64,000 bases of DNA. Origin: a virus (Duplodnaviria > Caudoviricetes). Position numbers and translations under genes: made by a program. The notes under the pieces were generated by a model, which saw nothing but the letters and a program-made list of their open reading frames with translations, made no database searches and had not been told where the DNA came from. The stretch is from IMG/VR virus record IMGVR_UViG_3300000439_000009, positions 1 through 64,000 of that record. One strand, given 5' to 3'. Shown here one piece after another: positions 1 to 64,000 of this stretch (within the stretch, counting starts at the first letter, position 1; each line of letters begins with the position of its first letter).

Positions 1-3000
1 AATCTATAGCAATTGTAACTGCTCCTGAACCTGTATAAGAAGTTCCTGACAATCCCGTTCCAATTGTAAGAGCATTAGGATTTGCTGCTGTTATTGTAAT
101 TGCTGCAGAACCATCAAATGCTACACCATTAATATTACGTGCTGTTGCAAGCTTAGTTGCAGTATCAGCATTACCTGTTACGTTACCTGTAAGTGCTCCA
201 GTAAATCCTGTTGAAGTTACGGATGTAAGCCCAGCAAGAGTAGTTGATGATGAACCAAGTGAAATTGCTGTTGTACCAATAGTTGTGCTTGAATTGGTCA
301 ACCCAGCATTTGGAATTGTTGCAACTGAGCTAATTACACCAGAAGATGATGTTGTTACATAGCCAGCAGTTGTTAGCGGAAGAGTAACAGTTCCAGTAAA
401 TGTTGGAGATGCTGTTGTTGCAATTCCTGTTACTGCACCTGTTGAACCATTCACACTAAGTACACCAGTGTTAGCAATTGTTACTGCTCCCGAACCATTA
501 TATGAGGTTCCTGAAAGACCCGTTCCGATTGTAAGTGAATTTAAGTTAGATCCAAGCGAAACTCCTGAAATTGTTGAGTTTGAAAGCTTGCTATTTGCAA
601 TTGAACCTGCAAGCATTGTATTTGTAACAGTTGATGTATCTGCTTGAGTTACTGCAGTACCTGAAATTTTTGTTTTAGCAATTGCAGCAGATGCATTAAT
701 GTCTGCATCAACAATTGTTCCATCTGCAATCATTGTAGATGTTACTGTACCTGTATCTGTAGTATAGACACCATTTGTTACAGTTCCCGCATTTCCTGAT
801 ACGTTACCAGTTACGTTACCAGTAACATTACCCGTAACATTACCAGTAAGATTACCGATTACATGATCGAGCTTTAGTGCATCAAATGTTACTGTTGAAA
901 GATCTACTGTTGCATTTCCTGGTTCTATTCCATTTGAGAATAAATACCAAGTTTTATCAGAGTGGTTTCTAATAAGACCAGTATGCTTATGGTTACTTGC
1001 GTTTCCGCCAGTTGTTCCGTATGCTCCATAGAATCCAATTTCTACAGCATCAGCAGAATACTGACCATCTGACAAATATATAATTGAATCTGTTATCTGC
1101 AGATTTGTTGCTTCTACTGTTGTTGTTGTTCCTTTAATATCAACATTGCCAGTAATGGTAGCATTTCCACTAATTATAAGGTTTCCACCAACACTCATGT
1201 CTCCAGAAGTTTCAATGGTTGAAACAGAAACATCTGTAACGGTATCTCCAAGGTTAACGGCGGTAGATCCAAGTGTGATGCCAGGGTGTGCAAGGCTTGA
1301 ATTAGCAATATTTGTAATAGTATTGCTTGAACCTGAAATTGTTTTATTTGTTAATGTTTGTGTATCTGAAGTTCCTACAATAGTTCCAGAAACTCCGTGA
1401 GTTCCCGTTGACTTTGCAGCGTGAGTATCAGTATATCCTTCTGCAGTTGTAAGTGAAGTTGCTATAGCAGAGTTGCGATTTGTAACTTCTGTACTAATTG
1501 CGGTGTCTGTGTAGCTTTCTGAAGTAGAAATTGCTTCTGACTTAGCAGTAGCAATTGCCGAATTGCGATTTGTGACTTCATTTGATACAGCAGTATCTGT
1601 ATATCCTTCTGAAATAGAAATTGCAGATGACTTTGCGGTATCTGCATAGTTTTCTGCAGTAGTTAAAGATGTTGCAATAGCTGAGTTACGGTTTGTAACT
1701 TCTGTGCTAATTGCCGTATCTGTGTAACCTTCTGCGGTAGAAATAGCTTGATTTTTAGCAGTCAGTATAGCCGAATTACGATTTGTGACTTCAGTGCTGA
1801 TAGCGGTATCTGTGTAAGTTTCAGATGTTGAAATCGCTGCATTTTTAGCTGTGTCTGTGTAAGATTCGGCGGTAGAAAGAGATGTTGCAATGGCAGTATT
1901 TCTATTAGAAACTTCATTTGATATAGCAGTATCAGTGTAAGCCTCAGATGTTGATATGGCCTGTGCTTTACCAGTTGCAACGGCTGAAGATATAGCAGAA
2001 TTACGTGCAGTAACTTCTGTTGCTATACTTGAATCTGTGTATGCCTCTGCATCTGCTTTAGCTGTAGCAATATGAGAAGAAACTGTTGTAGCAAAATTAG
2101 GGTCGTCACCAATTGCATCCGCCAATTCTTTTAATGTATCTAATGTAGCTGGAGAAGCATTTACAAGATTGCTAATTGCATTATCTGTATACCCTTCTGC
2201 GGTTGATACTGCTTGGTTTTTAGCAGTTAATATAGCTGAATTTCTGTTTGTTACTTCTATAGAAATTAATCCATCAGCATAAGTTTTAGCATCTGCAGAT
2301 GAACCTACAGGATCATAATTTGTTGCAAGGCCATCCGCATAAGATTCTGCAGCAGTAATTGCTTGCGACTTGGCAGTGGCTATAGCAGAATTGCGATTTG
2401 TAACTTCGGTTGATATAGCAGTATCTGTATAAGATTTGGCATCATTTTTAGCAGTTGCTGCTGATCCTGCTGCGTCATAATTTGATGCTAGACCGCTTGC
2501 ATAGGATTCTGCAGCAGTAATAGCTTCTGATTTAGCAGTTGCAATTGCTGAGTTACGGCTTGTTACCTCTGTTGAAATTGCAGAATCTGTGTAAGATTCA
2601 ATTGTTGATGTTGCAGAAGATACGGAAGAATTTGTATAGCTTTCAGCTGTTGAAAGTGCTGTTGCTATAGCAGAATTTCTATTTGTAACTTCTGTTGAAA
2701 TTTTAGAATCAGTATAAGATTCTGCATTAGTTAAAGATGTAGAAATTGCTGAGTTACGATTTGTAACTTCTGTTGCTATAGCAGTATCGGTGTAATTTTC
2801 TGCTGCTGTAATCGCTTCCGTTTTAGCAGTGGCTACAGCAGAATTTCTATTACTAATTTCAGTATTTATTTTTGAATCAGTATATGATTCTGATGAAGAA
2901 AGAGTTGAAGAAGCTTGAGTAGAAATTGCTGAGTTACGAGATGAGACTTCAGTTGCAATAGCTGCATCTGTATATGACTCTGCAGATGAAATTGCTTGAG

Positions 3001-3868
3001 TTTTTGCAGTTAAAATTGCATTATCTCTATTTGTAGTTTCTATTGCTATGGCTGAATTACGATCTGTTACTTCATTAGAAATTGCATCATCTGTATAAGC
3101 TTTTGCAGATGTTAATGTGGTTGTTGCGGAATTTGTTATAGCTGAATTTCTATCTGTAACCTCTGTAGAAATTTTACTATTTGTATAAGAATTTGCATTT
3201 GCTTGAGCATTTGTAATTTCCTGCAAAATAGTTGCTCCAAAGGATGCGTCATTGCCCAAAGCATCATCAATTTTCTTTAATGTATCTAATGTAGATGGAG
3301 CAGTAGAAACTAAAGCAGATATAGCGGAATCAGTATATCCTTCTGCTGTAGACAAAGATGCTGAAATAGCTGCATTTCGATTTGTAACTTCAGTAGCGAT
3401 TGCAGAAGATATTGCTGAGTTGCGATTTGTTACCTCTGTAGCAACTTTTGAATCAACATATCCTTCAGCAGTTGTTATAGCATTTGTTACGGCTGTTGCT
3501 CTTGCTGATGCTTCTGCAGAAACTGAATTATCTGTGTAAGACTCTGCAGTTGTAATTGCATTAGATATATCAGATGAAGTTTGTGATCCTAATGATGAAA
3601 GATCTGCAGCATTTGCTGCTGTGTAGCCTAAAGCTGTATTCACATCAGATGCTGTAAGCTGTGATCCTATACCAGATGCAACTGCATCTGCCAACTCTGT
3701 TGGGGTAACGGTAGAATAAGGAAGTGCTGTCCAAACTGCTGATCCCGTTCCAATTTTAATTTTATGAGTATCTGTCTCATAACCAGCTTCTCCAGCTGCT
3801 AATGTGGGATTTACGGAAGTCCAATCTGATGCTGTACCTCTACGTAGTTGAATTCTTACTGTTGACAT
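1..3868 (-). CDS. Long tail fibre/receptor-binding protein (partial, runs off window) with Mtd-N-like N-terminus and coiled-coil repeats
   Basis: Not in ORF track (no stop in window). ATG at 3866-3868 gives MSTVRIQLRRGTASDWTSVNPTLAAGEAGYETDT (major tropism determinant N-terminal-like motif), then many ~29-aa ESYTDSAISTEVTNRNSAIATAK repeats and G/T/S-rich fibre repeats; the frame at position 2 matches the start. Confidence 0.85.
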   Translation of the reverse strand, partial: MSTVRIQLRRGTASDWTSVNPTLAAGEAGYETDTHKIKIGTGSAVWTALPYSTVTPTELADAVASGIGSQLTASDVNTALGYTAANAADLSSLGSQTSSDISNAITTAESYTDNSVSAEASARATAVTNAITTAEGYVDSKVATEVTNRNSAISSAIATEVTNRNAAISASLSTAEGYTDSAISALVSTAPSTLDTLKKIDDALGNDASFGATILQEITNAQANANSYTNSKISTEVTDRNSAITNSATTTLTSAKAYTDDAISNEVTDRNSAIAIETTNRDNAILTAKTQAISSAESYTDAAIATEVSSRNSAISTQASSTLSSSESYTDSKINTEISNRNSAVATAKTEAITAAENYTDTAIATEVTNRNSAISTSLTNAESYTDSKISTEVTNRNSAIATALSTAESYTNSSVSSATSTIESYTDSAISTEVTSRNSAIATAKSEAITAAESYASGLASNYDAAGSAATAKNDAKSYTDTAISTEVTNRNSAIATAKSQAITAAESYADGLATNYDPVGSSADAKTYADGLISIEVTNRNSAILTAKNQAVSTAEGYTDNAISNLVNASPATLDTLKELADAIGDDPNFATTVSSHIATAKADAEAYTDSSIATEVTARNSAISSAVATGKAQAISTSEAYTDTAISNEVSNRNTAIATSLSTAESYTDTAKNAAISTSETYTDTAISTEVTNRNSAILTAKNQAISTAEGYTDTAISTEVTNRNSAIATSLTTAENYADTAKSSAISISEGYTDTAVSNEVTNRNSAIATAKSEAISTSESYTDTAISTEVTNRNSAIATSLTTAEGYTDTHAAKSTGTHGVSGTIVGTSDTQTLTNKTISGSSNTITNIANSSLAHPGITLGSTAVNLGDTVTDVSVSTIETSGDMSVGGNLIISGNATITGNVDIKGTTTTVEATNLQITDSIIYLSDGQYSADAVEIGFYGAYGTTGGNASNHKHTGLIRNHSDKTWYLFSNGIEPGNATVDLSTVTFDALKLDHVIGNLTGNVTGNVTGNVTGNVSGNAGTVTNGVYTTDTGTVTSTMIADGTIVDADINASAAIAKTKISGTAVTQADTSTVTNTMLAGSIANSKLSNSTISGVSLGSNLNSLTIGTGLSGTSYNGSGAVTIANTGVLSVNGSTGAVTGIATTASPTFTGTVTLPLTTAGYVTTSSSGVISSVATIPNAGLTNSSTTIGTTAISLGSSSTTLAGLTSVTSTGFTGALTGNVTGNADTATKLATARNINGVAFDGSAAITITAANPNALTIGTGLSGTSYTGSGAVTIAID

Positions 3869-3917
3869 TTTGTTACCCCTTTTTATATTTTATTTTTTTA
3901 TTATACCAGTTAATGGC

Positions 3918-4286
3918 TTAAACCTGAATTGCACCAGCATCAAACACATAATCTATATAAGAATATGGAGTTTGAGTTCCTGCATCTACAAATTTGCTAT
4001 CTCCGCTAATTGTAACGCCATTACCCTGTACTATATATGTAGGTTGTCCGTTATAATCAATTGATAGGCCGATATCCATAAAGGATAAATTGCCTCCAAT
4101 ATCTGCTAAGGTAGCAATAGAAACCCAAGCATCATTTATATATACTTGAAGTCTATTTGTTGTTGTATCAAAAGCTAAAGGGGTTGTTCCTAAAATAACA
4201 TTGGACTCAAACGTTGCATCTCCCGCAACATTAAGTCCGTTTTTAACTTTAAAATCTTTATCCGTAGTTACACTACTTGTTGTCAT
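3918..4286 (-). CDS. Small virion/tail protein
   Basis: N-terminal DKDFKVKNGL motif shared with 4359..5900 (DKNFRIKNGL); located in tail module. Confidence 0.6.
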   Translation of the reverse strand: MTTSSVTTDKDFKVKNGLNVAGDATFESNVILGTTPLAFDTTTNRLQVYINDAWVSIATLADIGGNLSFMDIGLSIDYNGQPTYIVQGNGVTISGDSKFVDAGTQTPYSYIDYVFDAGAIQV

Positions 4287-4358
4287 TTTCGGTTCACTAT
4301 CCCCTAAAATTTATATTTTGTGTGGGGGATTTTAAGGATCCCCCTAACCTTTAAATTA

Positions 4359-5900
4359 CTAGTCTGCCCAGACTATTACTGAACCAGATGCTACAGCTTC
4401 AACACTTGTATGTCCAGCTGTTGGTGCAACTGTTAATGAAACAATTCCACCTGAATATATTGCTGAAATATCAGCAAGCGATCCATTTGTTGTAACAATT
4501 GCATATTCTGTAATGGCAATATTATTTGCTGAATCACGAGCAATCAAAACCTCTGATGCCTGTGAATGAACGCCATCTCTTACGTGAACAGTTAATTTAG
4601 CTGTTCCATAATTTGAATTCCAAGCTACTGGAACAAATGTTGCACCAGTTGATGTGCTGTTCCAACCAGAAATTAACTCTGTGTATCCGCCAACATTTAA
4701 AGCTTGGTATGTTGGTGTTGCACTTGAATTACCATTTGAAACAAGGCTATCTGCATAACTTTCTGCAGCTGATTGAGCTGAAGAAGCAGATCCTGCTGCA
4801 TCATAATTTGATGCTAGTCCGTCTGCATATGATTTTGCAGCATTTTCGGCTGTTGTAATGGCAGAATTACGATTTGAAACTTCTGTGCTGATTGCTGAGT
4901 CTGTGTAAGACTCGGCTGCTGTGATAGCTTCTGATTTAGCTGTAGCAATTGCCGAATTGCGGCTTGATACCTCTGTTGAAATTGCAGAATCGGTGTAAGA
5001 CTCAGCGGTAGCCTGTGCTGTTGCAATATCTGTAAGAAGAGTTGTTGAAAAATTAGCATCATTTGCTATTGCAGCATCAATTTTTGCCAAAGTGTCAAGC
5101 ATTGATGGAGCCATACCAACAAGATCAGAAACTTTTCCGTCTGTGTAAGTATTTGCAGCAGAAATTGCTTCTGTCTTCTTGGTGTCAGCATAAGATTCTG
5201 CATTTGCTTGCGCATTTGAAGCTGCTGTATCAGCATATCCTTCTGCATTAGACTGTGCGGTTGAAGCAGCCCCTGCTGGATCATAGTTGCCAGCTAGTGA
5301 ATCTGCATAACCCTGAGCAGCTGACTGTGCAGCTGATGCTGCACCTGCTGCGTCGTAATTAGATGCTAATGAATCTGCATAAGATTTTGCATCATTTTTT
5401 GCAGTTGTAGCTACGCCATCTGCATAAGACTGAGCTGCTGATTGAGCTGCTGATGCAGCACCATTTGAATCATAATTTGAAGCAAGAGAATCAGCATAGC
5501 TTTGGGCAGCTGACTGTGCAGCTGATGCTGCGCCTGCTGCGTCGTAGTTTGATGCTAATCCATCTGCGTAAGACTGTGCTGCAGATTGGGCTGCTGATGC
5601 TGCGCCTGCTGCGTCGTAGTTTGATGCTAATCCATCTGCGTAAGACTGTGCTGCAGATTGGGCTGCTGATGCTGCGCCATATGCATCAAATACGTTTGAA
5701 TTGACTGAAAGTTTGCCTGAGCCATCTACGTTAAATACTGCTGTATCAACTGATTTAACAAGAGTTGTACCGCCAATAAGACTTAGGATGTATGAATCGC
5801 TTGCTGATTCTGTAAGAATATTATTACCATTGATTGTACCTGTGGTACCTTCAACAATTAACCCATTCTTAATTCTAAAATTTTTATCTACTGTTGCCAT
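4359..5900 (-). CDS. Tail fibre-like protein with Ala/Ser-rich coiled-coil repeats
   Basis: 24-aa AAGAASAAQSAAQSYADGLASNYD repeats; APSMLDTLAKIDAAIAND motif typical of phage fibres. Confidence 0.75.
   Translation of the reverse strand: MATVDKNFRIKNGLIVEGTTGTINGNNILTESASDSYILSLIGGTTLVKSVDTAVFNVDGSGKLSVNSNVFDAYGAASAAQSAAQSYADGLASNYDAAGAASAAQSAAQSYADGLASNYDAAGAASAAQSAAQSYADSLASNYDSNGAASAAQSAAQSYADGVATTAKNDAKSYADSLASNYDAAGAASAAQSAAQGYADSLAGNYDPAGAASTAQSNAEGYADTAASNAQANAESYADTKKTEAISAANTYTDGKVSDLVGMAPSMLDTLAKIDAAIANDANFSTTLLTDIATAQATAESYTDSAISTEVSSRNSAIATAKSEAITAAESYTDSAISTEVSNRNSAITTAENAAKSYADGLASNYDAAGSASSAQSAAESYADSLVSNGNSSATPTYQALNVGGYTELISGWNSTSTGATFVPVAWNSNYGTAKLTVHVRDGVHSQASEVLIARDSANNIAITEYAIVTTNGSLADISAIYSGGIVSLTVAPTAGHTSVEAVASGSVIVWAD
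5521..5678. repeat. Exact 72-bp tandem repeat (2.2 copies) inside fibre gene
   Basis: gctgatgctgcgcc recurs at 5521, 5593 and 5665 with identical intervening sequence. Confidence 0.9.
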
Positions 5901-5926
5901 GTGGGGTGTTGCTCCTTGTTTTTATT

Positions 5927-6472
5927 TTATTTTTTTAAAGCTGTTCTGAGAAACCTTACGGATACAGAACCTGATATTGGGGTTACTACTAAACTTATTA
6001 TACTTCCATTATACACAAAATCAAAGTTAGCGGGATTTGCAAGATTATCTCTAGAAGATATAATATTTGATTCTGATACATTTGCTCCACTTGGAGTAAA
6101 CAAAACATTTAAATCTGCAGCATAAACATCTGAGCCTTTAGTTGCTTGAATTTTATACTGTGCAGATTGCCAATGATTTGTATCTAAAGTATCTATAACT
6201 GTTGGGTTTTCTATGCCATAAACTTCTAAATCATTATTGCCCTGAAGACCAAGAACTTCTACTGTAGTAGTCCCGCCAGCTGCTTCAAGTTGTGCAACTT
6301 TATAATCAAGTGAATTTGGGTTTGTTGATCCGTCAACACCAACTTTTGCTTCTAAAGCTTGTATTGCAGTATTTGCAATTATATGTTGTTCTGAATGTGA
6401 AGGATTTGATAAATTATCTGTAGCGTTAGGATTAACTATTGAATCTAAATTTTGAGGGAATTGACTAGTCAA
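5927..6472 (-). CDS. Virion/tail protein
   Basis: HSEQHIIANTAIQALEAKVG motif; C-terminal beta domain similar to the C-terminus of 4359..5900. Confidence 0.6.
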   Translation of the reverse strand: MTSQFPQNLDSIVNPNATDNLSNPSHSEQHIIANTAIQALEAKVGVDGSTNPNSLDYKVAQLEAAGGTTTVEVLGLQGNNDLEVYGIENPTVIDTLDTNHWQSAQYKIQATKGSDVYAADLNVLFTPSGANVSESNIISSRDNLANPANFDFVYNGSIISLVVTPISGSVSVRFLRTALKK

Positions 6473-6809
6473 CTATTCCACCATCCAAGGGTAATGAATT
6501 TGTAAAGCCTGGAAGCATAGTAGGCGGAGAAGAAACTGTTCCACCATCTGCACTTAGCTCTATGTTATCATTAATCTCAGATAAAGGCAAAGCAATTGGG
6601 AATATTGTTGAAACATCTCCATCGTAATTATGTGTATGTTCGTAAAATGGAATTGGATCATCTGATTTAATTATTGTAACCCAAACTGTACCATTGTGAA
6701 TTCTAATGCTTTTATCTTGAGTATTAAAATACATGTCGCCTTCTTTTCCAACACTTGGGTCATTTGATGCTGTCATCAAATTTAAAGGCGTTAAGAATTT
6801 TTTAGACAT
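6465..6809 (-). CDS. Small tail-associated protein
   Basis: GDMYFNT...IRIHNGTVW fibre motif. Confidence 0.55.
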   Translation of the reverse strand: MSKKFLTPLNLMTASNDPSVGKEGDMYFNTQDKSIRIHNGTVWVTIIKSDDPIPFYEHTHNYDGDVSTIFPIALPLSEINDNIELSADGGTVSSPPTMLPGFTNSLPLDGGIVD

Positions 6810-6861
6810 GTATCTCCAAAGATGGGGGGAATTAGCTTTCCCCCCATTATATCATTTTTTA

Positions 6862-8583
6862 TTATCCTACGATTACTACTTCGTAGGTTGTTCCAGCTGT
6901 TGGCGGTACACCCATTCCAATTGTAATTGCATTTGTAGATATTCTAGTCATATCTACTTCTACATCCGCCCATTGTGTATCTGGGGAACCAGAAGATTGA
7001 TAAACTTGAACCATAACAGAACGCTTACCTAAATTATGAGTAATTGTAAATGTATCTGTTGTTCCATCGCCAGAAATAGATCCTACATATTTAGATGTAA
7101 GAGCAAGAGATGTAACTAAATTATCAGCATAATTTTCTGCAGTTGTGATTGCATTAGATATATCTGTAGAAGTTTGATTTCCAAATGTTGAAAGCTGAGA
7201 ATCTGTATATCCTTCTGCTTCTGTAATAGCTTCTGATTTGGCTGTTGCTATAGCAGAATTTCTGCTTGTTACCTCTGTAGAAATTGCTGAATCTGTATAG
7301 CTTTCTGCTGTTGCTTGAGCAGTAGCAATATCAGTTAAGAGGGTTGTTGAAAAATTAGCGTCATTAGCTATAGCATTATCAATTTTTTCTAATGTGTCAA
7401 GAAGAGATGGTGCCATTCCGACAAGATCTGCAACCTTTGTATCTGTATAAGATTTTGCATTGTTTTCAGCTGTTGTTGCCGATCCTGCTGGATCGTAATT
7501 TGATGCTAGTGAATCTGCATAAGACTTTGCAGAATTTTCAGCATTTGTTGCTGCTGTATCTGCATAAGATTGTGCAGCTGTTTGAGCTGATGATGCGGAA
7601 CCTGCTGGATCATATGCGGAATTTGCACGAGAAACTTCTGAAGAGATTGCTGCATCTGTGTAAGAATTTGCTGAATTTAAAGCATTTGTTGCAGCTGTGT
7701 CTGCATATCCCTCAGCATTTGACTGTGAGTTTGAAATATCACTAATTGTTGCAATGCGGTTGTTTGCATTTTTTGAACCAATATAAGCAGTTCCATCTGG
7801 ATTGATAACAATATCTCCAGAAGATGATGTAATATTTACATCATTAACAGAAATAAGTTCTAATTCATAGCCAGAGGCTATTGCCATATGACCAGTGTTA
7901 TTATCTACACTGATTGTGTTTAGATTACCACCTGCTCCGCCACCAGACTGGAAGTAAACATCACCTAAGAAAGTTTTATTAGAAAGGTTTTGTGTTCCAG
8001 TTTCTGTTACATAACCAGTTAAATCTGAATTTATGTCTCCGAGTGTTGCAATTTTATTGCTTCCATCAATTAATGGTGTTCCAAGATATGCATAGTCACT
8101 TCCTGGAAGAAGTACAATATCATTATTTGCGGTAAGTGTTAAATTATTTCCATCTGTAGAAATAGTTTCTGTTTTTGCACTACCAAACTTAATACCGCCT
8201 TTTGTACCATCTGTAAAACCTCTAATGCCAACAAAATTTGCAACATTTATATCACCAATATAAGCATCGTTGCCTACAAGAATATTTGTTCCATTACCAT
8301 CGTCATTTGTAGTAATTCTGCTGAACACTGGAGTAGTTGTGAAATCTAACGATCCATTTGTTACTGTAAAGAAATCAGAATTAACTGCTGATATATATTG
8401 AACTCCAACTGGTTCCCAGTTTCCTGTTCCAGATCCTGTTGAGAAGTAAAAAATACCATCTACGGTATTGTAGTATAGCTGACCTGCCGTCAAAGCACTA
8501 GGAGCAGAGGCGGAAGGTTGGATAGCAGCATTTAAAAGCTGATTACCCTTAAGATTAATATTTGTTAAGTAAGTTTTTGCCAT
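6862..8583 (-). CDS. Tail fibre-like protein, paralogue of 4359..5900
   Basis: GQLYYNT motif; near-identical VADLVGMAPSLLDTLEKIDNAIANDANFSTTLLTDIATAQATAESYTDSAISTEV block; C-terminal ITHNLG...VQVY domain. Confidence 0.75.
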   Translation of the reverse strand: MAKTYLTNINLKGNQLLNAAIQPSASAPSALTAGQLYYNTVDGIFYFSTGSGTGNWEPVGVQYISAVNSDFFTVTNGSLDFTTTPVFSRITTNDDGNGTNILVGNDAYIGDINVANFVGIRGFTDGTKGGIKFGSAKTETISTDGNNLTLTANNDIVLLPGSDYAYLGTPLIDGSNKIATLGDINSDLTGYVTETGTQNLSNKTFLGDVYFQSGGGAGGNLNTISVDNNTGHMAIASGYELELISVNDVNITSSSGDIVINPDGTAYIGSKNANNRIATISDISNSQSNAEGYADTAATNALNSANSYTDAAISSEVSRANSAYDPAGSASSAQTAAQSYADTAATNAENSAKSYADSLASNYDPAGSATTAENNAKSYTDTKVADLVGMAPSLLDTLEKIDNAIANDANFSTTLLTDIATAQATAESYTDSAISTEVTSRNSAIATAKSEAITEAEGYTDSQLSTFGNQTSTDISNAITTAENYADNLVTSLALTSKYVGSISGDGTTDTFTITHNLGKRSVMVQVYQSSGSPDTQWADVEVDMTRISTNAITIGMGVPPTAGTTYEVVIVG

Positions 8584-8620
8584 GTGTTGTTAACACTCCT
8601 TTTATTTATTTTTTTTTGCC

Positions 8621-9268
8621 TTACGACAGATAAGCATGTCCAGAGACGGGCTCTGAAAATGTTAATTGCAAATTATTTGAATCAACATGCCTTATATCAC
8701 ATTCTACATTATTATAGCCATAATCAATAACTGTTACATTTGGCATAAAATTAAGATTATGTGGTATATCCCATACTGTTCCATTAGTTCTTTTTTCATA
8801 TACAAATGAAACAAGTGCTACATCAAAATTTGTTATTGTTCCTGCTGGACCTTGTGGACCAGTTGCACCAGTATCACCTTTTGGTCCCGTTGGACCTTGT
8901 GAACCTTGTGGTCCTGGAACGCCTTGAGGTCCTTGTGAACCTGCTGGGCCTTGTAAGCCAACACCTGTTAGGCCTTGTGGACCAGTTGCACCTGCTGGGC
9001 CTTGTGGGCCTTGTGGGCCAGTTGCACCAGTATCACCTTTTGGTCCTTGTACTGGACCAACATTAATCCAACTATTTGTTGTTAAATCCCAAATATACAA
9101 ATTTAATGATATTAAATAACCTTGACCAGTTTGACCTGTTGGGTGTGCGGATTGAAGTGCTGCTAAATTAGCATAAGTTCCAAGTACAGTAATACCAGTT
9201 CCTGCGGGGCCTTGCGCACCTGCGGGACCTCTAGCACCTACTCCACGAACAATTATTTTTTCTGTCAT
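8621..9268 (-). CDS. Collagen-like (Gly-X-Y) tail protein
   Basis: Long GPQGPxG runs; C-terminal [13 protein letters not shown] domain. Confidence 0.8.
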
Positions 9269-9645
9269 TAGTTTATAACTCCTGGATTTACTTTAAACCA
9301 ACCTTGGATCCAAGTATCTTGTGCTCCATATTGATCTGTAGCTTGTATTTGATAAGCAGACCTTGGGTAAACAAAATTTTTTGTTTTATCTGGGGAGATT
9401 TCAACATCAATAATTCCATTTATTGCATCTACTATTGTTATACCGTCACCAATTGTGCATACGGCACAAAGAATTTTTCCTGCAGGTCTATCTCTTACTT
9501 CTAATCTAAATGTCATTCCTGATATATTAGTTGGATAAAAGGTTTCATCATCAAGTTCATCTTGATAGCCATATTGTAACTGTTGTGCCCAAGTATCACC
9601 CTGAACAATGTCATAATTAATGCTATCTTTAGAAGTAATAGACAT
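9268..9645 (-). CDS. BppU-like baseplate/tail protein
   Basis: IVQGDTW...[12 protein letters not shown]...YQIQATD pattern. Confidence 0.5.
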
Positions 9646-9748
9646 GATCCCCCCAGAAAATAATCTTAATTGGATTATATCATTTTAAATTGATAAAACA
9701 TAAGAAACCCCGCCACTAGTGACGGGGAAAATCTTATATTTTTTATAA

Positions 9749-11680
9749 TTAAGCGTTTATATCTACTATTTCACATTCTCCAGAAACACAAGCTAAAGCC
9801 TGTGATCCAGTTGTAGAGTCTTCTAGCTCATACAGGGATAAGCCCTGCCATTGAATAGTTTTTGGCATCTTCTCCAAAAGATTATTATATCCATCTTCAT
9901 CAATTTCTTGATACGGAGCCTGAACATATGTGTGTTCTGAATAAGGTAGGAATGAAATTCCAGATACCTCATCAAAATGCTTATATACCCATGCTCCAAC
10001 TTCCATCCACTCATCTTCTTTTACAGAAACTGTAATAGAAGGTTTATGCTCACACCAATGACGCTGATATACCAACCAAATTTCTAATTGTTGAATAGCA
10101 GTTAACTTATCTCTAGTAATTGCATTTGATGGTGCTTTTACTGGAAATGAAAATACAGAAGTATCATTAGGTTTCATAACGTCATCTTCAGTTGGAATAC
10201 CTGAATCTTTTAAGAACTGAGTAATAGGATCTTTTTTATCTCCACGAACTGTTCTAATGTAATAATCTGAATGCCATGGATGCATTCCTGAACTCACCCC
10301 GACCAATTGGGACACTGTGCCTGATGGCTTAACGCATGTTACTGCTGCTGAAGCGGGAATCCCAATTTTCTCTGCTTCTTCAATATTAATTTCAACTGCA
10401 TACTCACGAAGTCTATCAAGAACAGTTCCAAGTTTATCTAATCCATCTTGACCAGAGAAAAACTTATTGCCAAACTGACCAGTTAAAGAAACTCCAAGAA
10501 GTCTTTCTTCTTCAGTATTGTCTTTCCAAATTTTCCTAATATATTTAAAGTCTGTAAGTGTTGACTGCCATGTTCCAAGAATAGAAGCAAGTCTTACTTT
10601 TTCAGCAACTGTTTCTGGAGTATCTTCTTCACGCAAAACAACTTCTGAAAGATTACAGAACTGATAAGGGCGAAGAATAATTTCAGAACAAGGATTTGTG
10701 CCATAATGAATATCTGCACTTCTTCTTCCGTATTTAGCTGCTTGCTTCTGAGCTGCTGCTACATTGTAAATACCACGCTCTCCAGATTTTGAATCATAAA
10801 GAGATTTCCATTCTGCAATAAACTGCTGCATCTCTGGCTTACGTGAATATGCAACAGAATTGTTAGACAATGCACGTTGTGAGTTCTTCTCCCACCAATT
10901 ACCAGCTTTTGCTTGAGCCATTTCAATATCATTAATGTTTGAAAGAGAAATCATTGCTGAGCGACGTACGCCACCAACAACTACAACTTCACCAATCTTA
11001 CACATAATGTCATGAGCTTCAATTGGTTTTAATTGACGACCAAGTGCGCCTTTAAAAATCTGAATTGTAAAATCAAAAAGATTTACTAATGGTTGAGGAC
11101 CAGATGATCTTCCACCCATTGTCTTTAAACGTGCACCTGATGGACGAACTTTGCTAATATCAATCTGAGGTATCTGTCCTGCCCAAAGCAATCCAAGAAG
11201 TTCACGATATGCTTTTGCCCAACCTTCTTTTGAATCTCCAACAATAACTGTTGTTGATGACTTTTCAAGTGTTTCAGGAAGAGACGGGAGTTTATTAATG
11301 TACTTATATTCAACAGAGAATCCAACACCAGTACCACACATAAGAATGTACATTGCTTCATCAAATGATCTTGCATTGTCTACTGGAAGAAATGCGCAGT
11401 TATATCCAGAAACATTTTCTCTTTCTAATGCAGGACCTGCTGTCATAACAGAACGCATAGATGGCATAACATTACGATTAAAAACTGCTTTGCGTAAATC
11501 CTCTAAATCTTTATCATTAGGAACATAACCATGTTTTTCACGCAATTGAATAACCATAAAGTTAAAATAACGATCAACAGTCTCCTGCCAAGTTTCTCTA
11601 CGATTTTCTTTTTCTAACCATCTTGCATAACGAGATAGTGCAATAAAATTTTCATACGGATTTTCAATTGTTCCAGACAT
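9749..11680 (-). CDS. nrdJ: Class II (adenosylcobalamin-dependent) ribonucleotide reductase
   Basis: YNCAF, LMCGTGVGFS, VVVGGVRRSA, GTNPCSEI, TCVKPSGTVSQL motifs and C-terminal ACVSGECE. Confidence 0.95.
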   Translation of the reverse strand: MSGTIENPYENFIALSRYARWLEKENRRETWQETVDRYFNFMVIQLREKHGYVPNDKDLEDLRKAVFNRNVMPSMRSVMTAGPALERENVSGYNCAFLPVDNARSFDEAMYILMCGTGVGFSVEYKYINKLPSLPETLEKSSTTVIVGDSKEGWAKAYRELLGLLWAGQIPQIDISKVRPSGARLKTMGGRSSGPQPLVNLFDFTIQIFKGALGRQLKPIEAHDIMCKIGEVVVVGGVRRSAMISLSNINDIEMAQAKAGNWWEKNSQRALSNNSVAYSRKPEMQQFIAEWKSLYDSKSGERGIYNVAAAQKQAAKYGRRSADIHYGTNPCSEIILRPYQFCNLSEVVLREEDTPETVAEKVRLASILGTWQSTLTDFKYIRKIWKDNTEEERLLGVSLTGQFGNKFFSGQDGLDKLGTVLDRLREYAVEINIEEAEKIGIPASAAVTCVKPSGTVSQLVGVSSGMHPWHSDYYIRTVRGDKKDPITQFLKDSGIPTEDDVMKPNDTSVFSFPVKAPSNAITRDKLTAIQQLEIWLVYQRHWCEHKPSITVSVKEDEWMEVGAWVYKHFDEVSGISFLPYSEHTYVQAPYQEIDEDGYNNLLEKMPKTIQWQGLSLYELEDSTTGSQALACVSGECEIVDINA

Positions 11681-11728
11681 TTTTTGGTTCCTCTTTTTTT
11701 CTTTAGAATTTAATAGAACCTAATTCTA

Positions 11729-12772
11729 TCACGAATTCTTTTTTAATTCTGAAAAGTTAAAATATTCTTTTTCTAACAACATATTTGCATAAATCATACG
11801 CAATCTTGCTACTGCAGGTTTTGTTACTTCTAACCAATCATACTCTCTATGGATATCAAAAGCATTTTTAAATACTTGTGGTAAAACATTTTTGTAATTT
11901 TTTATACTGTTTAACATTTGTTTCTTAAGATGTTCTTTTTCTGGTTTCATCATCATTCCTTGATGAATGTCGGGCCATGGACTATTATGCCATCTAGAAT
12001 TTAATGGAAAAGTAATATATTTTGCATAGTCTGCCCAACCATCAGTTGATATTGAGGGCATTCCAGATGCTTCTGCTTGTAAAGGTTGAAAACCAAATCC
12101 TTCTCCCCAGCTTGGATATACAAAAACATCACAAAGCCCATATAATTCAACCATTTGCTCTGGGGATAAGGCTCCATTTATTTCAACAATGTTATCGTGA
12201 ACTGTTGTTGGGTTTACCAACCAACCTTGACCAACTTTAATTTTTGTTGTATTCATTTTTGTGCATTTTAAAACTAATCTGTAATCAGGATTATTTTCAA
12301 AAAGATCTAAAAAACAATCAACTACTAGTTGAGCATCTTTTCTTGAATATGGCTCTCCTATATGTAAAAATGTAAATGGTTTATGTGCTTCTTTTCTTAA
12401 TTGTGGAACCCACATTTCGTTAATGCCATGTTTGTAAGTAAATATTTTTTTATTTGGAAATATTTCACGGTAAACATTTGCAACCCAATCTGATGTTGCC
12501 CAAATTTCATCTGCTAATTCCATTTTTGCTTTAAAAGTTGGACTTACATCTGTGCTTTCCCAAGCAGTGTAACATATTTTATAACTAAGCGGGTCATTAA
12601 AATTATAATTTCTTGGATCAGCAAAACAAATTTCAATATCAGCCTGTTTAGCTTCTATTTCTACATCTAATTTTAACTTTTTAAATGAATTATATATATT
12701 CCAAGAAGCTTCTCCGTACCCCACACCTCTATCCATATTTCTAAAAGCGGGTCCAGTTAATGATATTTTCAA
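11729..12772 (-). CDS. Glycosyltransferase family 4 (GT-B)
   Basis: YTAWEST, RKD, DVFVYPSWGEGFGFQPLQA motifs. Confidence 0.9.
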   Translation of the reverse strand: MKISLTGPAFRNMDRGVGYGEASWNIYNSFKKLKLDVEIEAKQADIEICFADPRNYNFNDPLSYKICYTAWESTDVSPTFKAKMELADEIWATSDWVANVYREIFPNKKIFTYKHGINEMWVPQLRKEAHKPFTFLHIGEPYSRKDAQLVVDCFLDLFENNPDYRLVLKCTKMNTTKIKVGQGWLVNPTTVHDNIVEINGALSPEQMVELYGLCDVFVYPSWGEGFGFQPLQAEASGMPSISTDGWADYAKYITFPLNSRWHNSPWPDIHQGMMMKPEKEHLKKQMLNSIKNYKNVLPQVFKNAFDIHREYDWLEVTKPAVARLRMIYANMLLEKEYFNFSELKKNS

Positions 12773-12846
12773 AATTGCTCCTTGTTTTTCTTATTATATC
12801 ATGATACACTATATATTACCTGTCAGTAAAACGAGGAGGTAAGGGA

Positions 12847-13488
12847 ATGAATTTAAAAAATAAGTTCCATCTAACACTAGTTGTATTGATAACTTTAGGA
12901 AGTACGTTGTGGGGAATACCTCATACTGTATTTTCTACAGATACAGCGCAGGCACTTGACTTTAAAAATCAAGCTGTCTATAATAAAAATATATCTAATA
13001 TATATAATAATATAAATATAAAATATATATCTATAAAATTATATAATATAAATATATATAATAATAATAAAAGAATAAAAATGAAATTGAGTAACTCACT
13101 CAACTTCAAAGAAAAAGTTGAAATCTTAATGTATTCCATTAAGCAAGTAGAATCACATGGCAGGTACAAAGCTAAATCAAAGTGGTCAGATGCTTGTGGA
13201 GCATATCAGTATATGCCAATAACTTGGAATAACTATAAAGGTTTCAAAACAGCTTGTCTAGCTCCCGAATGGGCGCAGGACTCTCGCATGAGAGGCGAGA
13301 TACAATATCTCTGGACTAAGTACCATGATTGGGAAAAAGTCATCGCAAGCCATTACTTGCCAGGATATGCTGCTAATAAGGCTAAGTGGAATACTCGTTA
13401 TTACCGCAACCAGCCTACTATTAGAGAATATGTTAGTAATGTAGAAACAACTATGAGCAATGTAGTGCAAAGCTTAGCGACTACATAA
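12847..13488 (+). CDS. Membrane-anchored lytic transglycosylase-like protein with low-complexity N/I/Y/K linker
   Basis: N-terminal hydrophobic segment; IKQVES...ACGAYQYMPITW...AQD lysozyme-fold motif. Confidence 0.75.
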   Translation: MNLKNKFHLTLVVLITLGSTLWGIPHTVFSTDTAQALDFKNQAVYNKNISNIYNNINIKYISIKLYNINIYNNNKRIKMKLSNSLNFKEKVEILMYSIKQVESHGRYKAKSKWSDACGAYQYMPITWNNYKGFKTACLAPEWAQDSRMRGEIQYLWTKYHDWEKVIASHYLPGYAANKAKWNTRYYRNQPTIREYVSNVETTMSNVVQSLATT

Positions 13489-13494
13489 TTTAAA

Positions 13495-13519
13495 ATGGGG
13501 GGATTAAAAATCCCCCCAT
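13495..13519. terminator. Hairpin terminator
   Basis: atggggggatt-aa-aaatccccccat inverted repeat just after the stop codon. Confidence 0.65.
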
Positions 13520-13538
13520 CACTATTAGAAAGTTTATT

Positions 13539-13745
13539 ATGAGATTAGAAGTATTTCAAAAATATCAAAATGAATCTGATAACCCATTTATGTGTTCAAA
13601 TCCAGATCATGAAATGAACTTAGTCCCTTTTATAAATAATGATTTACAAATTGAATTAAAATGTTTTTTTCCAGAATGTAGTTTTAATTTAAAACCTGGT
13701 TTAACGACGTACCAAAAAATTTTAGATAAGCAATCTCATGACTAG
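13539..13745 (+). CDS. Hypothetical Zn-ribbon protein
   Basis: CSNPDH...CFFPEC. Confidence 0.55.
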   Translation: MRLEVFQKYQNESDNPFMCSNPDHEMNLVPFINNDLQIELKCFFPECSFNLKPGLTTYQKILDKQSHD

Positions 13746-14196
13746 ACAATGTGGCGAATGCACTAAATGCTGTGAAGGGTATTTGCATGGAGAATCTGAT
13801 CTCATTATGCGAGATGGTAAAACATTTAAACTTGGTGGTAAGCCTTGTCCAGTATTGCAGATAGGCAAGGGATGTGGGGAGTATGAAAATCGGCCTCAGA
13901 ACCCCTGTGCAGGCTTTGAATGCGAATGGTTGAGACAACCCGACGTATACCCCGAAGAAATGCGTCCTGACCGCATTGGAGCCATTTTTTCATTGCAGGA
14001 TGTCGAAGGTGTGCAATACCTAAGAATCACAGAAGCGGGACAAAGATTAGATGCCGAAGTTTTATCCCATGCAATTAAAATAACATTAATAAATAGATAT
14101 AACCTTTACTGGGAAATAGAAGGCAAAATGCATTGGTTTGGTAATAAAGACTTTGTTACAATTATGAACAAGCATAAGGTGGAAAATCTCAAATGA
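13738..14196 (+). CDS. YkgJ-like cysteine-cluster (CxxCxxCC) protein
   Basis: CGECTKCC...CP...CGEYENRP..C..FEC. Confidence 0.75.
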   Translation: MTRQCGECTKCCEGYLHGESDLIMRDGKTFKLGGKPCPVLQIGKGCGEYENRPQNPCAGFECEWLRQPDVYPEEMRPDRIGAIFSLQDVEGVQYLRITEAGQRLDAEVLSHAIKITLINRYNLYWEIEGKMHWFGNKDFVTIMNKHKVENLK

Positions 14197-14381
14197 GCGA
14201 CGAACAGATACAAGCATTTCAAGAAATGATCGCAGGCATTTATATTCAGCAGTTAAGAATATATGATTTGCTAGCTATGATGATAAGTCTACAAAATCCA
14301 GATAAAATGGATGAATTAGAAAAATTACATGCGGAAGGTAAAGTTCTGGGTCCAGATCCAGCTTTGAAATTTGAAGATTGA
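14193..14381 (+). CDS. Hypothetical protein
   Basis: Overlapping start/stop coupling with neighbours. Confidence 0.6.
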   Translation: MSDEQIQAFQEMIAGIYIQQLRIYDLLAMMISLQNPDKMDELEKLHAEGKVLGPDPALKFED

Positions 14382-14409
14382 TATAATAGGGCTATATGGA
14401 ATCGCACCT

Positions 14410-14688
14410 ATGACTCCGCAAGAAATTCGGAAACGAATAGATAAAATTAAAATGACCGCAGGTTGCGAGATTTGCGGATATAACTCTCATCCAGCAGCGT
14501 TATCATTTGATCATTTTAATCCAGAGAACAAGTACAAAACCAAATCGGGTAAAAAAGTACATGTCGCAGACATGGTAAAAGGCGGGAGATACGCATGGAA
14601 AACAATCGCAGAGGAAATAAGCAAATGCAGAGTGTTATGCATGAATTGTCACATGGAAGTAACGCACCCAAGAAAAGACTTGGCATAG
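14410..14688 (+). CDS. HNH-type endonuclease
   Basis: GCEICG...ALSFDH...EISKCRVLCMNCH. Confidence 0.8.
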   Translation: MTPQEIRKRIDKIKMTAGCEICGYNSHPAALSFDHFNPENKYKTKSGKKVHVADMVKGGRYAWKTIAEEISKCRVLCMNCHMEVTHPRKDLA

Positions 14689-14962
14689 CACCACTTCTTT
14701 TAATAATTCCTATCTTTTCATTCCTTCCACTAAAAACAGCAGAGATGATATGTGGCATTACTTTTTTAATTTATTATTTATTTAACTATAAGGTCGAAAA
14801 CAATGAGCCGAAAACTGAAAACAAGAATAATATATTGTTAAATTTTGATATGCCAAAGCGAGATATAGCAAGAAGAGATCAAATTTTAGTTAACTTAAAA
14901 AATCGTAAGCATCTATATCCAGAAGAGATAGTAAATTCAATTATAGTGGGCAGAAGATTATA

Positions 14963-15514
14963 ATGTCTGAATTCTGGGAAAGCTTAGAAGATCATGATGA
15001 AGCCCTAGATGCAATCCTTACAGGATATAAGGGCGATGCGATCAATATGCCTGTCTATGGCGAGGTTATAGATAATTTACGACATGCGGGATCTATATTA
15101 GATTTCGGATGCGGGGCGGGGCGTAATTTAAAGTACCTCATTGATCAATATGAAGTCGTATATGGCTATGATTATCCTAATATGCTTAAGTTTATACCAG
15201 ATGAGATAAAGAGAGCTAATAAGCTCTTATTGTTGGATAATATAGATAGCGTCCTTATAAGGAATTATGATGAAGTATTATGTTCATTGGTATTGCAGCA
15301 TATACATCCTGATGAGCTGCATGAAATATTGAGAGAGCTGTCGCTACACTCCCGCCGATTTATTATTCATTCAAGAACATGGATAGATTTTACATTTGAA
15401 GATATTTTACCTATCTTGGAAAAATACTTTATTGTTGATACAATAGAATATCAGATAGATCCTAATTCTGATCGAGATGATCATTTTATAGGAGTATTTT
15501 TACCAAGGAGTTAA
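14963..15514 (+). CDS. Class I SAM-dependent methyltransferase
   Basis: ILDFGCGAGRN, VYGYD, LVLQHI. Confidence 0.85.
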   Translation: MSEFWESLEDHDEALDAILTGYKGDAINMPVYGEVIDNLRHAGSILDFGCGAGRNLKYLIDQYEVVYGYDYPNMLKFIPDEIKRANKLLLLDNIDSVLIRNYDEVLCSLVLQHIHPDELHEILRELSLHSRRFIIHSRTWIDFTFEDILPILEKYFIVDTIEYQIDPNSDRDDHFIGVFLPRS

Positions 15515-15515
15515 T

Positions 15516-15674
15516 ATGTCACCTAGACACTTTTCAAAACAAATGATGTCCCCGCATTTTCATTCACATCATATAGAAGTACCTAGAAAAGATCTAGAGA
15601 TTGAAGCTAAAATTGAAGGCTTCTTTAAACGTATTATATGTACTTTAACTTTTCACAAGTTCTTTAACACTTGA
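15516..15674 (+). CDS. Small hypothetical protein (52 aa)
   Basis: AAGGAG RBS; MSPRHFSKQMMSPHFH... Confidence 0.55.
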   Translation: MSPRHFSKQMMSPHFHSHHIEVPRKDLEIEAKIEGFFKRIICTLTFHKFFNT

Positions 15675-15913
15675 TTCTTTAATCTTTTGAACACAAGGTA
15701 AACAGTATCTTACGGTATCCCCGTCTTTAATCATCAAAAATTTAGCTACATTAGCACAATACTTAGTGGTGCATGTATTCATTCTGAATTATGCTCCGTT
15801 AGGTGTTTTAGGCATACAGATATTTCAATGCCATCTACCCAGTCAGTATAAGATCCTATACGATAGCAGTAATTGCACTTATATGTATCAACAATGTTTT
15901 TTACAATACCCAT
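15645..15913 (-). CDS. Two coupled small Cys-rich ORFs (15779..15913 and 15645..15782)
   Basis: ATGA overlap, Cys pairs, extended -10 TGATATAAT upstream at ~15938-15946. Confidence 0.45.
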
Positions 15914-16150
15914 TTTTATCCCGCCTTTTTAGATCCTAATTATATCATATGTCGTTTTTGTACCCCCTACGTCGTATTTCAAATTCAGAAAATGTTAATA
16001 TTTTTTTTATTTGTATGATCCACGTTTCAAAGCAAAAAGCAATTAGACATAGTGTGCCCATTTGTCTAATCAATTCGGACATTTCGGACACAAATGACTA
16101 GTCAAAGAAAAAATAAATTTCGATTTGTCCTGATATGTCCGTTTTGCGAC

Positions 16151-16179
16151 TTGATTTTTTGGGATTTTTCTGCCATACT
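16151..16179 (+). promoter_or_regulatory. SigA-type promoter opening the early region
   Basis: TTGATT-17-CATACT with TG extension. Confidence 0.55.
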
Positions 16180-16228
16180 TAAGGTATTAGAAAGTTAAGA
16201 AAGGTTCTTAACAAGAAAGGATCAGAAA

Positions 16229-16369
16229 ATGATCACTGTAGAATATGTAGAGTATCTAGATTGCCCTACCTGTAAGGTTCCTGTCCTAGTAGATCAGGAA
16301 TACACTTCACCCGCCCGAATTCTGATAGAATGTCGGAATTGTCTAGATGTGAGCGGAATCACACTCTAG
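16229..16369 (+). CDS. Small Zn-finger protein (46 aa)
   Basis: GAAAGGA RBS; CPTC...CRNC. Confidence 0.55.
   Translation: MITVEYVEYLDCPTCKVPVLVDQEYTSPARILIECRNCLDVSGITL
16348..16363. promoter_or_regulatory. CRP/GlxR box 1
   Basis: TGTGA-GCGGAA-TCACA; promoter TTGATT-17-TAGTAT at 16385-16413. Confidence 0.75.
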
Positions 16370-16529
16370 ATACGGCGTGTCGAGTTGATTTTCCCGACTT
16401 AGTGTGATAGTATTCCACTATACAAATTAAATATAGAAAAATCCTAGTGAGCCTCTAGCAATAGAGCAAATAATCTAGGCAAGGAAAATAGTTAGCACAA
16501 GGCTAACGAATTAAAGAAAGGTTCATAAT

Positions 16530-17401
16530 ATGAACACTATAAATAAGAGTAACAGCCTCCATACTGTTCCCGCCAATTCTACTACCTGCTTATTCTGTAA
16601 AGAATCAGTAGTATTTAGTAAAGGTCTGCGTGCTTGGCAGACTACTAACGGACAAGGTAATGTCCGTTGTTACTTCACTGTGGAGGTAAATAACTAATGA
16701 TTATTCTAACCTATATTGTCCGTACTGTTATGGCACTAGCGTTTGTGCCAATGTGTTACCTAGTGTATGCTATGTATCAAGATTTAAAAACTATTGGAAA
16801 GGATAACTAAATGACTATGACTTACTCATTTGAAAAAAAGTTTGACCCTTGGGCTATCGAGCCCGATGTATTTGATCTGCTTATGGCAGAAGAAGCCGAG
16901 GCAGAAAATGCCAAGGTTAATAATGAAATCTCTATTGAAGATATAGAGGATAGTGAAGTAGAGTTTGATGAGGAATTCGATCTCTAATGCTACACTTCAT
17001 AACTAAAGCACACTACTATGCCCCGCACTTAGTACACGCCCCGCATCATATTGCTTGGCTAAAATCCTCAATTAAACTAACCCACCACTACACACGATAG
17101 GAATTAAATAAATGATGAGCCGTAAAGACTACATAAATGTAGCCGATATTCTAAACGAAAACAAAAATCGAATTGACTCAGAAGTTTTTCACGATCTAGT
17201 AATTGACTTCTCGGATTTCTTTTTTGCAGATAATCCCAACTTCTCGCCAAATCGTTTTGAATTGGCTTGCTATGGAAATGATGAGGGAGGGGATGTAAAG
17301 TAATGGAAGACATTCTCGGATTCTCAAATGCAATCGAGCTGGATCACTTAAATGATGAACAGTTAAAAATCGTTGAAGATATTTTCAAAGATTTTAAATA
17401 A
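16530..17401 (+). CDS. Run of six small early genes (16530..16697, 16697..16810, 16811..16987, 16987..17100, 17112..17303, 17303..17401)
   Basis: Mostly TAATG-coupled ORFs, several with RBSs; 16811..16987 is strongly acidic; 16697..16810 is hydrophobic. Confidence 0.6.
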
Positions 17402-17503
17402 ATAAAAAATGCTCTGAAGTAGGTATAAAATACTTACTTCAGGGCAGGGGCGCGGCCCGATTTGTACCCTTTGTTACGATATGTCCGAATTTCTCCCGAG
17501 TTT

Positions 17504-17519
17504 TGTGAATTTAATCACA
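17504..17519. promoter_or_regulatory. CRP/GlxR box 2
   Basis: TGTGA-ATTTAA-TCACA; promoter TTGATA-17-GATAAT at 17561-17589. Confidence 0.75.
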
Positions 17520-17622
17520 TAGTCTGAGCGTCTCACTATTTAAGATACTCCCGAGTATACTTGATAGTAGCGATATTTTGTGAGATAATACTATTATTAG
17601 AAAATAAAGAAAGGTGGTCAAA

Positions 17623-17817
17623 ATGACTACACTAAATAAAGTAAATATCGGAAAAACCCTTGGAATTTCCGCTAAATTAGAAAATCAAATCGTTCACGAA
17701 TTTAACAATGGTGGATGTACTTCTTCTTATGGCTTATCTACGCCTCAGCGTATAGCCTTATTAAAAATCCTATTGGGTGGAAATGCCCCTAAGTGTGAGT
17801 GTATTCTCTGCCTCTAA
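17623..17817 (+). CDS. Hypothetical early protein
   Basis: GAAAGGTGG RBS; C-terminal CECILC. Confidence 0.6.
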   Translation: MTTLNKVNIGKTLGISAKLENQIVHEFNNGGCTSSYGLSTPQRIALLKILLGGNAPKCECILCL

Positions 17818-17833
17818 AGCTTTCCCCGCCCAA

Positions 17834-17855
17834 TGTCAGTGGGCTATGCTATAAT
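17834..17855 (+). promoter_or_regulatory. PafBC-type (RecA-NDp) promoter 1
   Basis: TGTCAGTG-GGCTATGC-TATAAT. Confidence 0.8.
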
Positions 17856-17886
17856 AAATCCGTTAAACAAAAGAAAGGAAGTTAAA

Positions 17887-18442
17887 ATGACTTCACTAAA
17901 AATAAATTGCCAAGAGTGTGGCAAATCCTGCGGAGAGATTTCCGTATATGACGCTCCTTATACTGGGGCAACTACTTGCTGGGAATGCACTTTTAAAAAT
18001 TGCGATCTCTGCTATGGTCAAGGTATCACTGGCTGGGTTAGCCCTGATGGTGATTTTGATTTTGATTATTGCGAATGCAACCCACTTTGCCTAACACTAG
18101 AGGAGGTCAGATAATGACTAATAAAACTACTTTTGAAGTTGCTTGCTTATACTATGAAATTTGTGGTGCAAGCCAAACTTTTGACTCTGCTGAAGAGTAT
18201 GACATCTATGGCGATGACTATGTCTGCCCTGAATGCTATGACCAACAAGAAATGGGAATGTATGGGTGGGCAGACTCAAGCGATGCCTTTCCAATGTCTC
18301 TAGAATATGACGAAGGGTGATATATATGAATCTAGACGAATTTAAAACTTATGTCCAAAACAAGCGTGAGGAATCACGCCTTAAAGGAATGTCAGTGCTA
18401 TCTGCTACAATAACAACCTCAAACCCGAAAGAAGGAAAATAA
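17887..18442 (+). CDS. Three small early genes (17887..18114 Cys-rich, 18114..18320 Cys-rich acidic, 18326..18442)
   Basis: RBSs GAAAGGA and GGAGG; CxxC motifs. Confidence 0.65.
18390..18411 (+). promoter_or_regulatory. PafBC-type promoter 2
   Basis: TGTCAGTG-CTATCTGC-TACAAT. Confidence 0.8.
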
Positions 18443-18443
18443 T

Positions 18444-19265
18444 ATGAAAATGCACGAACTCGATACAACAAACTGGAATGCTTATCCTTTCACAGTTAAT
18501 GGAATTAATTATGTCTCCAAGGTAAAGCCTGATTCTACAATGGCTATGCGAATTTCTCGTGTGCCTGCTCAGATCTTTATTTCTATGAATGAAGATTGTG
18601 TCCGAGAGTTAATCGGTAATGTAACTTCTCCGTCTCTATTAGTTGCAAAACTCTATGAGGTAAATGAAAATGCTAGCGAAGCCGTTATCGAAATTGTCTG
18701 ATAAAGTCCGCCGTATACAGGAGTTAAGGCGTAGCAATTCTGCTACGCCCATCCGCAACAAGAAAAAATATACCCGTAAAACAAAATACAAAAAGGAATA
18801 CTAATATGTCAAATATCTCTACCGCCCTTGCTATCCAAGAAGCCTGCTCTAATGCTGTTTATGCATATGAGTCAATGGAAGTTGCTGCAGAAATTGCACA
18901 ACAAACTGATTTTAATCCTGCCGTCTTGCAATTGTTAATGAAGTACACTGCAATTTTAACTGCAGGCGTTGCAACTAATATGACACAGGTTCTGATGAGT
19001 GAATCTGATTTTAATCATATGATGTCAGAAATGCGTGAACTCGGAGCATTCGAAGGGATCGAAGATGAAAACTAAACTACAGGGCCAAAACATTTTTACA
19101 GAAATTATTTCTGATTATCTTGGCGTAACAATGGACGTTGCATTAATTGTACAAGATGAAATTGATGAAGGTGATTATTTAGATTGGTCCGAAGCATCCA
19201 TTGAAGAAATTGAATTTGCTGCAATGTTAGCTTTTGAAAATTTAAATGTAGATCATAAATTTTAG
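18444..19265 (+). CDS. Four small early genes (18444..18701, 18694..18804, 18806..19075, 19065..19265)
   Basis: Closely coupled ORFs, several with RBSs. Confidence 0.65.
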
Positions 19266-19408
19266 CTGCGACGGGTAGAGAGAATGCAATGGGTCCAGGG
19301 TGGGCCCATTGTTTAAATATGCAAAGCAATGCATAAAGATGCAGGGGCCGCGCCCCGTCAAGCCGACACGCCGTTACGAATGGTCAAAAAAAACTCTGAC
19401 CAGTCAAA

Positions 19409-19424
19409 TGTGATGTGATTCACA
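19409..19424. promoter_or_regulatory. CRP/GlxR box 3
   Basis: TGTGA-TGTGAT-TCACA. Confidence 0.75.
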
Positions 19425-19473
19425 CAACCTGAGCGTCTCATATGCTGGAATTACTGGCTAGTAGGTAGAAAAA

Positions 19474-19495
19474 TGTCGGTGGTGTCGTGTATAAT
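19474..19495 (+). promoter_or_regulatory. PafBC-type promoter 3
   Basis: TGTCGGTG-GTGTCGTG-TATAAT. Confidence 0.8.
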
Positions 19496-19531
19496 TCCAA
19501 CTATTAGAAACAAAGAAAGAAGGTAGCACTT

Positions 19532-20577
19532 ATGCTAATCTCACAAGCCCTAGAAGGCAAATATGTAAAGTCCTCAAAAGGACAAGGCATAATCCAATAT
19601 GCGGATTTCCGTAGAGATATGGAACACTCAACACCCGAAGGTTATCTTGCGTTTGCTTGCAAGGTTCGCCCTACTTATAATCCATCTGTGCATAGATTTA
19701 TTCCAGAAGATTTTTGGACAACAGTTTATGTAGGCATTGACTCAGAATTGGTGGACTAATATGACTATTAAACTTGGTGGGCTAGGGCAGACTATTTCTG
19801 CCTATTGCCCAGTATGCTCAGAAAAGATGACCCATATGTGTATTGCTACACTTGGTGGATTTTCTACTAAAGGTACTATTCGCTATGCGTGGGAATGTAA
19901 TGCTTGCGAATTATCTCTAAAGTCTGACTCAACAGGCTATGCTCACTTACTAACAGAAATGGCTTACTATGCTTAATGAATTAGATAAATTGTGGGAAGA
20001 CTATAAAGAAGCCACTTGGAATACAATGTCGGTGGCTCCTGCTACAATATGGGAAACAAAGGAGAATGACTAATGTATAAACTCACTACCGCCTATGATG
20101 GACAAGCCCCGCATCATACTATCCAATTAGCCGATGCACTCGAAGCGTTTAACTCTTTCGCTAGATGTGTAGACTGGGGGTTCGCTAATGAATATGCGAC
20201 CTATAATCTATCTATGCCAGATGGCAAAATGTATACAAAGAACTTCTATCGTCCGAAAGGTAAATAATTAAATGGGAATAAATATGGCAACAGAACTAGC
20301 AGATGGAACACTTGGATTAGATATGGAAAGTGCTATTGCTATGCACTTGCGTGTTAATCACTATCCTCCCGTACCGACTTCTATGGTGCAGCCTTGCATT
20401 GATGCTATTGATGCATATTGGGAAGAAGACTTGGATCGTAATATCGAATTGCCCGAAGGCGTACTATGGCGAGGAGAAACTTATGCCCCCGCTTATGCAA
20501 TTATCGAAAGTCATCATCTCCAAGCTTGGTGCTCAGAAGATGAGTACCTTAATGAAGTAGACCCAGAGGACTACTAA
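19532..20577 (+). CDS. Five small early genes (19532..19759, 19761..19976, 19969..20073, 20073..20267, 20272..20577)
   Basis: Closely coupled ORFs, several with RBSs. Confidence 0.65.
20027..20048 (+). promoter_or_regulatory. PafBC-type promoter 4
   Basis: TGTCGGTG-GCTCCTGC-TACAAT. Confidence 0.8.
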
Positions 20578-20594
20578 ACTAAATATAATTGTCG

Positions 20595-20610
20595 TGTGAT
20601 GTAACTCACA
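20595..20610. promoter_or_regulatory. CRP/GlxR box 4
   Basis: TGTGA-TGTAAC-TCACA; promoter TGGACA-18-TAAAAT at 20632-20661. Confidence 0.75.
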
Positions 20611-20695
20611 CACGACACGCCCATAGCCAGTTGGACAAAGGTTGGCTGGCTATGGTAAAATACCACCTATAACAACAACAGAAAAGGAAAAAACA

Positions 20696-20860
20696 ATGAC
20701 AATCGGAACAAACACATATCAGGTAGGCGACCTCTTTACCACACAGAAGTCAAAGGTAACTGGCGTTATCAAGGCTATCGAGCCTATCAGCGACACAATG
20801 ACTCGTGTCTTGCTTGATGTAGACGGCGTAGAGCGTTTTACAACAGTTACACTTGCTTAA
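20696..20860 (+). CDS. Small SH3/KOW-like beta protein, paralogue A
   Basis: TYQVGDLFTT...VTG.I...PIS...TRV shared with 21440..21610. Confidence 0.7.
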   Translation: MTIGTNTYQVGDLFTTQKSKVTGVIKAIEPISDTMTRVLLDVDGVERFTTVTLA

Positions 20861-20888
20861 TTAAATAAGTATCGGCTACCCCCACCAA

Positions 20889-20910
20889 TGTCGGTGGGGG
20901 GTGCTATAAT
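20889..20910 (+). promoter_or_regulatory. PafBC-type promoter 5 (overlaps a hairpin)
   Basis: TGTCGGTG-GGGGGTGC-TATAAT; accccccacc...ggtggggggt inverted repeat. Confidence 0.8.
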
Positions 20911-20951
20911 AATCTCTCAAACAACAAACCCGAATAGAAAGTAGAAAACAA

Positions 20952-21368
20952 ATGGCTAGAGCAATCTCCGTTAAAGTAGCAACACCAAAAGTAATTGCTG
21001 CACTAGAATCAAAGTTAGCAGAACTAGAGGCTAAACTTGCAACATCAACTGCAAACGAGGAAGCATACCAAACTGCTTACAAGCAATATCAGACACAGTT
21101 ACAGAACTATTGTGTTGCAAATATCTCACAGGCAACTAACTTCCGTGTATCACACCGAGCATATAATAGTCTAGTGAACATTGACTATGATGTTCCAACT
21201 AACTTGGCTGGATTCCCAGTAGAGCCAAAGCGTGATTTCGAGGTTGTGTATGAACACACAATTACTTCTGCAAGAGAAGAAATCACCAATGCACTTAACA
21301 TCTTGCGTATGACCGACGAGGAATATGTTTCTGCCTCAACTATGAAGTCAATCGCTTCATACCTCTAA
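20952..21368 (+). CDS. Hypothetical early protein
   Basis: 138-aa ORF directly after promoter. Confidence 0.75.
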   Translation: MARAISVKVATPKVIAALESKLAELEAKLATSTANEEAYQTAYKQYQTQLQNYCVANISQATNFRVSHRAYNSLVNIDYDVPTNLAGFPVEPKRDFEVVYEHTITSAREEITNALNILRMTDEEYVSASTMKSIASYL

Positions 21369-21439
21369 ATAAGTAACGACCTGAGCCAAGTCGCTAAACT
21401 GGCTCACACTATAACCCGAATATAGAAAAGGAAAAAACA

Positions 21440-21610
21440 ATGACACTACAAGGATACACATATCAGATAGGTGATCTATTCACAACATCTCGCACAGGTG
21501 TTACAGGTCGCATCACAAAGTTTGCACCAATCTCAAATAAAGTAACACGAGTTCAGTTGCAATTAGCAAATGGCGCAAAGCGTTTTGCAATGGTAAAAAC
21601 TTCTGCGTAA
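21440..21610 (+). CDS. Small SH3/KOW-like beta protein, paralogue B (56 aa)
   Basis: MTLQGYTYQIGDLFTTSRTGVTG...; same agaaaaggaaaaaacaATG leader as 20696. Confidence 0.75.
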   Translation: MTLQGYTYQIGDLFTTSRTGVTGRITKFAPISNKVTRVQLQLANGAKRFAMVKTSA

Positions 21611-21821
21611 ATAAATAATTAGCGGGTCGTGAGTGATAACAGGTAAGTGTCTAAGTAGCCTTAGACCACCCGCTTAATTTTAATTTGACAAAATGTGCAG
21701 CTGGGGGCGCGGCCCGCCCGAAATGTCCGTTTTACGAAGACACTCCCAAATCTCTGAGTTTGACAATGACCAGTCAAACATTGTATACTTCTCCGATGTC
21801 CATAATAATCATAGTGCCCCT

Positions 21822-21837
21822 TGTGATGTTAATCACA
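21822..21837. promoter_or_regulatory. CRP/GlxR box 5
   Basis: TGTGA-TGTTAA-TCACA. Confidence 0.75.
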
Positions 21838-21896
21838 CCCATTGTCTTAGTTGTCGGATTTGTCGCTTTTGTTAAGACTCTCCGTATTAAATAGAT

Positions 21897-21926
21897 TTGA
21901 CTAATGTCGGTGGGTTATGCTAGAAT
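21897..21926 (+). promoter_or_regulatory. PafBC-type promoter 6 with additional -35
   Basis: TTGACT-AA-TGTCGGTG-GGTTATGC-TAGAAT. Confidence 0.8.
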
Positions 21927-21955
21927 AAGGCTTCAACAACAGAAAGAAGGTTCAC

Positions 21956-22990
21956 ATGAACAACACCGTTCATAAGTCCGAAGTAGAGAATGGTTCTGTA
22001 TCATTCGCTCTTGTGGATTCCCGCTCTAATCCTGCATGGCACTCTTATGCAAATAAGATTTTCGATGCAGATACAGAAACCCCAACAGTATCAGAAATTA
22101 TGGATGCTGCTAAACTATCTAATTGGAATGTACGCCTTGAGCCTATCTCCGAATTAGTCCCCGACTATAAGATGGTTACAGAATCTTATCTTGTCGTGCG
22201 TGATAACCCTTACACCGACGGGCAGAAAGATGTTCTCGCCACAGTAGGTTCACGCTATAAAGAAGTGCAGAATGAAGATTTGTTTGCATTCGCACAGAAT
22301 CTTCATGACTCTAATCCAGAAGTCAAAATTGACTCTGCTGGTTCATTCAAGAATGGTCGTGTAGTTTATGGCTCATGGTCTATTCCTAACCAGTTAGTTC
22401 TTGATCCATCTGGTGCTAATGATATAACTAATCTTTATTTAGTTGTTCACACTTCACACGATGGTTCTGTCGCTATTCAAGCAGGTATCACGCCTGTGCG
22501 TGTTAAGTGCCAAAATACACTTAATTTCGCTATGCGTCGTGCTAAGCAATCTTTCAAGATTCGCCACACCGCTACTGTTGATGGCAAGATCGCTGCTGCT
22601 CGTGAGGCTCTAGGTATGTCGGTTGCATACTTCGATGAGTTCTCTAAGCAGGCTAACGAATTGTTCACTCGTGAAGTAACGAATGCACAATTCAGCAACA
22701 TCATCAACACTCTTTACCCTAAGCCAGAAGAAGATAAAAAGGGTGCTATCACTAAGTGGGAAAATAAAGTTGTCCTGCTTGATGAGTTGTACCATAACTC
22801 TCCTACTAATGCTAACATCAAGGGTACAGCATGGGGCGTTGTTAATGCTCTAACTGAGCGTCTTGATTACTTCCGCACTGCTCGTAAAGGTTCTAACGAA
22901 TCTCTCGTTTATTCTGCTTCAGGATTTGATCCTGTTATCACGGCAGAAAAAAATAAAATTGTTAAGCAAGTGTTATCACTAACCGCTTAA
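21956..22990 (+). CDS. DUF932 / TIGR03299-like phage-plasmid protein
   Basis: PAWH, VGSRYKEVQNEDLF, SHDGS, TPVRVKCQNTL, IRHT, GTAWGVVNALTE motifs. Confidence 0.85.
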   Translation: MNNTVHKSEVENGSVSFALVDSRSNPAWHSYANKIFDADTETPTVSEIMDAAKLSNWNVRLEPISELVPDYKMVTESYLVVRDNPYTDGQKDVLATVGSRYKEVQNEDLFAFAQNLHDSNPEVKIDSAGSFKNGRVVYGSWSIPNQLVLDPSGANDITNLYLVVHTSHDGSVAIQAGITPVRVKCQNTLNFAMRRAKQSFKIRHTATVDGKIAAAREALGMSVAYFDEFSKQANELFTREVTNAQFSNIINTLYPKPEEDKKGAITKWENKVVLLDELYHNSPTNANIKGTAWGVVNALTERLDYFRTARKGSNESLVYSASGFDPVITAEKNKIVKQVLSLTA

Positions 22991-22996
22991 TAAATC

Positions 22997-23018
22997 GTGA
23001 GGGGCGAAAGCCCCTCAC
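22997..23018 (+). terminator. GNRA hairpin after DUF932 gene
   Basis: gtgaggggc-gaaa-gcccctcac. Confidence 0.6.
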
Positions 23019-23025
23019 CTCTCTT

Positions 23026-23099
23026 GATTCTATAGATCAATTGGTTAGATCGCTACCCTGTCACGGTAGAGGTTGCGGGTTCAAGTCCCGTTAGAATCG
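23026..23099 (+). tRNA. tRNA-Asp(GUC), copy in early region
   Basis: Acceptor GATTCTA/TAGAATC, anticodon arm CTACC-ctGTCac-GGTAG, T-arm GCGGG-TTCAAGT-CCCGT. Confidence 0.92.
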
Positions 23100-23100
23100 C

Positions 23101-23208
23101 ATGGAAAATAAAAAAGTTGTAATATGTCCAAAGTGCAAAGCTGAAATCCAGGTGCGATCAAACTTTGCACACGACACGCTGAATAATCACTTGACAAAAT
23201 GTAAGTGA
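23101..23208 (+). CDS. Tiny Zn-finger-like ORF (35 aa)
   Basis: CPKC...H...H...C; starts immediately after the tRNA. Confidence 0.4.
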   Translation: MENKKVVICPKCKAEIQVRSNFAHDTLNNHLTKCK

Positions 23209-23221
23209 TGGGGGCGCGGGG

Positions 23222-23237
23222 TGTGAGTAAAATCACA
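23222..23237. promoter_or_regulatory. CRP/GlxR box 6
   Basis: TGTGA-GTAAAA-TCACA. Confidence 0.75.
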
Positions 23238-23324
23238 ATTACGAAGGGGTATAAAATCTCCCTAAAGTTAGACATTAAGATGATATATGTCAAACCCTTT
23301 ACGATTAAACAAGTATAGGCTATG

Positions 23325-23354
23325 TGGACAAATGTCAGTGGGGTATGCTAGAAT
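23325..23354 (+). promoter_or_regulatory. PafBC-type promoter 7 with additional -35
   Basis: TGGACA-AA-TGTCAGTG-GGGTATGC-TAGAAT. Confidence 0.8.
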
Positions 23355-23385
23355 ATGCCCTATAACTACGAACAAAGGAGATATA

Positions 23386-24102
23386 ATGCCAAACTGGGTT
23401 TATAATGGTCTTACTATTGAAGGTAACCCTGAATCTGTAACTAAATTAGTTAATCAGATGAATCAACCATATACACGTCATTTTGAAGATGCGTGGGATA
23501 TGAAGACTAAGACTATGGGTCCACAGGATGTTACTTATTCTAATCCTGTATTTGCTTTCTGGAATATCATTAGTCCCACCGACCTTGATGCATATGTAAA
23601 GCAACCTGACCATTCCCTGCCTATTCAAGAAGCATTGCTATTTAAAGGCGACCATTGGTACGACTGGAATGTACGTAACTGGGGCACCAAGTGGGATGTA
23701 GCCGTATCTGATGACAACGAGCATCCTGAGACATATATGGAGGGCCCTACAGAAAACGGTGAGAATCTAGTAGTCTACTATAACTTTAATACTGCTTGGT
23801 CTCGCCCAATTTCTGCTTTAGAGAATTTATCTGCACAGTACCCTGACCTTCTACTTACTTTATCTTATGAAGAAGAGACAGGCTGGGGTGGGGAATGTGA
23901 ATTCCTGCGTGGTAAATATATTGCTGGTTTAGAATATGAAACCAAGTGCAATGAATGTGATGCATATGACTGTATGGAGTATTGCGAAGATTGCGAAAAT
24001 GATGTATGCTCTGTTTGTAGTTTTGGGGCAGAGGAAGAGTGTCAGTCCCATATGGTAGAATCAGAACTTCCGCCTAAAGTACAAGTTACGAAGAATGCAT
24101 AA
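23386..24102 (+). CDS. YubB/DUF1281 ferredoxin-like domain protein
   Basis: MPNWVYN, WYDWNVRNWGTKWD, FNTAWS, YEEETGWGG; AAGGAG RBS. Confidence 0.8.
   Translation: MPNWVYNGLTIEGNPESVTKLVNQMNQPYTRHFEDAWDMKTKTMGPQDVTYSNPVFAFWNIISPTDLDAYVKQPDHSLPIQEALLFKGDHWYDWNVRNWGTKWDVAVSDDNEHPETYMEGPTENGENLVVYYNFNTAWSRPISALENLSAQYPDLLLTLSYEEETGWGGECEFLRGKYIAGLEYETKCNECDAYDCMEYCEDCENDVCSVCSFGAEEECQSHMVESELPPKVQVTKNA
24040..24061 (+). promoter_or_regulatory. PafBC-type promoter, one-mismatch copy
   Basis: TGTCAGTC-CCATATGG-TAGAAT. Confidence 0.55.
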
Positions 24103-24731
24103 TGGAAAAGCTAGTTTCAACTAAGTATACCTTTGTATGCGATCCTGATTATTGTGATTGTTTAATTGAACTTACTACATCGGATAAGTTTGGATTTCCC
24201 GCCACTGTGACAAACATCACATGCCCTTGCGGGCGTGTCTTGGAACCTTTGTCAGTGGTAGATGCTACAATACTCCCTATAACCGAACAGAAAGAAGAAA
24301 CAATGGAAACCATGCAGGAGACCTACAACCCAAATGCTTTGGTCACTTACAAGAAGATTGTAGATGGTCAGGCTGAATATGTTACTACCAAGGTAACAGA
24401 ACTTGACTGGGCTATGGAACGTGCCCGTCAAGATGCAAAGATGGCTATGATTAGTTATGAGAAGGAAGTAGCACTCGAAGAACTAATTAAAGAGAACTAC
24501 CTTGAATCTGGTGATCAGGGAACTCTTCTGCAGATTGCAGAACTCTTTAGTATCTCATTAACTAAAGATGTTGAGTTTGTTGCAACTATCGAAATCTCAG
24601 GAACTGTTACAGTTGATCTAACTGATGAGGATGCTTTGCAGACTCTATTGGAAAATAGCGTACATGTTTCTTCATATGATGGAGATCTAGATGTATCTGA
24701 TTATGTATTAGTCAACTATGAGGAGCGTTAA
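24102..24731 (+). CDS. Hypothetical acidic protein; Cys-rich N-terminus and probable internal start at 24303
   Basis: Internal promoter and purine-rich RBS precede in-frame ATG 24303. Confidence 0.7.
   Translation: MEKLVSTKYTFVCDPDYCDCLIELTTSDKFGFPATVTNITCPCGRVLEPLSVVDATILPITEQKEETMETMQETYNPNALVTYKKIVDGQAEYVTTKVTELDWAMERARQDAKMAMISYEKEVALEELIKENYLESGDQGTLLQIAELFSISLTKDVEFVATIEISGTVTVDLTDEDALQTLLENSVHVSSYDGDLDVSDYVLVNYEER
24206..24271 (+). promoter_or_regulatory. Intragenic cassette: CRP box 7, GGCGTGTC box, PafBC-type promoter 8
   Basis: TGTGA-CAAACA-TCACA (24206), GGCGTGTC (24232), TGTCAGTG-GTAGATGC-TACAAT (24250-24271). Confidence 0.8.
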
Positions 24732-25657
24732 TGGCTATTGTTACAATTGATGCTGGCTCCCGCCAAACGGCGGGAGCATTAATGGTAGAGGCCTGGAAGC
24801 ACGGGGTAGAGGTAGAAATGCTACATGATAACCAGATGGAACTAACATGTGCATATGATGACAAGATGAATAAGGTCTTAAATAAATATAAGGGTGTCAA
24901 AGTCCTACACACAGAACTAATTAAGGAGATATTTGAATGACACTTATAGAACTAATTAATTTAATCTATACCGATATTGACGGGCATGCAAATGAATGTG
25001 ACTGCAACATATGTATAACTATGGATATTGTACAGGAATATATCCAGCGATATCACCTTGACAAGGTGGATGCTGGTGAGGAGATATTTAAATGAATGAT
25101 CCACTAATTGAATATATCAATTTACATATAATTAGTTTAAAACAAGATCTTGAGGATGCTCAAAACAATGTCCCTATTTCAGAAGATGAGTACTATGAAT
25201 CAGATTCTTATTATAACGGGTCTATAGAGACTGCTGAGCATATCCTTGACATGGCCCGTCAATTTGACGAGCAGTCCCTTTATATGGTAGGATAACGCCC
25301 ATGGATATAACAACACAGGAACGTATAGATATGCTAGTGGATGTAGAGATTAGTTTAACTAATTACTCTAATTCAAAAGCCAATTACCGTCCCGCTTTTG
25401 GTGATATTGCCGCTTATCATACATTGTTAAGTTTGTATGAGATGGACTATAGCGATATGGAGCCTGAGTACTTATGGCGCAAGAAGCCTGATGAGATCAT
25501 GACGGTAGTCATTGATGAGAATCATATCTTCTCACTTGAATACGGGTGGGATGACTTATATGAATCAGTCCGTGAATGGATTGTAGAAAAGGGTTTCGTC
25601 GTACATTGCGACGAATTAGATGAAGAAGAATACCAACAACTAATGGAGGCAAAATAA
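24731..25657 (+). CDS. Small early genes (24731..24940, 25092..25295, 25301..25657; the latter two acidic)
   Basis: ORF track; TTGACG-18-TAGGAT promoter at 25264-25293. Confidence 0.65.
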
Positions 25658-25658
25658 T

Positions 25659-25856
25659 ATGGCAACAAAGGCAAAGTCAACAGCAGTACAAACAACACCA
25701 GCACAGTCCCCACGTGAATTCCTAGTTTCAAAGGGCTTTACACCAGGGGCTCGTGGTCGCTTTAGCAAAGACATGGTCCTGGCCCTACAGGCTGCAGGTT
25801 ATCCTGTCAAGGCTCCAAAGGAGCGTTCAAAGGTGGTTTCAACCCCTTTAGCGTAA
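25659..25856 (+). CDS. Lsr2 C-terminal DNA-binding-domain-like protein
   Basis: PREFLVSKGFTPGARGRFSKDMVLAL matches the Lsr2 RE(W)...G..V..RGR AT-hook pattern. Confidence 0.65.
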   Translation: MATKAKSTAVQTTPAQSPREFLVSKGFTPGARGRFSKDMVLALQAAGYPVKAPKERSKVVSTPLA

Positions 25857-26059
25857 ACCCTTACCAAGATGTGCCCCCAGTCAGAGTCTCTCGTACACTT
25901 TACGGTATGGACAATCTGGGGGTACGCATTGGGTACGTAATGTGCGGGGATTGCGAAAAGCACATGTCAAATTGTAATTGTGAAGGTGGAGTAAAGGCTC
26001 CATCTCAAATAGTGAGAGCACTAGACAAACTCGTTAGAATATGATAGGATAGGGGACTT

Positions 26060-26765
26060 ATGCAAAGTATAAACCAAAAGTATGTTAAACAGACTAATGA
26101 TATGTTACTTAACGCAGAGTCTAATCTAGAACTAATTGCTACTCAAATACACAGATTACCTGTTAGAGAGCAGCATAGATATCTTAGACTTGTTTTAAGT
26201 TATATAGATGTATTGTCTAAAGCCAAGTTGGCTACTATGCGTGATTCTATTGCGCTATGCAAGGAACTAATGGAAGTAATTAACCTATACTATGAGGAGA
26301 CAGAATAATGGGAGCAAGAACTAATTATACAATCATCACTACATCTAACCCCGCCCAAAACCTAAACGTTTATGCACACTGGGATGGCACAGAGTCAGTG
26401 GCGATTATGCAGGCTGCTATCAAGGCCGCTATGCCCCGTATCAAGACACGTGATACATCCTATGCCACTCGTATCCTAGTGGACCAGCTGACCAAACACG
26501 GGCGGGATTCTGAGACAGGCTATGGTATCTACATTGGAGAAGAAGTAGATCATGAAGAGCAATATGAATATAAGGAGATTAACTTAATTAATAATACAGT
26601 TACAGTTGGCTCTATGACATTCGAACTTAATCAATTTGTTGAGGTGCTAGTATGAGCCATAACCATAGTTGGGAATGCTCAGATGTCCCCGCAAATTATT
26701 ACTGTGCTTGTGGATCAGAGGGATACTATAACTCAGTTGACAAGACTATAAATGCAGTGGTATAA
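26060..26765 (+). CDS. Last early genes (26060..26308, 26308..26655, 26652..26765)
   Basis: Coupled ORFs; TAGACA...TAGGAT promoter at 26022-26050. Confidence 0.65.
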
Positions 26766-26849
26766 TTATACAACGAGATAGGGCGTTCAGGCAAGTCTGC
26801 CAAGTCCATTATAACCTCCACAGGTTCGGGTCCTGTGGAGGTTTTTTTT
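26737..26849 (+). ncRNA. Candidate ~75-nt small RNA with own promoter and terminator
   Basis: TTGACA-18-TATAAT (26737-26766), no ORF, strong terminator 26813-26849. Confidence 0.45.
26813..26849 (+). terminator. Intrinsic terminator closing the early region
   Basis: aacctccacagg-ttcgggt-cctgtggaggtt followed by a T run. Confidence 0.85.
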
Positions 26850-26949
26850 CTTACGAGTTTTTTTTTAAAATGGGATTACGATGGGGGCTAAAAATCTCCA
26901 CGACTTTTATTGGCGGGACATTACGAAGAAGCTTAAAATCTCCCAACAA

Positions 26950-27420
26950 GTACTGGTAATATACCCTATATAAAACATATCAATAATCAAACAATATGTA
27001 TAATAAACTAAAGAAACATAAACACTTATGGACATTTATATAGACATTCTGTCTATTTTTGTCCATTTTTGTGTAGCATATAAAATATGACCACATATGA
27101 CCACATAAACACTTGACACATATAATTTTATGTGTACATGTGGATATACCTGTGGATAACTATATTACGATTTGACACGCCTTATATTATATGGTTTATA
27201 TCATGATATCTATATCTGTGGATAACCTGTGTATAAATTGTGGATAAGGGTATATGTATTCTCCACTATACTCCACTATGCTCCACTTCTATAGGGTCTA
27301 TATGGCTCTATGAAGGGTTATCTATGGGTATTGGGGACGGGACTATGCACAATCCGTACAATAATTGATAGCCCTTATATGCTCGATAGAGCGATATATG
27401 GGTCTACCACAACTTGAACA
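26950..27420. other. oriC-like element: DnaA-box cluster, AT-rich tract, 10-bp direct repeats
   Basis: TGTGGATAA at 27151, 27217, 27239; TGTGTATAA at 27228; near-match at 27139; ATATGACCAC x2 (27085); CTCCACT x3 (27261); no ORF. Confidence 0.7.
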
Positions 27421-27518
27421 TCTTAAATCTATAAGGTCTGATTTGGCTATATTGATCTTATAGCTTCTTGTATAATATAGTTTGGTTATATACCATAGTA
27501 ATACTAGTAGTAGAAGTG

Positions 27519-28079
27519 TCATCTTAATCCCGCCCCTTTTTTAATATTGCATTTGCCATGTGATGGCCTTATATTCTCTATGGTGTCATCTCCACCTTTG
27601 GATAATGGAATAACATGATCCAAATGTAATCCATATTCCCAGCCCTTATATCCAACCCTTTTAGGTAAAGTTAGATCAATTGGCTCTTGACATAAATGAC
27701 AGATTGAGCCATATCTATCCAATACCTCTTCTCTGGTATATGGGCTTTGTATGGCATTTCCTCTAACTTCTCTAAGTCCTCTGCCTCTATCTTTAATTGT
27801 TCTTTCATGTACCCAATGGGCTTTCATGGCTTCTCTACATTCATTACAAGGATCTTCAAACATTCCCCGAACATGCCAATCATAGCCATTTTTAGTTCCA
27901 TGCGTAGGTATATAATTAATTGAATATCTACCCAATTTTAGCATCCTTCGTTTATTAGATTTTTTAGATTCATTCATCTGCCCTTTAGAGGTATTACGAT
28001 ACCGCTTGGTTTTCTCTGCATCTGCTCCTGGATGGCGTTCACGCCATAATCTTGAGCGTTCTGTAGAAGTTAAGGCCAT
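27519..28079 (-). CDS. HNH endonuclease
   Basis: CHLC...LDHVIPLSKGGDDTIENIRPSHGKCN. Confidence 0.9.
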   Translation of the reverse strand: MALTSTERSRLWRERHPGADAEKTKRYRNTSKGQMNESKKSNKRRMLKLGRYSINYIPTHGTKNGYDWHVRGMFEDPCNECREAMKAHWVHERTIKDRGRGLREVRGNAIQSPYTREEVLDRYGSICHLCQEPIDLTLPKRVGYKGWEYGLHLDHVIPLSKGGDDTIENIRPSHGKCNIKKGAGLR

Positions 28080-28294
28080 TTAGATATCTAAATCTTCTTT
28101 ATCTATATCCTCTGTAGCATCCCATTCCCACATAGTTCCCCACCACATATGAGGCTTTAGGAATATGGCTGATATTCTCCCGCAGATATTGCCTATGGTA
28201 TTTAAGATCGGGTTATCCGATCCTTTGATCTGGTTCCAGTTTTCGCTCATTTTTTCTCCCTATGTAGTAATATATGTTGGTGTATAATTACTGT

Positions 28295-28855
28295 ATGACT
28301 GCTATTACAATAATACCAAACTTTATATCTGATGACCAATGCAAAACCCTAATGGATTTTATTGATTCAAATCTTAATTCATTTGAATTTTTAACCGATA
28401 GGCATATTAAACTCTATGGTGAAGATAATTATCATAAAGAAAATAGTCCAGAAATAGATTGGGATTTTCTAAATTCAATTAAAGGTTTAGTTGAATTTAT
28501 AGGAAAAAAAGTTGAAGATGCTGCAAAACTACAGTATGAAGATGACGATGTTCATTTATGTAATCTTTGGTTGTCCAAGCATGTTCCTGGTGCTAAATTA
28601 GCTTTCCATCATGATATAGATCATGGTTTAAATCCATTTATTAAATATAGTTTAGTTCTTTATTTAAATACTATTGAAGATGGTGCTTTAAAGTTTCCAT
28701 TTAGACGATATTCATACAAACCTAATGGTGGAGATTTAGTTATGTTTAAAAGTGGAGATATGTTAAATGGACATCAAGTTGATAAAATAAGCGATTATAG
28801 ATATTCTATACCTATGTTTTTATCAGATAAAACTCACGCTTTATTTAACGTATAG
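28295..28855 (+). CDS. 2OG-Fe(II) oxygenase (prolyl-4-hydroxylase-like)
   Basis: HHD...SLVLYLN...HQV...RYS. Confidence 0.85.
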   Translation: MTAITIIPNFISDDQCKTLMDFIDSNLNSFEFLTDRHIKLYGEDNYHKENSPEIDWDFLNSIKGLVEFIGKKVEDAAKLQYEDDDVHLCNLWLSKHVPGAKLAFHHDIDHGLNPFIKYSLVLYLNTIEDGALKFPFRRYSYKPNGGDLVMFKSGDMLNGHQVDKISDYRYSIPMFLSDKTHALFNV

Positions 28856-29059
28856 CTTTATAAAAGTTACTATGATTACTTCTGCTATAAGGATAGCAAT
28901 TAGGCCTTTGGGCATTCCCGCCATTTTATTCATATTTAAATTTTTGTTTCTTTCTAAATCTTGCCAAATAGGTCTTTAGTTTCCACCTATTGGTGGTTAT
29001 CTCATATAGACTGTGTATAAATGCATCGTGGTTTTCCACGTTTTCGCCCTCTTTTTTGC

Positions 29060-29314
29060 TCATTTTTCTGGGTGATCGTTTCTATGTTCATATTGAATAG
29101 GTTCGAGCTTTAGGATCTTTTCTTTTAATTTTTTGTTTTCTAATTGCAAGAAGGTATAGTGTTCAGCATTGTTAGATCCTCTGGCTATACTTAATGCTCT
29201 CTTGTAGTCTTCGGCCATTACCTTATAATTATTTACTTTTTGCTCTGTATAGTGGATAAACCCTACAATAAATAGGCTTAAAAAGCCTAAATAAACTATT
29301 AATAATGTTGTCAT
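29060..29314 (-). CDS. Membrane-anchored hypothetical protein
   Basis: N-terminal transmembrane helix. Confidence 0.55.
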   Translation of the reverse strand: MTTLLIVYLGFLSLFIVGFIHYTEQKVNNYKVMAEDYKRALSIARGSNNAEHYTFLQLENKKLKEKILKLEPIQYEHRNDHPEK

Positions 29315-29520
29315 GCATTGTCCCTTTCATACATAATACCTCTGAGATATACACAAAGATCTAAGGCTTCTTCATAAGCGTCTTGTAGCATATCTCTGCC
29401 ATTATCTGCTTGAAGTCCCGTCCCGTAACGCTCTATGCCTAATTCTAGGCGTTTAGCCATGTCTTCCATGACTAGTTCTTGAAGAATTGGGTTTTTATTT
29501 ATTATTGGTGATGGTTGCAA
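29311..29520 (-). CDS. All-alpha NTP pyrophosphatase-like small protein
   Basis: GIERYG...DAYEEALD...YL. Confidence 0.5.
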   Translation of the reverse strand: MQPSPIINKNPILQELVMEDMAKRLELGIERYGTGLQADNGRDMLQDAYEEALDLCVYLRGIMYERDNA

Positions 29521-29703
29521 TTATTTAACCTTAGCTGCTGCCAAATGCCAAGAACAATCACAACTGTTGTTTTCTGGTTTATTCCATAAACAATTTGATG
29601 CAATGCTAATTTTTAAATCTTCTTTAACTTTTTTTACTACTTTATGAGTTCCGTTACAGTTTTTATCTGGATCTGTTGTATATCCACAACTACATGTTCC
29701 CAT
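29521..29703 (-). CDS. CDGSH-type iron-sulfur domain protein
   Basis: CSCGYT.....CNGTH. Confidence 0.6.
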   Translation of the reverse strand: MGTCSCGYTTDPDKNCNGTHKVVKKVKEDLKISIASNCLWNKPENNSCDCSWHLAAAKVK

Positions 29704-30047
29704 TAGTATCCTCCCAAACAATTAATTGATTTAGTGTGTTTTTTATATTGCATTAAATACTCAGATTTACTAGGAGCATAAAATTCTTTATAACACGCAC
29801 CACAATTTCCTGACCATTCTTCTTCAAAGAAGTTAAAGGTCATAATTTTAATACGTGGATTTGTTGTTATTGGCGATGTCTTTTTTTGTTTCCGTATTTT
29901 TTCTCTACGTCTTGTTTGCATTTTTCTACAATCGCTTTCGTTAGTAGTTCAATACGACGGGATGATTCAAGAGCACGTATATCATCCCAGTCCATAGGAT
30001 CTTCTTGTTGATTCATACCTTATACTATCAAATTTATATATTGTTTG

Positions 30048-30494
30048 TCAATCTCTTAAGTAAAAAAATATTGACTTTCTTGTACCCTTAGTTATTGGTA
30101 GCACTTGATGCTCGTAATCGTTTGTTCCTATATGACAGACTAAAGATCTTTTTTTAGGTTTATATGTTATATTTTTTTTAATATAATTAATTTGCCCGCC
30201 TTCAAAATCTTCATTTAAATATATTACTAATCCATATTTACATGTAAGAAGGCCATCCCTAACACACACAGAGCATTCGCAACCTTCATCGTGAGTATCT
30301 GAATGTGGCTCTAAATAATCACCCTCAAGCATTGTCCTAAGCATGCCAGTGCCTAAAAGTTTATATTCATCATTAAATAATTTACTTATTTTATTTTTTA
30401 TTTCTGTTATATTATTGGGGTGTTGAGATATTTCATCTTCTGATAAAAAATCATATATTATAAATATGCCTTCATCTAAATATTCTTTTTCCAT
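30048..30494 (-). CDS. 2OG-Fe(II) oxygenase
   Basis: HSD...VIYLNEDFEGG...HQV...R. Confidence 0.85.
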   Translation of the reverse strand: MEKEYLDEGIFIIYDFLSEDEISQHPNNITEIKNKISKLFNDEYKLLGTGMLRTMLEGDYLEPHSDTHDEGCECSVCVRDGLLTCKYGLVIYLNEDFEGGQINYIKKNITYKPKKRSLVCHIGTNDYEHQVLPITKGTRKSIFFYLRD

Positions 30495-30949
30495 TAATTA
30501 GTTTCTTCTATCCAAAAGAATACAGATTTTCTTTCGCCTTCTTTAATTTTAGAAACTCTATGGGTATATTCTGAAGTTCCTAAATGACAAATTAAAGATC
30601 CTTTTTCTGGTTGATAAACTATATTTTGATAAAAATAAGTAATTTCTCCACCACCTGAAAAATCATCATTTAAATATATTACAAATGCGTATTTTGATCT
30701 TAACTGACCATTTTTGCTGCACCATTCACAAACACAAGTTAATCTGTGGCTATCATAATGTATATAATCAAAATCTTCTGGAAGTTGCGTTCTTACAAAT
30801 CCTAAGCCTTTTATTAAATATTCATCATTAAATAAACTACTTACTCTAGATCTTACTTCTTTTAAATTTTTTGGAAATTTAGAAATTTCATCATCTGATA
30901 AAAAGTTTTTTATAACAAATATGTCTTTGTCTAAATATACTCTTTCCAT
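30494..30949 (-). CDS. 2OG-Fe(II) oxygenase, tandem paralogue
   Basis: HYD...VIYLNDDFSGG...HRV...R. Confidence 0.85.
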   Translation of the reverse strand: MERVYLDKDIFVIKNFLSDDEISKFPKNLKEVRSRVSSLFNDEYLIKGLGFVRTQLPEDFDYIHYDSHRLTCVCEWCSKNGQLRSKYAFVIYLNDDFSGGGEITYFYQNIVYQPEKGSLICHLGTSEYTHRVSKIKEGERKSVFFWIEETN

Positions 30950-30956
30950 TATTTAT

Positions 30957-31742
30957 TTAGTTCTTAGGATTAATGATTGATTTTTTGCCAGCTATTAATT
31001 CTTCAATGTTGTTACATATAATTGACCATTCTTCATCAAAAACATTTTTTGATCTTCCAGGACCAACATTTATTTTTCTGCCTTCTTTTTCTGCCATTTC
31101 TTTAACAGTTTTTTCAGAATCCCAGTTTAATACTGTGCATTGGTAGTGTTTGTCAACAAATCCATCTTTATCAACTAAATATTTTTCAAAATTTCCACCC
31201 ATTGATTGTCCATTATACGGACCAGCATTTAACCAATATGAAAAATATCTATTTTTATAAATTTCATCAGTATCAAAACCAAATTCAGCATACTTATCTT
31301 TTGCAGCAAACTGGTGGGTTCTTATTTCTTTATAAAGATCATGGGGTTCACCAAAAGGTTGACCTAAACCATTGTACCCAGCTGGCTGACCTAATGTTGA
31401 ACTAACTGCTTCGTTAGGATTTGAACTTACCATTTCTGAAAATTGAAATGTTGTTCCATATACGTCTTTGCCGTAGTTTGCAGAATCTGCTCCACATGTA
31501 ATACCCTGTGACCACTTGCCATGGGTTATTCCTGGCCCGCAGTAATCATTTGTTGGTATAGCTACAACTTGAAAATTATCTCCGCCATATTTATCTTGAA
31601 GCCATTGTAAGACTTCCATCTGATTTGCATTTCCACAACCAACAGTTGTGTTTACAATTAAAGTTGCTTTTCCTTTAAATTGATCTAAAAAATTTGGCTT
31701 CCCATCGGAAGAATTTAAAGATATATCGTAAATTGATTTCAT
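30957..31742 (-). CDS. Glutathione peroxidase-like protein (Cys type)
   Basis: SIYDI..., LIVNT..GCG, VAIPTNDY, NFEKYLVDKDG. Confidence 0.8.
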   Translation of the reverse strand: MKSIYDISLNSSDGKPNFLDQFKGKATLIVNTTVGCGNANQMEVLQWLQDKYGGDNFQVVAIPTNDYCGPGITHGKWSQGITCGADSANYGKDVYGTTFQFSEMVSSNPNEAVSSTLGQPAGYNGLGQPFGEPHDLYKEIRTHQFAAKDKYAEFGFDTDEIYKNRYFSYWLNAGPYNGQSMGGNFEKYLVDKDGFVDKHYQCTVLNWDSEKTVKEMAEKEGRKINVGPGRSKNVFDEEWSIICNNIEELIAGKKSIINPKN

Positions 31743-31755
31743 GTTGTTTTACCCC

Positions 31756-31950
31756 TTATGGGAATAGTTTAGCATCTATTCTTTCAGAGACCAAATGAGC
31801 CATATGGTTAACTCCCTGTACATTGTCAGAAATAAGCTTATCAACATCTTCTGGTGACATATTGTTCATTGTGCCATATTGTCTATAATTTTCAACCATG
31901 GTATCAATAATTATACCCTCAATTGCTGTTAATCTATCTTGCCGTTCCAT
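31756..31950 (-). CDS. Hypothetical protein
   Basis: AGGAG RBS; TTGACT...TATAAT promoter upstream. Confidence 0.6.
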   Translation of the reverse strand: MERQDRLTAIEGIIIDTMVENYRQYGTMNNMSPEDVDKLISDNVQGVNHMAHLVSERIDAKLFP

Positions 31951-32159
31951 TTTTTTCTCCTTTTTGAGTTCTATTTTATATTATATCAAAAAATATATTT
32001 ACTAGTCAACAACCAAAATGGCCCCGCAGGGCCATTCTGGCTTATCATATTTATGAGATTTTAGTATTTATTTATCTTGTTTAAGATTTTTATATTTACA
32101 ATATAATCTCATATTGGATTGTATGAGTACAATGATGATACCTAAGAGAAGAAGATTGA

Positions 32160-32528
32160 TCATGTTTCAGATCCCTCCCCTTCCCCTGTAACATATTCTT
32201 TGATCTGACTTAATTCTTCATGCATATGCTGTAATAACTTTTGAGTATCTAAAGATACTCGCAAGTCTCTGTTCATAACCTTACGGTCACGCTCAGATTC
32301 CCTGTCAGTTGCAGATAAAATTAAACCAGATAGCAGGATAGCTTCTAATGAAACTATCATTGTTAAAAGTCCATATGGGAACGGTTCTACTTTGAACAGC
32401 ACCCAAGATGCAAACCAAATCAGATGCGTAATAAGAAACCACGGGCTTCCAGCTACGTGTGCTGACCAATCTGCTAGACTTTCTATGCTTTTTTCTATAT
32501 GCTTTATTGCTTTTTTGATATCCATCAC
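32160..32528 (-). CDS. DUF1003 membrane protein
   Basis: GSPWFL..H..WF..W...PFPYGLLTMIVSLEAI. Confidence 0.85.
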   Translation of the reverse strand: MMDIKKAIKHIEKSIESLADWSAHVAGSPWFLITHLIWFASWVLFKVEPFPYGLLTMIVSLEAILLSGLILSATDRESERDRKVMNRDLRVSLDTQKLLQHMHEELSQIKEYVTGEGEGSET

Positions 32529-32597
32529 CTCTTTGTAGCAGTAATGAGAGATACCGCTACAAGATAATTATATCATTATTTAACTACTTATAGATAA

Positions 32598-32825
32598 TTA
32601 TTTAAGTTCTATTTTTGGTGTTTGTGCTAAACGTTGTGTGTCCATTAATGAATTAATGTAATACATGTAACGCTCAACAATAAAAATAACTTCATCTAAA
32701 ACTTCAGCAGAAATTTCTTCTGTGATCGTTTCGATCTTCCCGTCAATTGCACGTTGTTCAGCTACATCACGAGCAACATTATAAACTACTTCATTTAAAT
32801 CATTTGGGCTTACTGGAATTTCCAT
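32598..32825 (-). CDS. Hypothetical protein
   Basis: AGGAG RBS before MEIPVSP. Confidence 0.55.
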   Translation of the reverse strand: MEIPVSPNDLNEVVYNVARDVAEQRAIDGKIETITEEISAEVLDEVIFIVERYMYYINSLMDTQRLAQTPKIELK

Positions 32826-32826
32826 T

Positions 32827-33252
32827 TTATTCTCCTGTTGATCCGAATCCATCTGTGCCACGCACAGAATTAGATAATTCTTTTACTTCTTTAAATACTG
32901 CTTCATGATAAACCTGAAACACAAGCTGTGCTATTTTATTGCCTTTTGCAACATAAAAATCTTCATCTGTGTTATTAACTAAGATTACTTTAATCTCTCC
33001 ACGATATCCAGAATCAATAGTTCCTGGTGCATTTAAGATTCCTATACCCTTCATAGCCATGCTTGATCTAGGATTTACATATGCTACATACGATTTAGGA
33101 AGTTCTATAGCAATACCAGTTGGCACCGCACCTACACGATGTGCTTTTACTATAAAATCTTGTGAAGCATACAAATCAGCTCCCGCATCTCCTGGATTTG
33201 CATAATGCGGAACAATTGCATCTTTTGAAACTTTCTTAAAATTAACAAACAT
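32827..33252 (-). CDS. dut: Trimeric dUTPase
   Basis: AGADL, PRSS, GTIDSGYRGEI, RGTDGFGSTG. Confidence 0.95.
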   Translation of the reverse strand: MFVNFKKVSKDAIVPHYANPGDAGADLYASQDFIVKAHRVGAVPTGIAIELPKSYVAYVNPRSSMAMKGIGILNAPGTIDSGYRGEIKVILVNNTDEDFYVAKGNKIAQLVFQVYHEAVFKEVKELSNSVRGTDGFGSTGE

Positions 33253-33390
33253 ATTAATCTCTTTCTAACTCTTCTTTAATCTTTTTTCTTAAAAGATATA
33301 ATGTGTATGGGGCATCGTCATCTTGTTCATTCAAAAAATCTAGTATCTCTTGAAATACTTTTTTTCTAATTAACTTGACAGCTCCCAATT

Positions 33391-33711
33391 TTAATCAGAC
33401 AATCCTTCTAATGCACCTTGCACTAAACTTCTTATCTTTCTTGCTCTACGTTCTTCTTTTACCATTTGCAATGTTTCAAAGTATCCAGCCCCATCTACGA
33501 TGTTATCTCTCTTAGGACGATTTACTTCACGACTAATCTTAAGTCCAACCATGCACAATGCTACATCTTCTGGAGTAACTTTTGTTCCCAGAATTGCTGA
33601 CCAGATTTGAGCGGTACGAGAAAAGTCCTCAAAAGGATGACCATAGTTTTCTCCACGATCACCATGCACAATTCTTTTAGCTTCATCTAAAATTGATTCA
33701 TTTTTAGGCAT
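33391..33711 (-). CDS. DUF6378-like protein
   Basis: GDRGENYGHP...F.RTAQIWS...KISR...DNIVDGAGY. Confidence 0.75.
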   Translation of the reverse strand: MPKNESILDEAKRIVHGDRGENYGHPFEDFSRTAQIWSAILGTKVTPEDVALCMVGLKISREVNRPKRDNIVDGAGYFETLQMVKEERRARKIRSLVQGALEGLSD

Positions 33712-33890
33712 TTAAATAATCCTTGAGATATCTTTCGCCTGCCTTAAGATTTGTTTTCAAATTAAGTTCACGTCCATACTTAAACATAAGCTTTGATACG
33801 TACATTAAATTATTTAATTTGTTTTGCTTTCTTGCAATAGTCTTTGCTCTACGCTTATGACCTCTTGCTTGTGCTTTTGCGCCTAAACCC

Positions 33891-34205
33891 TTATGCATTA
33901 TTATCCTCATATCCAAATAGTACTCCGCTATTAACAAAGTAGAACTTTTCTCCAACTGCATCTTTAATCTCAGTTGCGTGGTTTGGAGAATAGTATACTA
34001 CCATGCCCTCTTTAATTGTGTCAACTGGGTACAAGGTTCCGTTAAATGAACTAACCTCTCCTGGCCCCACCTTTACTACTGTACCTCTTTTGAGATCTTG
34101 CTCCGTTGCAGTAGCAGTTAAAACTAAACCAGAAGCAGTTTTTGATTCTGTAGTTTCTATTTCCTTAACAAGCAAAAGCTTGCCTAAAGGATTAATACTC
34201 GTCAT
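33891..34205 (-). CDS. groES: Co-chaperonin GroES
   Basis: INPLG..LLVK...KTASGLVL...GTVVKVGPG. Confidence 0.9.
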   Translation of the reverse strand: MTSINPLGKLLLVKEIETTESKTASGLVLTATATEQDLKRGTVVKVGPGEVSSFNGTLYPVDTIKEGMVVYYSPNHATEIKDAVGEKFYFVNSGVLFGYEDNNA

Positions 34206-34407
34206 CTTCCATATCCATTTCTATTTTGTCTGGGCTATCCATAGGGGTTCCTATAGTGTATTTTGTATGACATTCAAAACATTCACCGTTTATCCCGTAC
34301 ATACCAATTTCATAATCATTTGGATCAACGATGATCCAAGTTAAAAATCTTGAACTACTGCAAGCAGGACACACTGGAGAAGGTATACCAGTATAATCTA
34401 TGCTCAT
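34192..34407 (-). CDS. Zn-ribbon hypothetical protein
   Basis: CPAC...CFEC. Confidence 0.55.
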   Translation of the reverse strand: MSIDYTGIPSPVCPACSSSRFLTWIIVDPNDYEIGMYGINGECFECHTKYTIGTPMDSPDKIEMDMEDDEY

Positions 34408-34582
34408 CCAAGATAACTTATTCTAGTTACTGTCATGCATGGGTCTCCGCCATCTTCCCATTCTTTAACTTCTTCTTCAGTCATAACATCGTATCCTCCG
34501 TCATGAGTTTGACAAAATGGATTAGTTACCCACCCCTTGTGAACTCCAATATTAAACCAATCCCAAAATTCTGTATCTGACA

Positions 34583-35137
34583 TTATTTAGCCTTCACTAT
34601 CTTATTTGCTTTTTGTTGCCTTACAATCTGAAATGGTCCAGAAGTGTAAACATCATTGTTAGCAGCAATCTCTAGAGCTTTTTCTACATTAGCCCCAGCG
34701 TACAACGCACCAATAGCGAATGATGAGCCACTGCCCACCCCATATATGCCGTCGCTATTCAGCAAAACACTAAAATCATTACCTATATCAAACACTTCTC
34801 CATTATAAGCAAAAAGCATATTGAAGCCAGCATCTTTATCGTTTGGATCTTCTTTCCAATTATTCTCTTCTAAAACTTCTTTCATAGCTGGAACAAATTT
34901 AGTTATCATAAACTTGTAAAGATCTTCTCGCTCTTTTGCATTGGGAACTGGTGGTACAAAAATATGTTGCAGAATGTCACATGGCTGAGAATCACCACTT
35001 CCTGCAATAAGCCACCCATTATTTTTGGTAATCTTTTCCATTTGAGCATGCTTATGCGGTCTTGCTCCATCAGTTACCTGAGAATCAGCACCAATAGTTA
35101 CATTACCGTTTTTTACAACAGCAACAATGCTTGTCAT
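34583..35137 (-). CDS. HslV/proteasome beta-like Ntn protease
   Basis: M-TSIVAV...ADSQ...KI...AGSG...GVGSGS.FAIGAL...DVYT. Confidence 0.85.
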   Translation of the reverse strand: MTSIVAVVKNGNVTIGADSQVTDGARPHKHAQMEKITKNNGWLIAGSGDSQPCDILQHIFVPPVPNAKEREDLYKFMITKFVPAMKEVLEENNWKEDPNDKDAGFNMLFAYNGEVFDIGNDFSVLLNSDGIYGVGSGSSFAIGALYAGANVEKALEIAANNDVYTSGPFQIVRQQKANKIVKAK

Positions 35138-35430
35138 CCATTTACCTGTTCTATGATTTCATCTGAATTTTTTGCAGTAATCTTTGTTCCAAGAATACCT
35201 TTATTAATTTTATATACTTGGGGTATGCTTTGAATCGAGTATTGCTTAAGATAATCTGGATCAACTTTATCAACATCAACAAAAAAATAATCACGAGATT
35301 CATCTTGCATAGCAGCTTTAGCCATTTGAGGCTTTAATTGCTTGCAGGGGCCACACCATTCAGCACTAAAATAGACTACAGCATCTTTAGCAGCTATTAC
35401 CTCTGCCATATCATTTGTGATCTTAATCAT
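35134..35430 (-). CDS. trxA: Thioredoxin
   Basis: WCGPC active site; SIP cis-Pro motif. Confidence 0.9.
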   Translation of the reverse strand: MIKITNDMAEVIAAKDAVVYFSAEWCGPCKQLKPQMAKAAMQDESRDYFFVDVDKVDPDYLKQYSIQSIPQVYKINKGILGTKITAKNSDEIIEQVNG

Positions 35431-35439
35431 TTTTTTCTC

Positions 35440-35670
35440 CTATGCAATCAATTCGTTAGCAAGAATTTCTTTGCCAATGTATCTGCGTTTAATTATAAAG
35501 TCTCTAACTGAATCTGGACCCTTAGATCTTGCACAAAGTACAACTACCCACCTAGGCTCAAACTTAGAATCAATACATAATTGACACATAAGAGATGATA
35601 CACCATCAATTAATTCTGACTTCTTTGGATGCAATTCATTCTTTTGTTTTCCACAAGAATAACATTTCAT
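35440..35670 (-). CDS. Zn-finger hypothetical protein
   Basis: CYSC...CQLC. Confidence 0.55.
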   Translation of the reverse strand: MKCYSCGKQKNELHPKKSELIDGVSSLMCQLCIDSKFEPRWVVVLCARSKGPDSVRDFIIKRRYIGKEILANELIA

Positions 35671-35808
35671 TCTTCGTTCTCCCAATCATCATAAAGCATT
35701 TCATAATCATCGTTTTCGACAACTACATCGTACATAACACCACCATATATATATCTAACTCTAGAAGCATAAGCTCCCTCTGCAATTAAATCGGCATAAA
35801 CGCCTTCT

Positions 35809-36078
35809 TTAATTAAGAATACTTTTCTGTGTAGGGACATATTTTATTCCTTCTATTTCACATCGAACCCCAAAGGATTCAATTAACTGTCTGCAAAGTA
35901 ACAAGTACTCCATGATATCTGCTCTCTTATCAATTTCGTATTGCATTATGTTTTCTTCGTATACAGTTAAAGCTAGATAATTTGGCCTGGCTCTTACATC
36001 CATTCTAAGATCTTTAACAGGCATCTTAACTTTTCTAATGGCTTTAGCCATAGATACGTTATAAAATATTTTTTCCAT
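35809..36078 (-). CDS. Hypothetical protein
   Basis: Coupled to whiB. Confidence 0.6.
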   Translation of the reverse strand: MEKIFYNVSMAKAIRKVKMPVKDLRMDVRARPNYLALTVYEENIMQYEIDKRADIMEYLLLCRQLIESFGVRCEIEGIKYVPTQKSILN

Positions 36079-36379
36079 GAATTTTCTTTAGAGTATCCCA
36101 AGTTTCTTTAGTCTTATGTGCATTATTTTGTTTATCTACACGACCAAGATCCATAAAGATCCCGCCACGTACGCCAAATTCTTTCATGGAAACACCCTCT
36201 TTGTAACATTGCTTAATTACTGGACAACTTAAACATACTTCATCAGCAGTTTGTGCCGTAATCTTATCATTTTCGTAATCATCATAAAACCAATTAATGC
36301 TCATGCCTTTGCATGCAGCAAGATGATACCACTTTAGGTCTTCTTCATCAATACCTAATTCTTTAAGAATGCTTGACAT
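36059..36379 (-). CDS. whiB: WhiB-family Fe-S transcription regulator
   Basis: W...AAC...F...VCLSCPVIKQC...FGVRGG. Confidence 0.88.
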   Translation of the reverse strand: MSSILKELGIDEEDLKWYHLAACKGMSINWFYDDYENDKITAQTADEVCLSCPVIKQCYKEGVSMKEFGVRGGIFMDLGRVDKQNNAHKTKETWDTLKKIHGKNIL

Positions 36380-36596
36380 ATTTAGATGGAATTAACCATG
36401 TACCCTTACTTGTTAGTGGGTACTTATTTGCATAGCCCCATTTATTGTTTTTAAACATGCCATTGGTTTGAGTATAACCATTATGTCCTGGGGACCACTT
36501 TACAATTGTGTATCCATCCCAGTAAAATCCAGCCTTTTTGTTTGATTCAACAAAATCGTGGGCTTGCTTGTAACTTAGCTCTTCTAGATTTTTCAT
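36363..36596 (-). CDS. Hypothetical protein
   Basis: ORF track; coupled to whiB. Confidence 0.6.
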   Translation of the reverse strand: MKNLEELSYKQAHDFVESNKKAGFYWDGYTIVKWSPGHNGYTQTNGMFKNNKWGYANKYPLTSKGTWLIPSKYVKHS

Positions 36597-36721
36597 ATCT
36601 GTCTTGGTAACTTGCTTTCTCTTTTTGTTTTTTGTTCTTTTAACATGTCTTTAATTTCTGTTAAAAGGCTTACTATCTGAGTAAGCTGAACTTCTATTGT
36701 ATCATTTTTAGGCATTATCTG

Positions 36722-37093
36722 TCAAGCACTTTCTACTAAAAGATATGGGATTCCATATTCTTTTAATACCTTCATTGAAGATTTTGTTCTAGCACAACCC
36801 GTTGAAAATATAATTGCATACTCTAAGCCCGATTCAATCACAGCCATATCATTGATGACTGGAGACTTCCCACGATGCAATTCTTCTTTTAATTTAAAAT
36901 TCTTTTGTTTTAAAAACTTTTCAGTTTTTCCCACATATTCCGTGATCATATTTTCTGCACCCTTTAGCCCAGTATGGACTAATAAAATGTTATCATGACC
37001 TAGCTCATGCGCTTCTTGAATGAATACGGTCATATTGCGTATAAGATCTGAGTAATCTGTCCAGTCTTTACTGCCGAATATTCCAACCTTCAT
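36722..37093 (-). CDS. SLOG/YspA-like (DUF2493) protein
   Basis: MKVGIFGSKDWTDY...LVHTG.KGAE. Confidence 0.6.
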   Translation of the reverse strand: MKVGIFGSKDWTDYSDLIRNMTVFIQEAHELGHDNILLVHTGLKGAENMITEYVGKTEKFLKQKNFKLKEELHRGKSPVINDMAVIESGLEYAIIFSTGCARTKSSMKVLKEYGIPYLLVESA

Positions 37094-37158
37094 TTTTCTC
37101 CTTTAGAAATAAAACAGCGGAGGTTTTAATCCCCGCTGTTATATAGTTTTAAATAAGA

Positions 37159-37905
37159 TTAAAGCTTACCGTTAATTCTTGGTGCGAATGCTCCGCCCCA
37201 AACAGATTTCTTCATCTCTTTTGCTTCATCTTCCTTAGATTCTGAAGCCTCTTCTTCTGCAGACTCTTCTTCGTCTGCTGCCTTAGCAATGCTATCAAAT
37301 CCTGCTGCTTCATGGTTTGGAGCAGTTTCTGCTGATACTACTGAAGCACCATCTACTGTCTTTTCCATTGGCATTGACTGACCACAATGTGGGCACTTCT
37401 CTGCTGCTGCTTTGGACATACCATCGCACATGCACATAGTCATAGCCTTGCCACAATCTGGGCAATTTGCTGCCTTCTCCATAGGTTCTGTTGTCTCGCC
37501 CTTAGAAGGAGCTTCCTCTGTTGTATTTGCAGTTGTACCTACATGAGTTGTAGGGATCTCTGCTGACTTTGTAATTGCAATTGCACTCTGAGCATCTGGC
37601 TCTGTTGTAGCAGATGCTGGATTAGCATAAGAATTCTCTGTTGTTGTTGATGCGTTAACATCTAGTGTCTTTTCTGTCATTTTTGTTTCACCGCCATTCG
37701 TAAATAAATTTGAGCTAAACATTGATGCAATATCTACATTTTCTGATACCACATGTTGCTTAACATAATGTTCTAAATGGTTATCGCTAACCTCTTGATG
37801 CTGACTGCTTGATGAGGAAAATGGAGAAACAACGCCAGGGTCTGGCTTCCACGACTTTAAAATTTCTGCAGTTAATTTTACTACTTTATCGTAGACGCTC
37901 TCCAT
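37159..37905 (-). CDS. Low-complexity protein, probable internal head protein
   Basis: Repeated [IM]xK[AS] motifs, CxxC pairs, acidic tract, C-terminal SVWGGAF. Confidence 0.5.
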   Translation of the reverse strand: MESVYDKVVKLTAEILKSWKPDPGVVSPFSSSSSQHQEVSDNHLEHYVKQHVVSENVDIASMFSSNLFTNGGETKMTEKTLDVNASTTTENSYANPASATTEPDAQSAIAITKSAEIPTTHVGTTANTTEEAPSKGETTEPMEKAANCPDCGKAMTMCMCDGMSKAAAEKCPHCGQSMPMEKTVDGASVVSAETAPNHEAAGFDSIAKAADEEESAEEEASESKEDEAKEMKKSVWGGAFAPRINGKL

Positions 37906-37919
37906 TATTCCCCCTTAAA

Positions 37920-38177
37920 TTAGTTAGCTGTTGGGCGTGTTGCGTTGTTTACGCTACCCTGCTCTGTTGATACGATTGGGCCACCGAATGCTGCACCTGT
38001 AGTCATTGACTCGTTTGCGCCTGTAAGTGGGCTCTGAACTGAAGCTCCTGCCATTGTCTTTGGCTCGTTAACTCCAAGATTTGTTACTGAAGCTGAAGCA
38101 CCGTGATCTGGAGCTGTTGCTGCTGTTACCTCTGGCTTGCCTGCTGCCTGAGATGGGGTCTGCTGATTGTTATCCAT
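37920..38177 (-). CDS. Low-complexity hypothetical protein
   Basis: GGAGGT RBS. Confidence 0.6.
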   Translation of the reverse strand: MDNNQQTPSQAAGKPEVTAATAPDHGASASVTNLGVNEPKTMAGASVQSPLTGANESMTTGAAFGGPIVSTEQGSVNNATRPTAN

Positions 38178-38223
38178 ATTTCACCTCCATAGTGATTGTG
38201 TTTATATTATATCGTATAAGTGA

Positions 38224-38526
38224 TTAATTTGGGAATGGAAAATCTAAATCGTTATCTTCCATCCACCTTATACCTTTTTCTGTGGCTTTAAACCTTGCGT
38301 TTAGGTCTTCATCATAGTCAATTTCAACAAATCCCTCTTGATAAAGGACCATCAAATCGCTATCAATGTCTGCCATGATTTCTGTATAAAGCTCTGGCAT
38401 GACTACCTTTAGCTTTTCTAAATCGAACTTAAAGATGGCCTCTCCAAATTCGTCCATACCATCCCAAATTAAGGCTTTTTTCTCTTCAAGCCATCCAATA
38501 ATTTCATCATCGCTTTTATCAAACAT
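38224..38526 (-). CDS. Acidic hypothetical protein
   Basis: Probable leaderless start MFDKS. Confidence 0.55.
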   Translation of the reverse strand: MFDKSDDEIIGWLEEKKALIWDGMDEFGEAIFKFDLEKLKVVMPELYTEIMADIDSDLMVLYQEGFVEIDYDEDLNARFKATEKGIRWMEDNDLDFPFPN

Positions 38527-38530
38527 AATA

Positions 38531-39418
38531 TTATTGTACAGCCTTTGCAATATTAATAGCAAGCACATTCTGTTTTACCATAATATTTGTATAATTTGTT
38601 CCAGTAGATTTAATTAGGGCATACTCGTTTGCATAAGATAGGTTTTTAGCATTAAGAATCTTAAGCCATCCCGTCCCAAAAGTTGCTACGGATAAGGATG
38701 TGCCGTAGTCTGATTTATACTGATTGCCTGGAACTGCTACAGTTAGACTTCCTGGAGAAGCAAAATCTACTCTAGAAGAATAGTTGGCATAGAGTGCAAG
38801 GCGACCTTTATCATCTATTGAACTAATTGCTAGCACTCCTGGCAGACATGCTGGATTATCAATGTTAGTATAGTTAAAGTCATTACCAGTTGGGAAGATT
38901 ACAGCAATTCCCAATGCCGTCAACTTGTTAATCGGAGTTGCATATCCTGCTGCAATATTGCAAGATGGTGACAATGAACCTAATGGTGAAACAACTGCGC
39001 CAATATTAAACTTATCTTTATTTAGATATACCCAGTTTAACGCTGTTGTCAACATATCAGGATTGCATCCGATATAGCCATTTGTTCCGATTAATGAAGC
39101 ACAACGAATTTCAATAATCTTTACGCTTGAATCAGTTTGTGTTGCAGCGGATGCAACCTCTGTTCCATGATTCCATGATGCATTTGTATACATTGCTGGA
39201 GTTACTGTTGCTGCTCCAGTTCCCTCCATAAAGTTTTGTTTATTAGGGCAACCATTATATCCAGATACACATACTTCATAAATAATATTATTTTTAATTG
39301 CTGGGTGCTGAATATCAACACCATTATCAATAATTACTAAAACCTTTGGTGTGGCAGCGTGGACTGGGACTGAAATGGCAGCAAACAATACAGCCAAAAT
39401 TGTAATTAACTTTTTCAT
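38531..39418 (-). CDS. Secreted subtilisin-like serine peptidase (S8)
   Basis: Signal peptide (VHA-A); IIDNG, NHGT, GND, GTS catalytic motifs. Confidence 0.88.
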   Translation of the reverse strand: MKKLITILAVLFAAISVPVHAATPKVLVIIDNGVDIQHPAIKNNIIYEVCVSGYNGCPNKQNFMEGTGAATVTPAMYTNASWNHGTEVASAATQTDSSVKIIEIRCASLIGTNGYIGCNPDMLTTALNWVYLNKDKFNIGAVVSPLGSLSPSCNIAAGYATPINKLTALGIAVIFPTGNDFNYTNIDNPACLPGVLAISSIDDKGRLALYANYSSRVDFASPGSLTVAVPGNQYKSDYGTSLSVATFGTGWLKILNAKNLSYANEYALIKSTGTNYTNIMVKQNVLAINIAKAVQ

Positions 39419-39479
39419 TATATTCTTTTCTCTAGTAGTTATAGGTATATTATACAGTTAGAAAATAACCGTGTCAATG

Positions 39480-39923
39480 TTAAACGACTGTTTTTTTAAT
39501 TGTGCTGGAAAGCTGCCAGTTCCACTTTTGATGTGCTGACTCTCTGATCTCAAGATCACTAGCAATACCAATTTGTCCCACTGCTTCTGCAGCAGCATGG
39601 GCAACACGAATATCGTTAATCAAAACTTCATTAGACATTAAGAAGCTTTCGATTTGGTCCAATGCATTGTTTCCAAAATAAATTGATGATATGTTTCTAT
39701 TTTCCATAAATTGCTCTAACATATGCGGGGCGGGAGTGTTAAGTTTTCTTAACATTTCTGAAACATCGTCAATAGACTCATACACATCTTCGTAAATTTC
39801 TAAGAACTTAAGATGAATTTCTGGGAAAAGCATACCTTCAACATTCCAATGATACCCATGAATTTGAAAATAAGCAGTTACTATATCTGCTTGTAGTTTT
39901 TTTAATGCCTCTACTAAATCCAT
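39480..39923 (-). CDS. dps: Dps/ferritin-like DNA protection protein
   Basis: HGYHWNVEG..F..IH..F..IYE....ID...E. Confidence 0.9.
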   Translation of the reverse strand: MDLVEALKKLQADIVTAYFQIHGYHWNVEGMLFPEIHLKFLEIYEDVYESIDDVSEMLRKLNTPAPHMLEQFMENRNISSIYFGNNALDQIESFLMSNEVLINDIRVAHAAAEAVGQIGIASDLEIRESAHQKWNWQLSSTIKKTVV

Positions 39924-40120
39924 TACTTTAATTTCTCCTTAATCCAAATCCACAAATGCTCGTGCCAGTAATAAAGTGCTGTTTCAAATAACATTTCGGC
40001 GGAAGCCAATTTTAATCCTACTGTCCAGTCACTAGTAATAATTGTACCAAGAATTGACACCATTGAAAAATGGAACAAATACCAGCTTAGGGTTTTAAGT
40101 AAGATTATCTTATTTTTCAC
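39923..40120 (-). CDS. DUF2061-like membrane protein
   Basis: KTLSW...LYYWHE.LW. Confidence 0.65.
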   Translation of the reverse strand: MKNKIILLKTLSWYLFHFSMVSILGTIITSDWTVGLKLASAEMLFETALYYWHEHLWIWIKEKLK

Positions 40121-40260
40121 TTTGTTTTTGCGTATCCAGTCTTCTTTTTGTTCATAGATCCTGGAAGCTTGCCTCCTGGACCCTTATGGTTTTTCTGTCT
40201 AATTTCTAATGCTTTTTTAATTTTCTCAGTATTGCTTGGCATGATTCTCCTATTATATCA

Positions 40261-40488
40261 TTAATTGCTAGATTGAGAGGGCTTGTTGTTGATATATTCT
40301 CTCTCATCAATAATTTCATATGCTTGATTGTTTAACTTATCTTGATTCTTAACGTAATGATGTCCACAAAACATCAACTCCCCGCTAATTAATCTAACCA
40401 TTACAAAAGCTTGTGACCCACATGCATCACATCTATCAATTACTTTTAATACACGATCTGCTTTTTCTTGTGTCATAGTCATACTCAT
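40261..40488 (-). CDS. Actinobacterial-type small Zn-binding protein
   Basis: DRCDACGSQAFV...GELMFCGHH. Confidence 0.65.
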   Translation of the reverse strand: MSMTMTQEKADRVLKVIDRCDACGSQAFVMVRLISGELMFCGHHYVKNQDKLNNQAYEIIDEREYINNKPSQSSN

Positions 40489-40524
40489 AGTATATCCTTT
40501 TATGTTAGTAGTTACAAGTTTTAG

Positions 40525-40597
40525 TGTCCCCAGCAGGTTTCGATCCTGCGACCCGTTGCTTAAAAGGCAACTGCTCTACCAACTGAGCTATAGGGAC
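40525..40597 (-). tRNA. tRNA-Lys(UUU)
   Basis: Cloverleaf; GTTGC-ctTTTaa-GCAAC. Confidence 0.9.
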
Positions 40598-40598
40598 A

Positions 40599-40674
40599 TG
40601 GTACCCCAAGTTGGATTCGAACCAACGCTGTATGGATTTTAAGTCCACTATCTCTACCACTGGATTACTGGGGC
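40599..40674 (-). tRNA. tRNA-Leu(UAA), short variable arm, CCA encoded
   Basis: GTGGA-ctTAAaa-TCCAT. Confidence 0.9.
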
Positions 40675-40678
40675 TAAG

Positions 40679-40751
40679 CCCCCTCGGCACGATTCGAACG
40701 TGCGACGCAGGCCTTAGAAGAGCCTCGCTCTATCCTCTGAGCTACGAAGGG
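40679..40751 (-). tRNA. tRNA-Arg(UCU)
   Basis: AGGCT-ctTCTaa-GGCCT. Confidence 0.9.
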
Positions 40752-40758
40752 AAACCTA

Positions 40759-41283
40759 TTAAAGTGTTGCGCCACCAATTGGTCGTGCACACGCTGTCTT
40801 TTCACCAGTTTGCAATGCATCTAGAATACGCAATGTTTCTTCTGGATTACGTCCTGTGTCAAGATTATTAATTGTTACATGCTGAATAACATCATTATCA
40901 TCAACAATAAATGTCGCACGAAGTGCTACTCCGCCAGATGTTAAAATGTTTAACTGCTTTGCCAAGCCAAGTTCAAGATTCTGATCTGCAAACATAGTTG
41001 ATCTAATATTAGTTAATTGTGGGTCAGCTTGCTTCCATGCAATCTTAACATATTCATTATCAACTGATCCAATTAAAAGCTTTGCATTTCTTAAGCCAAA
41101 CTGTTCATGCAAAGAATCATAGCCAACAATTTCTGTTGGGCAAACAAATGTGAAGTCTTTTGGATAAAAAACAATAACTTTCCATTTGCGTCCAAATGTA
41201 TTGTTAGTTATTTCAAAAAAAGAATTATCTGCTCTGACTCCAGTAATCTTAAAGTCAGGCAACTTATTTCCTACTGTGTACAT
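40759..41283 (-). CDS. ahpC: Peroxiredoxin AhpC
   Basis: FYPKDFTFVCPTEI, ALRATFIVD, GRNPEETLRILDALQ; true start MYTVG after GGAG RBS. Confidence 0.93.
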   Translation of the reverse strand: MYTVGNKLPDFKITGVRADNSFFEITNNTFGRKWKVIVFYPKDFTFVCPTEIVGYDSLHEQFGLRNAKLLIGSVDNEYVKIAWKQADPQLTNIRSTMFADQNLELGLAKQLNILTSGGVALRATFIVDDNDVIQHVTINNLDTGRNPEETLRILDALQTGEKTACARPIGGATL

Positions 41284-41315
41284 ACTACTCCTTATATAAG
41301 AAGGCTTGCGCCTTG

Positions 41316-41389
41316 CGATCTCAACGGGACTTGAACCCGCAACCTCCACCGTGACAGGGTGGCGATCTAACCAATTGATCTATGAGATC
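41316..41389 (-). tRNA. tRNA-Asp(GUC), cluster copy
   Basis: CCACC-ctGTCac-GGTGG. Confidence 0.92.
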
Positions 41390-41393
41390 CTAG

Positions 41394-41467
41394 TGGAACA
41401 GGTCAGACTTGAACTGACGATTACCGAATTATGAGTTCGGGGCTTTGACCAACTAAGCTACTGTTCC
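41394..41467 (-). tRNA. tRNA-CAU (Ile2 or elongator Met)
   Basis: CCGAA-ctCATaa-TTCGG; paired 1-72, so not initiator. Confidence 0.85.
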
Positions 41468-41468
41468 T

Positions 41469-41545
41469 TGGTAGAATGTTTGCGAATTGAACGCAACTCT
41501 AGGGAGGATATAAGCCACCATCTGACCACCAGCCAGCCACATTCC
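41469..41545 (-). tRNA. Atypical tRNA-Ile(UAU)
   Basis: Acceptor GGAATGT/ACATTCT-A-CCA; T-arm TTGCG-TTCAATT-CGCAA; anticodon arm GGTGG-ctTATat-CCTCC with a U-U mismatch. Confidence 0.6.
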
Positions 41546-41546
41546 G

Positions 41547-41619
41547 CTGGGGAAACAGGGCTCGAACCTGTGACCTAGGCATTAACAGTGCCCCGCTCTG
41601 CCGACTGAGCTATTCCCCA
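41547..41619 (-). tRNA. tRNA-Asn(GUU)
   Basis: GGGCA-ctGTTaa-TGCCT. Confidence 0.9.
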
Positions 41620-41623
41620 AAAA

Positions 41624-42211
41624 TTAAAATGGAACTTTTTCCATTATTGATTCGTCTATTTCACAAACAATGTTTATTACTACTGAAGATCTAAAATCAG
41701 ATTCTTTTGGATATTCCCAATTGTGAAAAATATCTCCATCAAAAAATAAAGCATACCCAGCTTTTGGTTCAAAAGATTTGAACAATGTTAAACTGTTTGG
41801 ATCAACTTCTTCTCCAGTATATCTTTTATCGTAAAGGTTTGTATTTCCTTCAGAATCATTAACATAATACACGAAAGTGTAATGTTTTTCAACTCTTCTT
41901 AAATCTACGTGAGGATCCATAGGTCTTTGTTCTTTAGATCTAAATGTAAGATTTCCTCTTTGCCTAAGTATTTTTTTAATTTTTACATTATTTTTTTCTG
42001 CAAATTTATTAATTAAAAAGGTAGCAAAATTTAAATCAAGAAAATCAACAACCATTATTCCATTATCAGAAAAATTATTGCTAGTTAAACCAACAACATT
42101 ATCTTTAGCTGCGCCTATTGATTCTATGAATCTATATTTTTGAGAAAATAAAAAATTTCTTGCATATATAACTTCTTCTTCTGTTAAAAAGTTATTTACA
42201 TAAAGATACAT
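41624..42211 (-). CDS. 2OG-Fe(II) oxygenase
   Basis: PHVD...FVYYVNDSEGNT...FDGDIFH...R. Confidence 0.8.
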   Translation of the reverse strand: MYLYVNNFLTEEEVIYARNFLFSQKYRFIESIGAAKDNVVGLTSNNFSDNGIMVVDFLDLNFATFLINKFAEKNNVKIKKILRQRGNLTFRSKEQRPMDPHVDLRRVEKHYTFVYYVNDSEGNTNLYDKRYTGEEVDPNSLTLFKSFEPKAGYALFFDGDIFHNWEYPKESDFRSSVVINIVCEIDESIMEKVPF

Positions 42212-42230
42212 TTTGTTCCTTTAATTAAAG

Positions 42231-42348
42231 GTACGGTAAGCAAATTTCCTAACTGCATGAATGACCCAGATCCACCACGAATCCCATACCAGGTCTCATG
42301 TATGTAATATGTAACTATTCCATCCTAAGAAAGTGTTGCTTACCGTAC
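42231..42348 (-). ncRNA. Candidate 118-nt structured RNA
   Basis: Perfect 13-bp closing stem GTACGGTAAGCAA/TTGCTTACCGTAC with nested stems; TTGACA-18-TATAAT (42385-42356) places +1 at the stem base. Confidence 0.6.
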
Positions 42349-42385
42349 TATGTATATTATACTAGGTGGTTATTTATTATGTCAA

Positions 42386-42802
42386 CTATTTGATTTTGAT
42401 TTGCTTTGGTTTTTTTGCTTCTGGTACTTCTCTTTCAAGCATAATACAAAGCATTCCATTTTCAACTTCTGCACTCTTGACTTCGATATATTCAGCTAAT
42501 GAAAATGTGCGGGTAAATTTACGTGTTGCAATCCCCTTGTGAATAAACTTATCTTCTTTATCTGTTTCAATATCTCCTTTTACAGTAAGAGTTTGATCTT
42601 CTACAGATACGGATAGGTCATCTTTTGAGAATCCCGCCACCGCTATATCAATACAGAAGTTATCATCATCAATTTTAATGATGTTAAATGGTGGGTATGA
42701 TTGATTAATTGCGTTTTGATGAACTTGATTCATCTGTGCTATTTGGCGATTGTAGCCAATAAAAAAAGGATCATTAAAAAGATCCCATAGGTTGTTTGTC
42801 AT
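42386..42802 (-). CDS. Small heat-shock protein Hsp20/IbpA
   Basis: SYPPFNII, AVAGF, HKGIATRKFTRTF, NGML. Confidence 0.92.
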   Translation of the reverse strand: MTNNLWDLFNDPFFIGYNRQIAQMNQVHQNAINQSYPPFNIIKIDDDNFCIDIAVAGFSKDDLSVSVEDQTLTVKGDIETDKEDKFIHKGIATRKFTRTFSLAEYIEVKSAEVENGMLCIMLEREVPEAKKPKQIKIK

Positions 42803-42888
42803 AATTTGCTCCTTTTAAGCGAGTTATTTAAATTCAGGCCCCCATAGGCAACCTGTATATACATTATATCAAACTGTTAGAGTTATTG

Positions 42889-43941
42889 TCAAATAGTTGT
42901 GTTATTAGAAGATCTGTTCCCGTACCCCACAGATGGCTTGCCATCATTTTCATATGTCGCTCTTGACGGGAAATAGTATCTTGCATCTTGATCCTGTGAA
43001 TTAAAATCAGGACCCATTTGACCTTTATTAGATGGAACAAATACACCAGACCAAATTGATTCGCCCTTTTCCATCTTATTTTCTCTTTCAACAATTGCAC
43101 GAGACCATGCAAATCCTGCATCTCCGCCCCATGCGTACCACATAACTTTACCATGTGAAGGCTTATCCCACTCTTTACCCTGCTTGTCAACTTCATGGCG
43201 TGAGAAGAATGAATACATACGCTTTACAGTATCAAGACTTAAAGACTCTCCATTAACAATTTGACGGGCTCTGCCCCAACCTACGGCTGTACCAGCTCCA
43301 GTTGCCTTGCCATCTTCTTTCCATTTAATTGCTTTGTGTGCTGCAGCCTTCATACCTGCATTTGGCTTATAGCCAGAATCTGATTTCTTTACTTCTTTAG
43401 GAATGCAATCTGGAACAGTTTTACCATTCTTTTCTTTTGTACCCGCATACTCATAACCATCCCAGCAAGGACCTTGACCCTTGGTCATGCAACTTAAACA
43501 TTTTTCTTCATCAGAAATATAATGATGATCATTTCCTAAATCATCACATCCGCATGTCATACATTTATTCACTACGTTATTCTCCTTATATTCCTCTGGA
43601 GTTTTAGTTGTCCTAACTTCATCGCTGAGTAGGTCTATTTTGGGGTTATCTAGGCCTTTGAGAGCCTCTTCTGCTTCTGCCCTAGTCAAGTAGCAGCCTA
43701 TTGATTGACCCGTTCCAGACTTCATTATAGCATATCCATGCTGACAATCTGGAGTATTAAATTCAATTGACCAGCCGTCTCCACCTGTAAATATCATTTT
43801 CTTTACATCTGGCACGTTTGTATATAAAGCACCTAATTGTGCCTGGGCCTGGGCTTTAGACGGATGTGTTCCAACAACCTTACCAGTAGCAGTAACTACT
43901 ACTTGATACTTGTTACCTTCACGTCTGATATTATATGGCAT
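42889..43941 (-). CDS. Mosaic head-associated protein
   Basis: Modules GTHPSKAQAQAQL, CWDGY...VPDC, GTAVGWGRARQ...TVKRMYSFFSRH...AWGGDAG, which I recall from phage head proteins. Confidence 0.55.
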   Translation of the reverse strand: MPYNIRREGNKYQVVVTATGKVVGTHPSKAQAQAQLGALYTNVPDVKKMIFTGGDGWSIEFNTPDCQHGYAIMKSGTGQSIGCYLTRAEAEEALKGLDNPKIDLLSDEVRTTKTPEEYKENNVVNKCMTCGCDDLGNDHHYISDEEKCLSCMTKGQGPCWDGYEYAGTKEKNGKTVPDCIPKEVKKSDSGYKPNAGMKAAAHKAIKWKEDGKATGAGTAVGWGRARQIVNGESLSLDTVKRMYSFFSRHEVDKQGKEWDKPSHGKVMWYAWGGDAGFAWSRAIVERENKMEKGESIWSGVFVPSNKGQMGPDFNSQDQDARYYFPSRATYENDGKPSVGYGNRSSNNTTI

Positions 43942-43962
43942 ATGACAATTATACCGTATTTA

Positions 43963-44760
43963 CTATAATCCAGCCAATATTTCATCATCTGGAGTATCTG
44001 GGTTATTTTCTGTATAAAGAGCTTTAAGAGTCTTTTTATTTTCTACTCTTTGAACAGATTCTCCCATACCTATGACAAACATAATTGTTGGAATAATTAT
44101 ATCTATGGGTATATTAGGAAAGCTTTTATTTAAATAAATAATTAAAGCAGAAATATACCCAGATACTCGTGAGGGATGTTTTCTAAGATATTTAGATATT
44201 TTATGCAACATTAATCTCCTAATGAAGTTTTATTATCTACTGCTGAAAATGAAGCATTAATTTCATCTATGGTTAATTTACCATCATCCATAAATCCACG
44301 TGCTAAACCTTCAACAACTTTTGCTACACCTAAAGTTCCCGCCATAAAAACAGCTGTTAAAGTTTTAATTCCAAAAATGGAACCTGCCCCTATGACTGAA
44401 AGACCAGTTGCTGCAAATACTGCTAATATTCTCATAATGATATTATTAACACTTGCTATTACACCACTTCCAACTTGTTGTGGGATATCTGCAGGTGTTA
44501 ATGGCTTTGCTGCTATCGCTGCTGCTTCGGCTTTAATTTTATTTATTGCATATGTTGGTTCTAATTGAGACATATTTTTACTCCTTTCCCTTTGGATTTC
44601 TTAATCTAAATGTTGCAATCCACAAGAAGATAGAAATAAGAATTGCATCTCCAACAACTGTCTTTGCGGATCCCGTCAAAACTAGCCACGCAGAGAATAG
44701 ACCAACGAAAGTCCAAATCTGATTGGCTAGGTCTGACATTAAACCTTTAATTAGTTTCAT
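43963..44760 (-). CDS. Three small membrane proteins, holin candidates (43963..44211, 44211..44573, 44578..44760)
   Basis: Two hydrophobic helices each; near the endolysin. Confidence 0.5.
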
Positions 44761-47537
44761 TTGCCGAACCTCCTTCTAAGTGCTGCTATTTGTCCTACGA
44801 CAAGTGTAGTCACTAAGATTTTTTTAGCTTTCTTTCTTGTTACAGGCGACATATCATTGCCAATATTAGCCATTGCAACAAATGCTTGATTGATTGCTTG
44901 CACTCCAGGAACTGAAGCAAGTGTACCAGTTATTGGGGTTAATACCACAGGGACAGCAACATCTGGAGCATTAAAACTATCTCCCCCTGGTTGACCGATA
45001 AATGTATCAGCAGTAGTGATTGCATCTGCAGGAATAGGTAAACCAGATCCTGGAGGTGGGGCAGGAGGTGTAAGATGACCATCTTCTCCAACAACTTGAG
45101 GTGCACTTTGTGTACCAAAGAATTGAATACCGCCATTTTCTACTCCTTTTACATCTACTTGAATATGTGGAACTAAAACTTCTGCTGGAGCAGGCTTTGG
45201 AATGTCAGTTGGCAGTTGTGCGGGATTGTTTGGAACGACGCCAGTTGATGCCACTAACGCTTTGTCTGCTGCTACTTTGTCTGCTGCTACTTTGTCTGCT
45301 GCTTGATGTGCAGCTTTATCTGCTTCTGCTTTAGCAGCATCAGCTTTTGCCTGTGCATCTTTTTGTGCTTGTATAGCAGCATCCTGTGCGGCTTTTGCAT
45401 CTTTTGCTTGTTGCTCTTTAGCTGCTTGTTCAGCAGCAATTCTATCCGCTTCTGCTTTTTGTTTATCTGCTTCTGCTTTAGCATTTGCAGATTCTTGTGC
45501 AGCTTTTGCTGCCTCATCTTTAGCTTTTTGTTCTGCTAGTGCAGCATCTTGTTCGGCTTTTGCTTTTGCGTCCGCCTCTGCTTTAGCAGCGTCTGCTGCT
45601 GCTTGAGCATCTTTTGCTGCTTGAATTTTTGCGTCTTCTGCTGCTTTGTCTGCTGCTGCTTGTGCTTCTTTGGCTGCTTGTTCAGCAGCAATACGTGCAT
45701 CTTCTGCAGCCTTGGCTTCCGCTGCTGCTTTTTCATTTGCTGCTTGCTGTGCAGTTGCTGCTGCATCTGCTGCAGCTTTATCTGCTGCTGCTTGTTCTGC
45801 CAATGCTTGTGCTCTTGCTGCCCTAGCTTCTGCATCTGCTTTTTGTTGTGCAGCTAATGCTGCGTCAGATGCTGCTTTATCGGCTGCTGCTTGTGCTATT
45901 GCAGCTTGACGATCTGTTTCTGCTTTAATTGCTGCTTGTCTTGCAGCCTCTGCCTCTGCAGCAAGTCTTGCTTGTTCTGCATAATAATCTTGTGTAACAG
46001 TAACTGCATTTCCAGTAGCAGTATTTGCATCTTGAACAGCAACAGTTGCAGTATCTGCAAGAGAGTTAGCAGTTTGCAATGTAGCATTTGCTGTATTTTG
46101 AGCATCTGTTAAATTTTGTTTTTGTATAGACAAATTTTCCTGTGCTGTTGTTAGATCTCTTTGTGCTAAATTATATGCTTGTTGTGCTGCATCTATAACA
46201 GATTGTTGGGCATTTACATCATTAACTGCATCGTGAAGTGCTTGTACTGCTTGTGCTACTACCTGTGCTTGTGCATCATATGCATTTTGAGCAGAAGTTA
46301 AATTAATTTGTGCTGTAGATACTGAAGCGGTCAATGTTGGATTTGGAGCAGAAGTAGTAGATATTACATGACTAAAATTAGTTGATGTAGGGGATGTAAA
46401 ATATTGATTATTAATCATATAACCTAAAGTTACTCCAGCACCTCCGCCATTTTCATAATACCAAAGAATAATATCTTGCGTTGTGCCAGCGGTAATATCA
46501 AATGATTGACTATAAGGACTCCAAGCTAATCCTTGATCTCTCCAGTTATTAATAACTAAATTACCATCAATATAAAGTTTTGATCCATCGTCTGAGTAAA
46601 CAGCATATTTAACAACTGTTGCATCTGACGGTAATGTAATCTTGCCTTCAAATTTTACAATTACATGATCTGATAATCCAGAATTAAGTATTTGACCACT
46701 TCCCCAATTATAAGTAATCTGAGGTACTGTCAGAACCTCTACTGGAGTAGCATTTGCAGCGGGGAGTGCAGGAGAGGCACCATTTGCTGCATGATAAACT
46801 GTTGCTATAAGTCCTGGTTGAGTAACATCAACAGTTGTTAATGGAGCAGAATTCAGTGCAGTTTGGGCATTTGTTAAATCAGTTTGGGCATTATTTAGGT
46901 CTGTTGATTTTTGATCAAAGGTAGAATTTTCAGCATTTGCTGTAGATTGTGCATTTGATGCAGTAGATTGTAAATCTGGCAACTTAGCAGTTTCGGTTGT
47001 TAGAATAGTTTGAGCATCAACCGCTTTAACTGTAGCGGTATCTACAGTAGTAACGGCTTGCGTTACTATTGCTGTTTGTGTATCCACTGTAGCAATTGCT
47101 GTTTGTGCAACCTGTGTTGCAGCTGTAGCAGAATCAATTGTTTGTTGAGCTATTTGAATTTTAGTATTTGCTTCAGCAACAGCAGATGCCATGGGTTCTT
47201 GTGTAGTAGCTATAGAAATTGCTGTTGAGGTATCTGTATTGGGAACGTTTGCTTGAATTGTTGAAATTATTGCATTCCCGTTTGCTTCTGAAGTTGTTTG
47301 AAGGCTTGAAATGGCTGCATTAATTTTATTTTCTATAACAGCAACTGTAACAGTTGATGTATCAATAACAGCATTTACTGTTGAAGTATCTGTTATAGCA
47401 ATTGGAATATCTGAGACGGGTTGGGAAGTATCTGTGGCAACGGGTGCATCATCGGCATGTGCTTTATTAGACGGGAAAAGAAATAGCAACCCTGTTATAA
47501 ACAAGGCTGCTATTATAAATTTAATCTTTCTGGTCAT
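44757..47537 (-). CDS. Secreted/membrane-anchored PA14-domain protein with TolA-like Ala-rich coiled coil
   Basis: Signal peptide (AHA-D); YSDDGSKLYIDG...WYYENGGGA PA14 motif; AEQAAK repeats; hydrophobic/basic C-terminus. Confidence 0.8.
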   Translation of the reverse strand: MTRKIKFIIAALFITGLLFLFPSNKAHADDAPVATDTSQPVSDIPIAITDTSTVNAVIDTSTVTVAVIENKINAAISSLQTTSEANGNAIISTIQANVPNTDTSTAISIATTQEPMASAVAEANTKIQIAQQTIDSATAATQVAQTAIATVDTQTAIVTQAVTTVDTATVKAVDAQTILTTETAKLPDLQSTASNAQSTANAENSTFDQKSTDLNNAQTDLTNAQTALNSAPLTTVDVTQPGLIATVYHAANGASPALPAANATPVEVLTVPQITYNWGSGQILNSGLSDHVIVKFEGKITLPSDATVVKYAVYSDDGSKLYIDGNLVINNWRDQGLAWSPYSQSFDITAGTTQDIILWYYENGGGAGVTLGYMINNQYFTSPTSTNFSHVISTTSAPNPTLTASVSTAQINLTSAQNAYDAQAQVVAQAVQALHDAVNDVNAQQSVIDAAQQAYNLAQRDLTTAQENLSIQKQNLTDAQNTANATLQTANSLADTATVAVQDANTATGNAVTVTQDYYAEQARLAAEAEAARQAAIKAETDRQAAIAQAAADKAASDAALAAQQKADAEARAARAQALAEQAAADKAAADAAATAQQAANEKAAAEAKAAEDARIAAEQAAKEAQAAADKAAEDAKIQAAKDAQAAADAAKAEADAKAKAEQDAALAEQKAKDEAAKAAQESANAKAEADKQKAEADRIAAEQAAKEQQAKDAKAAQDAAIQAQKDAQAKADAAKAEADKAAHQAADKVAADKVAADKALVASTGVVPNNPAQLPTDIPKPAPAEVLVPHIQVDVKGVENGGIQFFGTQSAPQVVGEDGHLTPPAPPPGSGLPIPADAITTADTFIGQPGGDSFNAPDVAVPVVLTPITGTLASVPGVQAINQAFVAMANIGNDMSPVTRKKAKKILVTTLVVGQIAALRRRFGK

Positions 47538-47600
47538 TTAGACCTCCACGTAGAAGCGTCTACATGGCTATTATACCAGAATGACTACTTAATTAGTTAT

Positions 47601-48149
47601 TTATGCTGAATACTTTGGACGACCAAAGCCAACAACAGTTGCCCATAGGTGTTTTCCATTATTTACTCTGTAACCACGAACATTAGAACATACTTCTCCA
47701 CCATTATCAGGGCTTCCTGAAGGCTTATGATCTGGAGATGTATTTCCTTCTACAGTTGTAATTGTACCGTCTCCATTATTGTGCAGAACAACACCTACAT
47801 GCTGTACTGGACTTGTTGGCAATGCATGTGGAATAAACGAGAAGAAGATTAAATCTCCTGGTTGCGGGGTGCCAGTATTGGGATCAATAATTTCTCCTGC
47901 TGTTTTGAAAGCAGCATACCCTGCTGGTGTATAAACAACATTTGGGATTGTTACGCCCGACTGGTGGGCGCACCAGTTCATGAAACTTCCGCACCATGCC
48001 TGTCCGTCATGTCCTGTAAACTTGCCATAATCTGTTTCGTTATCTTTTGGTCCTTCAACAACGCCAACTTGCGACATTGCTACTTCTAAAAATCTTGCAG
48101 CAGATCCTTGTGGATGTACTGTTACTGGTGGAACTGGTCTTGATGCCAT
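47601..48149 (-). CDS. CHAP-domain endolysin
   Basis: AWCGSF...PGDLIFF...HVGVV...TVEGNT. Confidence 0.88.
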   Translation of the reverse strand: MASRPVPPVTVHPQGSAARFLEVAMSQVGVVEGPKDNETDYGKFTGHDGQAWCGSFMNWCAHQSGVTIPNVVYTPAGYAAFKTAGEIIDPNTGTPQPGDLIFFSFIPHALPTSPVQHVGVVLHNNGDGTITTVEGNTSPDHKPSGSPDNGGEVCSNVRGYRVNNGKHLWATVVGFGRPKYSA

Positions 48150-48424
48150 TATTTTACCTCTTTCGTGTGAAATACATTCACTTTAATTTTATTTTTAAAC
48201 GATTTAGCTTCTGATATCCACTTATTAATATTAAATAAATATACAGAAATATAAATTGTGGAGCCAAATATAAAGCCCCACTGTTTAGTTTGAATACTAT
48301 ATGCTACCCAAGCACATTCTGTACAGATACCGACTGCGTATCCCCGCCAATTTTTACGTCCAGTAAGATATATACCAACAACTCCGATTGCTGATAAAGC
48401 CCATGACCATATTTGTGTATTCAT
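48149..48424 (-). CDS. PnuC-like small membrane protein
   Basis: WSWAL..IGVVGIYLTGRK.WRG...W..Y. Confidence 0.5.
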   Translation of the reverse strand: MNTQIWSWALSAIGVVGIYLTGRKNWRGYAVGICTECAWVAYSIQTKQWGFIFGSTIYISVYLFNINKWISEAKSFKNKIKVNVFHTKEVK

Positions 48425-48485
48425 TCTACCTCCTATTATACCAAAAGGGCGGAACAATTAAGTTCCGCCCCCAAGGTTGTATTAT

Positions 48486-49607
48486 TTACTTAACTGCTGC
48501 AAACTTGTACTTCTTAGCCTGAGCGTTATACTTAGCAACTAGTGCAAGATAAGCCTTATTAAGAGTAGCAAGGTCAGAAGCATGTGTTGCCTTCTCGAGT
48601 GTAAGGGCAGTTGTAGCAGCATCTAGGGCAGACTTTGCATCTGCTGATGCCTTATCTGATGCTACCTTATCGGCTGCACGTCCTGCTTTTTCTGCTGTAA
48701 GGGCTGCAAGGTCATTAGCATGTGCCACCTTTTCTGCTGCAAGTGCAGCATCTGAACTAGCCTTTGCAGAATTTGCTGCTGCAAGCTGTGCATTCAATGC
48801 AACAATCTGTGCACCAAGATCAGATACATTAAATGTTGCAATTGCTGACTTGACTGCTGCAGGAAGACCTGTTGCAGTTGCTGCGATTGAAGCATCTGTT
48901 GCAACTACGGTCACTGATCCCGCTACTGCTGTAGCAAGTGTTCCTGTTGCTGATCCTAGTACTGTGACTGGAGTTACTCCTGCTGCAGATGTTACAGAAG
49001 CAGTTGTAAGGGTCTTTGTAATTGATGCATCAGAGAATGTTGCACCGATCAAAGTTACAGAAACAGCCTCAGATGCAACTGGGTTTCCAAATACGTCTGT
49101 TGCTGAAACAGAAATTGTTGGAATAGTTCCGACTGATGTTGCTGAAGGGACTGCGACTGCAACGTTTGCTGCAACGCCTGCTGTACCCTTAATGTAAACA
49201 ATTGTTGAATATGCACCATTTGTAATGGTAACTGATCCAACAGAAGTTGAAGTTGTGTATGCATATACTGTCACTGCAGCACCTGTTGATGTTACAGAAA
49301 TTGATGATGTGCCTGATGCAACAGAAACTGGTGCAAGGGTTGTGTTCAATGCTGAAACAAGCTTTACGCCTGATGCAACAAATGAAACTGATGTTGCAGT
49401 ATCTGCTGTAGCAGCAAGTGCTACGGTATTTGATGAATCAATTACATTTGATACTGGGACGGCTACTGATACTGGAGCAGTCGCTGTTGTTGTGTTTGTT
49501 GATCCAGCAACAGTTACCGCAAGCGGTGCTGCATGTGCTGAAGTTGAGATGCCTGCGATTGCAAGAGCTGCAGCTGCTGCAATAGCGATCTTCTTTGTTA
49601 CGTTCAT
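48486..49607 (-). CDS. Secreted Ig-like/S-layer-like surface protein with coiled-coil tail
   Basis: KKIAIAAAAALA...AHA signal peptide; ATDVFGNPV motif. Confidence 0.6.
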   Translation of the reverse strand: MNVTKKIAIAAAAALAIAGISTSAHAAPLAVTVAGSTNTTTATAPVSVAVPVSNVIDSSNTVALAATADTATSVSFVASGVKLVSALNTTLAPVSVASGTSSISVTSTGAAVTVYAYTTSTSVGSVTITNGAYSTIVYIKGTAGVAANVAVAVPSATSVGTIPTISVSATDVFGNPVASEAVSVTLIGATFSDASITKTLTTASVTSAAGVTPVTVLGSATGTLATAVAGSVTVVATDASIAATATGLPAAVKSAIATFNVSDLGAQIVALNAQLAAANSAKASSDAALAAEKVAHANDLAALTAEKAGRAADKVASDKASADAKSALDAATTALTLEKATHASDLATLNKAYLALVAKYNAQAKKYKFAAVK

Positions 49608-49629
49608 TGTTTTCCTTTTCTTTAGTAGG

Positions 49630-49875
49630 TTATTTTCCTAGGTTTTTACCTAATAGTTTAGGCAAATCTAACATTCCCTGCTTTAGGGCATCAAGCTCTT
49701 TTTTAAGCTTGGCATTTTCTTTGCGAAGGTCTTCCGCAATAGATTCTATTCTATCACATTGTATTTGTTTTGTCTCTATGGCTTCAATATACCAGCTTAA
49801 TTTTTGCTGAGAATCATGATATAAAGACTCATAATCAATCTTAGTTTTATTACTCTTCAGTAACTTAAGTTTCAT
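49630..49875 (-). CDS. Coiled-coil hypothetical protein
   Basis: ORF track. Confidence 0.55.
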   Translation of the reverse strand: MKLKLLKSNKTKIDYESLYHDSQQKLSWYIEAIETKQIQCDRIESIAEDLRKENAKLKKELDALKQGMLDLPKLLGKNLGK

Positions 49876-49880
49876 AATCC

Positions 49881-51722
49881 CTACAATATTGTAAAATTGT
49901 CTACAAAACCAGTTTCTGGATTTGGTTCTTCATCTTCTATACCAAGATAATCTTTTAGGCTTGCTGGCATATATCTGATATTTGGAGCTTTGATAGTGTT
50001 ATCTTGCTTTACATCTGATGGGCTCCCGACCACTTCTTCATCAAATGCATCATAGGAGTAAACTTGGATTTCTCCATCTCCCTTTGGTGTTAATGATATC
50101 GCATTAAAAATTGCACCGCAAGTAGCATCTGCAAGGTCTTTAGAACCTTTGCGTGGGTGATCAACCTTATCCCTTTTAACAATTCTTAATTCAAGTAATT
50201 CATCAATAATTAAAGGTAATCTAGGACCAGTTAATCTTTCTTCCATTACGCATAAAAGCATATCTTCATAGTGTTTTTTAGCCACAGAAAGGACTTCACA
50301 GTTCATTCCGTATGATTTTAACTGCTCCATCATGTCAAAAGAATTCCATCGGTCAAATGTAACTCTACGAATATTAAATCCTCTTTGTTTTAAACTAATT
50401 ATATAGTTCTTAACATCTGTAAAGTCAACAGACTTTTCTTTAGTAGGAGTCCAATATCTGATTGCATCAACAACTACAAATGGTTGTGCATCTGTATATG
50501 CGCCAGATAGTTTCATAGTAACCCACTTATCTACATGTGCCATTGATACTGCACAATGGTCATGCTTTTGTGCTAAGTCAACGTGTATATAATATGACTT
50601 TTCTGGATCTGGCACAAACCATTCTTTAAATGCATTATTTTCATCAAGGGCTATGTTTAAATTGCTAAATGCAGTTTCAACTTTTTCACGGGAATGGAAA
50701 AGTGCATCAATAGCTTCAGGAGGCATACATGCAAAACGAGATAGGGCATCTATAGGATCTGAATAGAAGTTCATAGCTAAATCTTCAATTTTAATTGTTG
50801 GGTTAATCTCCCATGTGGGACGCTTTAATGCAAATACTCTAGGCACATTATAGTTAAGGATATGATCTTCTTCCCATTCAATTGAGAATTCATTACCTTC
50901 AGTCCCCTCTGGTAAATCTTCATCTACTTTAAAAGTATGTGTACGAACTATAACTTCTTTATCTGCAACTACTTCATTATATCTTTGTTGAATATAATCA
51001 TTTTTAAAACGTGGGAATGAAAGAAGAATTACCTTTCCAAATTGTGGAAAACGAGAGTCTACAGATCCTCTAAACATCTTATAGATTGCAGAAGCAGTTT
51101 TAGATTGTTCATTACCGCTTGTTGAATCTAAATCAAAACCTGAAATTTCGTCAAGCACTGCAAATAAAAGGTTGTAACCCTCCCAAGATTCTCTTTGAGA
51201 GTGACCAGAGTGAACGGTAATTGCTTTGTCAAAAGCAATACTTCCCATCTTTGCTTCATATTTGCCATCAAACCAACGGCATCGTGTTATTCTGTTTTTA
51301 AAACCTTTAAAAAAAACCTGTTGTGCCTGTATAGCGTTTACCGCAACGTTAATAATATCAATGGAGTCTCCTGGAGGTTTGCCATAATATCTGGCTGGAT
51401 CTTTAAGACAAAGCAATAAATAAACTACATACGAACACGCAATAGTTGAAGTATAGTCTTTTCCAGAACCTTTTCCCAGCTGGAAGATAACTTCATTACA
51501 AGTTTGCCCCCATCTTTTTGCTCCATCTTCTTCTCCGTATAACTTAATTAATGTTTCTTTTTTATAAATTTGAGTTGATGCTTTGATCATTTGATATTGA
51601 TATTGTGAAAGTGGTGGCAAAGCAAGATAGTCTTTTGAAGTTACAAACTCCTCAATTTCTACTGGGGTTTCTTCAAAAGCATCTTCTTCAAGAGCACCTA
51701 AAAATTCACTAAAATCAGTCAA
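49881..51722 (-). CDS. terL: Terminase large subunit
   Basis: LGKGSGKD Walker A, VLDEI Walker B, HVDLA and KDLADA nuclease motifs. Confidence 0.9.
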   Translation of the reverse strand: MTDFSEFLGALEEDAFEETPVEIEEFVTSKDYLALPPLSQYQYQMIKASTQIYKKETLIKLYGEEDGAKRWGQTCNEVIFQLGKGSGKDYTSTIACSYVVYLLLCLKDPARYYGKPPGDSIDIINVAVNAIQAQQVFFKGFKNRITRCRWFDGKYEAKMGSIAFDKAITVHSGHSQRESWEGYNLLFAVLDEISGFDLDSTSGNEQSKTASAIYKMFRGSVDSRFPQFGKVILLSFPRFKNDYIQQRYNEVVADKEVIVRTHTFKVDEDLPEGTEGNEFSIEWEEDHILNYNVPRVFALKRPTWEINPTIKIEDLAMNFYSDPIDALSRFACMPPEAIDALFHSREKVETAFSNLNIALDENNAFKEWFVPDPEKSYYIHVDLAQKHDHCAVSMAHVDKWVTMKLSGAYTDAQPFVVVDAIRYWTPTKEKSVDFTDVKNYIISLKQRGFNIRRVTFDRWNSFDMMEQLKSYGMNCEVLSVAKKHYEDMLLCVMEERLTGPRLPLIIDELLELRIVKRDKVDHPRKGSKDLADATCGAIFNAISLTPKGDGEIQVYSYDAFDEEVVGSPSDVKQDNTIKAPNIRYMPASLKDYLGIEDEEPNPETGFVDNFTIL

Positions 51723-52239
51723 CTGATATTACCTCTACCTGATTGGTTGCGGAGGATAGCCTTCTGGCAACTTCTTGCTTGCAGTTAGGACAAGATGAAG
51801 TAACATCTCTTAATATCCCTACAAGTATCTCTTGCTTGCGTTCTGTTTCAAGTATCTGATCTGCCATCTCATTCTTTTCAAGCACACCAGCTTTTTGTAG
51901 CATGTCAATTCTTTTTCCTTCTACATCCGCTATAAGCTTGAGGGATTGGGCTTTTACATTTAAAGCTTCTTGAGCATCTGCTTGCTCTACAGTATTCCAA
52001 GCCTCTTTAATAATCATCGAGTAATGTTGGTCCGCTGCACCAAGAGCTTCTCTGGCTCTTTCACGAATACCGCTATCTCCCTGCATAAGATCACGCCAAT
52101 TTGATAGCATTTGATTTACTTGCATAGGCTTTAACGAGAATGATTTTGCAATCTGATTTACATTGTTGCCTTTAATAAACTCAGCAACAACCTTATTCAT
52201 TTGCTCAAAATGATCTGAAAGTTCTATTACATTATCCAT
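51715..52239 (-). CDS. Probable terminase small subunit (HTH)
   Basis: N-terminal HTH, helical, overlaps the terL start. Confidence 0.5.
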   Translation of the reverse strand: MDNVIELSDHFEQMNKVVAEFIKGNNVNQIAKSFSLKPMQVNQMLSNWRDLMQGDSGIRERAREALGAADQHYSMIIKEAWNTVEQADAQEALNVKAQSLKLIADVEGKRIDMLQKAGVLEKNEMADQILETERKQEILVGILRDVTSSCPNCKQEVARRLSSATNQVEVISVD

Positions 52240-52422
52240 TTATCTACCATTATCTGTTTTATAAAAGCCAGAACCTTTAAATTGGATCCCAGCTGGCGTA
52301 TATACTCTTACCATCTTATAACCGCAAGATTGACATGGCGGAATAACTTCAGGATCACTAAATGATCTAGTAACTTCTATTTTTTCTTCACACTCTACAC
52401 AGTTATATTCATAAACTGGCAC
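52240..52422 (-). CDS. FmdB-family zinc-ribbon protein
   Basis: MPVYEYNC..C...C..CG...FKGSGFYKTD. Confidence 0.85.
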   Translation of the reverse strand: MPVYEYNCVECEEKIEVTRSFSDPEVIPPCQSCGYKMVRVYTPAGIQFKGSGFYKTDNGR

Positions 52423-52574
52423 TATCTGTTCCCTCTTTTTTGTATCCCGTATTTTTCTAAATATCTAACTATTGTCATATGGCTACATCCAGCTTCTTTT
52501 GCAAGTGTAACAATATCTTTACGCTCAACTACATAACGTTTGTAAAGCCAATCTTTAGATTCATATAGCTTCAT
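52422..52574 (-). CDS. Small HTH protein (50 aa)
   Basis: WLYKRYV...LAKEAGCSHMTIVRYLEKYGI. Confidence 0.65.
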   Translation of the reverse strand: MKLYESKDWLYKRYVVERKDIVTLAKEAGCSHMTIVRYLEKYGIQKRGNR

Positions 52575-53101
52575 ATAGCTTCATTTACTGCCCACCAAGC
52601 AATACCCACTGAGTCTGTAACGTTATTGTTATCAGTATTAACTCCTAGAGTTTTAGCAAACTCAATAGTTTTTTGCTTCCTTAGTTCTCTAACTTTGTTT
52701 TTATACCAAGATTCTGTTTTTCCTGGAAAATCTTTCTTGACTGATTCTTTTTCAGCTTTTGTAAAATTAGGATTGTTGATGTAGCCCTGCCACTTAAGTG
52801 GGTGGACTTCAATAACTGTTGTATCATCGTCCATCAACTCCCCCATTATTGTACCAAACATGTAAGCCATCTTTAGTCCAGTAGCCACAGACTTAACAGA
52901 AACTGCAGCCTCTATACATATTATATCATAATCTAACTTACTTTTTAATGCTCTGACTTTGCGTTTAGCATCTAAGATTCTTTCATAAACACTAGATCCA
53001 TGAAAAACAATCTCTCCCCATTTAACTGGCTTCTTTCCTGACATTAAGCAGAAAGCTATGCTATTTGTGCTTGAGTCTATACCTAGAACTCTACTTTCCA
53101 T
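52571..53101 (-). CDS. ruvC: RuvC-like Holliday junction resolvase
   Basis: VLGIDSS...CIE...TDSVGI. Confidence 0.75.
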   Translation of the reverse strand: MESRVLGIDSSTNSIAFCLMSGKKPVKWGEIVFHGSSVYERILDAKRKVRALKSKLDYDIICIEAAVSVKSVATGLKMAYMFGTIMGELMDDDTTVIEVHPLKWQGYINNPNFTKAEKESVKKDFPGKTESWYKNKVRELRKQKTIEFAKTLGVNTDNNNVTDSVGIAWWAVNEAI

Positions 53102-53372
53102 TTAACATATCCAATAAGCCCTGACGTTCTTTTTCTTTATCTTTAGCCTTGCATACTTCACAAACTTCATCAGTAGTAAATCTATTTAATACCTGCTTAC
53201 ACCCACGTGTTTTGCAAGTAAACTTTTCTCCTGAAAGTCTAGCTTTTTTATAGTAATACTTTTCTTTTATTTTAATATTAGTAGCAATCTTGCAGCATTC
53301 GTCTGAGCAATATTTCTGATTGTGTGTCTTAGGCTTAAATTCATTTACGCAACCATTATTAGAACATATCAT
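53091..53372 (-). CDS. Cys-rich Zn-finger protein
   Basis: C...C...KYCSDEC and further CxxC pairs. Confidence 0.6.
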   Translation of the reverse strand: MICSNNGCVNEFKPKTHNQKYCSDECCKIATNIKIKEKYYYKKARLSGEKFTCKTRGCKQVLNRFTTDEVCEVCKAKDKEKERQGLLDMLNGK

Positions 53373-54151
53373 AAAGATGTCTCCATGGCGGGATACTCAA
53401 CTTCTCCCTCATCATTTTTCATATCTTTCCAGCAAACCTTTTTAACTGGACAATACTTGCAAGCACTTTGAGTTTTAGTAAAGGCTCTATTTGGCAATGT
53501 TTCAGCCAAATAAATATCATAGACACCACGAAGCCAATCAAAAACATAATCAATAAGCTTTTGGTTTTCTTCATTCATCTGAATGTTTATAAGAAGCAAA
53601 GATTGATCATTTTTGTTTTCATAAACAAAAACACCCTGATTATAACCCCACACTTTCATGTATGTTAAAAGTTGAATTCTATGGTTGTCCGACGGCTCTA
53701 GATCATATCTTTTAATAGAGTATTGTTCATCTTTAGCTGATTTAATTTCAAATGGAATCATAAGATCATTTTCAATATCTTGAACAAGACTATCCATATA
53801 TCCATGGATAGGAGGATCTTCATGCCAAGTATCTATTTCGTGAGCAATTACTTTGTAATTACCCGCCATTTTACTCATCCTGGACTGAATTCTGTCGTGA
53901 ACAAAGTTACCGTTCTCCATAGCAGCCTTTGCAGCGGGACCAGCAGTGTCTTCAAACTCTGCACCACTAAATGCTATGTACCAATATCTAGCACATTTGC
54001 CATGACCATAGCCTAAAGTGCTGGGAGAGAATGTTTTCTTTTCAGTAAACCCTGCTTTACTTTCATAAGTATTATTAAACTCTTCAATGAATCTTTTAGT
54101 ATCAAATCCATTTGGCTTCTTATGAATTTGCAGTGTTGTTATGCTTGCCAA
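53369..54151 (-). CDS. Cas4-like PD-(D/E)XK exonuclease
   Basis: SPS...C; G..VH; GYMD; EIKS; QLLTY; CKYCP....C. Confidence 0.85.
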   Translation of the reverse strand: MASITTLQIHKKPNGFDTKRFIEEFNNTYESKAGFTEKKTFSPSTLGYGHGKCARYWYIAFSGAEFEDTAGPAAKAAMENGNFVHDRIQSRMSKMAGNYKVIAHEIDTWHEDPPIHGYMDSLVQDIENDLMIPFEIKSAKDEQYSIKRYDLEPSDNHRIQLLTYMKVWGYNQGVFVYENKNDQSLLLINIQMNEENQKLIDYVFDWLRGVYDIYLAETLPNRAFTKTQSACKYCPVKKVCWKDMKNDEGEVEYPAMETSL

Positions 54152-54478
54152 TTAAACCCCATATCTGGCTGAATACTTTAAAGCATCAACTAGTTTATCT
54201 ACTGCTTCTGCTGCTGTGTAATATGCATTTTTCCTCTTAGAGGATTCCCCGCCTTTTTCAAAGGTGGTGTAGTAACGTGCTTGAATTGCAAACTTAGAAC
54301 TTATAGCCTGAAGTTTAACAATTAAGTCTGGAGCTTTGGTTGAAGGAACATCTGGCTTTGCAATTAGTTTAATTATTAAAGACATAGCTTCATCTAAATC
54401 TTTATCCTGCATATACTCAGAAAGATCGTTAAATTCCGTTACAGCACTTAGCTGCTCTAAGATTGTTGTTTCCGCCAT
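54152..54478 (-). CDS. Hypothetical helical protein
   Basis: ORF track; GGAGG RBS. Confidence 0.65.
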   Translation of the reverse strand: MAETTILEQLSAVTEFNDLSEYMQDKDLDEAMSLIIKLIAKPDVPSTKAPDLIVKLQAISSKFAIQARYYTTFEKGGESSKRKNAYYTAAEAVDKLVDALKYSARYGV

Positions 54479-54765
54479 GCTTCCTCCATCTGCTCAAATA
54501 ATGCCCATTCAATTACTGCAAGTCTTGTTTTTTGACCAGTCTCACCAAGTATAAGTTTAAGAACTGGATATTTTTCTCTAGAAACTTTGAACGTATCTGT
54601 ACATATCTTTGCCCAAATTTCTTTGCTAATAGAGATGGACTTTGAATATTCTTTATAGTCAACCACAAAATCATGCCATGTAGCATCTCCCTTTTGATAG
54701 TCCCCACGTCCAGAATTTTTTTGCGCTTTAGCACCATCTCTTTTTACTTCTCCACGCTCTGACAT
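54457..54765 (-). CDS. Small PD-(D/E)XK nuclease/resolvase
   Basis: NSG...KGD...VVDYK. Confidence 0.6.
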   Translation of the reverse strand: MSERGEVKRDGAKAQKNSGRGDYQKGDATWHDFVVDYKEYSKSISISKEIWAKICTDTFKVSREKYPVLKLILGETGQKTRLAVIEWALFEQMEEAWRKQQS

Positions 54766-54935
54766 TTTATCCTAACTGATGTTCTGATCTATGACCTTGA
54801 GAGCATATCCAAAAAAACATTGCTTTGTTGTTGTCCCACCAAGCGTGATCCATATCTTCTTTGCAGTACTTACACCCGTAAGTACCAAATATCTTTTCAC
54901 ATCCTGGCTGATCTTTGCTTACAAAATTACTAAAC

Positions 54936-55934
54936 TTACCCATAAATATCTTCTTTTAACTTTTCTACCACATCGGGATTTTCTCTTAGATACTCCAAAG
55001 CTTTATTTCTTCCTTGGAATCTTTCTTCACCTATAGTATACCATGCGCCACCTTTTTGAATTTTGCCCATCATTTCAGCGCAATCTAAAACTTCTCCGAT
55101 GGCGTCAATGCCAAGGTTATCTCCTTGATAGTAAAAGTCGTATTGACCGCTCTGGCCCATCGGTCCAAGTTTATTATAGTCAACGATCCAGTTAACTGGC
55201 CTGCCAACCTTCTGTTCAATAATCTTGTCACCAACTTGGATTCCAGATTTAATAGCATTTGCTTCTGCTTCAGAAGACCAAAGCTTAACAATCGTACTGG
55301 AGAAAAACTTAACTGCCATGCCCCCAGTCGGGATATGCGACGCATGCATAGTACCAAACTGGTTTCTCTGCTGAGAAATAAGGACGAGTAGCGTATTTTT
55401 ATTTGCGTAGTTAAGCATTTTGACTGCATGTGTCATATCCTTTGCCTCAGCACCAATCTGTTTGGTATCTTCTAGCTTTTTAAGATCATTGCTATCTTTT
55501 TCAAAATAGATTGCTGGTAGCAACGCTGATATAGAATCAACTACAATTATATCAACACCTGCTGCCATAAGTTGGGTTGCAACGTCTACCATATCATTAA
55601 TACTTTTTGCAGAAGAATAAATAAGGGAAGATGAATCTACTCCTAATTCCGCTGCCCATGCTGGATCATAAGAAGACTCAGCATCAATCCAAGCACAAGT
55701 CTTTCCTTCTTTTTGAGCCATACCAATCATCTGCAAACAGAAAGAAGATTTACCAGCAGATTTATTTCCCCATATAAGAACTTGTCTGCCAAACCCCAAA
55801 CCACCCTTTAAAGCTAAAGTTAAACCAATACTTGGAGTTTTTTGTCTTTCTGAACTGACATCTGTAGCAAGCTGAATCCTTTGTCTAGTTTTTGGATCTA
55901 GACTTGCTAGTATCTTATCTGCTACTAATGTCAT
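54936..55934 (-). CDS. recA: RecA/UvsX-like recombinase
   Basis: GNKSAGKS, WIDAE, IVVDSISAL, PTGG.AVKF, GGAWY. Confidence 0.93.
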   Translation of the reverse strand: MTLVADKILASLDPKTRQRIQLATDVSSERQKTPSIGLTLALKGGLGFGRQVLIWGNKSAGKSSFCLQMIGMAQKEGKTCAWIDAESSYDPAWAAELGVDSSSLIYSSAKSINDMVDVATQLMAAGVDIIVVDSISALLPAIYFEKDSNDLKKLEDTKQIGAEAKDMTHAVKMLNYANKNTLLVLISQQRNQFGTMHASHIPTGGMAVKFFSSTIVKLWSSEAEANAIKSGIQVGDKIIEQKVGRPVNWIVDYNKLGPMGQSGQYDFYYQGDNLGIDAIGEVLDCAEMMGKIQKGGAWYTIGEERFQGRNKALEYLRENPDVVEKLKEDIYG

Positions 55935-55937
55935 ATT

Positions 55938-56210
55938 TTATTCTGCTAGCTCTTCAGCTGGTACTGAAGCAATGTCAACAAGATTGAATGTTACAGACTT
56001 ATCCTCAAGTTGATTTACTGCGATTGTTTTGTCTGCATAATTAGCAACTAAAGTATCTAGAGGAATATTAACTTCCCCAGTCTTACTAAGAATGGCTGCT
56101 AAAATCTGTTCAACACTAATGTTGACACCATCATTTGATGGCTGTGGCTGTGCTTCTACTGCATCTGCAATAGTAGATTCTACTGCTGACTGTGTTGTTT
56201 CATCTGTCAT
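55938..56210 (-). CDS. Hypothetical protein
   Basis: Coupled to dnaE. Confidence 0.6.
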   Translation of the reverse strand: MTDETTQSAVESTIADAVEAQPQPSNDGVNISVEQILAAILSKTGEVNIPLDTLVANYADKTIAVNQLEDKSVTFNLVDIASVPAEELAE

Positions 56211-59200
56211 TTTATATCCTTTACGAATTTAGTACCGTCATCCAATTCTGAAATAACGGGGGAACAGAAAGATCCTGCTTTCATCTTTCCTAATGCCAAC
56301 GTATAAGCTTTTGGAAAAGCTATTACACGGAACATCTCTTTTTGCCCATTGCAATATATGATGTGGGCCATCATCTTTTTTTGTTTTGTTTGATAGTGGG
56401 TAAAGTCAACCACATATGAGTCCTTATTATCTGGAATCTCAAATTCCTTAGTATGTAAATAGTTAATAAACGGATCATCTTTTTTCTCCACTACATCCAC
56501 TATTGTAACATATCTATGAATTCTATTATCGCCAACAAGGAAGAAATACATATTTCCCGTTTCAATTTGAGTATTCTCGCTATGAAAAATACCAATTGCT
56601 CCTGTGTCATCAACCAGCTCTACACGTGACCAACCCTTACCCTTTTTAATGGATTTAACCATTGCACAAAGAATAAACGTTCCTTCTTCAAGGAACTCTT
56701 CTAATGGAGTCACCTGAGATTTAATATGAGCTGTTATTCCACGAGTATCAAACTTTGGAATATTTAAATACTCATAATAATTTTCAGATTCTTTGCCAGT
56801 TCTCTGATTATCATCAAAAGTTGCTGCCCCTATAGCATTTAATGAATCTATTGCTCTTGAATTAATACCAGATTTCTTTTCCTGTGCCACTTCTAAAAGA
56901 TGAGCATAAGATTTATAAGGTCTAGCATTTATAAGTTTTTTGCCAATGGTTTCAGAAATAAACTTAATATCTGACAAACCAAATCTAATTGAGTTACCTT
57001 GAATTGTAAAATCTAATCCAGATTCATTTACATGGGGTAGTAATACCTTAATTCCCAATCGCTTAGCTTCGATGAGGTATTCTGTTCTGGTATCTTTATT
57101 TCCTTCATTTTTAAGGAGCGCAAATACAAACTCAGTTGGATAGTAATGCTTAAGCCAAGCAGTCCAATAGCTGACCATAGAATAAGCAACAGCGTGAGAA
57201 CGGTTAAAGGAATAACCAGCATGAGCTTCAAAATCATGCCATAGATGCTCAGCATCTTCCTTAGAAATATAACTTCTTGCCCCTTCGATGAACTTATCTT
57301 TGAATACATCAAATTCCTTTGCATCTTTCTTCTTACCAATAATCTTTCTAACTTTATCAGCCTCAGACCATGACATCCCGCCCAAGTGTACGCAAGCCTG
57401 CATAACCTGCTCCTGATAAATAATAACTCCGTATGTACGCTCTGTAAACGGCTTCATAATTGGATGTACGTAAGTCACCATCTTCTCACCACGCTTACGT
57501 GCTAGATACTCTGCACCCACAGTATTCATAGCTCCTGGTCTAACAAGAGCGTTTGATGCAACTAGATCTTCAAATGTATCAACACCCATTTTAATTAATA
57601 GGTTTGTGTACGGCGTTGCTTCAGCTTGGAATACACCCTTTGTAAAACCACCAGTTAGATCATCAAATACAAACTTATCATCTAAGGGCAACGCATTAAG
57701 ATCAATTGAAACCTTGTGCCTTTCCTTAACCATGTTAACTGTATCTTGAATTACTGATAATGTTTTTAAACCAAGAACGTCAAATTTAATAAGACCAATA
57801 TCTGCTGCCTGATCCATATCATAAGCAACTACTGGAACACGACCTGAAACATCTTCATCCTTGTCGCTTCTAGATTCGATTGGTGCGTACTTAGAAATAG
57901 GTTCTTTAGCAACTACAACTCCAGCAGCGTGAATTCCAACTGAACGGATTCTACCACGCAGTTCGGATGCAAACTTTAAAACTTCTGGATACTTTTGTTT
58001 AAACCAGTCTACATTCTTATTAGACTCAAACTCTTCAAATGTTTCTACACCCTTAAGTGCTTTGTTGATTTCTCCAAGCGGTACATCAAATACTCTTCCC
58101 GCATCTCTAACTACACCCTTATCTTTGAAATATTGATAGGTGGAGATTGAGGCAACATTCTTGAATTTCTTTCTCAAGAATTCTTTTACTTCTCCACGAC
58201 GGCGATCCATAAAATCTGTATCAATATCGGGGAAGTCATTACGTTCTGGGTTAATAAATCTAAAGAACAATAGATCATACTTAATAGGATCTACTTCTGT
58301 TATTCCTAGCAGGTAACAGACTAACGATCCTGCTGCTGATCCTCGCCCTGGACCAACCATGATTTCGTTTTCTTTAGCCCAACGTACCATGTCGCCAACA
58401 ACAAGAAAATAACTACTAAACTCTTTATCTTTGATGACTTGAAGCTCTTCTTCCAGTCTCTCTTTATATTGATCATTTTCTAATCCTTTTTCTTTTAATG
58501 TGTCATTACACATTTGAATTAACTGCTTGTGTGCATCTTTTTTAGGGTTAGGTAGTAACTGTAGGTTCTGATGGAACTCGTACTCTTCTACCTTATTAGC
58601 AATTTCTTGAGTATTGCTGTATATACTTTGATCCCAGCCATCGCCAAAATCAGATGAAATTTCTTTAAAACTTTGGATATAAACATTTATATCTTGAAAT
58701 GAAATAGGACGATCTGGATAAAGATGGTTTAATCTTTCAAAAACATCCTTGATCTTTTTACCAGATTCATAGTTAACACCTTCGGCAAGGTTTGGTTTAG
58801 TTGAAAGGATTAACAAAACTTCTTCTAAAGCTTTTTGATCTTTTGTTGCATAGTGGCAGTCACCAGTAGCAACCATCTTGATGCCGAGATCTTTAGATAT
58901 TAAAATTTGTCCATCATTAATTTCTTTATCATTGTGCGATTGCATCTCTAGATAGAAATCATCACCAAATCTATTCTTAAACCATCGGGCATATTCAAAA
59001 GCTTTATCCATATCATTGCGCTGGATAGCCTTTGCTATAAGTCCATTCATGCAACCAGACAAAACAATAAGACCATTGCCGTACTCATCTAGTACTTCAA
59101 GGTCAATTCTAGGCTTGCGGTAATAACCCTCTGTCCAAGCAATTTCAGATAGCTTCTGTAAATTCTTTAGACCTTCAGTATTTTTTGCAAGTAAAATGAT

Positions 59201-59479
59201 GTGGTTAAATACCTGTGTATTATCATCACGCTTTTTAATATCACGCTTGTCAAAGCGATCTGTTGCTGATATATATGCTTCTAAACCAAGTATTGGCTTC
59301 ATTCCCAGCTTTTTAGCTGCAACTTGCATTTCTCTATGAGATGACAGTGTTCCGTGATCTGTAATAGCCATTGCTGTTTGTCCCGCATTTTTTGCAGCAG
59401 TCAATAACTCTTCAGGGGAACACAAGCCATCCATAAGTGAATAGTGCGAGTGCACATGTAAATGTGTGAAATTCACCAA
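56207..59479 (-). CDS. dnaE: DNA polymerase III alpha subunit
   Basis: PHP motif HLHVHSHYSLMDG, GPGRGSAAGS, FPDIDTDF, YSFNRSHA. Confidence 0.97.
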   Translation of the reverse strand: MVNFTHLHVHSHYSLMDGLCSPEELLTAAKNAGQTAMAITDHGTLSSHREMQVAAKKLGMKPILGLEAYISATDRFDKRDIKKRDDNTQVFNHIILLAKNTEGLKNLQKLSEIAWTEGYYRKPRIDLEVLDEYGNGLIVLSGCMNGLIAKAIQRNDMDKAFEYARWFKNRFGDDFYLEMQSHNDKEINDGQILISKDLGIKMVATGDCHYATKDQKALEEVLLILSTKPNLAEGVNYESGKKIKDVFERLNHLYPDRPISFQDINVYIQSFKEISSDFGDGWDQSIYSNTQEIANKVEEYEFHQNLQLLPNPKKDAHKQLIQMCNDTLKEKGLENDQYKERLEEELQVIKDKEFSSYFLVVGDMVRWAKENEIMVGPGRGSAAGSLVCYLLGITEVDPIKYDLLFFRFINPERNDFPDIDTDFMDRRRGEVKEFLRKKFKNVASISTYQYFKDKGVVRDAGRVFDVPLGEINKALKGVETFEEFESNKNVDWFKQKYPEVLKFASELRGRIRSVGIHAAGVVVAKEPISKYAPIESRSDKDEDVSGRVPVVAYDMDQAADIGLIKFDVLGLKTLSVIQDTVNMVKERHKVSIDLNALPLDDKFVFDDLTGGFTKGVFQAEATPYTNLLIKMGVDTFEDLVASNALVRPGAMNTVGAEYLARKRGEKMVTYVHPIMKPFTERTYGVIIYQEQVMQACVHLGGMSWSEADKVRKIIGKKKDAKEFDVFKDKFIEGARSYISKEDAEHLWHDFEAHAGYSFNRSHAVAYSMVSYWTAWLKHYYPTEFVFALLKNEGNKDTRTEYLIEAKRLGIKVLLPHVNESGLDFTIQGNSIRFGLSDIKFISETIGKKLINARPYKSYAHLLEVAQEKKSGINSRAIDSLNAIGAATFDDNQRTGKESENYYEYLNIPKFDTRGITAHIKSQVTPLEEFLEEGTFILCAMVKSIKKGKGWSRVELVDDTGAIGIFHSENTQIETGNMYFFLVGDNRIHRYVTIVDVVEKKDDPFINYLHTKEFEIPDNKDSYVVDFTHYQTKQKKMMAHIIYCNGQKEMFRVIAFPKAYTLALGKMKAGSFCSPVISELDDGTKFVKDIK

Positions 59480-59497
59480 TACTCCGTTTAGTTTAGA

Positions 59498-60169
59498 TTA
59501 CCACTCAACAGATGTTGACGTGGTTGATTCTTGAGACGAGTCTGATACTACGCCCATGTAAAAGTTTTCCTGATCAGCGTATGCAACTGTTCTAACAGCT
59601 GTCTTTGGCAAATCAAAAAGCTCATACTTTGAAAAATCAAGAGGCTTGACTTCTGCAGTTGGGAGTGGGATGATACTGTAATTAGTATCTGTCTTTTCTC
59701 CTGTGCGCTTTAACTTCCATACAAGGTTTGTAATGCTGCCAGTCTCTGATGCATAAGATCCAATTTCTGGTGTAGCTGATTTTGCGCCAGTTCCCTGTGA
59801 CAAAATAGCAACATAAGGATCTTCATTGCCATCTTCTACAAGGACGTTTACGTAGAAACGTGGACGTGCCTTCCATCCAGCCTTCGGATCACGGCGATGC
59901 TGCTCACAACCAAAGCACTGACCTTCGTCTTCAAATGTGCAAACTGCCTTGCGCTTGTAATCTCTTGGATTTGTATGTTCAATGCCTACAATACCTAGGC
60001 CTGCTTCTTTATTATAATTTGCTGAGTCAGGATCAATCTCCTGAAGAAAACGGATCTTTACTGATTGTCCGTCTTTAAGTTGTAGCCATCTTCCCTTTTG
60101 TGAATCTGAAGATGTGTGTGTTGGTTCCATTGCTTTGTTCATAGCTGCTAAGCCTGTAACGATTCCCAT
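59498..60169 (-). CDS. Single-stranded DNA-binding protein (gp32-like)
   Basis: LKDGQSVKIRFL, C...CFGC, KRTG..TDTNY, acidic/aromatic tail; lies between primase and polymerase. Confidence 0.65.
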   Translation of the reverse strand: MGIVTGLAAMNKAMEPTHTSSDSQKGRWLQLKDGQSVKIRFLQEIDPDSANYNKEAGLGIVGIEHTNPRDYKRKAVCTFEDEGQCFGCEQHRRDPKAGWKARPRFYVNVLVEDGNEDPYVAILSQGTGAKSATPEIGSYASETGSITNLVWKLKRTGEKTDTNYSIIPLPTAEVKPLDFSKYELFDLPKTAVRTVAYADQENFYMGVVSDSSQESTTSTSVEW

Positions 60170-60224
60170 ATATGTTCTCCTAAGTGTTTGGGGCTATAGA
60201 ATGCCCTGTAGTACTATTATACCA

Positions 60225-61178
60225 TTAATTAATATACTCAAAATGCGTTATTGCATTTTTAATACATTGTTTTATTTCTTTATCTGTGAGATCTCCCACA
60301 TCTTTTGCACCATTTGGATATATGACTCCATCATCAAATGAAGCCCAAGATATACTTTTGTTAGGAAGCTTACCCACAATTTCCATTCCAAGCTTTCTTC
60401 CCGCTTCGTCAGCATCTGTTGCTATGATGATTGACGACGAATATTTATTTAAATTATGTATGTTCTGCTTAGATATACCGCCACCCAAAGTTGCTACAAC
60501 ATTTGGATAACCAGCTTGATGTATTCGAATAGCATCAAAAGAAGATTCACAAACAATAATTGTTGGACTTACCTTCTTTGCCCTGTGAAGATTAAACATA
60601 GTTAAACTTCTTGGAAGGTTGTCGCTATTCTTAAAACGCTTTCCCTCTATTGATCTGCCGATGATTCCTACTGGCATACCTGTAGGACTATGAAGCGGAA
60701 CAGTTACCATTCCTTGTTTTTGTGAATATCCCAAATAAAAATAATCAATAGACTCATCGTTAATGCCACGACCATTAAAGTAACTCCTAGACTCTTCGTT
60801 TAAACCACTGTGCAATGCATCAAGTGTATCCTGCGGGAACTCAACAAAGTCTGGCTTTTCATCAAACAACTCTTCAAGATCTTTATCAAAAGTATCTGGA
60901 CGATTTTTTTGTAGCATGCGAAGAAATCTTGCTGCTTCAAACTGCCCCATAGATCCTTTTTGAATTATAAGATCTTCTAAGCCACCCCTCACATCACAAG
61001 AAGGATTAAAGCAGATATACGCACCTGTCTCTTTACTAATAGTAAAAGATGGCGTGTGAGTGTTATTATGAAATGGACAAAAGCAAAAGTAATTTGTTGA
61101 GGATTGATTCTGAATCTTAATGCCAATGCCTTCAAGTATTTCTTTAATTTGTCCTGGAGCATATCTTTGCATTAACAT
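60225..61178 (-). CDS. dnaG: DNA primase (CHC2 zinc finger + TOPRIM)
   Basis: CPFH...CF..C; VCESSFDA; DADEAG; KDVGD. Confidence 0.9.
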   Translation of the reverse strand: MLMQRYAPGQIKEILEGIGIKIQNQSSTNYFCFCPFHNNTHTPSFTISKETGAYICFNPSCDVRGGLEDLIIQKGSMGQFEAARFLRMLQKNRPDTFDKDLEELFDEKPDFVEFPQDTLDALHSGLNEESRSYFNGRGINDESIDYFYLGYSQKQGMVTVPLHSPTGMPVGIIGRSIEGKRFKNSDNLPRSLTMFNLHRAKKVSPTIIVCESSFDAIRIHQAGYPNVVATLGGGISKQNIHNLNKYSSSIIIATDADEAGRKLGMEIVGKLPNKSISWASFDDGVIYPNGAKDVGDLTDKEIKQCIKNAITHFEYIN

Positions 61179-61211
61179 CTTTACATTATATCAAAAATGT
61201 ATATTACCTGT

Positions 61212-61559
61212 CTATACTACTGCAAAGTAGGGAGGGATGTTTACTGTAAATGAAGGAGGTGGACTAATAACTTGCTTGGTATGTCTTTTATAAAATTGTT
61301 GCCCAGAAAAACCTTCTATTTCTTGCGCTTTCTTTTTACCAACATAGACACCAAACATTTCTAAATTAAAACTATACGTGTCTTTATTTTCATTATATTT
61401 AATTGAGAACTGTGGCTCTAAATCAAGAACTGGAACATAGCCTCTATCACGCATATCTTGTAATAATATTCTTTCATACATTAAACGTGAATTGCCAATT
61501 GACGAGTCATCTTTGATAACCCCGCCAATTAGAAATGCTCTGATAGTTCTCTTTAACAT
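61212..61559 (-). CDS. Hypothetical protein
   Basis: ORF track. Confidence 0.65.
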   Translation of the reverse strand: MLKRTIRAFLIGGVIKDDSSIGNSRLMYERILLQDMRDRGYVPVLDLEPQFSIKYNENKDTYSFNLEMFGVYVGKKKAQEIEGFSGQQFYKRHTKQVISPPPSFTVNIPPYFAVV

Positions 61560-61612
61560 ATTAGCCTTACTGTCTATCTAATTATACTAGACAGTAAGGC
61601 TATTACATAGAC

Positions 61613-62845
61613 TTAAAGCTGAGGAATGTCCATTTCATAAATTTCTTGGACTATACCACGATTAAGATCCCAATCTAGATAAAATGCAAAATCAGTACCA
61701 TGACGATTTTTTCTACTTACAATTTCCATGATATTTGTATCTGGTCGTTTGTGGATTGCCATCGCCATATCCGCATCGTATTCAATAGCCTTGGACCATG
61801 CAACTTGTGAAAGCAATGGTGGAGATTCTTGATCCGATACATCATCCATAGTAGCAGCAGTAATATCAATAATTGGAATAGCGTTTCGGACAGCAAGCAA
61901 TTTAAAGTCACGAGAAATATTTCTATTTCTTTCTACTTCTGATTTGGCTCCAGATGAATCATTAAATAACTGATGATAATCAAGGATAACTAGATCAGGC
62001 TTATACTGATCAATTTTAGCCTGTACTGTATTTGGAGTTACTTGACCAGCACCCTCATTTGATATAAGAATAAATCCTTGCTTATCTGTAAACTTGTCTG
62101 ATGCCCATGTGTGAAAATCATCTGTATTTACCATACCCTTTTGAAAGTCTGAAGCCTTAAACAATCCCGACCCCATCATAGTATAAATACGATCTCTCAT
62201 ATTTTCTGGAGACATTTCAAGGGATATAATCATAGGCTTAAAACCCTGTTCCCAAGCCTTACAAGCCAAATAAGAAGACATCCAAGTTTTACCCCTACCC
62301 GCCCATCCAATCATGACTATAAGGTGCCCTGGAGCCATTCCAGTGGGGTAAGCAAGGTCAATGGCTTTAAACCCCGTCTTAATTCCTGGGCTACCGCCCA
62401 TGGCAAGAGATCTTTCACGAACAGACTCAAAATGCTTTTCTGCAGTTTCAAAATCTGTAAGGTCAACATCTCGAACATTGCCCGTCATTCTTGTAAGGTT
62501 AGATATTTCAGTCTGCATCTCCATAAGGACTCTCGTTGCAGAATCTGTTTTTAAACGGGATCCGTTTTTTAAAAGAAGATCTTTAATTCTACTTGTAAGA
62601 AATTCATTCTTAAGATTATCTAAATAATATCCAGTCTCACCTTTGACTACTTCTGGCTCAAAATCTTTAAACTTTTCTTGAAGTACACTTACATCTGGAA
62701 CCGCTCTAAATTTAAGATAATAAGATTTAAGACCTTCCCATACATCACGGTGAGAAAGAAAAATATCATCAACATTATCTGCTAAAATAGTTGCTATATC
62801 TTTATTCTTACATACAGCTGATAGTACCGCTGCTTCACTATTCAT
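61613..62845 (-). CDS. dnaB: Replicative DnaB-like helicase
   Basis: GWAGRGKT, SLEM, ILDY, IEYDAD, KNRHG. Confidence 0.93.
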   Translation of the reverse strand: MNSEAAVLSAVCKNKDIATILADNVDDIFLSHRDVWEGLKSYYLKFRAVPDVSVLQEKFKDFEPEVVKGETGYYLDNLKNEFLTSRIKDLLLKNGSRLKTDSATRVLMEMQTEISNLTRMTGNVRDVDLTDFETAEKHFESVRERSLAMGGSPGIKTGFKAIDLAYPTGMAPGHLIVMIGWAGRGKTWMSSYLACKAWEQGFKPMIISLEMSPENMRDRIYTMMGSGLFKASDFQKGMVNTDDFHTWASDKFTDKQGFILISNEGAGQVTPNTVQAKIDQYKPDLVILDYHQLFNDSSGAKSEVERNRNISRDFKLLAVRNAIPIIDITAATMDDVSDQESPPLLSQVAWSKAIEYDADMAMAIHKRPDTNIMEIVSRKNRHGTDFAFYLDWDLNRGIVQEIYEMDIPQL

Positions 62846-63596
62846 TAGATTCCGTCTCTACTAAAATTCTTGTCTGCTCCATAAGCATTCTTCTACGCTC
62901 TTTATCTGCTTCAGATTTTACCATAACGTCATCTATTCTGTCAAAGTTGTATAGGAACCAGTTTAAAGGATGGCCTGGCTTGTTACATTTAAAATAATAT
63001 TCTATCAATTGCTTAGCACGATCAAATCCAACAGTATCAATAACATCCTGCATGGCCCACTTCTCTCTATACCGATTTACAACTGGTTGTCTAGAGTAAT
63101 GTGTTTTGTACAGGGCAATGTACAGAGATACGAGTGCGTATGCCTGCTGAGCATCTTGCTTTGCCATTATTTCTTACCTTTAATCTCAGATTCTATTTGA
63201 TTAACTTTTTCAATTAGTTGATTTTCAACAAACTTATAAACACGATCTGTTGCAGTGGTGGTGTTTTCACCTTCTCGAACCCAGTCTTCAATACCTAGAC
63301 CGACCTTAACGCTTTCAAAGTTTCCAAGATTGCGTGTAAAGTGTAGTTCTACTTTAATCTTCGTCTGATCCATCTTGTTCATCTTCCTTCTTTAAAGGTG
63401 GGAAGCCAAAGCCAGTCTTAAACTTCTTAGTATTCTTATCTGCTAAGTGCTGGTATAGCAACATCATTCTGTCTGATATTGCAATTATAGCATCCAGCTC
63501 TTCCTTTTGTAAAGCCAATTCCATAGCATGCTCTAATACAGTTAAAGACATATCTAATGCATGCTTAGCTTCTTTACTTAATTTATTATCTACCAT
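62838..63596 (-). CDS. Three hypothetical replication-module genes (62838..63167, 63167..63382, 63354..63596)
   Basis: Coupled ORFs upstream of dnaB. Confidence 0.6.
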
Positions 63597-63790
63597 TCTG
63601 GTTGTTTCCAAACTGGGATAAACTCCCCATCGTTGTCTTTAACATATATTGTACAGCCAATTCCATTGTAAATTCCAACACTTTAAATGCTTGATGTAAC
63701 ACATGGGTTGCTTCTTTATTTGATTTCTTATCTACCATTCAGGTTGCTTCCAAACTGGGACAAATGCCCCATCGTTGTCCTTTACGTATA
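63507..63790. repeat. Divergent 142-bp tandem duplication
   Basis: 63507-63648 and 63649-63790 both encode YVKDNDG.F.PVWKQPEW* overlapping MVD.K..KEA.H.L...VLE..MELA.Q. Confidence 0.85.
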
Positions 63791-64000
63791 AGACGGTCTC
63801 ATTACGCAGTAGGGCTTCTAATTCTACCTTACTTGGAATATTACTTGCAGTTACATTTCCGTCATTTCTAGGTCTACCTATATGAACGGTTTTAAAAAAT
63901 TCTCTAATGTTTCTTATATCTTCATCTGTAAAATAATATCTGCTCAATTTAGTTTTATCATCTAATGCATGAGCTTGCTGTGGCTTGGGAATGTCCCCAG
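63732..64000 (-). CDS. MerR-like HTH protein (partial, 5' end outside window)
   Basis: Frame open to window end: GDIPKP...RYYFTDEDIRNI...GRPR. Confidence 0.5.
   Translation of the reverse strand, partial: GDIPKPQQAHALDDKTKLSRYYFTDEDIRNIREFFKTVHIGRPRNDGNVTASNIPSKVELEALLRNETVLYVKDNDGAFVPVWKQPEW

Follow-up and report, generated by a model that had tools for sequence, protein, structure and literature searches.

The window analysed here is the first 64 kb of the 106,853-bp record, rated 99% complete, of an uncultured lake phage that is kin of Streptomyces phages. The presence of a WhiB gene (36059-36379) and synteny with the Streptomyces phage BillNye thus indicate that it is an actinophage with an actinobacterial host. 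Its DnaE protein has its best cultured matches among Streptomyces phages of the Stanwilliamsviridae (55.8% identity), and its gene order, once reversed, parallels that of BillNye over a stretch that starts at ribonucleotide reductase, takes in the structural genes and ends with the replisome block. The DnaE, DnaB, primase and SSB genes reported in the first-pass annotation are all present, and the replication and recombination set (DnaE, DnaB, DnaG and SSB) also includes RecA, a PD-(D/E)XK nuclease and RuvC. Genes for terminase, portal, protease, capsid and ribonucleotide reductase were found as well. As for the host, a search of genome contigs for the phage WhiB returned only two short contigs in Bacteroidetes MAG bins, which are probably mis-binned phage DNA.

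In the window, a 14-kb block of small genes on the + strand is bounded by a non-coding module. The last ORF of the + strand ends at 26655, and the stretch without credible ORF that follows measures about 860 bp (26656-27518) rather than the ~670 bp estimated initially. The small ORFs inside this gap (26907-27035, 27240-27368 and 27343-27522) are unsupported, and one of them begins within a DnaA box. Transcription was first described as converging on the gap, which is correct for the + block on the left and the HNH endonuclease gene, on the - strand, on the right. However, the HNH gene is a lineage-specific insertion, with homology to the closest relatives L002 and L003 stopping at ~27455-27520, and it is followed by an oxygenase gene on the + strand (28274-28855), so that convergence is only approximate. 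When the gap was compared by blastn with 50,697 records of cultured phages, no match was obtained, and relatives were found through proteins instead. No Rfam family was found in the region 26000-28500.

The features of the gap are collected in Table 1. The module runs from a terminator/small RNA through TTACGAA-type repeats, an AT-rich core and a promoter-like element to three CTCCACT repeats. The sigma-70-type promoter precedes the small RNA-like element, whose terminator hairpin (26813-26843) has a stem of 10-12 bp, an invariant TTCGGG loop and a U tail; 7 of the 18 pairs predicted for the element stay paired despite changes on both sides. The composite motif is present two to four times in the module of each relative. 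Its third copy in the lake phage (23238-23261) lies in an early cassette, and it is also found in BillNye, on the other strand. Inside the AT-rich tract are three T-rich repeats at a 10-bp pitch (27047-27075) and two copies of ATATGACCAC, at 27085 and 27095 (27085-27104). Taken as 26950-27060 (77-79% AT) or as 26930-27050, this tract is among the least stable 1-3% of the genome but is not its extreme. The inter-box spacer is the counterpart of the TTGACAttacga-N-TATGCT element of relatives without boxes, and its ATTACGA is invariant in an alignment (A1) of six diverged freshwater lineages. The first CTCCACT repeat reads TTCTCCACT, a DnaA-box look-alike with two mismatches in the opposite orientation, and these repeats are the most constant element of the module among the freshwater relatives.

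Table 1. Features of the non-coding module and its right-hand border (positions in the window)
Feature	Position	Strand	Description
Consensus sigma-70-type promoter	26737..26766	+	TTGACA-N18-TATAAT with TG, 12/12 matches; kept in L006
Small RNA-like element closing the + gene block	26774..26852	+	AGGGCGTTCAGGC..GCCAAGTCCA, then hairpin
Composite motif, copy 1	26872..26899	+	GGGATTACGA-N8-AAAAATCTCC; repeat family D5
Composite motif, copy 2	26917..26943	+	ACATTACGAAG-N5-AAAATCTCC
AT-rich tract	26956..27110		77-79% AT
Left box pair	27139..27159	-	ATATCCACA 27139-27147 and TTATCCACA 27151-27159; pitch 12, gap 3 bp
Inter-box spacer	27164..27205	+	ATTACGA 27164-27170, TTGACACGCC 27172-27181, promoter-like -10 region
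Triple box array	27217..27247	-	TTATCCACA, TTATACACA, TTATCCACA; 11-bp pitch, 2-bp gaps
TATnCTCCACT direct repeats x3, 10 bp	27257..27287	+	CTCCACT at 27261, 27271 and 27281
Right part of the non-coding core	27288..27455		94-99% identity, closest relatives only; no recognisable feature
HNH endonuclease gene	27519-28079	-	PF01844, 1.2e-10; right module edge, context, outside the element

The DnaA-box array

Three perfect TTATCCACA boxes are present on the - strand, at 27151, 27217 and 27239, within a span of 97 bp (27151-27247), and these clustered copies are the only ones in the 106,853-bp genome. They are accompanied by two boxes with one mismatch, TTATACACA at 27228 and ATATCCACA at 27139. 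The five share one orientation; their starts are 12, 66, 11 and 11 bp apart, and together they cover 109 bp. A repeat search groups them in one 12-nt family, AyCTGTGGATAA. The first-pass annotation had thus located the boxes, the near-match, the repeats and the AT-rich tract correctly; of the four boxes that it listed besides the near-match, the one at 27228 is TTATACACA and the other three are perfect. No long inverted-repeat pair was found around the boxes by the repeat search.

We estimated the effect of chance with 400 genomes simulated under a first-order Markov model. These contained 1.5 perfect boxes on average and none of the 400 had two or more inside 100 bp, which places the clustering far beyond chance and rules chance out as the origin of the cluster. 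A Poisson estimate for three perfect boxes per 100 bp gives ~1e-6. The window as a whole shows no enrichment of TTATNCACA (8 occurrences vs 5.1 expected), and the signal is the clustering of the boxes, not their overall number. A TGTGGACAA sequence at 23323 was considered as an actinobacterial-type box but left uncounted, as it belongs to a recurrent promoter motif, GGACAAnTGTCAGTG, of which it makes up the upstream part. With DnaA-trios defined as (NAN)x3 or more, at most 16 bp from a box and on the correct side (PMC8287927), TAA AAT TAT was identified by eye 8 nt past ATATCCACA on the - strand; this loose rule is easily satisfied in AT-rich DNA, and no GAT/TAG-type repeat is present. The high-affinity DnaA box of Streptomyces and Mycobacterium is TTGTCCACA (PMC4285127), whereas the boxes of the Streptomyces relatives are all of the TTATCCACA type.

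The module in relatives and similar arrays in other phages

Seventeen relatives were retrieved from IMG/VR via the ORF immediately upstream of the gap. The array is identical in L002, L003 and G007, and the complete 112-kb record behind L044 carries it. Five lineages (L006, L011, L014, L017 and L018) have rearranged arrays with three or four perfect boxes, and L015 has a single perfect box. Relative to L003, the non-coding core (26955-27455) is 94-100% identical, as against 69-91% for the neighbouring ORFs. In alignment A1, the left part of the module consists of the small RNA-like element with its terminator hairpin, two GGGATTACGAAG..AAAAATCTCC motifs, the AT-rich core and a TTGACA element, and the right part of DnaA boxes around ATTACGA, tandem boxes and three (A)TTCTCCACT repeats at a 10-bp pitch. 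Six other close relatives (L007, L008, L009, L010, L012 and L016) have the same module, in which no box with one mismatch or less was found, CTCCAC repeats aside. These box-free modules sit ~3 kb further downstream and retain the ACATTACGAAG repeats, the AT-rich core, TTGACAttacga-N-TATGCT and the CTCCACT repeats. DnaA is therefore not the indispensable initiator of the module. The sequence comparisons indicate that the boxes lie within a conserved non-coding control module, which in this phage group is probably older than they are, and that they are an optional layer which was gained, lost and rearranged among lineages.

Several relatives with a box-free module carry box pairs or triples in ordinary early-promoter cassettes instead, where the boxes adjoin CRP-like TGTGA-N6-TCACA palindromes and PafBC-type promoters, a placement typical of operators. 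The arrangement of the boxes also varies. They point toward the AT-rich tract in the window, L006 and L014 and away from it in L011, L017 and L018, and as their orientation differs by lineage, unwinding by a directional DnaA filament is hard to reconcile with the array. Box gaps of 3 bp also occur in L010, L016, L004, Muntaha and Gilson, and triples of two direct boxes and one inverted box in BillNye, Muntaha, L010, L004 and L017. The end points of the relatives' contigs do not cluster at the module and give no hint of physical genome ends there.

The equivalent gap of six cultured Streptomyces phages (BillNye, Muntaha, TunaTartare, Gilson, Comrade and Ankus) harbours two to four perfect boxes. 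In BillNye, four perfect TTATCCACA are found at 119428-119715 within an essentially non-coding stretch of 1.3 kb, which also has TTACGAA and AAAATCTCC motifs on the other strand. This gap bounds a terminal block of small genes. It lies outside the terminal repeat of 2,262 bp, at a distance of 5 kb, and 7.4 kb short of the right genome end. In the other five phages the gap is 1.0-1.8 kb long and unannotated, the Ankus record carrying no annotation at all. It contains two or three boxes, head-to-head or tandem, with another TGTGGATAA ~250 bp further on, and in four of the five CTTTACC-type short repeats come after the final box. Paradiddles and Peregrin, which are more distantly related, lack the cluster. 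Conservation in related phages, on which the first-pass annotation had made its reading depend, is thus borne out for L002, L003, G007, the five rearranged lineages and the six cultured phages, and not for the six sister modules.

Beyond this group, the exact 31-nt pattern of the triple array was found in at least 120 IMG/VR contigs, and among the matches listed two are relatives of the lake phage. The pattern lies outside any ORF of 80 aa or more in 92 of the 120 matches listed, and the median number of perfect boxes in the 300 bp to either side is four; recurrent neighbours among these listed matches are an unknown 127-aa protein and terminase subunits. Cultured phages with similar arrays include KVP40-like vibriophages, microviruses, Arthrobacter phages and T5-like phages, the last in what is annotated as their left terminal repeat. 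The array of the T7-like Shigella phage A7 occupies bases 105-137, that of Stenotrophomonas phage Siara lies in the terminal repeat, and in Arthrobacter phage Seahorse four boxes of one orientation are placed 50-90 bp from the right end of the genome. Our literature search found no paper on DnaA boxes in actinophages, and a preprint on T5 was the only work found that is devoted to phage DnaA boxes.

Initiator candidates and skew

The first-pass annotation saw no initiator in the window and called for a search of the remaining genome. None is recognised in the window, and the whole-genome search, which covered the two DnaA families only, gave no match to Bac_DnaA or Bac_DnaA_C; there is no dnaA gene. 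Rep, O, DnaD and DnaA families were absent from the ~60 larger ORFs scanned in the surroundings of the gap, the replisome block and the structural genes. Likewise, no initiator-like or loader family was found with ESM Atlas, Pfam and PHROGs among the proteins encoded upstream of DnaB and around the helicase. The sole sequence-specific DNA-binding candidate near the helicase is a 171-aa MerR-like HTH protein (63732-64247), which is syntenic with BillNye gp183 (40% identity) and heads the replisome gene block. It is encoded 36 kb from the module and fits no known Rep family. We also considered as a rival origin a 95% AT stretch (12950-13100) at the divergence of two gene blocks, and dropped it because it lies inside the gene of a secreted transglycosylase-like protein, of which it encodes an Asn/Ile/Tyr-rich linker.

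Cumulative GC skew, which had been proposed as a check on the origin, has its maximum at the gap (~27 kb), as converging transcription would produce, and this is the opposite of a classical origin. In BillNye, whose flanking genes are co-oriented, GC and AT skew run through the box gap without a step. The box site does not stand out as an origin by its GC skew.

Possible functions of the boxes

Plasmid and phage theta origins are classically built from an AT-rich tract, iteron-like repeats and DnaA boxes, and P1 oriR, pSC101, RK2 oriV and F oriS are iteron-type theta origins with DnaA as an accessory factor. In the module, a single non-coding block brings together three CTCCACT repeats, TTACGAA-type repeats, five boxes and a tract of 77-79% AT. 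Our preferred reading, which we put forward tentatively and at well short of an even chance, is that the module might be an iteron-type phage origin for which host DnaA is an accessory and not the sole initiator. The array is made of the exact universal 9-mer, at the 11-13-bp pitch typical of DnaA oligomer sites, so the simplest view is that the 9-mers probably bind host DnaA. Arrays of the same 9-mer in phages of both Gram-negative and actinobacterial hosts point to a universal host protein rather than a phage-specific binder. DnaA is most likely accessory to a phage control module; it has the appearance of an added helper or sensor rather than of the phage's own initiator, and the box-free sister modules fit such a role. 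In the preferred reading, host DnaA would dock at five strong boxes grafted onto an older phage module, and a phage factor, for which the conserved MerR-like HTH protein is a candidate, would recognise the short repeats. On the phased boxes, DnaA would help to bend or melt the adjacent AT-rich DNA, might help to recruit the phage DnaB helicase as at P1 oriR, pSC101 and RK2 oriV, and could tune origin firing to the initiation state of the host. Both the origin function of the module and the identity of the factor that binds its repeats we infer from the sequences.

Several observations would be in line with an origin. The core is more conserved than the neighbouring ORFs, the order of the module is kept in six freshwater lineages, and the motifs, boxes and short repeats are seen in Streptomyces phages. 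In addition, neither another origin candidate nor a known initiator family was found, although replisome genes are present. Other observations argue against it. The skew signature is absent in both the lake phage and BillNye, and the genome contains DNA that is less stable than the AT-rich tract. As the module of the freshwater phages is at a convergence of transcription, both forks would meet transcription head-on. The repeats are 10 bp long, vs 17-22 bp for typical iterons, and no cognate rep gene is adjacent. All motif types except the CTCCACT repeats recur in early-promoter cassettes, so that a regulatory hub fits equally well. Paradiddles and Peregrin do without the cluster, and the boxes of the Streptomyces relatives are TTATCCACA despite the preference of the host for TTGTCCACA (PMC4285127). 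The similar boxes of T5, which lie far from its mapped origins (bioRxiv 10.1101/866236), also speak against an origin.

Comparison with known systems helps to place the module. Like iteron-type origins, it unites DnaA boxes, short direct repeats and an AT-rich tract within a single non-coding stretch, and its boxes are flexible in number and orientation; a helper role of DnaA matches the box-free sister modules. It differs by its 10-bp rather than 17-22-bp repeats, by a candidate binder located 36 kb away, and by its presence in an apparently virulent phage rather than a plasmid. At lambda pR/ori, DnaA boxes modulate the transcription that activates the origin, and O and P are encoded beside that origin. 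Host DnaA would similarly be a modulator near a promoter and an origin on a phage genome, and not an initiator, but the lake phage has no recognisable O/P-type initiator and loader genes. Bacterial oriC (PMC8287927, PMC4285127) resembles the locus by its consensus boxes, by co-oriented arrays with 2-bp gaps as in the DnaA-oligomerisation regions of E. coli and, in the window, by an AT-rich tract on the side to which the boxes point. In contrast, neither dnaA nor dnaN is linked to the locus, a clear DnaA-trio run and a skew switch are missing, the boxes vary in orientation among relatives, and sister phages dispense with them. The label 'oriC mimic' given in the first-pass annotation is thus justified as regards genuine, non-random consensus boxes in a phage without its own dnaA, but it is at odds with their dispensability in six sisters, the missing skew switch and the unfixed orientation. 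As to replication initiated by host DnaA, also proposed there, the recurrence of boxes in relatives is in its favour, whereas DnaA as an indispensable initiator is contradicted by the six box-free modules.

Alternatively, the boxes might be operators of a transcription-control hub at the early/late boundary. DnaA is a known transcription factor, and host DnaA would repress or stimulate the conserved rightward promoter of the module, thereby coupling phage gene expression to host growth and replication state. We consider this a serious contender, albeit a somewhat unlikely one. The box pairs that relatives carry in ordinary early-promoter cassettes, near CRP-like sites and PafBC-type promoters, speak for it, as does the operator-like freedom with which box number, orientation and position vary across lineages. 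The promoter-like TTGACAttacga-N-TATGCT/TATAAC is kept mid-module in all of them, with the boxes overlying it or sitting just downstream in the box-bearing lineages, and in L006, L011 and L016 a + strand gene begins 24-54 bp past the CTCCACT repeats. However, only - strand genes lie downstream in most lineages, which would leave the rightward transcript without a coding target. Moreover, 500 bp that are more conserved than the flanking genes exceed the needs of a simple promoter, and five phased strong boxes are more than is usual for DnaA-regulated promoters. A role at genome entry appears improbable by comparison. In T5-like phages, DnaA-box arrays are found in the injection-stop (iss) region of the terminal repeat (bioRxiv 10.1101/866236), and the boxes of the lake phage might bind membrane-associated DnaA during or just after genome entry. 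The DNA would thereby be paused or tethered at the inner border of the early region that enters first, in the way proposed for the T5 injection stop. In the T5-like phages, which provide the only direct phage precedent, paired boxes are conserved at a distance from the origins, in an untranslated part of the terminal repeat. Both types of phages are virulent, apparently so in the case of the lake phage, and have large siphovirus-type genomes (100-130 kb) that carry tRNAs and lack dnaA, a long repeat-rich untranslated region bounding small early genes, and closely spaced pairs of consensus TTATCCACA, with gaps of 3 bp in T5 and 2-3 bp in the lake phage and its relatives. Such a role would suit the arrays near the genome ends of Shigella phage A7, Siara and Seahorse, the BillNye gap at the border of its terminal small-gene block (7.4 kb inward of the right end), and the module of the window, which bounds the 14-kb + block of small genes. 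Yet blastn of the gap revealed no homology to T5 beyond the boxes, and T5 encodes a family A polymerase whereas the lake phage encodes DnaE. The T5 boxes are inside inverted repeats (IRC/IRD) of the terminal repeat, unlike those of BillNye, which are outside its 2.26-kb repeat; boxes are missing from sister phages, and the function of the T5 boxes is itself only a hypothesis.

The 9-mers might also be the sites of another DNA-binding protein, encoded by the phage or the host, that shares the recognition sequence of DnaA, which we regard as decidedly improbable. It would account for TTATCCACA in the Streptomyces relatives in place of the host-preferred TTGTCCACA; head-to-head pairs form palindromes of 20-25 bp, typical of dimeric HTH proteins, and a conserved HTH protein of unknown function is encoded. 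Nevertheless, the spacing of paired boxes varies (2, 3, 7 or 15 bp) and the direct arrays have a pitch of 11-13 bp, which argues against a rigid dimer, and arrays of the exact 9-mer occur in unrelated enterobacterial, vibrio and actinobacterial phages without an obvious common phage protein. Very unlikely, finally, is a DnaA sink or datA-/DARS-like hijack of the DnaA cycle; the datA-like sink was part of the initial interpretation. As the phage genome multiplies, the boxes would soak up DnaA or alter its nucleotide state, such that host initiation is blocked or deranged, or DnaA-controlled genes, for example of nucleotide synthesis, are de-repressed. Every genome copy would bring five strong sites, and the datA, DARS1 and DARS2 loci are likewise clusters of three to five boxes outside the origin that act on DnaA itself (PMC6868365). 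In the DARS core, boxes II and III have the same direction and box I the opposite one (PMC6868365), a layout matched by the triples of two direct boxes and one inverted box in BillNye, Muntaha, L010, L004 and L017. In contrast, the five strong boxes of the window are all co-oriented, and the element is on a phage genome whereas the E. coli clusters are chromosomal. Furthermore, a sink would need neither phasing nor a fixed place in a conserved module, and sister phages dispense with the boxes.

DnaA-box clusters on phage and plasmid DNA are already known; what the present comparison adds is the contrast between box-bearing and box-free sister modules. More generally, it is possible but doubtful that DnaA-box arrays are widespread and largely unrecognised 'plug-in' cis-elements in the non-coding control regions of virulent phages, in many cases close to the early region or to the end that enters. 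By such arrays, phages devoid of dnaA may couple origin firing or early development to host initiation, and here DnaA might load the phage DnaB. The conserved non-coding module is now defined in a phage group with readily cultivable Streptomyces members, among them BillNye, Muntaha and Gilson, in which the region is unannotated. Box-bearing and box-free sisters, together with these cultured systems, provide a natural comparison for the role of DnaA in phages. Given the occurrence of the triple pattern in at least 120 contigs and of arrays in several cultured groups, this question appears to reach beyond the present phage family.

Candidate RNA and protein-binding elements

The left part of the conserved control region harbours a small RNA-like element that matches no Rfam family and lies downstream of a perfect TTGACA-N18-TATAAT promoter. 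Its AGGGCGTTCAGGC..GCCAAGTCCA segment is conserved, and it has a terminator hairpin whose stem co-varies, with double changes in 7 pairs, and whose T-loop-like loop, (G/A)TTCGGG(T/A), is invariant across seven relatives. A composite motif, TTACGAA-N7-9-AAAATCTCC, is repeated within the control region and in one early-promoter cassette, and the Streptomyces phages keep it on the opposite strand. This motif may be a candidate site for a phage DNA-binding protein, for instance the MerR-like HTH protein encoded at 63732-64247.

Coordinates of the features discussed
Feature	Location	Strand	Remark
Transglycosylase-like protein gene	window 12847-13488	+	secreted
Composite motif	window 23238-23261		early cassette
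Small RNA-like element	window 26737-26852	+
Composite motif	window 26875-26899		control region
Composite motif	window 26920-26943		control region
HNH endonuclease gene	window 27519-28079	-	insertion at right edge of control region
Composite motif, phage BillNye	L143:19240-19310	opposite
Inter-box stretch, phage BillNye	L143:19460-19700
Box array, Arthrobacter phage Seahorse	L155:1195-1245		four boxes in one direction (TGTGGATAA, TGTGCACAA, TGTGGATAA, TGTGGATAA), at the right end of the genome

Neighbouring and distant genes

The HNH endonuclease insertion is found in the lineage of this phage only, with unrelated genes occupying that place in the closest IMG/VR relatives (L002 and L003). As for the transglycosylase-like protein, it has an internal low-complexity linker rich in Asn, Ile and Tyr, encoded by 150 bp of up to 95% AT that represent the least stable DNA of the genome. 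Two contigs of the genome_contigs collection (L152 and L153) encode a phage-type WhiB with 62-67% identity and are binned in Bacteroidetes/Bacteroidia MAGs; they are probably mis-binned phage DNA.

DnaA-box arrays in other phages

Over 120 unrelated viral contigs (IMG/VR, with L019-L138 as the matches listed) carry triples of DnaA boxes at 11-bp pitch, in most cases in non-coding DNA. Some of these triples are located between the genes of the small and large terminase subunits, or adjoin a recurrent 127-aa protein. Among cultured phages, T5-like, T7-like, Siara and Arthrobacter phages have such arrays close to their genome ends. The array of Seahorse, with a pitch of 11-12 bp, lies 50-90 bp from the right end, is followed by a G-rich run and includes three perfect boxes; the Seahorse genome has no others.

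In BillNye, a cultured Streptomyces phage, and at the equivalent positions of other Streptomyces phages (L144-L148), approximately 250 bp separate the box group from the last box. This stretch, missing in the freshwater relatives, shows 70-80% conservation across the Streptomyces Loccivirinae and carries no annotation apart from a 53-aa hypothetical ORF in BillNye only. It could be a candidate structured RNA or protein-binding platform.
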